This document shows, in pieces, positions 1 through 16,133 of a DNA stretch of 16,133 bases. The notes below the pieces were generated by a model. The model saw only the letters and a program-made list of their open reading frames with translations. It made no database searches and was not told where the DNA came from. The stretch comes from a virus. Its lineage: Duplodnaviria > Heunggongvirae > Uroviricota > Caudoviricetes. The first letter of the stretch is position 1. Each line of letters begins with the position of its first letter. A program made the position numbers and the translations under genes. Location: IMG/VR virus record IMGVR_UViG_3300027808_000017, positions 64,001 to 80,133 of that record. The stretch is one strand, 5' to 3'.

Positions 1-213
1 ATTACTTATGACAGTTAGTTTTTCGTTAAGGTCTTGATTTGATTTCATGACCGTGTATATAGTCATTAGTTTGCTTATACTAGCAATACTAACTTCTTTT
101 TCACTGAGAGAGCCTGAGATAACTCTATCATGTGTTACGTTGTACACTACAGTGTTTGGCTCAGCAAATGAGAATAGTGGCAGAAATAATAATATGATTA
201 AAATGTTTCGCAT
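1..213 (-). CDS. Secreted D-alanyl-D-alanine peptidase (peptidase S11 / PBP7-like), 5' part only, runs off the left edge
   Basis: Not in the ORF track. Manual translation from ATG at 213: MRNILIILLFLPLFSFAEPNTVVYNVTHDRVISGSLSEKEVSIASISKLMTIYTVMKSNQDLNEKLTVISN. It has a signal-peptide-like N-terminus and an IASISKLMT SxxK catalytic motif. Confidence 0.8.
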   Translation of the reverse strand, partial: MRNILIILLFLPLFSFAEPNTVVYNVTHDRVISGSLSEKEVSIASISKLMTIYTVMKSNQDLNEKLTVISN

Positions 214-275
214 AGAATATTTAGTATATCACGAAACCGTCACAATTCACAGCAACATGGACAACCTGTATAGCC

Positions 276-302
276 AAAAAAATAGACCCCGAAGGGTCTA
301 TT
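276..302 (-). terminator. Intrinsic terminator after the metallophosphoesterase
   Basis: Minus strand AATAGACCC-TTCG-GGGTCTATT followed by a T run, at the stop codon; cUUCGg tetraloop. Confidence 0.85.
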
Positions 303-904
303 TACATTGTAGGACCATTTCCTGATTTGAATCCTACTATCCCACCTTCGTCTTTGATGCGTTTTATAACATCTTCAAACAATATAGGTCTAAAGTCTGT
401 TTGTTCTACACATACGCAATGATATCTAGTATCGATTTCATCACTGTACAACATAGTACCAGTTTTAACATCATATCCACGGGGCTTTTTAACACGATTA
501 CTGTGCAAATGACCATGAATGTTGACACCAAAACGTCCCAAACTTTCTTCATGTACAGGTATATGACTCAATATCATACCGTTCATAACGTGATAGGCTC
601 GCAATTCACGGAAGTGTTCACGATATTCCTCGTCACGGAAAATGTCATGGTTACCACGAATCAATACCTTGTCACCGTTCAACCGATGTAATGTCTTTAA
701 TGCTTTGCGGTTAATAACTACATCACCCAAGTGATAAACTTTATCACTAGGCTTAACAGTTTCGTTCCATGCCTTGACTATAGCCTCGTCCATTTCATCT
801 GGATCAGTCCACGGGCGAATCTTCGTCACTCCGTCACTTTCAGTGAATCTACACACTCCAGCATGACCAAAGTGAGTGTCACTAACTAAAAATACTGATG
901 GCAT
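302..904 (-). CDS. Calcineurin-like metallophosphoesterase
   Basis: 200 aa with the motifs SDTHFGH, HLGDV, RGNHD, SH and HGHLH in canonical order. Confidence 0.9.
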   Translation of the reverse strand: MPSVFLVSDTHFGHAGVCRFTESDGVTKIRPWTDPDEMDEAIVKAWNETVKPSDKVYHLGDVVINRKALKTLHRLNGDKVLIRGNHDIFRDEEYREHFRELRAYHVMNGMILSHIPVHEESLGRFGVNIHGHLHSNRVKKPRGYDVKTGTMLYSDEIDTRYHCVCVEQTDFRPILFEDVIKRIKDEGGIVGFKSGNGPTM

Positions 905-913
905 AATAACTCC

Positions 914-1129
914 TTAAACTCGTTCTTTCTTTACTCGACCAATACGGCTAGCCTTGTTCCAATCGTAAGCAACACCGTCTGGGCACTTACCATCACTGAC
1001 ACTATCTACACCAAACACACCGCAAACTTCAAATTCGTCTCCCTTGATGGTTACGAACACATTCAATGCCTTAGCATGTGCCATTGCCAAATCAAGTGTT
1101 GAAAATTCTTTTTCTTCTATTTTATACAT
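914..1129 (-). CDS. Hypothetical protein (71 aa)
   Basis: Tightly packed ORF with AAGGAA upstream; no family recognised. Confidence 0.7.
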   Translation of the reverse strand: MYKIEEKEFSTLDLAMAHAKALNVFVTIKGDEFEVCGVFGVDSVSDGKCPDGVAYDWNKASRIGRVKKERV

Positions 1130-1138
1130 TCATTTCCT

Positions 1139-1498
1139 TTATGCTAACATCCATGATTCATCTTGGTCTTTATATTCTATTGATTCATTACCATCATATT
1201 CTGCTATTCTAAACATTCTACCTTCTTTAACCCATTCAACTTCTAAATCTTTTAAACCACCTAGATATACATCAGGGTATTTCAATACCATAAAAGTTTC
1301 AAGTTCTTCAAATTTTCCTGCTGTTACCATGTGAACTATTGCTGGATCAAAAACTAGTTCAGGATATTGACGATTCCAACTGTACCATCCAGCACCAAAT
1401 CCAGGGCTATACACCACTGCAACAGCTCCAGCAACAACTACTTTACCTGTGTAAAGTTCGTCTGCTACTTCAACCTTGTCTCTCAACATAACTTCCAT
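1139..1498 (-). CDS. Hypothetical phage-type protein (119 aa)
   Basis: TAATG overlap with the upstream phosphatase stop; YSPGFGAGWYSWN motif; function unknown. Confidence 0.75.
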   Translation of the reverse strand: MEVMLRDKVEVADELYTGKVVVAGAVAVVYSPGFGAGWYSWNRQYPELVFDPAIVHMVTAGKFEELETFMVLKYPDVYLGGLKDLEVEWVKEGRMFRIAEYDGNESIEYKDQDESWMLA

Positions 1499-1992
1499 TA
1501 TACATCACCTTTATATTTTTTAGGTATAATCAATCCACTGTCTAATGTCACGCCATTGATAGTATGAGGTTCATTCTCATCATACGTCAATCCTAACACA
1601 CTCATCATTTTATGTTTCACTAACAAGTTTGGACTACGATAATCTTCTGTATCATCAAAGCCCATCATTATCCCAACCTCTGTTACTGCACCTGAACGAC
1701 ATACACCTGCGATACAATGCACAATTACATTACTACGATTAAGCAATGCTTGCTTTAGTATGATAACCAAACTCTTGGCTTGTTCATCGGTTATTTTCAT
1801 TTCAGGTTCAATACATTCATCCTCTTTTTCTAAATCTAAGAATTCAAATTGATGAACATTATTGAATTTGTATTTGGGTTCAGGGAATTCCATACCACAA
1901 TCAACAATCTGAATCAACACATTGTTGATACCTGGATCATAGTGTTTACCTTTTACGATATCACTCAGTGCTACATTTTGAATCCACGGCAT
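1498..1992 (-). CDS. Protein-tyrosine/dual-specificity-fold (CX5R) phosphatase, 164 aa
   Basis: VHCIAGVCRS P-loop. Start moved to MPWIQ (1992) because AAGGAG precedes it and the longer ORF start overlaps a consensus promoter. Confidence 0.8.
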   Translation of the reverse strand: MPWIQNVALSDIVKGKHYDPGINNVLIQIVDCGMEFPEPKYKFNNVHQFEFLDLEKEDECIEPEMKITDEQAKSLVIILKQALLNRSNVIVHCIAGVCRSGAVTEVGIMMGFDDTEDYRSPNLLVKHKMMSVLGLTYDENEPHTINGVTLDSGLIIPKKYKGDV

Positions 1993-2013
1993 GTTTTTCT
2001 CCTTCATTAGAGT

Positions 2014-2042
2014 ATTATATATGATTTGGGGATTATTGTCAA
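2014..2042 (-). promoter_or_regulatory. sigma70-type promoter
   Basis: TTGACA (2042-2037), 17-nt spacer, TATAAT (2019-2014). Confidence 0.85.
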
Positions 2043-2053
2043 GCGCAGAAAGT

Positions 2054-2148
2054 AACACCCTAGGTGCGCTAAAAAGTATTAATATATAAAGAACATGGAG
2101 TTGTTAGTAAAAACTCATCCGTATATGCGAGGGTTTATCTAGGGTGTT
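2054..2148 (-). repeat. 10-bp inverted repeat closing an AT-rich spacer
   Basis: AACACCCTAG at 2054-2063 and CTAGGGTGTT at 2139-2148; overlaps the end of element A. Confidence 0.5.
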
Positions 2149-2230
2149 TATATAAGCACACAATATCTCTTTCGCTTAGTAGAGCCTGTCTTATCGGGCA
2201 GGGTACTGATATAGTATACTTATATAAACA
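2145..2230 (-). ncRNA. Candidate structured RNA, long-terminal-stem element A
   Basis: TGTTTATATAAGTATAC pairs with GTGTGCTTATATAAACA (17 bp, two G-U on minus). Interior hairpins CCTG/CAGG and CTCT/AGAG. Confidence 0.5.
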
Positions 2231-2248
2231 GATGCCTTTCGGCATCTG
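2229..2248 (-). terminator. GC-rich hairpin, probable terminator of the TROVE-like gene
   Basis: CAGATGCC-GAAA-GGCATCTG then TTTAT, 15 nt after the stop. The U tract is short. Confidence 0.65.
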
Positions 2249-2263
2249 CTACTACTATTTAGC

Positions 2264-3691
2264 TTAAGCTAGGTCGTAGCGATCCTTCATAACGGTCTTC
2301 AACATGATTGCTTCCGGTGAGAAGTCATCCATGTTACCAGAAAGAATACCTTGTGCAACTGCTGGGCTAAATCCGGAGACTAGCGCAACACCTGCCTTGT
2401 TAAACTTAACTGGTGCGTTACCGTATGCGGCATTCAAGTTCCAGAATACTACCTTAGGTAGTTCGTAACCTGCTGCCTCGTACTTACGTGCTATCATTTC
2501 GATTGCAGAGTCATCGTGATGAACACCTGCATCAAATTGCATGTCACTGAAGATAACGATTGTACCTGGCATTTCTGCTTGAGGGACACTGTTATCTACC
2601 GCAGTCTTAAGCACTAAATCAAATGCCTTGTTCAAGTCGGTGTTAGCAACTTCACCAGTGTTCATTTGGTCAATCTTTTGATTGATGTTACCCTTTAGAG
2701 TAACCAGCTTTGGAGTACGACTAAAAGTCAAGAATGTATCCTTAAACTTACCAGTGTTCTTGTCTGCAAAATACAATCCCAATGAGATTGCAACGTCCAA
2801 ACAAGACAAAGTACTCTTGCTATCACGACCACCAACAAGACAAGTCATAGAACCTGAACTATCAACCATTGGCAACACGTTGGCATCACCGATGAAGTTT
2901 GGAAGTGCATCCCATTGGGCTTGCATTGCGTCCAATTCAGTCTTAGTCATTGCACTACGACCGTACTTGTTGATAGCACCCTTCAATACATCGTAAGGAT
3001 ATACAGCACCAGCGTTAATCTTAGCACCATCTTCGCCCTTAACCAACTTAGTTACGTATTCAGCATAAGTTGTACCATGACGACCAAAAGCCTTCTTGTA
3101 ACGTGCATGTGCCACTGATGGTACATGGTTGTAGTTGATGTTATCCCAATCGTTGGCACACATTTGTGTTTCAACAACATTGGTTAGTGCAACAAGGCTC
3201 TTACGATATATCTTCGGAGTCATACCAAAGAATTCACGGATTTCACGTGCAACATCGCCCTTACGCGGTGTCCACTTTGCAGCCAATCCATTACGATTAC
3301 GCAATGCATTGCCTAACATAGTGTATGCTTGTTCCTTAAGAGTCTTAGTCTTAAACACAAGCAAGTCATCGTAACGACCCAATTCAGGAACCTTAACCAA
3401 TAGACGGCTAGCATCTTCTGGGTTAGTTAGTTCCAAGTGAATTAGTACTTGACGAAATAATTCACGTTCGCCGGATCCACCACGTGCATCACGTGCCCAT
3501 TGAACAATACGTAATGCTAGGTCAGAATTTTCTACATAAGCCGCAGTGAATGCGGGTATAATGTTCTTACCACGGCTTGCACCGATGTTATAGAACAAGT
3601 CAACGCAAGCATTTGCAGTTGACTTACGTGCCTTCATACCGTTTGTGGTACGAACTTCTTGGTTTGCTACTGCTTCTACAAATGTTGACAT
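2264..3691 (-). CDS. DUF2828-family / TROVE(Ro60)-like helical domain plus vWA protein, 475 aa
   Basis: N-terminal WARDARGGSGERELFR, LGRYDDL and LAAKWTPR motifs. C-terminal vWA with MIDAS-like DSSGS, FSDMQFD, VFWNL and VSGFSP. AGGAG RBS. Confidence 0.8.
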   Translation of the reverse strand: MSTFVEAVANQEVRTTNGMKARKSTANACVDLFYNIGASRGKNIIPAFTAAYVENSDLALRIVQWARDARGGSGERELFRQVLIHLELTNPEDASRLLVKVPELGRYDDLLVFKTKTLKEQAYTMLGNALRNRNGLAAKWTPRKGDVAREIREFFGMTPKIYRKSLVALTNVVETQMCANDWDNINYNHVPSVAHARYKKAFGRHGTTYAEYVTKLVKGEDGAKINAGAVYPYDVLKGAINKYGRSAMTKTELDAMQAQWDALPNFIGDANVLPMVDSSGSMTCLVGGRDSKSTLSCLDVAISLGLYFADKNTGKFKDTFLTFSRTPKLVTLKGNINQKIDQMNTGEVANTDLNKAFDLVLKTAVDNSVPQAEMPGTIVIFSDMQFDAGVHHDDSAIEMIARKYEAAGYELPKVVFWNLNAAYGNAPVKFNKAGVALVSGFSPAVAQGILSGNMDDFSPEAIMLKTVMKDRYDLA

Positions 3692-3715
3692 ATTGTACTC
3701 CTTCCGTGTGTGTTA

Positions 3716-3773
3716 TGCAACAGGATACGCTTTTTTTCATTATGCTTGAAATTAAAGTTGCTGAAAGTATCCT
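3716..3773 (-). ncRNA. CAGCAA element 1 (5' leader of the TROVE-like gene)
   Basis: AGGATAC-TTT-CAGCAAC...GTATCCT-GTTG; perfect 7-bp closing stem (3767-3773 with 3722-3728). Confidence 0.6.
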
Positions 3774-3781
3774 AAAAAAGA

Positions 3782-3810
3782 ATTATATCACTGTTTGGAT
3801 ATAATGTAAA
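3782..3810 (-). promoter_or_regulatory. sigma70-type promoter for element 1 and the TROVE-like gene
   Basis: TTTACA (3810-3805), 17 nt, TATAAT (3787-3782), with TG extended -10. Confidence 0.8.
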
Positions 3811-3825
3811 TGTGTTTTGGATAAA

Positions 3826-4031
3826 CGGGATGTTCGTGACAGTTAGTTTATTTTCTGGACCAACCAATTATGTCACTCGGTCCATATCAACAATTCATGT
3901 TGACTATCTAGTACTTGTGTCTGCTACTAGAAACATAGAATGTCTTTCCAATCTGTCACCTATTCCTTCATGTCTTACGACTAACTTCAATAGTATTAGC
4001 TGTAGTTGTTTAAATTGCTGAAATCATCCCA
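3826..4031 (-). ncRNA. CAGCAA element 2 (~205 nt)
   Basis: GGGATG-ATTT-CAGCAA...CATCCC-GTT. Interior helices GTGACAG/CTGTCAC, TCTAGTA/TACTAGA, TCAACA/TGTTGA and TGGACC/GGTCCA. Confidence 0.65.
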
Positions 4032-4039
4032 GTAAAATT

Positions 4040-4174
4040 TTAAATTACTTCAAAATCTTCTTTGCCTACACCGCATTCGGGGCAGACATAAGTGTCTGGA
4101 AGTTCATTCCATGCACCTTCTAGTTCTTCATCGTGTACGTGACCGCATACGATACATACATGTTCTTCACTCAT
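4040..4174 (-). CDS. Rubredoxin (44 aa)
   Basis: Not in the ORF track. MSEEHVCIVCGHVHDEELEGAWNELPDTYVCPECGVGKEDFEVI has two CxxCG knuckles; ATGA overlap with rubrerythrin. Confidence 0.9.
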   Translation of the reverse strand: MSEEHVCIVCGHVHDEELEGAWNELPDTYVCPECGVGKEDFEVI

Positions 4175-4638
4175 TCTAAACTCTCCAAAACTTGTTGATA
4201 GCCTTCAGCATGTCGTTTTTCAACTTTAGCCAATGCCGCAAATCGTTTCTCTGCTTTAGCCAATAAAGTCTTAAACTGTTCAGCATGTGCAGAACTTTCA
4301 ACAATCTGGGTTCTAAACTCGTTTAATGCAATTTGGTTATTTTCTGCCTTAGCATCTTCTTCGAATCCCGGATACATTGTAGTGAACTCATATGTTTCAC
4401 CTTCAATTGCTTTCATCAAGCATTCTTTAGTTGTTGGCTTACCAATCAACAATTCTAAGTGACCCCACGCATGTAAAACTTCTTGAACAGCGGTGTGTTC
4501 AAAATGTCGTGCTACTTCTTCAAAGCCTTCTTCACGTGCAATTTTTGCAAAGTAGCGATACTTGATATGAGCCATTGACTCACCGGCTAATGCTGACTCA
4601 AGATTTTTTAGTGTGTTTGATATTTTATCAAATGGCAT
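4171..4638 (-). CDS. rbr: Rubrerythrin-family ferritin-like di-iron protein
   Basis: ALAGES, QEVLHA, EGETYE..MYPGF and ESSAHA di-iron motifs; no C-terminal rubredoxin domain. Confidence 0.88.
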   Translation of the reverse strand: MPFDKISNTLKNLESALAGESMAHIKYRYFAKIAREEGFEEVARHFEHTAVQEVLHAWGHLELLIGKPTTKECLMKAIEGETYEFTTMYPGFEEDAKAENNQIALNEFRTQIVESSAHAEQFKTLLAKAEKRFAALAKVEKRHAEGYQQVLESLE

Positions 4639-4665
4639 ATTTTTTTTCCTTTTAAAAAATGATAG

Positions 4666-4830
4666 CAGGATCGTTGTTGACTGCTTGTTTAGCCAGGGCC
4701 ATCACACCTGGTTCGTTAGTCTTGCTTCAATAATACCCTTCAACGCTCGGTGTTTTTAAGCACTCTGCTCCAGTTACTACCGTAGTGTCTAACAGTCCAT
4801 AGTTAAGGAGTTTGTTGCTGTGCCGATCCT
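4666..4830 (-). ncRNA. CAGCAA element 3 (leader of rubrerythrin)
   Basis: AGGATCG-GCA-CAGCAAC...CGATCCT-GCT; perfect 7-bp closing stem (4824-4830 with 4667-4673). Interior GACTG/CAGTC and CCAGG/CCTGG. Confidence 0.65.
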
Positions 4831-4854
4831 AAAAATTAATCATTCAATACGTAT

Positions 4855-4883
4855 ATTATATATGAGTTTGTCTTTACCGTCAA
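4855..4883 (-). promoter_or_regulatory. sigma70-type promoter
   Basis: TTGACG (4883-4878), 17 nt, TATAAT (4860-4855). Confidence 0.8.
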
Positions 4884-4904
4884 TGACTTTTGGGCAAACT
4901 GTCT

Positions 4905-4992
4905 TGGCGGAAGCGGTGAGATTCGAACTCACGGAACCTTTCGATTCTCTAGTTTTCAAGACTAGCGCCATAGGCCACTCGACCACGCTTCC
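4905..4992 (-). tRNA. tRNA-Ser(TGA)
   Basis: Cloverleaf with long variable arm, loop CT-TGA-AA, G73, CCA. Confidence 0.95.
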
Positions 4993-5001
4993 TTTTAATG
5001 A

Positions 5002-5214
5002 TTAACGCTCAACCTTTTTGATTCGTTTTAGATATTCACGATTGATTAAACCTTCTTCAATCTCACGTAATGCGGTTACTGCATGACCATTTTTTGTTTT
5101 TACTTTCGGGCGATGACCTGCCGTTAATTCTCTAACACGTTGACTTGCTATAAGAATTAAATCGTATCTATTGCCTATAGCATTCACTGCGGCTTCACTT
5201 GTTTGTCTTGGCAT
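5002..5214 (-). CDS. rpoZ: RNA polymerase omega subunit homolog (70 aa)
   Basis: NRYDLILIASQRVREL...VTALREIEEG matches the omega signature. Start at MPRQ (5214) after AAGGA; the longer ORF start lies inside tRNA-Gly. Confidence 0.88.
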   Translation of the reverse strand: MPRQTSEAAVNAIGNRYDLILIASQRVRELTAGHRPKVKTKNGHAVTALREIEEGLINREYLKRIKKVER

Positions 5215-5232
5215 TATCGTCCTTGGGTTATT

Positions 5233-5307
5233 TGGAGCAGGATATCGGGTTCGAACCGATGACATTTTCGTTGGCAACGAAACATTCTACCACTGAATTA
5301 ATCCTGC
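5233..5307 (-). tRNA. tRNA-Gly(GCC)
   Basis: GCAGGAT/ATCCTGC acceptor, loop TT-GCC-AA, U73, CCA. Confidence 0.95.
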
Positions 5308-5314
5308 ATTTTTT

Positions 5315-5390
5315 TGGTACATCCTGACGGGCTCGAACCGCCGACATTTGCCGTGTAAAGGCAACGCTCTACCAACTGAGCTAAGGATGC
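5315..5390 (-). tRNA. tRNA-Val(TAC)
   Basis: Cloverleaf, loop TT-TAC-AC, CCA. Confidence 0.95.
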
Positions 5391-5395
5391 ATATA

Positions 5396-5593
5396 TCATT
5401 TCTTTAATGTTCCGCCAGTACACGAAGCATCTTCAAAAAATTGTTGTTGAACTTTTTTCTGATAGTCCTCCATGACTGGATCCTTCTCATTAATATTTTC
5501 TTCTTTTAAATCACGCTGAAAAATAGCATCCCAACGAGTATCATATTCTTGTTGAGATATGCTTATTGATCGTGGTGTACTACCTTTAGTCAT
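5396..5593 (-). CDS. Hypothetical protein (65 aa)
   Basis: Packed ORF with AAGGAA upstream. Confidence 0.7.
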   Translation of the reverse strand: MTKGSTPRSISISQQEYDTRWDAIFQRDLKEENINEKDPVMEDYQKKVQQQFFEDASCTGGTLKK

Positions 5594-5595
5594 AA

Positions 5596-5727
5596 TTATT
5601 TTCCTTGTCCTCTGTATGCTTTGAATGTCTTACGACGGCATTTGTTCATACTACTTGTTTTAGCTTTACCACCTTGACATGTTTTTTTAGTAATCACATG
5701 ACCTTTTGTATTACGACCTTGTGCCAT
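5596..5727 (-). CDS. Small basic protein (43 aa) ending YRGQGK
   Basis: Not in the ORF track. MAQGRNTKGHVITKKTCQGGKAKTSSMNKCRRKTFKAYRGQGK; TAATG overlap with the parvulin stop; 13 K/R and no acidic residue. Confidence 0.75.
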   Translation of the reverse strand: MAQGRNTKGHVITKKTCQGGKAKTSSMNKCRRKTFKAYRGQGK

Positions 5728-5999
5728 TATGCAATCCTTTGAATCAAGTGATAACCAAACTGAGTTTGAACAGGTTGACTTAAGCCGCCCACTTCTAATC
5801 CGTACGTAGCATCTTCAAACGGTTTAACCATTTGACCACGGCCAAATTCTCCCAAGTCGCCCCCATTGCGACCACTTGGACACTTGCTGTGTGCTTGTGC
5901 TAGTGTACTGAAATCTTCACCATTGTTTTTAACTTTGATGTATAAATCCATTGCATCACTTAGTGATTCTACTAAAATATGTTTTGCTCTTACTTGCAT
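5727..5999 (-). CDS. ppiC: Parvulin-type peptidyl-prolyl isomerase (90 aa)
   Basis: VRAKHILV, AQAHSKCPSG..GGDLGEF..GQMVKPFE and TQFGYHLI motifs. Start at 5999; the longer ORF begins inside tRNA-Pro. Confidence 0.92.
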   Translation of the reverse strand: MQVRAKHILVESLSDAMDLYIKVKNNGEDFSTLAQAHSKCPSGRNGGDLGEFGRGQMVKPFEDATYGLEVGGLSQPVQTQFGYHLIQRIA

Positions 6000-6019
6000 T
6001 AGTTTCTTTCTATAAATTT

Positions 6020-6096
6020 TGGTCGGAGTACAAGGATTCGAACCTTGGACCCCCTGGTCCCAAACCAGGTGCGCTACCAGACTGCGCCACACTCCG
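6020..6096 (-). tRNA. tRNA-Pro(TGG)
   Basis: CGGAGTG acceptor, loop TT-TGG-GA, CCA. Confidence 0.95.
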
Positions 6097-6336
6097 TTAT
6101 TCTTTCTTTCTTAAAATCATTCCAACATACGTGCCAAAAAATGCACCTATGCCTGCTGGAACTAATAACCAATAGTTAGTAGTATAATTGATAACTGCTA
6201 CACACGCGGTTATGAATACAACTGTCGCCCACACACTGGCTTTTGTTACTTGGTCATCTTGTACAGCTTTCAAGTAGTAAGTATAAAAGATATCCGTAAA
6301 AAATACAGCAAAAAAGGTTATAATATATTCTAGCAT
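6097..6336 (-). CDS. Small membrane protein (79 aa)
   Basis: About three hydrophobic segments and a basic C-terminus; stop abuts tRNA-Pro. Confidence 0.75.
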   Translation of the reverse strand: MLEYIITFFAVFFTDIFYTYYLKAVQDDQVTKASVWATVVFITACVAVINYTTNYWLLVPAGIGAFFGTYVGMILRKKE

Positions 6337-6352
6337 TTAAATGATTAGTTGT

Positions 6353-6427
6353 TGGTTGCAGGGGACGGAATCGCACCGCCGATCTTTAGCTTATGAGACT
6401 AACGAGATACTACTTCTCCACCCCGCG
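6353..6427 (-). tRNA. tRNA-Met(CAT), initiator-like
   Basis: C1:A72 mismatch, loop CT-CAT-AA, CCA. Lacks the three G-C pairs of the anticodon stem. Confidence 0.85.
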
Positions 6428-6448
6428 ATATATTTAGTTGTGTTTATG

Positions 6449-6523
6449 TGGTGCTTGATAAAAGATTTGAACTTTTGACCTCTTGCATGTCGAGCAAGCG
6501 CACTACCCCTGTGCTAATCAAGC
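6449..6523 (-). tRNA. tRNA-Val(GAC)
   Basis: Cloverleaf, loop TC-GAC-AT, CCA. Confidence 0.93.
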
Positions 6524-6525
6524 GA

Positions 6526-6714
6526 TTATTCGTTGTCAGTACTTTCAACTTTTTCAAAACGTAATTTGATTCCTTGACTTAAATCAAATCCATTTAACAA
6601 ACCAGAGTCTCTGTCTGCTTGTAATTCAGGCCAGATGAATGCAGGATCATACCTATCACCTAGTACTCTTACTGTTTTGTATAGTTTGTTGTTGATGTAA
6701 ATTTTTAACTTCAT
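6526..6714 (-). CDS. Hypothetical protein (62 aa)
   Basis: ORF between two tRNAs with an AAGGA RBS. Confidence 0.7.
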   Translation of the reverse strand: MKLKIYINNKLYKTVRVLGDRYDPAFIWPELQADRDSGLLNGFDLSQGIKLRFEKVESTDNE

Positions 6715-6742
6715 AGTATGTTCCTTGACATACTATATTTAT
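6713..6742 (-). promoter_or_regulatory. Late-promoter-like ATAAATA adjoining an RBS/start-occluding hairpin
   Basis: Minus strand ATAAAT-ATAGTATG-TCAAGGAA-CATACTAT-G; the 8-bp stem encloses the RBS and includes the AT of the ATG. Confidence 0.55.
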
Positions 6743-6748
6743 GATTCT

Positions 6749-6822
6749 TGGTGGAGGATGGGAGAATCGAACTCCCACGAAGACCTTGCAAAGGTCCCAG
6801 GCTCCCATTACATCAATCCCCC
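6749..6822 (-). tRNA. tRNA-Cys(GCA), atypical A73
   Basis: GGGGGAT/ATCCTCC acceptor, loop TT-GCA-A, 3' end ACCA. Confidence 0.88.
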
Positions 6823-7066
6823 AAATCATATCGTATATACGGCGTAGACGTTACATGGTTATAGTCAAACTGTAATCTATAGCACAATCTATCAGTAATT
6901 CCACCTAATCGCTTATGTAAGGTGATACTGTTATCAAACAACAATAAATCAGTATCATTTTCATACCAGTGTTCGTGCGTGTGTATTCTTCAATAAATAA
7001 TTCTTTTTTGATTCTTTCCAAAAGTTTTTCAGATTCAAAGTCACTCATTCCCTCAATTTTATCAAT
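6813..7066 (-). pseudogene. Truncated, frameshifted TauD/TfdA-like dioxygenase C-terminal remnant
   Basis: Frame 1 reads NSIDKIEGMSDFESEKLLERIKKELFIEEYT. After a 2-nt shift in the AC run (~6979-6984) it reads HEHWYENDTDLLLFDNSITLHKRLGGITDRLCYRLQFDY, matching the TauD HxW...DN...H.R...R C-terminus. Confidence 0.7.
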
Positions 7067-7611
7067 ACTATTTCTTTTAAAATTTCTAAATTATCAGGAT
7101 TAAAAATATTAGGTTTATGTGTATAATCGTATTCTACGTGAAAGTCTAAAATACTTTTATTAAATGTTCGTGTTAAGAAATCTCCTATATATAAATTCAT
7201 TCCTATGAACAAATCTATATCTTTGGTGGTAATGTTAAATCTAGTTGGTCCATTAAACATTAAATGTTCATAAATGAAAGTTGTACCTTCATTAATACTA
7301 ATATCAAACGGGACAATTTTAACTGTTTCATTTTCAATAACAGCGACTGGTGATTCAATTGGTTGAACAAAAGTTGCTGTTCCTTCTGTACTATTAATTA
7401 GTGCAGGATACGTAGCAGTACAATTAGTTAGAGTAACACTACCACTTTGAACACTAATTACGATATTGTAACTACCATGCAACTTTGTATTAGTAATAAA
7501 AGAAAACAATTCATCTTGACCATTGTCAACAATCTGACCATTTACCGTAACTGTGTAATTAGTATCGGGAGTTTTACTACCATACATTCGTAATGTTCTA
7601 TGAGAATCCAT
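7045..7611 (-). CDS. Hypothetical beta-rich protein (188 aa)
   Basis: Start at MDSHR (7611) after AGGA; the longer ORF begins inside tRNA-Leu. No family recognised. Confidence 0.75.
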   Translation of the reverse strand: MDSHRTLRMYGSKTPDTNYTVTVNGQIVDNGQDELFSFITNTKLHGSYNIVISVQSGSVTLTNCTATYPALINSTEGTATFVQPIESPVAVIENETVKIVPFDISINEGTTFIYEHLMFNGPTRFNITTKDIDLFIGMNLYIGDFLTRTFNKSILDFHVEYDYTHKPNIFNPDNLEILKEIVLIKLRE

Positions 7612-7625
7612 GCTATTCCTTAATT

Positions 7626-7709
7626 TGGTGCCCCAGGTCGGACTCGAACCGACACGCCTTTCGGCACTGGCTTCTAAGACCAGCGTGGCTACCATTACAC
7701 CACCGGGGC
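7626..7709 (-). tRNA. tRNA-Leu(TAG)
   Basis: Long variable arm, loop CT-TAG-AA, A73, CCA. Confidence 0.95.
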
Positions 7710-7718
7710 AAACATTCT

Positions 7719-7804
7719 TGGTGCGAGTGGCCGGAGTCGAACCGGCACACCATTATGATATCAGATTTTAAGTCTGAGGCGTCTACCTATTTCGCCACAC
7801 TCGC
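7719..7804 (-). tRNA. tRNA-Leu(TAA)
   Basis: Long variable arm, loop CT-TAA-AA, CCA. Confidence 0.95.
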
Positions 7805-7811
7805 AAAATTT

Positions 7812-7885
7812 TGGAGCGGGGTAGGAGAATCGAACTCCTCGCTTTAGATTGGAAATCTAAGGTATTACCACTATACGAACCCCGC
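7812..7885 (-). tRNA. tRNA-Gly(TCC)
   Basis: GCGGGGT/ACCCCGC acceptor, loop TT-TCC-AA, U73, CCA. Confidence 0.95.
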
Positions 7886-7897
7886 ATAAATACTACT

Positions 7898-8062
7898 ATG
7901 CACACGTATGACGCTATCACTGATTCAGGATTATTAATCCATCTTTCAATGAGTAACGATTCCATCTGTTACATCATCGTGCATAATATTTACTCTCACA
8001 AAACTAGAATGAAATACTTTACTGATACTGAATCAGCTATTTACTTCATACATTCATTATAA
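7898..8062 (+). CDS. Possible small plus-strand protein (54 aa)
   Basis: MHTYDAITDSG...FIHSL fills the gap between tRNA-Gly and the radical SAM stop. ATAAATA at 7886-7892 lies just upstream; no SD sequence. Confidence 0.45.
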   Translation: MHTYDAITDSGLLIHLSMSNDSICYIIVHNIYSHKTRMKYFTDTESAIYFIHSL

Positions 8063-9025
8063 TTTCCTTTTACTTATAATTATATCAGTAGAGCAATGAC
8101 AATCCTTCTGTACGCATATTTCGGGTTCAGTAGGCCATTCTATTTGTTCTGGATAATTTATATTACCTATTATTCTAGTAGGTGTTCCTTGTTTACAATT
8201 GGCACGTTGTATGTCACCATCCCAATGTACAAACAAACTTTCTAATCCTATATCACACTGCCACCCATAAAAGTTATTAAGACCTGTGTTAATTATATCA
8301 ATCTCCGGAACATTATATTCATTAGTATTGTCATCCCAGTAATACCGAGCTGACATTGCTACTCCCTTTTTTTGAATCAGTCTTGGATTCAGTAACCAAT
8401 ACATAAATCCTGAATTTTTTTGGGGATGATCTAATATCCATTGATTTTGCTCAGGTGTATAATTTCTACCTAATGAATTACCAACACCCCAGTCTTGCAG
8501 TTGTACTGCCTCTACACCTACTCCAGTTGTTTTTGAATCAAAAGCATGATATGTTTCTACACACTTTTCCCAATATCTATTATCCATCATAACACGTACA
8601 CTAGTGTGTGTATGTTTGATGGTTGCAAATACTTTCTCTTTGAAAGCAGGATCCTCAAAACTAGGATGAAAGCTAAAACACATACCATTGACATATTGAG
8701 CTATGTCCTCATAATATCTAGGTGTTCTTACCCCATTTGTAGTTATAGAAATAGTATGGCCGGCATTATAAAATATCTTAATCAATTCAGGTAGATGTGG
8801 ACTCAATGTAGGCTCACCGCCGGCAATACTGAGATGTATTTTTTCATGTCTACCTATCAATTCATAAACAAATCTTTTAGCATTTTCCCAATCATAGTGG
8901 TGATTTTTTCCATTATGCAATCCTTCAGGACAGTAACTACATGCATTGGTACATATGTTATTGATTATCCAAGTTAATTGCATGACTTTAGGAGTTTGTG
9001 TAATAGCGATTAACTTGCGTGTCAT
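8057..9025 (-). CDS. Radical SAM protein with Cys-rich C-terminal (SPASM/twitch-like) extension
   Basis: CTNACSYC (CxxxCxxC), GGEP, and C-terminal C..G...DGDI..ANC...C..C.C. Start at MTRK (9025) gives an ATGA overlap. Confidence 0.9.
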   Translation of the reverse strand: MTRKLIAITQTPKVMQLTWIINNICTNACSYCPEGLHNGKNHHYDWENAKRFVYELIGRHEKIHLSIAGGEPTLSPHLPELIKIFYNAGHTISITTNGVRTPRYYEDIAQYVNGMCFSFHPSFEDPAFKEKVFATIKHTHTSVRVMMDNRYWEKCVETYHAFDSKTTGVGVEAVQLQDWGVGNSLGRNYTPEQNQWILDHPQKNSGFMYWLLNPRLIQKKGVAMSARYYWDDNTNEYNVPEIDIINTGLNNFYGWQCDIGLESLFVHWDGDIQRANCKQGTPTRIIGNINYPEQIEWPTEPEICVQKDCHCSTDIIISKRKL

Positions 9026-10377
9026 AGTATATCCTTTACAGCTCCACATCGTTCTCTATTCCAAACATCATCAAGTGTTAATTGAATCTCTGGATTAATA
9101 ATGTAAAGTTGCGCTAATATTTTCTGTTGTTGTGCGTGACAAAAATCATGTCCAAATATCATTTGTCCTGCATCGGTGCTGAATATATTACTTAAATTCA
9201 TCCAAACCTTATCATATTCTTGAATGATATCCAATAGAGGAATAGCGTCTTTGTAAAGATCAACTTGTAAGAATTTTACATGTCGTTGTTTAAAATCTTG
9301 CCAATAATGTATAAAGTTTTCTTCACTTCCAAAATGTCGAAATATTTCATTCATTCCATTTTGAAAACCCTGATCCTCTATATATTCTGAACTATGTCGT
9401 CCTATCCATGTAAAATGATTACGTTCAGGGAAGGCTCTAATACAAGACAATATATCATTGTTAGTCCAAGTATACATGTGTTGATACCAACGTAATGCAA
9501 TAGGATTAAAATCATACACCACTATCATTGCATCAGTAGTTAATCTTTGTGGGTGTTTGAACATATCAAACAACTTAAAACCACTCGCAGTATTAATAAC
9601 TAAATCAAATATTCCCTTACTACGAATGTTCATTTCTTCTGAATTGAATAACCATATTTGATCTTTAACTGCAATGCTATCTTCAATCCATTTATTTTGA
9701 TTCCAATTTTGTTCTAAGAATGGAGTCAATGTTTCAATACTTTGTAAGAATTTGTCTGTGTTATCATCCGGATAAGTATAAAATTTACTCAGTCTTATTG
9801 TTTCTGATAATGCAATCACAGGCCAGTTGTTTTGCATCAATGCTAAGGTTAATTTCCACCCTGGACTTAACTGCATCTGTTCTGAAAATATTCTAGTAGG
9901 TCTTACCCATAATGGAGTATAATCGTGATGAAAATTTTCTTCACTACGTTCAATCACCGGTAACAATTTAGGACCTCTTTCCCAATCTCCAAATTCAGGT
10001 CTACCAACTTCTACCCAGGCTTTAATATTTACAATAAAGAATTGATAGTGTAGCTCTAACCAGTGATTTGGATGACATAGAGGATGACCTGCAACACCAA
10101 ATGTATTTTCAGAAATAAACTGATCAAGGTCATTGACAAAATTAAAATTACGTATTTGACAACCTGCGGCAACAACTACACAATAATCAAATTGTTCAAT
10201 CGATGCTTGTTCTAATATTTCACGTATCTCATCCTTGCAAATAATTCTCAAGGGAGATGGTTGAACATTACTAAGTCTTTCAAGATAAAAAAGAGTTGCC
10301 CCTTTAGCCCTAAGATACATCTTAGTATTATTAATTTGTTTACGTTGGTTATAAACCCCATACATAATTCTATGCAT
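9022..10377 (-). CDS. Uncharacterised 451-aa protein, possibly two-domain (GT-like N-terminus, Rossmann/MTase-like C-terminus)
   Basis: Long ORF overlapping both neighbours. DYCVVVAAG and DLVINTASG..VVYDFN segments are only suggestive of the folds. Confidence 0.6.
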   Translation of the reverse strand: MHRIMYGVYNQRKQINNTKMYLRAKGATLFYLERLSNVQPSPLRIICKDEIREILEQASIEQFDYCVVVAAGCQIRNFNFVNDLDQFISENTFGVAGHPLCHPNHWLELHYQFFIVNIKAWVEVGRPEFGDWERGPKLLPVIERSEENFHHDYTPLWVRPTRIFSEQMQLSPGWKLTLALMQNNWPVIALSETIRLSKFYTYPDDNTDKFLQSIETLTPFLEQNWNQNKWIEDSIAVKDQIWLFNSEEMNIRSKGIFDLVINTASGFKLFDMFKHPQRLTTDAMIVVYDFNPIALRWYQHMYTWTNNDILSCIRAFPERNHFTWIGRHSSEYIEDQGFQNGMNEIFRHFGSEENFIHYWQDFKQRHVKFLQVDLYKDAIPLLDIIQEYDKVWMNLSNIFSTDAGQMIFGHDFCHAQQQKILAQLYIINPEIQLTLDDVWNRERCGAVKDIL

Positions 10378-11047
10378 GGTTAAACCTTTCAATTGCCTGA
10401 CGCTTTAATCTTTCTTCACCTGATCCATGTACAATGAAATGGTATCGATGTTCATCTGATTGATTCCAGACCATGTGTTCATTTCCTATATCTAGCATAA
10501 AGCCATGACCTTGTTTAAAAGGTACACGACCCCATTTACGAAAATAAAACTCACAATTGTCAGGATTATTAATAGCGATGTTCAATGGTCCAAACATTCT
10601 TCCAACGCCATCATTATGTGGCATTATATACCCACTCGCATGTAATTTCATAATGCGTACACGCTCATAGGTTTGATAACCCAAAGACTTAATAAATTCG
10701 GTGCATGTAGGGAAGTACTCACATGCGTCTGTCCAATGATAATTAGCTTCTTCTACAGTTTTATAACCATATTGTTCATAATTTTCTGTAGCTGTTGGAC
10801 TAATTCCATGCAATGTAATTGCCGCCCAACCCTCATGATTGTAACTATACTGACGATCCTTTTGTCTATGTCCCACAAACATGTGGTCATTATCAATACA
10901 TTCTTTATGCATTTTTTTAAAATCTACTGAGAATGTTATAGGAAACCACGGCCAATCTGACCTGTCTAAACTAGTCGGCGCAGGTATTGTAGGTTGCCAT
11001 TGGTTTGTTAAACTTTCTTTAATGAATTCGTTTAAAATTTCTTTCAT
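10370..11047 (-). CDS. 2OG-Fe(II) oxygenase, Asp/Asn beta-hydroxylase-like
   Basis: RVRIMKL..GYIMPHNDG (HxD), distal H in NEHMVWN and R in HRYHFIVHG. Confidence 0.85.
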   Translation of the reverse strand: MKEILNEFIKESLTNQWQPTIPAPTSLDRSDWPWFPITFSVDFKKMHKECIDNDHMFVGHRQKDRQYSYNHEGWAAITLHGISPTATENYEQYGYKTVEEANYHWTDACEYFPTCTEFIKSLGYQTYERVRIMKLHASGYIMPHNDGVGRMFGPLNIAINNPDNCEFYFRKWGRVPFKQGHGFMLDIGNEHMVWNQSDEHRYHFIVHGSGEERLKRQAIERFNHA

Positions 11048-11982
11048 ATTATTTCTATATCAATAGCACGTTTAATCTTAGAAAATACTTCCAGATTCCA
11101 AGATTTTCTAAGTTCGCTGTGGGGGACTAACCAATCTTCCTTATTAGGATGAAAATTTAAAAATGTCTCATCAAGGGCTATTACACCTAAATAATATCTA
11201 CCTAAAGCTAATTCTAATAAATTATCTATTGGTATCTTAGATTGTAATTCGGATGATTGCTTAATGTACCATTTCCAAAACTGTCTTTCTGTACTTTTAT
11301 GAGCATTACCAGATGAGTCGCCGAAATTCAACCAGGCTTCAGAACAGAATGTTTCTTGAACCTTAATCATATTATTAGTAATTACTCTTGTGTCATCATC
11401 TTCCATGACATGTTGCCAATCTTTACCTAAAGTATTATATCCTAAGTATAACTGACCCCAAGTAAAATCTGTATCTAAAAATAACTTGTCAGTGGGTGTT
11501 ACTGGCTCTCCCCTTTCAAAGGGTTCATATTGAACCAAACAACTAAACTGAGGGAAGGGACCAGTGTCAATAGCTGTTTCTAAAATATGTATGTACTCAT
11601 TCAATTTTAGCCATGTATGATGAAATTCTTCTCCGGGAAATAGATTAGAGTCTTTTCCCTGACGTTCGCCATATAATTCAAATTCTTCATGCAAATGATT
11701 CAAAGTGTTTGCGTTTATTTCAGCAGTGCTAGTGTAAATCGGTAATTGCTTGTCATAATAACTATTAATCTTATCAATTATTTCATTAATAATTGACATC
11801 AATAATTCTAGATCCGTTAAAGTTTTGTTACTAATCTTTAACTCTAACGAATCATTTGTAGCCTTACGGCGGTCTACAATTGATATCCATCTGTCTAATA
11901 AACTAGTATAAGGTAGATGATACTGTAATTTTAAATGTTCACCACTTTCCAATTCAAAATGAAATATTGCAATTCTATTCAT
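11044..11982 (-). CDS. Uncharacterised 312-aa protein, first gene of the cassette
   Basis: Long ORF with an ATGA overlap to the oxygenase; no function recognised. Confidence 0.75.
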   Translation of the reverse strand: MNRIAIFHFELESGEHLKLQYHLPYTSLLDRWISIVDRRKATNDSLELKISNKTLTDLELLMSIINEIIDKINSYYDKQLPIYTSTAEINANTLNHLHEEFELYGERQGKDSNLFPGEEFHHTWLKLNEYIHILETAIDTGPFPQFSCLVQYEPFERGEPVTPTDKLFLDTDFTWGQLYLGYNTLGKDWQHVMEDDDTRVITNNMIKVQETFCSEAWLNFGDSSGNAHKSTERQFWKWYIKQSSELQSKIPIDNLLELALGRYYLGVIALDETFLNFHPNKEDWLVPHSELRKSWNLEVFSKIKRAIDIEII

Positions 11983-12023
11983 ATAGTCACTTCCCGCTAA
12001 TATAAATCCATAATTTTAAAATT

Positions 12024-12100
12024 TGGTACGCCGAGTAGGACTTGAACCTACGACCAATGGATTATGAGTCCACTGCTCTGACCAACTGAGCTATCAGCGT
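12024..12100 (-). tRNA. tRNA-Ile2(CAT) (lysidine type; elongator Met not excluded)
   Basis: Loop CT-CAT-AA. The body AGAGCAG..GACTCATAATC..TTGGTCG..GGTTCAAGTCC closely resembles enterobacterial tRNA-Ile2. Confidence 0.8.
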
Positions 12101-12108
12101 ATGTACAT

Positions 12109-12137
12109 AGTATATAGCACTTGCTACATAGTGTCAA
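12109..12137 (-). promoter_or_regulatory. sigma70-type promoter
   Basis: TTGACA (12137-12132), 17 nt, TATACT (12114-12109); the spacer contains the palindrome TAGCA-AG-TGCTA. Confidence 0.8.
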
Positions 12138-12143
12138 ACTATT

Positions 12144-12235
12144 TGGTACCCCCGATGAGAATCGAACTCATGTGAACCAATTATCTGTTGCTTACGGGAT
12201 ATAAATCCGCCGTTTTACCATTAAACTACAGGGGC
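12144..12235 (-). tRNA. Atypical tRNA with TAT anticodon and ~22-nt variable region
   Basis: GCCCCTG/CGGGGGT acceptor, normal D and T arms, CCA. Anticodon loop TT-TAT-AT with an A-C mismatch closing it. Confidence 0.65.
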
Positions 12236-12250
12236 ATTAATAAATACTAT

Positions 12251-12496
12251 ATGATTCCATTTGAACATAGACAAACAGTAGAAATCTTTTACAAATTATT
12301 CAGTAAAGATCCATATGATCCTAAACAACTATCTTGGGTGCTTCCTAATGACTTTGTACTAGATCCAGTGTTACAAGTAACGCCTAAAACAGAATCAATA
12401 GTAAAAGTTCATATAGAAAACAAAGAATTCATACCTAATTACATTGTAGAAGAAAAGCCTTTCATTCTATCAGGTACTGAATTCAATAACTTATAA
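12251..12496 (+). CDS. Possible plus-strand protein (81 aa)
   Basis: MIPFEHRQ...EFNNL exactly fills the gap between two minus-strand tRNAs. ATAAATA at 12240-12246 precedes the ATG. Confidence 0.6.
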   Translation: MIPFEHRQTVEIFYKLFSKDPYDPKQLSWVLPNDFVLDPVLQVTPKTESIVKVHIENKEFIPNYIVEEKPFILSGTEFNNL

Positions 12497-12497
12497 T

Positions 12498-12571
12498 TGG
12501 CGACCCACCAGGGACTTGAACCCCGACCAACGGTTTTGGAGACCGCTATGCTGCCATTACACCAGCGAGCC
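12498..12571 (-). tRNA. tRNA-Trp(CCA)
   Basis: Loop CT-CCA-AA, G73, CCA; three G-U pairs in the acceptor stem. Confidence 0.92.
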
Positions 12572-12581
12572 ATTGATTGAA

Positions 12582-12813
12582 TTTGTAAGCCTACGCCGCT
12601 TTTATCGTAGATTTATTCAGGACTTACCGGCCGCCTAGCCTGACCTCGCTCGCTGCGCTCACGATGGATATCACTTGGGATCCATCCAGCGTAGTCTCCT
12701 TTACAGACCCTTGCAGTTCCCCGCAGGGTGGGAGTTGAACCCATTTGCCTTTTACTGTTTTGGTCCTTCGAAGAAACCTAGACAGCGTGACTTCACTTGC
12801 TGACGCTTACAAA
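12582..12813 (-). ncRNA. ~230-nt structured RNA with a T-arm, manA-motif-like
   Basis: Closing stem TTTGTAAGC/GCTTACAAA; GCGT-CAGCAAG...ACGC-TG; T-arm ATGGG-TTCAACT-CCCAC; helices GATGGAT/ATCCATC, CGCTG/CAGCG and CTACG/CGTAG. The manA resemblance is from memory. Confidence 0.7.
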
Positions 12814-12816
12814 ACT

Positions 12817-12902
12817 TGGTGGAGACGGTTGGACTTGAACCAACAATGCCGCGAGGCGGAAGATTTACAGTCTTCTGGGGTTACCAATTTTCCTACATCT
12901 CC
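12817..12902 (-). tRNA. tRNA-Tyr(GTA)
   Basis: Long variable arm, loop CT-GTA-AA, CCA. Confidence 0.95.
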
Positions 12903-12914
12903 AAAATTTTCATA

Positions 12915-13036
12915 CCATATAGAAACATTTTTGATATCAGTCTAATGCTGGCACATCAGGCCTTTCGCCCCTGCCAGGGGACCGAACAGAGCACCGCGAG
13001 TTGGCGATGATGCCCGTCAAAAATGCTTTTATATAG
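12915..13036 (-). ncRNA. Long-terminal-stem element B
   Basis: CTATATAAAAGCATTTTTGA pairs with TCAAAAATGTTTCTATATGG (20 bp, two G-U, one mismatch). GC-rich interior with CCCCT/AGGGG. Confidence 0.6.
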
Positions 13037-13180
13037 CTACCATATAAAAACACACTGCCGATCATGGCACCGTTGTCCGTGCCTTACTCTAGCCATATAC
13101 TATCCTGTTAAGCTATTAAGATAATACCAGTAATTGAGGCTTCAATCAATACAACTAAACAGTGTGTTTTTATATGGTAG
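13037..13180 (-). ncRNA. Long-terminal-stem element C
   Basis: Perfect 21-bp inverted repeat, 13037-13057 with 13160-13180. One arm includes the CTACCA 3' end of tRNA-Lys. Confidence 0.6.
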
Positions 13181-13250
13181 GACCGGGGAGGTTCGAACTC
13201 CCGACAAATGGATTAAAAGTCCACTGCTCTACCAACTGAGCTACGATCCC
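13175..13250 (-). tRNA. tRNA-Lys(TTT)
   Basis: Loop CT-TTT-AA, CCA. Confidence 0.95.
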
Positions 13251-13256
13251 ATGAAT

Positions 13257-13331
13257 TGGTCCCTCCACACAGATTCGAACTGTGACTTCTCGGATTAAGA
13301 GTCCGGTATGCTACCGTAACATCTTGAAGGG
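13257..13331 (-). tRNA. tRNA-Lys(CTT)
   Basis: CCCTTCA/TGGAGGG acceptor, loop CT-CTT-AA, CCA. Confidence 0.9.
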
Positions 13332-13358
13332 ATAGTACGTATTAGATTGTCTTTTACG

Positions 13359-13430
13359 TGCCATCCCTAGACCTACATGGAATCTAGTGATGACACTATC
13401 GTTTCATTGAACGTTTCATGTCATTTCCTT
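13359..13430 (-). other. RBS plus 7-codon micro-ORF (MKRSMKR) followed by a long hairpin
   Basis: AAGGAA-5 nt-ATG (13419) to TAG (13396), then TGTCATC-A-CTAGA...TCTAG-G-GATGGCA. Confidence 0.4.
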
Positions 13431-13433
13431 TTG

Positions 13434-13814
13434 TTAAACTTTTTCGTAACCTAGGTCTACGTTTTCGCTGTAGTACCCATTGCTTTCACCTAGCCATCGT
13501 ACATCTACATACCCTTTGCGAGTAGCAAACTTATAAAATGTCCAAGTTACTGATTCGTGATATTCATCTTCAAATCCAACCGGAGATTCTCCGGATACTT
13601 CTTCTGCTACTAATAGAGGTTCCCCTACTAGGTCAGACAAATCACCTACGATATCATTGATGCTAACTGATTCGCAACAATCTTGTGAGTGAAAGAAAAC
13701 ATAACGGTCGTTATCATTTTCAAACACCATAGTGCCACCAGTTTCTGTAACTGAAGTAAACACTTTACCCACCATGTCTACTAACTTAGCAGATGAGTCA
13801 TAATCGTAATACAT
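13434..13814 (-). CDS. Hypothetical acidic phage-type protein (126 aa)
   Basis: QDCCESV, TWTFYK and RWLGESNGYYSE motifs; AAGGA RBS. Confidence 0.8.
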   Translation of the reverse strand: MYYDYDSSAKLVDMVGKVFTSVTETGGTMVFENDNDRYVFFHSQDCCESVSINDIVGDLSDLVGEPLLVAEEVSGESPVGFEDEYHESVTWTFYKFATRKGYVDVRWLGESNGYYSENVDLGYEKV

Positions 13815-13838
13815 TACATTTCCTTTCTTTTTAAAATT

Positions 13839-13916
13839 TGGAGTGACGGGTCAGATTTGAACTGACGGTTTTTCGGATTTGCAATCCGATGCAATGGGCC
13901 GCTCTGCCACCGTCAC
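13839..13916 (-). tRNA. tRNA-Cys(GCA), canonical U73
   Basis: GTGACGG/CCGTCAC acceptor, loop TT-GCA-AA, TCCA end. Confidence 0.93.
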
Positions 13917-13923
13917 GTAAATA

Positions 13924-13985
13924 GAGAGTCAGGTTGCAGGACCTAGTGCCTCTTGCGAGGGAAGTATCCAGGCGATATGACTCTC
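13924..13985 (-). ncRNA. Candidate 62-nt small structured RNA
   Basis: Closing stem GAGAGTCA/TGACTCTC, CCTC-GCAA-GAGG GNRA hairpin and GGT-CCTGCA-ACC. Confidence 0.5.
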
Positions 13986-13990
13986 AAACT

Positions 13991-14082
13991 TGGCGTTGAG
14001 TGTGGGATTTGAACCCACGGTCCATATTACTACAGACGACACCTTAGCAGGGTGTTGATTTAAGCCACTCATCCAACTCAAC
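13991..14082 (-). tRNA. tRNA-Ser(GCT)
   Basis: Long variable arm, loop CT-GCT-AA, G73, CCA. Confidence 0.95.
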
Positions 14083-14087
14083 ATATT

Positions 14088-14166
14088 TGGCGCACCGCAC
14101 GGGATTCGAACCCGTGATCTCCGCCGTGACAGGGCGGCGCCTTAGGCCAGACTGAGCTAGCGGTGC
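14088..14166 (-). tRNA. tRNA-Asp(GTC)
   Basis: Loop CT-GTC-AC, G73, CCA. Confidence 0.95.
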
Positions 14167-14176
14167 ATGAACTGCT

Positions 14177-14237
14177 TACAGGACACCCCTATGGGCTTGG
14201 TTGTTTAAGAGTACGCCTACCCAGCGACTCTCCTATA
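14177..14237 (-). ncRNA. Candidate 61-nt small structured RNA
   Basis: Closing stem TATAGGA/TCCTGTA, GAGT-CGC/GCG-T-ACTC hairpin and CCC/GGG. Confidence 0.35.
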
Positions 14238-14241
14238 AAAC

Positions 14242-14316
14242 TGGTACTCGGAAGGGGAATCGAACCCCTCTTACATACGTGAAAGGCATGTGTCCTAACC
14301 GATAGACGACCCGAGC
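14242..14316 (-). tRNA. tRNA-Glu(TTC)
   Basis: Loop CT-TTC-AC, CCA. Confidence 0.93.
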
Positions 14317-14320
14317 ATAC

Positions 14321-14401
14321 TATATGAAAACACACTTCGGATACTGTACTAAACAGAAACTATCCAACACGGGCTATCCCGCTGAAGCATGTTTACATAT
14401 A
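14321..14401 (-). ncRNA. Long-terminal-stem element D
   Basis: TATATGTAAACATGCTTCAG pairs with CCGAAGTGTGTTTTCATATA (two G-U, two mismatches). Interior CGGG/CCCG and CTGT/ACAG. Confidence 0.55.
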
Positions 14402-14405
14402 ACTA

Positions 14406-14636
14406 CTATATGAAAATACATTAGGGAAGTTCTTGACACGCATCACCAACTTGCGTCAAGACCTCATTACGTGCCTAGTTGTTCCGTCGCCTCCCTGGAG
14501 TTTGGTATAGTTCTTGCCCTTTGACTCGATGGTGTCTCGTCATACTCTAGAACCCTCCTGCTTCATGGGTATCCGGTTCGTATCAACCTTCGTTCACCCC
14601 TAACGGACTAGGTAACCCTAATGTGTTTACATATAG
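14406..14636 (-). ncRNA. Long-terminal-stem element E (~230 nt)
   Basis: CTATATGTAAACACATTAGGG pairs with CCCTAATGTATTTTCATATAG. Interior CCTAGT/ACTAGG, CCGT/ACGG and TCTTGAC/GTCAAGA. Confidence 0.6.
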
Positions 14637-14681
14637 TCCCTGTAACTTAAACAGGGCTATATGACAATTAAAATTTTAACG

Positions 14682-14876
14682 AACATTACAACTAGTCTCA
14701 ATCGACTACGTTGTTTAAATATTACTGTGGCAGTAATTTTTCAACTGCCAGCCTCGGGGATTTCTCCCTTTGCTTTATACTCCGAGGACCCATGTTGACA
14801 TGGGTCTCTTGTGGTACCACCGTTTCTCGGCGGTCTCAGAGTAGTTTAGGCTGAGTCACAAACTCATTTAATGTTT
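14682..14876 (-). ncRNA. Candidate ~195-nt multi-hairpin RNA
   Basis: Closing AACATTA/TAATGTT; hairpins TGGCAGT/ACTGCCA, CCTCGG/CCGAGG, GACCCATG/CATGGGTC and CTCAG/CTGAG; no ORF. Confidence 0.55.
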
Positions 14877-14949
14877 CCTGCTTGACTTTTTGCTATTGCT
14901 AGCGTGTCTCGCTTTTTGAAACAACCTGCTTTCTCAACTCATTAAATGT

Positions 14950-14978
14950 ATTATACATCTAATCGGATTTATCGTCAA
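14950..14978 (-). promoter_or_regulatory. sigma70-type promoter
   Basis: TTGACG, 17 nt, TATAAT, with TG extended -10. Confidence 0.85.
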
Positions 14979-15054
14979 TTCTTTTGTGTTGTATTTTTAC
15001 GTCACTCAGAATCTTCAACTCACCTTTGAATCAATCTCTCAACTCATTAAACAT

Positions 15055-15083
15055 AGTATAGCACCAAATGGGTTTATCGTCAA
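15055..15083 (-). promoter_or_regulatory. sigma70-type promoter
   Basis: TTGACG, 17 nt, TATACT, with TG extended -10. Confidence 0.8.
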
Positions 15084-15132
15084 ATTTTTTGTTGTTGTAT
15101 TTTTACTACAGAATTGTAATACTATTGTTTCT

Positions 15133-15207
15133 TGGTCCGGCGTACAGGAATCGAACCCATATTCACGGTGTAGAAGACCGCTGTATTATCCGTTATACTA
15201 ACGCCGG
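15133..15207 (-). tRNA. tRNA-Arg(TCT)
   Basis: Loop CT-TCT-AC, CCA. Confidence 0.92.
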
Positions 15208-15216
15208 AAAATTTGT

Positions 15217-15408
15217 TTAGGCTAAGGATTGTCTGAAAACTTCTAATTCTGCATCAGTGAGAATTAGTTCCAGTTTGTTTTGTTTTGCTGATGGGTCTCT
15301 TGCCCAATCATATACTGTATAGATATGTACGTAGTTGCTACCCTCTGGTATATCTAACTTGCGTGTTTCACAAAATAGTTTATAACCTGCGTTTTCACTA
15401 ACTAACAT
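15217..15408 (-). CDS. Hypothetical protein (63 aa)
   Basis: ORF between tRNAs with a GGAG RBS. Confidence 0.72.
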   Translation of the reverse strand: MLVSENAGYKLFCETRKLDIPEGSNYVHIYTVYDWARDPSAKQNKLELILTDAELEVFRQSLA

Positions 15409-15427
15409 ACTTACTCCATAAAATGTT

Positions 15428-15503
15428 TGGCTCCACAGCCTGGGCTCGAACCAGGGACCAATTGATTAACAGTCAACTACTCTACCGACTGAGCTACTGC
15501 GGA
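15428..15503 (-). tRNA. tRNA-Asn(GTT)
   Basis: Loop CT-GTT-AA, G73, CCA. Confidence 0.95.
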
Positions 15504-15513
15504 ATGAATTACT

Positions 15514-15588
15514 TGGTGCCGAATGTCTGGTTCGAACAGACGACCTATCGCTTACAAGGCGATTGCACTACCACTGTGCTAATTCGGC
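15514..15588 (-). tRNA. tRNA-Thr(TGT)
   Basis: GCCGAAT/ATTCGGC acceptor, loop CT-TGT-AA, CCA. Confidence 0.95.
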
Positions 15589-15606
15589 ATATTTTTATTT
15601 AACTGA

Positions 15607-15635
15607 AGTATATCACAAGGAAACTTTTCTGTCAA
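15607..15635 (-). promoter_or_regulatory. sigma70-type promoter at the head of the tRNA array
   Basis: TTGACA (15635-15630), 17 nt, TATACT (15612-15607), with TG extended -10. Confidence 0.85.
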
Positions 15636-15651
15636 GTCCCCTGTGATATTT

Positions 15652-16133
15652 TTACGACAATAAGATTCTACTGTGCTTTGGAACACCTGCAAGCAAGTAG
15701 TCCATTTGATCCGAAAGTATTGTGCGGTTCTGTAGAATCATGTTTTCATAGTGATTGGGTGCGTATGGAACGTACAACAATTCAAGACCACATTCTTTTA
15801 ACAGTTTGTGACCCTTCTTTGCGTTACAGTCCTTACATGCAGTAACCACATTCATCCAAGTGTTTTCACCACCTCGGCTCTTAGGCAGAATGTGGTCACG
15901 ACTTAGATTGTTGTAGTTGGGGAAATGTCCGCTACAGTATGCACATACATAACGGTCACGACCGAATAGTGTACGATTGCTTAGTGCAACTTGTGCATGT
16001 TTATGAGGATTGAAACCATGACCCTTGATAGCAATTATGCTAGTAGTTTCTAGGTAACTCATTTCACCGTCATTTTGTACACCACCACGATACTTAGCTA
16101 CAACTTCTCCTAATGCCCATGCAATTGCATTCT
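15652..16133 (-). CDS. HNH endonuclease (5'-truncated by the window edge)
   Basis: CAYC...LSRDHILPKSRGGENTWMNVVTACKDCNAKKG. The frame stays open from 16062 to the window end. Confidence 0.9.
   Translation of the reverse strand, partial: NAIAWALGEVVAKYRGGVQNDGEMSYLETTSIIAIKGHGFNPHKHAQVALSNRTLFGRDRYVCAYCSGHFPNYNNLSRDHILPKSRGGENTWMNVVTACKDCNAKKGHKLLKECGLELLYVPYAPNHYENMILQNRTILSDQMDYLLAGVPKHSRILLS

What the first reader, a model, noticed from the sequence alone, without database searches (positions are those of the whole stretch)
2264..4830. Ro60/TROVE-like vWA gene surrounded by three homologous CAGCAA stem-closed RNAs: candidate non-canonical Ro-Y RNA system
Seen in sequence: three intergenic elements (3716-3773, 3826-4031, 4666-4830) share one architecture on the minus strand. 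Each has a GGAT-containing 6-7-bp helix, a 3-4-nt linker, invariant CAGCAA, a variable interior (about 30, 180 and 140 nt), the complementary strand, then GYT. The closing helix differs in sequence between copies but stays fully paired (AGGATAC/GTATCCT, GGGATG/CATCCC, AGGATCG/CGATCCT). The trailing GYT could pair with the AGC of CAGCAA as a short pseudoknot. Element 1 starts essentially at the predicted start site of the promoter driving the TROVE-like gene. Established knowledge: Ro60/Rsr are TROVE+vWA rings that bind Y RNAs through a terminal helix with variable interiors, and their RNA genes often lie next to the protein gene. Inference: these are Y-like ligands or cis autoregulatory sites for this DUF2828-type protein, whose RNA partner I do not know to be described.
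Basis: partly seen in the sequence, partly recalled or inferred. Interest (0 to 1): 0.85.

Follow-up and report, generated by a model that had tools for sequence, protein, structure and literature searches.

The report
Ro60-like phage protein with partner RNAs
An uncultured freshwater giant phage encodes a ring-shaped protein that folds like the RNA-surveillance protein Ro60, and three small structured RNAs beside the gene share one conserved "handle". They are probably the protein's RNA partners, in an RNA family I found in neither Rfam nor the papers searched.

Summary
Three minus-strand elements (3773-3719, 4030-3824, 4830-4664) share a terminal 7-bp helix (N-GGAU-NN), a 3-4 nt linker, invariant CAGCAA, a variable core, the complementary strand and G-Y-U. 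The pattern occurs 3 times against 0.13 expected.

In 80 related jumbo-phage loci the helix covaries (A-U/G-C/U-A at pair 1; three pair types at pair 6, four at pair 7). The 165-nt element has four more covarying helices.

The 475-aa gene (DUF2828+DUF7788, PHROG 850) folds as a Ro60 ring plus vWA domain (Z 21.8 to Xenopus Ro60).

Helix-closed CAGCAA elements also flank homologues in most of eight cultured phages examined. They are about 9-fold enriched, on the gene strand only, in 80 prokaryote-genome loci. Longer members in relatives carry YrlA-like tRNA mimics.

Best reading (0.7): a non-canonical Ro60/Y-RNA-type particle. The first element may also act as an autoregulatory mRNA leader. Binding is inferred, not shown.

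The handle also mirrors Dictyostelium Class I RNAs, always below Rfam's threshold.

This scan has already reported the same system on other DNA many times. I found no paper or Rfam family describing it.

The parts
2264..3691 (-). 475-aa gene for a Ro60-like protein: a TROVE-like HEAT-repeat ring plus a vWA domain with a complete MIDAS motif
   Evidence: Pfam DUF7788 (1e-40) and DUF2828 (2.7e-26). PHROG 850 'RNA-binding protein', 3.7e-139. AF2 model pLDDT 91.5. Top 13 Foldseek PDB hits are all Ro60/TROVE. VIA-align Z 21.8, rmsd 4.0, 412 residues to 1yvp. D277, S279, S281, T351 and D383 are invariant in 74 homologues.
2228..2249 (-). Terminator-like hairpin (8-9 bp, GAAA loop, then UUAUAUAA) just after the stop codon
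   Evidence: Read directly from the sequence. The consensus scan did not call it, so it is tentative.
3719..3773 (-). E1, short 'type A' handle RNA (55 nt): the first bases of the Ro60-like gene's transcript. The handle ends 27 nt before the ATG.
   Evidence: 74 of 76 related loci have a type A copy ending 25-35 nt before the ATG. Helix covariation in 53 distinct copies. RF01414 26.3 bits, full length.
3782..3810 (-). Sigma-70-type promoter (TTTACA, 17 nt, TG-n-TATAAT) that starts transcription at or next to the first base of E1
   Evidence: 11 of 12 matches, TG extension.
3824..4030 (-). E2, long 'type B' handle RNA (207 nt) with a multi-hairpin core. No gene start follows it.
   Evidence: Fold z -4.5. 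21 homologues of 189-287 nt share conserved blocks; pair 1 of the closing helix is U-A, G-C or A-U, and an inner helix has compensatory changes.
4040..4638 (-). Rubrerythrin (4638-4171) and rubredoxin (4174-4040) genes lying between E3 and E2. This is context, not part of the RNA-protein system.
   Evidence: Pfam. In many relatives types C and B are 25 nt or less apart, with no genes between them.
4664..4830 (-). E3, 'type C' handle RNA (167 nt) with four further covarying helices
   Evidence: Alignment of 29 copies: 96.7% of cells paired against 34-48% when partners are slid; covariation score 0.433 against 0.04-0.09; 0 of 500 shuffles reach it.
4855..4883 (-). Sigma-70-type promoter (TTGACG, 17 nt, TATAAT) about 18 nt upstream of E3's first base
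   Evidence: 11 of 12 matches. It implies a short 5' leader that would have to be trimmed, or read-through from the tRNA array.
12582..12813 (-). Possible fourth, divergent member: a 9-bp helix (UUUGUAAGC), GU, CAGCAA and a 200-nt core with a T-arm-like hairpin, between tRNA-Tyr and tRNA-Trp
   Evidence: Descriptor scan and fold. The copy in a 359-kb relative keeps the helix through one C-G to U-A change. No Rfam match. It lacks the GGAU helix and the trailing G, so it is tentative.

Best explanation
The locus encodes a Ro60/Y-RNA-type ribonucleoprotein of a non-canonical kind.

Shown:
- The DUF2828/DUF7788 protein is predicted to be a Ro60-like ring closed by a vWA/MIDAS domain.
- On the strand of the phage tRNA array lie RNAs that all end in the same handle: a 7-bp terminal helix with an invariant GGAU core, single-stranded CAGCAA 3-4 nt after the 5' strand, and G-Y-U after the 3' strand.
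- The helix covaries, and the 165-nt core is a conserved structure.
- The handle keeps company with this gene family in distant lineages.

Inferred:
- The handle is the docking site for the protein, as the terminal stem of a Y RNA is for Ro60.
- The variable cores are interchangeable adapter modules that recruit or gate other factors, for example host exoribonucleases or tRNA enzymes. Here the cores are a mini-hairpin, a ~165-nt four-helix module and a ~200-nt multi-hairpin module; in relatives there is also a YrlA-like tRNA mimic.
- E1 forms the first 55 nt of the protein's own mRNA, so it would let the protein autoregulate. Alternatively it is cut off as a small RNA.
- The role in infection (RNA quality control, or protection of the phage tRNA pool) is a guess.
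For: Protein:
- AF2 model pLDDT 91.5.
- All 13 Foldseek PDB hits with E <= 0.001 are Ro60/TROVE, TM 0.39-0.63.
- Z 21.8 over 412 residues to Xenopus Ro60, against about 10-11 for vWA-only hits.
- The Swiss-Prot models on top are Ro60 and Tetrahymena p80.
- The MIDAS motif is intact.

RNA:
- The pattern occurs 3 times against 0.13 expected.
- In 115 distinct copies from 80 related loci, pairs 2-5 are invariant. Pair 1 is A-U 92, G-C 11, U-A 12. Pair 6 is G-C 60, C-G 32, A-U 23. Pair 7 pairs in 108 of 115 although it was not required.
- Matches to the pattern inside the coding region have no 3' partner.
- The type C structure is strongly supported.

Linkage:
- In complete 338-364-kb genomes the matches cluster within 11-16 kb around the gene, on its strand.
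- In most of 8 cultured phages, compact helix-closed CAGCAA elements lie close to the homologue. Four of these loci are outside tRNA arrays: mycobacteriophage Moostard, Staphylococcus S-CoN_Ph5, Campylobacter CP30A and Sinorhizobium phiM19. In KVP40 no compact copy was found.
- In 80 prokaryote-genome loci there are 126 closed elements on the gene strand (58 loci) and 19 on the other strand. Six control hexamers, five of them permutations of the motif's letters, give 9-16.

Y-RNA likeness:
- Longer members in relatives match YrlA end to end at 30.8-37.9 bits, with T-arm and D-arm look-alikes.

Presence in RNA libraries:
- Contigs from metatranscriptome libraries bridge E1-E2 and E1-E3 with the flanking genes.
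Against: - There is no binding data of any kind.
- The handle is a plain duplex without the bulged helix of metazoan Y RNAs, and I did not see the CGAA motif used to find the phiLo Yrl RNAs.
- The window's own three RNAs give no YrlA match at E <= 10, and no tRNA-like module.
- Sequence-level similarity to Ro60 is marginal: the profile search gives E about 0.06, over the vWA part only. Pfam TROVE is not among the families matched at E <= 0.01.
- 22 of 80 prokaryote loci showed no element within 3 kb by my descriptor.
- In jumbo phages some copies lie up to about 15 kb from the gene inside the tRNA array, so part of the linkage could be to tRNA arrays.
Confidence: 0.7

Rival explanations
1. The handle is a processing or stability signal for small RNAs of phage tRNA arrays: a clamp that protects both ends, or that marks RNase cleavage sites. 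The DUF2828 protein is linked only through a shared role in RNA metabolism and binds other RNAs, such as misfolded ones, not these.
For: In many relatives the elements sit head to tail, 25 nt or less apart (U-rich spacers in the copies I read) with no room for promoters, so they must be cut from a precursor. Copies lie among tRNA genes up to about 15 kb from the gene. Ro60 proteins are also known to bind misfolded RNAs (PMC12135203, introduction).
Against: The elements sit directly beside the gene in phages where it is not in a tRNA array: Moostard, S-CoN_Ph5, CP30A and phiM19. The proximal helix is fixed within a lineage (GGAU in 115 of 115 copies) but differs between lineages along with the protein. 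That suggests a lineage-specific reader, not a universal host RNase.
Confidence: 0.15
2. The elements are cis-acting 5' leaders (attenuator, riboswitch-like or mRNA-stabilising) that control the gene downstream of each: E3 for rubrerythrin and E1 for the DUF2828 gene.
For: E1 and E3 each end 25-30 nt before a ribosome-binding site and ATG. E1 starts at a predicted transcription start. Type A keeps its distance to the ATG in 74 of 76 loci.
Against: E2 is followed by a promoter and E1, not by a gene. In relatives types C, B and A stand in tandem with no genes between them. In Felix O1-type, Staphylococcus and mycobacteriophage genomes the copies lie downstream of the gene or among tRNAs. The cores differ completely while only the handle is shared, which is unlike a ligand-sensing leader.
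Confidence: 0.08
3. The elements are recombination or mobility cassettes, like the promoter-early stem-loops of T4-type phages, that shuffle genes such as the rubrerythrin-rubredoxin pair.
For: The rubrerythrin-rubredoxin pair lies exactly between two elements here and is absent at that place in many relatives.
Against: Compensatory changes preserve RNA pairing, not DNA identity. The elements are strand-specific relative to the gene. Cores are conserved as structures.
Confidence: 0.03

Closest known systems
Bacterial and phage Ro60 (Rsr) with Y RNAs of the YrlA/YrlB type (Chen et al. 2014, PMC4201824; Rfam RF02553)
   Same: A ring-plus-vWA protein, with several small RNA genes beside it on the same strand. 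The 5' and 3' ends of each RNA form a terminal stem, and the cores vary. In relatives of this phage one core is a T-arm/D-arm tRNA mimic that aligns end to end with the YrlA model.
   Different: The protein belongs to DUF2828/DUF7788, not Pfam TROVE. Sequence similarity to Ro60 is marginal. The handle is an unbulged 7-bp helix plus single-stranded CAGCAA and a trailing G. All YrlA scores are far below the gathering score of 69, and the window's three RNAs do not match at all.
Thermus phage phiLo Ro60 with Yrl1/Yrl2 (PMC12135203; PDB 9KOP, 9L5Y)
   Same: A phage-encoded Ro60-fold protein with two small RNAs just upstream of its gene. The model here matches these structures (Z 17.2 and 15.7). 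The paper reports RNA binding and ternary complexes with host PNPase.
   Different: phiLo Ro60 is a TROVE-family protein, 16% identical to this one. Its RNAs were picked by a CGAA motif in an internal bulge, not by a CAGCAA handle.
Dictyostelium Class I RNAs (Rfam RF01414; Kjellin et al. 2021, PMC7919456)
   Same: About 60 nt long. A G-initiated 6-7-bp terminal stem that covaries. An adjacent single-stranded motif ending in CAGCAA: E1 reads ACUUUCAGCAA against CCUUACAGCAA, so all five universally conserved positions match. A variable interior, and a C-UGU 3' end. The Rfam model aligns end to end (26.3 bits for E1, 34.5 for the best relative).
   Different: All scores are below the gathering score of 41.5. 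The promoter is bacterial, not DUSE. The host is a phage of bacteria. The long types B and C have no counterpart. The only known Class I partner is an RRM protein (Rnp1A), not a Ro60-like one. I could not test whether dictyostelids have a DUF2828 protein.
PHROG 850 'RNA-binding protein' and the SEA-PHAGES label 'Ro-like RNA binding protein'
   Same: The same protein family, full-length match. Homologues in 710 phage records, several already labelled Ro-like.
   Different: These are annotation labels only. I found no paper or Rfam family that describes the partner RNAs.

Membership tests
Ro60 / TROVE proteins (Rsr) | HEAT-repeat ring closed by a C-terminal vWA domain with a MIDAS motif | tested here: met
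   AF2 model pLDDT 91.5. Z 21.8, rmsd 4.0, 412 residues aligned to 1yvp. DxSxS...T...D invariant.
Ro60 / TROVE proteins (Rsr) | Significant sequence match to the TROVE family | tested here: not met
   At E <= 0.01 Pfam lists only DUF2828 and DUF7788. A profile of 74 homologues reaches Ro60 chains at E 0.06-0.15, over the vWA part only.
Ro60 / TROVE proteins (Rsr) | Binds Y RNA through its terminal helix | not testable with these tools
   No tool for protein-RNA complexes. Needs EMSA, RIP or a structure.
Pfam DUF2828 + DUF7788 / PHROG 850 | Profile match above the curated cut-off over the whole protein | tested here: met
   139.8 and 92.8 bits against cut-offs of 27.1 and 29. PHROG 850, residues 1-473 of 475, E 3.7e-139.
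Y RNAs (general) | 5' and 3' ends pair into a terminal stem, with a variable interior | tested here: met
   7-bp helix with compensatory changes at pairs 1, 6 and 7 in 115 copies.
Y RNAs (general) | Encoded next to the Ro60-type gene, on the same strand | tested here: met
   (126 elements on the gene strand, 19 on the other).
Y RNAs (general) | Conserved bulged helix as the Ro60 binding site | tested here: not met
   The helix is an uninterrupted duplex in all copies. The conserved element is instead single-stranded CAGCAA.
YrlA (Rfam RF02553) | Covariance-model score at or above the gathering score (69 bits) | tested here: not met
   No match to E1-E3 at E <= 10. Related 105-128-nt members score 30.8-37.9 bits.
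YrlA (Rfam RF02553) | tRNA-like domain with T-arm and D-arm | tested here: not met
   Absent from the window's E1-E3. Present in a sister RNA of relatives, L024:1579-1694.
Dictyostelium Class I RNA (Rfam RF01414) | Covariance-model score at or above the gathering score (41.5 bits) | tested here: not met
   E1 26.3 bits. Best relative 34.5. Distant phages 23-24.
Dictyostelium Class I RNA (Rfam RF01414) | Short covarying terminal stem, adjacent 11-nt motif, CUGU 3' end | tested here: met
   Sequence of E1 compared with the features listed in PMC7919456. The motif is identical at 9 of 11 positions, including all five universally conserved ones. The 3' end is C-UGU.
Dictyostelium Class I RNA (Rfam RF01414) | DUSE promoter about 60 nt upstream; dictyostelid genome | tested here: not met
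   A sigma-70 promoter abuts E1. The record is a phage contig with 23 tRNA genes and Shine-Dalgarno sites.

The most novel reading that the evidence does not exclude
The CAGCAA-handle RNAs of phages and bacteria and the Class I RNAs of dictyostelid amoebae are one ancient RNA class, related by descent or by transfer (for example through viruses of amoebae). Their shared handle is the docking site of DUF2828/Ro60-like proteins. On this reading the long-unexplained Class I RNAs would be Y-RNA-like partners of a Ro60-type ring.
Probability: 0.1. Interest if true: 0.9.

Novelty: new variant of a known kind. Interest (0 to 1): 0.75.

Why it matters
Ro60 and its Y RNAs are a conserved but still poorly understood RNA-surveillance system. 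This locus belongs to a second, sequence-divergent branch of it.

That branch has its own RNA handle and swappable RNA cores. It occurs in hundreds of cultured phages (Felix O1-type, KVP40, and Listeria, Staphylococcus, Campylobacter and Mycobacterium phages), so binding and function can be tested at the bench now.

The finding would also explain many unannotated gaps in phage tRNA arrays. It further gives a concrete, testable idea for the partner of the Dictyostelium Class I RNAs.

Tried and rejected
- Rfam at gathering thresholds finds only 23 tRNAs in the window.
- Megablast against phage records finds only tRNA-sized matches, so no close cultured relative.
- A single-sequence search of PDB sequences finds nothing useful.
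- Single-sequence folds of E1 and E3 are no better than shuffles, so I relied on alignments.
- RNAalifold on type A recovers only the closing helix, because the inner mini-hairpin is poorly aligned.
- The proposed GYU-AGC pseudoknot cannot be tested. CAGCAA is invariant, and the U/C change in the tail is one-sided.
- Metatranscriptome data are contigs only, so they show no ends, strand or level. I do not use the low-cover stretch after the gene, or the contig breaks near 2363, as evidence. I also do not use a 102-nt contig of high depth that matches only 35 nt of the type C core.
- AlphaFold DB clusters and the ESM Atlas gave no organism names that would show whether dictyostelids have a DUF2828 protein.
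- Paper searches for DUF2828, DUF7788, Ro-like phage proteins, and Dictyostelium with Ro60 found no description of these RNAs.
- The possible fourth element has no Rfam match. Only its 5' part is conserved in two relatives.
- I did not use complex prediction, because it does not take RNA.
Full report
**Setting.** The window is part of a 27.7-kb IMG/VR virus record. Its relatives are complete 338-364-kb jumbo phages from fresh water. Almost all genes lie on the minus strand, among 23 tRNA genes, with sigma-70-type promoters and Shine-Dalgarno sites.

**Observation.** On the minus strand, E1 (3773-3719), E2 (4030-3824) and E3 (4830-4664) each read as follows:
- a 6-7-bp helix strand containing GGAU;
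- 3-4 nt of linker;
- CAGCAA;
- a core of 29, 182 or 141 nt;
- the complementary strand;
- G-Y-U.

GGAT-N(3-8)-CAGCAA occurs 3 times against 0.13 expected, and 0 of 200 shuffles reach 3. It occurs nowhere else in the record. A near-consensus extended -10 promoter (3810-3782) puts the start at the first base of E1. E2 alone folds with z -4.5. E1 and E3 alone are unremarkable.

**Comparative evidence for the RNAs.** A search with the neighbouring protein gave 80 loci at 75-100% protein identity. Nearly all carry one to four copies of the motif, on the gene's strand and upstream of it. Each copy has a complementary 3' strand followed by G-Y-U, whereas motif matches inside the coding region have none.

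In 115 distinct copies:
- pairs 2-5 (GGAU/AUCC) never vary;
- pair 1 is A-U 92, G-C 11, U-A 12;
- pair 6 is G-C 60, C-G 32, A-U 23;
- pair 7, which my search did not require, is paired in 108 of 115.

The copies fall into size classes:
- type A, 54-64 nt, like E1;
- type B, 189-287 nt, like E2;
- type C, 104-172 nt, like E3;
- a class of 105-126 nt, mostly among the tRNA genes and not found in this window.

Type A ends 25-35 nt before the ATG in 74 of 76 loci. For type C, 96.7% of cells are paired against 34-48% when partners are slid, the covariation score is 0.433 against 0.04-0.09, and 16 of 29 pairs have double changes. Type B shares conserved blocks and compensated helices. In many relatives C, B and A stand 25 nt or less apart, which implies a common precursor that is processed. 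Here a rubrerythrin-rubredoxin pair lies between C and B.

**The protein.**
- The 475-aa product matches Pfam DUF7788 and DUF2828 and PHROG 850 'RNA-binding protein'.
- With 73 homologues at 40-57% identity, AlphaFold2 gives pLDDT 91.5.
- All 13 Foldseek PDB hits with E <= 0.001 are Ro60/TROVE structures from Xenopus, human, Deinococcus and Thermus phage phiLo.
- VIA-align gives Z 21.8 (rmsd 4.0, 412 residues) to Xenopus Ro60, well above vWA-only hits at Z 10-11.
- The reviewed-protein models on top are Ro60 and Tetrahymena telomerase p80.
- The MIDAS residues are invariant.
- At the sequence level the link is marginal: E about 0.06, over the vWA part only.

**Linkage beyond this clade.** tblastn finds homologues in 710 phage records, some already labelled 'Ro-like RNA binding protein'. 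I fetched eight of them and scanned for CAGCAA closed by a helix.
- Felix O1-type phage humlepung has four copies in the tRNA array after the gene.
- Listeria LP-125 has three in tandem just before the gene.
- Mycobacteriophage Moostard and Staphylococcus S-CoN_Ph5 each have three in tandem just after it.
- Bacillus Thrax1 has five.
- Campylobacter CP30A and Sinorhizobium phiM19 each have one just before it.
- KVP40 has one long element among its tRNA genes, and a motif just before the gene with no convincing partner strand.

The helix sequence differs between lineages (AGACC, AGGAA, UGGAC, AAGAC) but is shared within a genome.

In 80 loci from prokaryote genome assemblies with homologues at 34-62% identity, I count 126 closed elements on the gene strand (58 loci) and 19 on the other strand. 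Six control hexamers, five of them permutations of the motif's letters, give 9-16. In complete jumbo genomes the matches cluster within 11-16 kb around the gene, on its strand.

**Relation to known RNA families.** No family reaches its Rfam threshold. Two sub-threshold matches recur and span the whole model.
- **YrlA (RF02553)** matches the longer members in relatives and in distant lineages at 30.8-37.9 bits. The alignment puts the handle on the outer stem of YrlA and shows T-arm (GGUUCGAUUCC) and D-arm look-alikes.
- **Dictyostelium Class I RNA (RF01414)** matches the short members at 23-34.5 bits; E1 scores 26.3. The published Class I features are a G-initiated covarying 6-bp stem, an adjacent CCUUACAGCAA motif with five universal positions, a variable interior and a CUGU end (PMC7919456). 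All are mirrored in E1. The promoter type, the host and the score threshold are not.

**Presence in RNA libraries.** Six metatranscriptome runs hold the locus. Contigs from two of them bridge 2363-4399 and 3623-4932. These are contigs, so they show neither ends nor levels.

**Interpretation.** The protein fold, the RNA covariation, and the strand-specific linkage across unrelated phages (some without tRNA arrays) all point the same way. So do the YrlA-like cores that carry the same handle. Together they indicate a Ro60/Y-RNA-type particle in which the CAGCAA handle docks to the DUF2828 ring and the cores act as adapters. E1 may double as an autoregulatory leader of the gene's own mRNA. Binding and function are inferred. 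I put the reading at 0.7. The main rival is that the handle is a processing or stability clamp read by something else (0.15).

**Prior knowledge.** Phage Ro60 proteins with Y-like RNAs are known (PMC4201824; PMC12135203). The protein family here already carries 'RNA-binding' labels. I found no paper or Rfam family for the CAGCAA RNAs. This scan has reported the same system on other DNA many times. I reached the reading before consulting those notes, and re-tested the fold, the covariation, the cultured-phage examples and the enrichment myself.

Noticed in passing
window 12582-12813 (-): A 232-nt intergenic element between tRNA-Tyr and tRNA-Trp. It is closed by a 9-bp helix followed by GU-CAGCAA and contains a T-arm-like hairpin (GGGUUCAACUCCC). 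The helix is kept through one C-G to U-A change in a 359-kb relative. It is a possible divergent member of the same RNA family.
   Followed up: partly
window 4040-4638 (-): A rubrerythrin gene (155 aa) and a rubredoxin gene (44 aa) overlap by 4 nt. They lie exactly between two handle RNAs that are adjacent in many related phages, so they look like an inserted cargo cassette.
   Followed up: partly
window 302-904 and 1498-2058 (-): A metallophosphoesterase (PHROG 547) and a dual-specificity-phosphatase-like protein lie just downstream of the Ro60-like gene. Bacillus phage Thrax1 has a metallophosphatase, and Listeria phage LP-125 an RtcB ligase, near their homologues. This hints at an RNA end-healing or repair neighbourhood.
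   Followed up: no
window 5002-5277 (-): A 91-aa ORF matches RNA polymerase Rpb6/omega (E 2.5e-12). Its listed TTG start overlaps tRNA-Gly (5233-5307), so the true start is probably further in.
   Followed up: no
window 5727-11982 (-): Protein genes are interspersed in the tRNA array: a PpiC-type prolyl isomerase, a radical SAM protein, an Asp/Arg beta-hydroxylase-like protein and several ORFs with no family.
   Followed up: no
I did not examine it.
   Followed up: no
L086:2471-3022 (Listeria phage LP-125): A full-length ROOL RNA match at 87.4 bits (gathering score 99.1) lies about 1 kb upstream of that phage's DUF2828 gene and its three handle RNAs.
   Followed up: no
window 4738-4772: In two metatranscriptome runs (X1, X18), a short contig from a related strain overlaps the conserved type C core. 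The X1 contig is 102 nt with a depth figure of about 1700. Such contigs cannot rank abundance, so this is only a hint that type C RNAs accumulate.
   Followed up: no

What the first reader, a model, noticed from the sequence alone, without database searches (positions are those of the whole stretch)
12915..14636. Second RNA family: tandem elements closed by ~20-bp TATAT-AAACA terminal stems inside the tRNA array
Seen in sequence: B (12915-13036), C (13037-13180), D (14321-14401) and E (14406-14636) occur as two abutting pairs. Each has a 5' arm like TATAT(A/G)(A/T)AAA..CA and a 3' arm like TGTGTTTT(T/C)ATAT(A/G)G, around unrelated interiors of about 40-190 nt. Departures from perfect pairing are often G-U only on the minus strand, the transcribed strand. 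Inference: either a shared processing signal (RNase III-like stems) that releases different small RNAs from the tRNA polycistron, or a common protein-binding handle carrying interchangeable RNA cargo, as Y RNAs do.
Basis: partly seen in the sequence, partly recalled or inferred. Interest (0 to 1): 0.72.

Follow-up and report, generated by a model that had tools for sequence, protein, structure and literature searches.

The report
RNase III-cut RNA cassettes among tRNAs
Between the tRNA genes of this uncultured lake phage sit four small RNA "cassettes": a shared double-stranded stem that looks like a cutting site for the host enzyme RNase III, each wrapped around a different folded RNA of unknown job, part of a large phage-only family I found in neither Rfam nor the papers searched.

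Summary
The four stems (B-E) are real RNA elements on the tRNA strand. They belong to a phage family: 374 unique copies in 157 related loci, G-U over A-C 340:37 outside one fixed mismatch, clustered at tRNA arrays, no target-site duplications. The consensus stem fits E. coli RNase III determinants in only one register of phage T7 site R1.1 (7 of 10 features, next best 3; permutation p about 0.001-0.003, post hoc). That register predicts cuts 4 nt after a tRNA's CCA and, in many homologs, 3 nt before the next tRNA. Four near-complete relatives encode no RNase III or TROVE protein, so the host enzyme is inferred. The inserts are not filler. B, D and E are covarying structured-RNA families, always stem-enclosed, that move between tRNA neighbours. 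C has only three near-identical copies. Best reading: host RNase III splits the tRNA precursor and releases a swappable set of small RNAs. Their role is unshown; my guess is protein- or ligand-binding decoys. No cleavage or expression data exist. This scan noted the same family before on other DNA (113 notes).

The parts
14405..14637 (-). Cassette E: about 20-bp closing stem around a ~197-nt multi-helix RNA; predicted RNase III cuts 14630|14629 and 14411|14410 (219-nt product)
   Evidence: family of 14 loci with compensatory changes in core helices
14319..14403 (-). Cassette D: closing stem around a three-way-junction RNA; predicted cuts 14396|14395 and 14325|14324 (71-nt product; leaves tRNA-Glu an 8-nt leader)
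   Evidence: 98.7% paired, 9 pairs with two-sided changes, 4 of them in the insert
13037..13180 (-). Cassette C: perfect 21-bp stem whose 5' arm begins in the 3' end (ACCA) of tRNA-Lys(UUU); predicted cuts 13171|13170 (CCA + 4 nt) and 13045|13044 (126-nt product)
   Evidence: only two other copies, near-identical, each behind a tRNA with a different 3' end
12915..13036 (-). Cassette B: closing stem around a junction RNA with an invariant 5-6-bp loop pairing (UGGCA/UGCCA, putative pseudoknot); predicted cuts 13030|13029 and 12920|12919 (110-nt product)
   Evidence: 97% paired, 8 pairs with two-sided changes; the pseudoknot pairs never vary, so they are not shown by covariation
14630..14663 (-). 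Leader hairpin F: a partial copy of the 3' arm plus a short hairpin that pairs with stem positions 0-6 of the first cassette, ending at the predicted 5' cut
   Evidence: seen ahead of the first cassette in 10 loci, with covarying inner hairpin
14674..14685 (-). BoxA-like antitermination element (TGTTCGTTAAAA; TGTTCTTTAAAA in homologs)
   Evidence: sequence; likeness to rRNA-operon boxA is from established knowledge, not tested
14950..15083 (-). Two tandem sigma70-like promoters (11/12 and 10/12 matches) upstream of the E-D-tRNA...C-B transcript
   Evidence: direct repeat D12
13175..13250 (-). tRNA-Lys(UUU); its CCA end is stem positions 0-2 of cassette C
14242..14316 (-). tRNA-Glu directly downstream of cassette D
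12817..12902 (-). tRNA-Tyr directly downstream of cassette B

Best explanation
The stems are processing sites for the host's RNase III, built into a long promoter- and boxA-driven tRNA transcript. Shown: conserved RNA helix, register with tRNA ends, match to RNase III determinants, conserved swappable inserts. Inferred: RNase III cuts between stem positions 6 and 7 on the 5' arm and between 5 and 4 on the 3' arm (2-nt 3' overhang). This frees the upstream tRNA with CCA plus 4 nt for exonuclease trimming, gives the next tRNA a short leader for RNase P, and releases the insert as a discrete 60-220-nt RNA closed by a ~10-bp stem. The inserts are functional RNAs under selection. Most likely (about 45%, inference only) they act as protein- or small-molecule-binding decoys, serving the same counter-defence and host-takeover purpose as the tRNA array.
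For: Consensus 5' CCAUAUA^AAAACACAUU / 3' AGUGUGUUUCUA^UAUGG matches T7 R1.1 (fetched) at positions 8, 9, 13, 14, 15, 16 plus the mismatch at 7. That is 7 of 10, with 3 for the best other register; permutation p 0.0006-0.003. Position 9 (proximal box 2, where G-C/C-G blocks binding, PMC1540722) is A-U in 362 of 374 copies and G-C/C-G in 2. Position 15, where A-U is excluded in natural substrates, is A-U in 4. Position 16 is U-A in 345. The dyad partner of position 9 is position 2, also nearly invariant (A-U 355 of 374), though in many copies it is fixed as the terminal A of CCA. E homologs L106 and L213 have a largely different stem sequence but keep A-U at 2, 9 and 14, U.G at 15 and U-A at 16. 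130 of 140 stems near an upstream tRNA end start exactly on CCA (54 of 64 in the subset not found by the search pattern); 49 end in the first GG of the next tRNA. Buried tRNA ends need opening. Every true B, D and E homolog is stem-enclosed. No phage RNase III in 4 near-complete genomes. The omega gene is E. coli-like, which fits a proteobacterial host.
Against: No cleavage, end-mapping or expression data. The register test was designed after I saw the likeness. None of the window's four stems has the U.G at position 15 that E. coli RNase III strongly prefers on the minimal substrate (they have C-G or U-A; T7 R0.5 and R1.3 also have C-G). 16% of copies have G-C at position 7, a catalytic antideterminant in E. 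coli (PMC1540722). Natural RNase III sites are usually degenerate (PMC3867540, PMC5371410), whereas this family is highly conserved, which could point to an extra sequence-specific binder. The host is unidentified. Nothing here tests the decoy role.
Confidence: 0.72

Rival explanations
1. The stem is an uncut, sequence-specific handle for a phage or host RNA-binding protein (Ro60/Y-RNA-like), and the ends are made by other nucleases.
For: Very high sequence conservation and a fixed mismatch at position 7; 16% carry a G-C there that could allow binding without cutting; a DUF2828/vWA gene lies in the window.
Against: No TROVE match in 5 stem-bearing genomes, and the DUF2828 protein in only 1 of 5. 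Stem sequence can be replaced while the RNase III positions persist. The stems bury tRNA CCA and +1/+2 bases, so they cannot stay intact on mature tRNAs.
Confidence: 0.14
2. RNase III cuts as proposed, but only tRNA release matters; the inserts are near-neutral or selfish passengers, like intervening sequences in 23S rRNA, and are degraded after excision.
For: 130 of 189 insert clusters are singletons; C has no divergent homologs; excised rRNA intervening sequences are a precedent (PMC4990558, abstract only).
Against: B, D and E inserts show compensatory changes and invariant internal motifs. 59 clusters have more than one member. Cassettes also occur in tandem and ahead of the first tRNA (E, D, B), where no tRNA 3' end needs freeing.
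Confidence: 0.1
3. DNA-level elements: MITE-like inverted repeats or integron-like recombination sites that shuffle inserts.
For: Inserts do move between tRNA neighbours: D follows Lys, Gln, the leader or another cassette; C is identical behind different tRNA ends. Near-identical arms could promote recombination.
Against: G-U:A-C bias 340:37 on the transcribed strand; no target-site duplications; copies cluster within a few kb at the tRNA arrays of whole genomes; exact register with CCA; one hit in 185,579 prokaryotic genomes, on a 1.5-kb tRNA-only contig.
Confidence: 0.04

Closest known systems
Phage T7 early-RNA RNase III sites (R0.3-R1.3) and the E. coli minimal substrate uR1.1 (PMC1540722)
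   Same: Helix length, distal-box U-A/U.G, A-U at proximal box 2 and 3, mismatch next to the 5' cut; several near-identical sites in one genome; host enzyme used on a phage polycistron.
   Different: T7 hairpins have 3-5-nt loops and separate mRNAs. Here the loop is a 30-200-nt conserved structured RNA and the flanks are tRNA ends. Positions 10-12 differ from R1.1.
RNase III processing stalks around 16S and 23S rRNA in rrn operons (PMC8708148)
   Same: Long stem enclosing a structured RNA, interleaved with tRNAs, downstream of tandem promoters and a boxA-like element.
   Different: One standard stem carries more than 100 different small inserts that are exchanged between phages; the stem overlaps tRNA CCA and +1 bases.
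T4 species 1 and 2 RNAs (rnaC, rnaD)
   Same: Small stable non-tRNA RNAs inside a phage tRNA cluster.
   Different: No sequence match to B-E and no such long terminal stem in their predicted folds.
GOLLD RNA (RF02032)
   Same: Occurs in the same lake-phage tRNA arrays; in L002 and L004 a family stem starts a few bases after its 3' end.
   Different: GOLLD is one ~800-nt RNA; none of B-E matches it or any other Rfam family.
Bacterial Y RNAs with Ro60
   Same: Idea of a conserved terminal stem with variable cargo.
   Different: No Rfam Y-RNA match; no co-occurring TROVE gene.

Membership tests
Bacterial RNase III substrate | Helix of at least 11 bp from the cut site, about 20 bp in all | tested here: met
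   17-21-bp stems; positions 7-17 paired in most copies
Bacterial RNase III substrate | No G-C/C-G at proximal box position 2; A-U preferred | tested here: met
   A-U 362 of 374, G-C/C-G 2; all four window stems A-U
Bacterial RNase III substrate | Distal box U-A/U.G, A-U excluded at its second position | tested here: inconclusive
   Family: U-A 345 and U.G 211 of 374, A-U 4. Window stems have U-A at 16 but C-G or U-A at 15
Bacterial RNase III substrate | No G-C/C-G at proximal box position 4 (next to the cut) | tested here: met
   All four window stems (A.C, A-U, U.U, U.U); family mostly mismatch or A-U, 60 of 374 G-C
Bacterial RNase III substrate | Actual staggered cleavage by RNase III | not testable with these tools
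   needs in vitro or in vivo end mapping
Y RNA / Ro60 RNP | Match to Y RNA models | tested here: not met
   Rfam scan of the window at E<=1: none
Y RNA / Ro60 RNP | Co-occurrence with a Ro60/TROVE gene | tested here: not met
   TROVE 0 of 5 genomes; DUF2828 homolog 1 of 5; distant folds could be missed
MITE / non-autonomous DNA transposon | Target-site duplications and dispersed copies | tested here: not met
MITE / non-autonomous DNA transposon | No strand bias in wobble pairs | tested here: not met
   G-U 340 vs A-C 37
T4 rnaC/rnaD stable RNAs | Sequence or fold homology | tested here: not met
Any Rfam family (riboswitch, ribozyme, GOLLD, 6S, RNase P, tmRNA) | Covariance-model match for inserts B-E | tested here: not met
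   window at E<=1; homolog loci L002, L004, L005 at gathering score

The most novel reading that the evidence does not exclude
Lake jumbo phages carry a standard, host-RNase III-opened expression cassette that holds a library of more than 100 exchangeable aptamer-like RNAs acting as decoys for host defence proteins or signalling molecules: an RNA counterpart of anti-defence gene islands.
Probability: 0.35. Interest if true: 0.9.

Novelty: new variant of a known kind. Interest (0 to 1): 0.72.

Why it matters
If right, it explains how these phages cut up long tRNA transcripts without encoding a nuclease. It also gives a rule (find the stem, read the insert) that yields dozens of unannotated structured RNA families with predicted ends. 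These are ready candidates for new aptamers, ribozymes or RNA-based counter-defence, and the cleavage claim can be tested in a day with E. coli RNase III.

Tried and rejected
Rfam: no match for B-E (for homolog loci; the list was truncated, so it is not used as a negative). Cultured phages (INPHARED): only tRNA matches and one match over the DUF7448 gene, nothing for E or a D homolog. T4 rnaC/rnaD: no homology. Phage-encoded RNase III or TROVE: none. PDB sequence search of the DUF2828 protein: nothing. Antisense targets of 12 nt or more in the 27.7-kb own contig: one match, treated as chance; the host could not be tested. Divergent homologs of C: none. By-eye likeness of inserts to hammerhead, SRP, RNase P, group II domain V or CRISPR repeats: superficial, not supported by Rfam. 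Literature: nine searches found no description. The 10,006-candidate list of PMC10690425 could hold some inserts anonymously; its supplements were not available.

Full report
Setting. The window is part of a 27.7-kb virus record with 23 tRNA genes, all on the minus strand. Relatives found through the DUF7448 gene include 340-370-kb IMG/VR phage genomes. An E. coli-like RNA polymerase omega gene and sigma70-type promoters suggest a proteobacterial host; this is inference. That these are lake phages rests on my recognition of the sample series and on earlier scan notes, not on a tool field.

Observation. B, C, D and E are present as described, as two abutting pairs. Folding z-scores on the transcribed strand are -4.4, -5.3, -5.4 and -2.5. 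I number stem pairs from 0, where in C positions 0-2 are the CCA of tRNA-Lys. Five of the nine non-Watson-Crick pairs in the window are G-U on the minus strand. The other four are mismatches, three at position 7 and one at position 11 of E.

The family. A two-arm pattern hit only one 1.5-kb tRNA-only contig among 185,579 prokaryotic genomes. No cultured phage matched E or a D homolog. Across fetched loci I count 374 unique stems in 157 of 191 tRNA-bearing loci. With strand-neutral scoring, G-U outnumbers A-C 340 to 37 on the tRNA strand outside position 7, where A.C dominates. In five whole genomes most motif hits cluster within a few kb at the tRNA arrays, and the window copies have no target-site duplications. 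These are RNA elements, not MITEs.

Register with tRNAs. Of 140 stems within 12 nt of an upstream tRNA end, 130 start exactly on CCA; in the subset not selected by the search pattern it is 54 of 64. In 49 copies the next tRNA's first two bases are the last GG of the 3' arm. A search that ignores sequence finds a 17-bp stem starting on CCA for 221 of 2582 tRNAs, against 10 of 2849 shuffles. A tRNA whose CCA or +1/+2 bases are held in such a helix cannot be matured or charged until the helix is opened (established knowledge).

RNase III determinants. I fetched the T7 early region and folded its sites. By the numbering of Pertzev and Nicholson (PMC1540722), the proximal box is pairs 7-10 above the cut and the distal box is U15.G and U16-A. 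G-C or C-G at pair 9 blocks binding, G-C at pair 7 blocks catalysis, A-U is excluded at 15, and natural R1.1 has a U.C mismatch at 7. The phage consensus matches R1.1 at 8, 9, 13, 14, 15, 16 and the mismatch at 7 in one register only (7 of 10; next best 3; p 0.0006 with order shuffled, 0.003 with polarity too; a post hoc test). Counts of 374: pair 9 A-U 362, G-C/C-G 2; pair 15 U.G 211, C-G 108, U-A 47, A-U 4; pair 16 U-A 345; pair 7 G-C 60. Read across the dyad, the lower half also offers a proximal box (U-A, A-U, U-A, G-C, G-C), partly made of the tRNA's own CCA. E inserts in L106 and L213 sit in stems of largely different sequence that keep these determinant pairs. No RNase III gene was found in four near-complete relatives. 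Predicted outcome: CCA plus 4 nt on the upstream tRNA, a 3-nt leader in the commonest downstream arrangement (8 nt for tRNA-Glu after D, 17 nt for tRNA-Tyr after B), and released RNAs of 219, 71, 126 and 110 nt. Caveats: no experiment; the window stems lack the U.G at 15 (T7 R0.5 and R1.3 lack it too); cellular RNase III sites are usually more degenerate (PMC3867540, PMC5371410), although T7's own sites are near-identical to each other.

The inserts. 359 inserts fall into 189 clusters, 59 with more than one member. B: 11 loci plus the window, a multi-helix junction with compensatory changes and an invariant loop pairing that could form a pseudoknot. D: about 30 distinct stem-enclosed copies, a three-way junction with two-sided changes in both inner helices. 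E: 14 loci, variable in length, with covarying core helices around an invariant GGAACAA segment. The searched cores are invariant by construction, so only pairs outside them count as evidence. C: three near-identical copies, no covariation. Every true homolog of B, D and E is enclosed in a stem, and the same insert appears behind different tRNAs or the leader. None matches Rfam. Function is not shown. Compact junction and pseudoknot folds, high diversity, exchange between phages, and residence in tRNA arrays, which are known to counter tRNA-cutting defences (PMC11555353, PMC11464382; abstracts only), make protein- or ligand-binding decoys my best guess, at about 45%.

Y-RNA alternative. The window's DUF2828/vWA gene is present in one of five stem-carrying genomes and TROVE in none, so it is not the general partner of these stems.

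Known versus new. It works like an RNase III processing stalk (T7 R sites, rRNA operons; PMC8708148). Four sequence or structure criteria were tested: three were met and one was inconclusive. Cleavage itself is untested, so membership is probable, not proven. The use of one standard stalk, registered on tRNA ends, to carry a large exchangeable set of structured RNAs was not found in Rfam or in the literature searches; the candidate list of PMC10690425 could not be checked. This scan has noted the family on many other genomes (113 notes). My reading was formed before that look-up, and those notes are not counted as support. Verdict: real, a new variant of a known kind, interest 0.72.

Noticed in passing
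window 12574-12815 (-): About 240-nt RNA with a 9-10-bp closing stem and a T-loop; homologs at about 82% identity over its 5' part in L002 and L004; no Rfam match. A different family from B-E.
   Followed up: partly
window 2145-2230: Fifth long stem downstream of the DUF2828 gene (minus-strand z -4.6), with a homolog in L004. It does not fit the B-E register cleanly.
   Followed up: partly
window 14630-14663; L142, L166, L208, L210, L216, L219, L220, L228: Conserved leader hairpin that copies part of the 3' arm and pairs with the first cassette's 5' arm up to the predicted cut, leaving about 11 bp to the loop. It may be a second RNase III site or a folding switch.
   Followed up: partly
window 14700-14935 (-): Strongly folding ~235-nt block (z -6.2) between promoter and cassette E, absent from the corresponding leaders of L002 and L004.
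   Followed up: no
window 13918-13990 and 14168-14241: Two more short stem-closed elements between tRNAs (Cys/Ser and Asp/Glu); the first folds well (z about -3).
   Followed up: no
related loci, e.g. L083, L093, L097, L125, L133, L141: A second class of AU-rich stems that start on tRNA CCA but differ in sequence (up to 51 copies, some probably chance), often after tRNA-Glu or Leu; consistent with shape-based dsRNA recognition.
   Followed up: partly
L002 7453-7917, L004 3750-4215: GOLLD RNA 3' domain followed within a few bases by a CCA-like end and a family stem, suggesting GOLLD's 3' end may be released the same way.
   Followed up: no
L092, L098, L128, L151, L198: One insert family carries a full tRNA T-arm (GGUUCRAAUCC-like) inside the cassette: a possible tRNA mimic.
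   Followed up: no
window 5002-5214 (-): RNA polymerase omega subunit homolog (best PDB E 3e-12; E. coli omega 5e-12) between tRNA genes.
   Followed up: partly
window 12144-12235 (-): tRNA with UAU anticodon and a long variable region.
   Followed up: no
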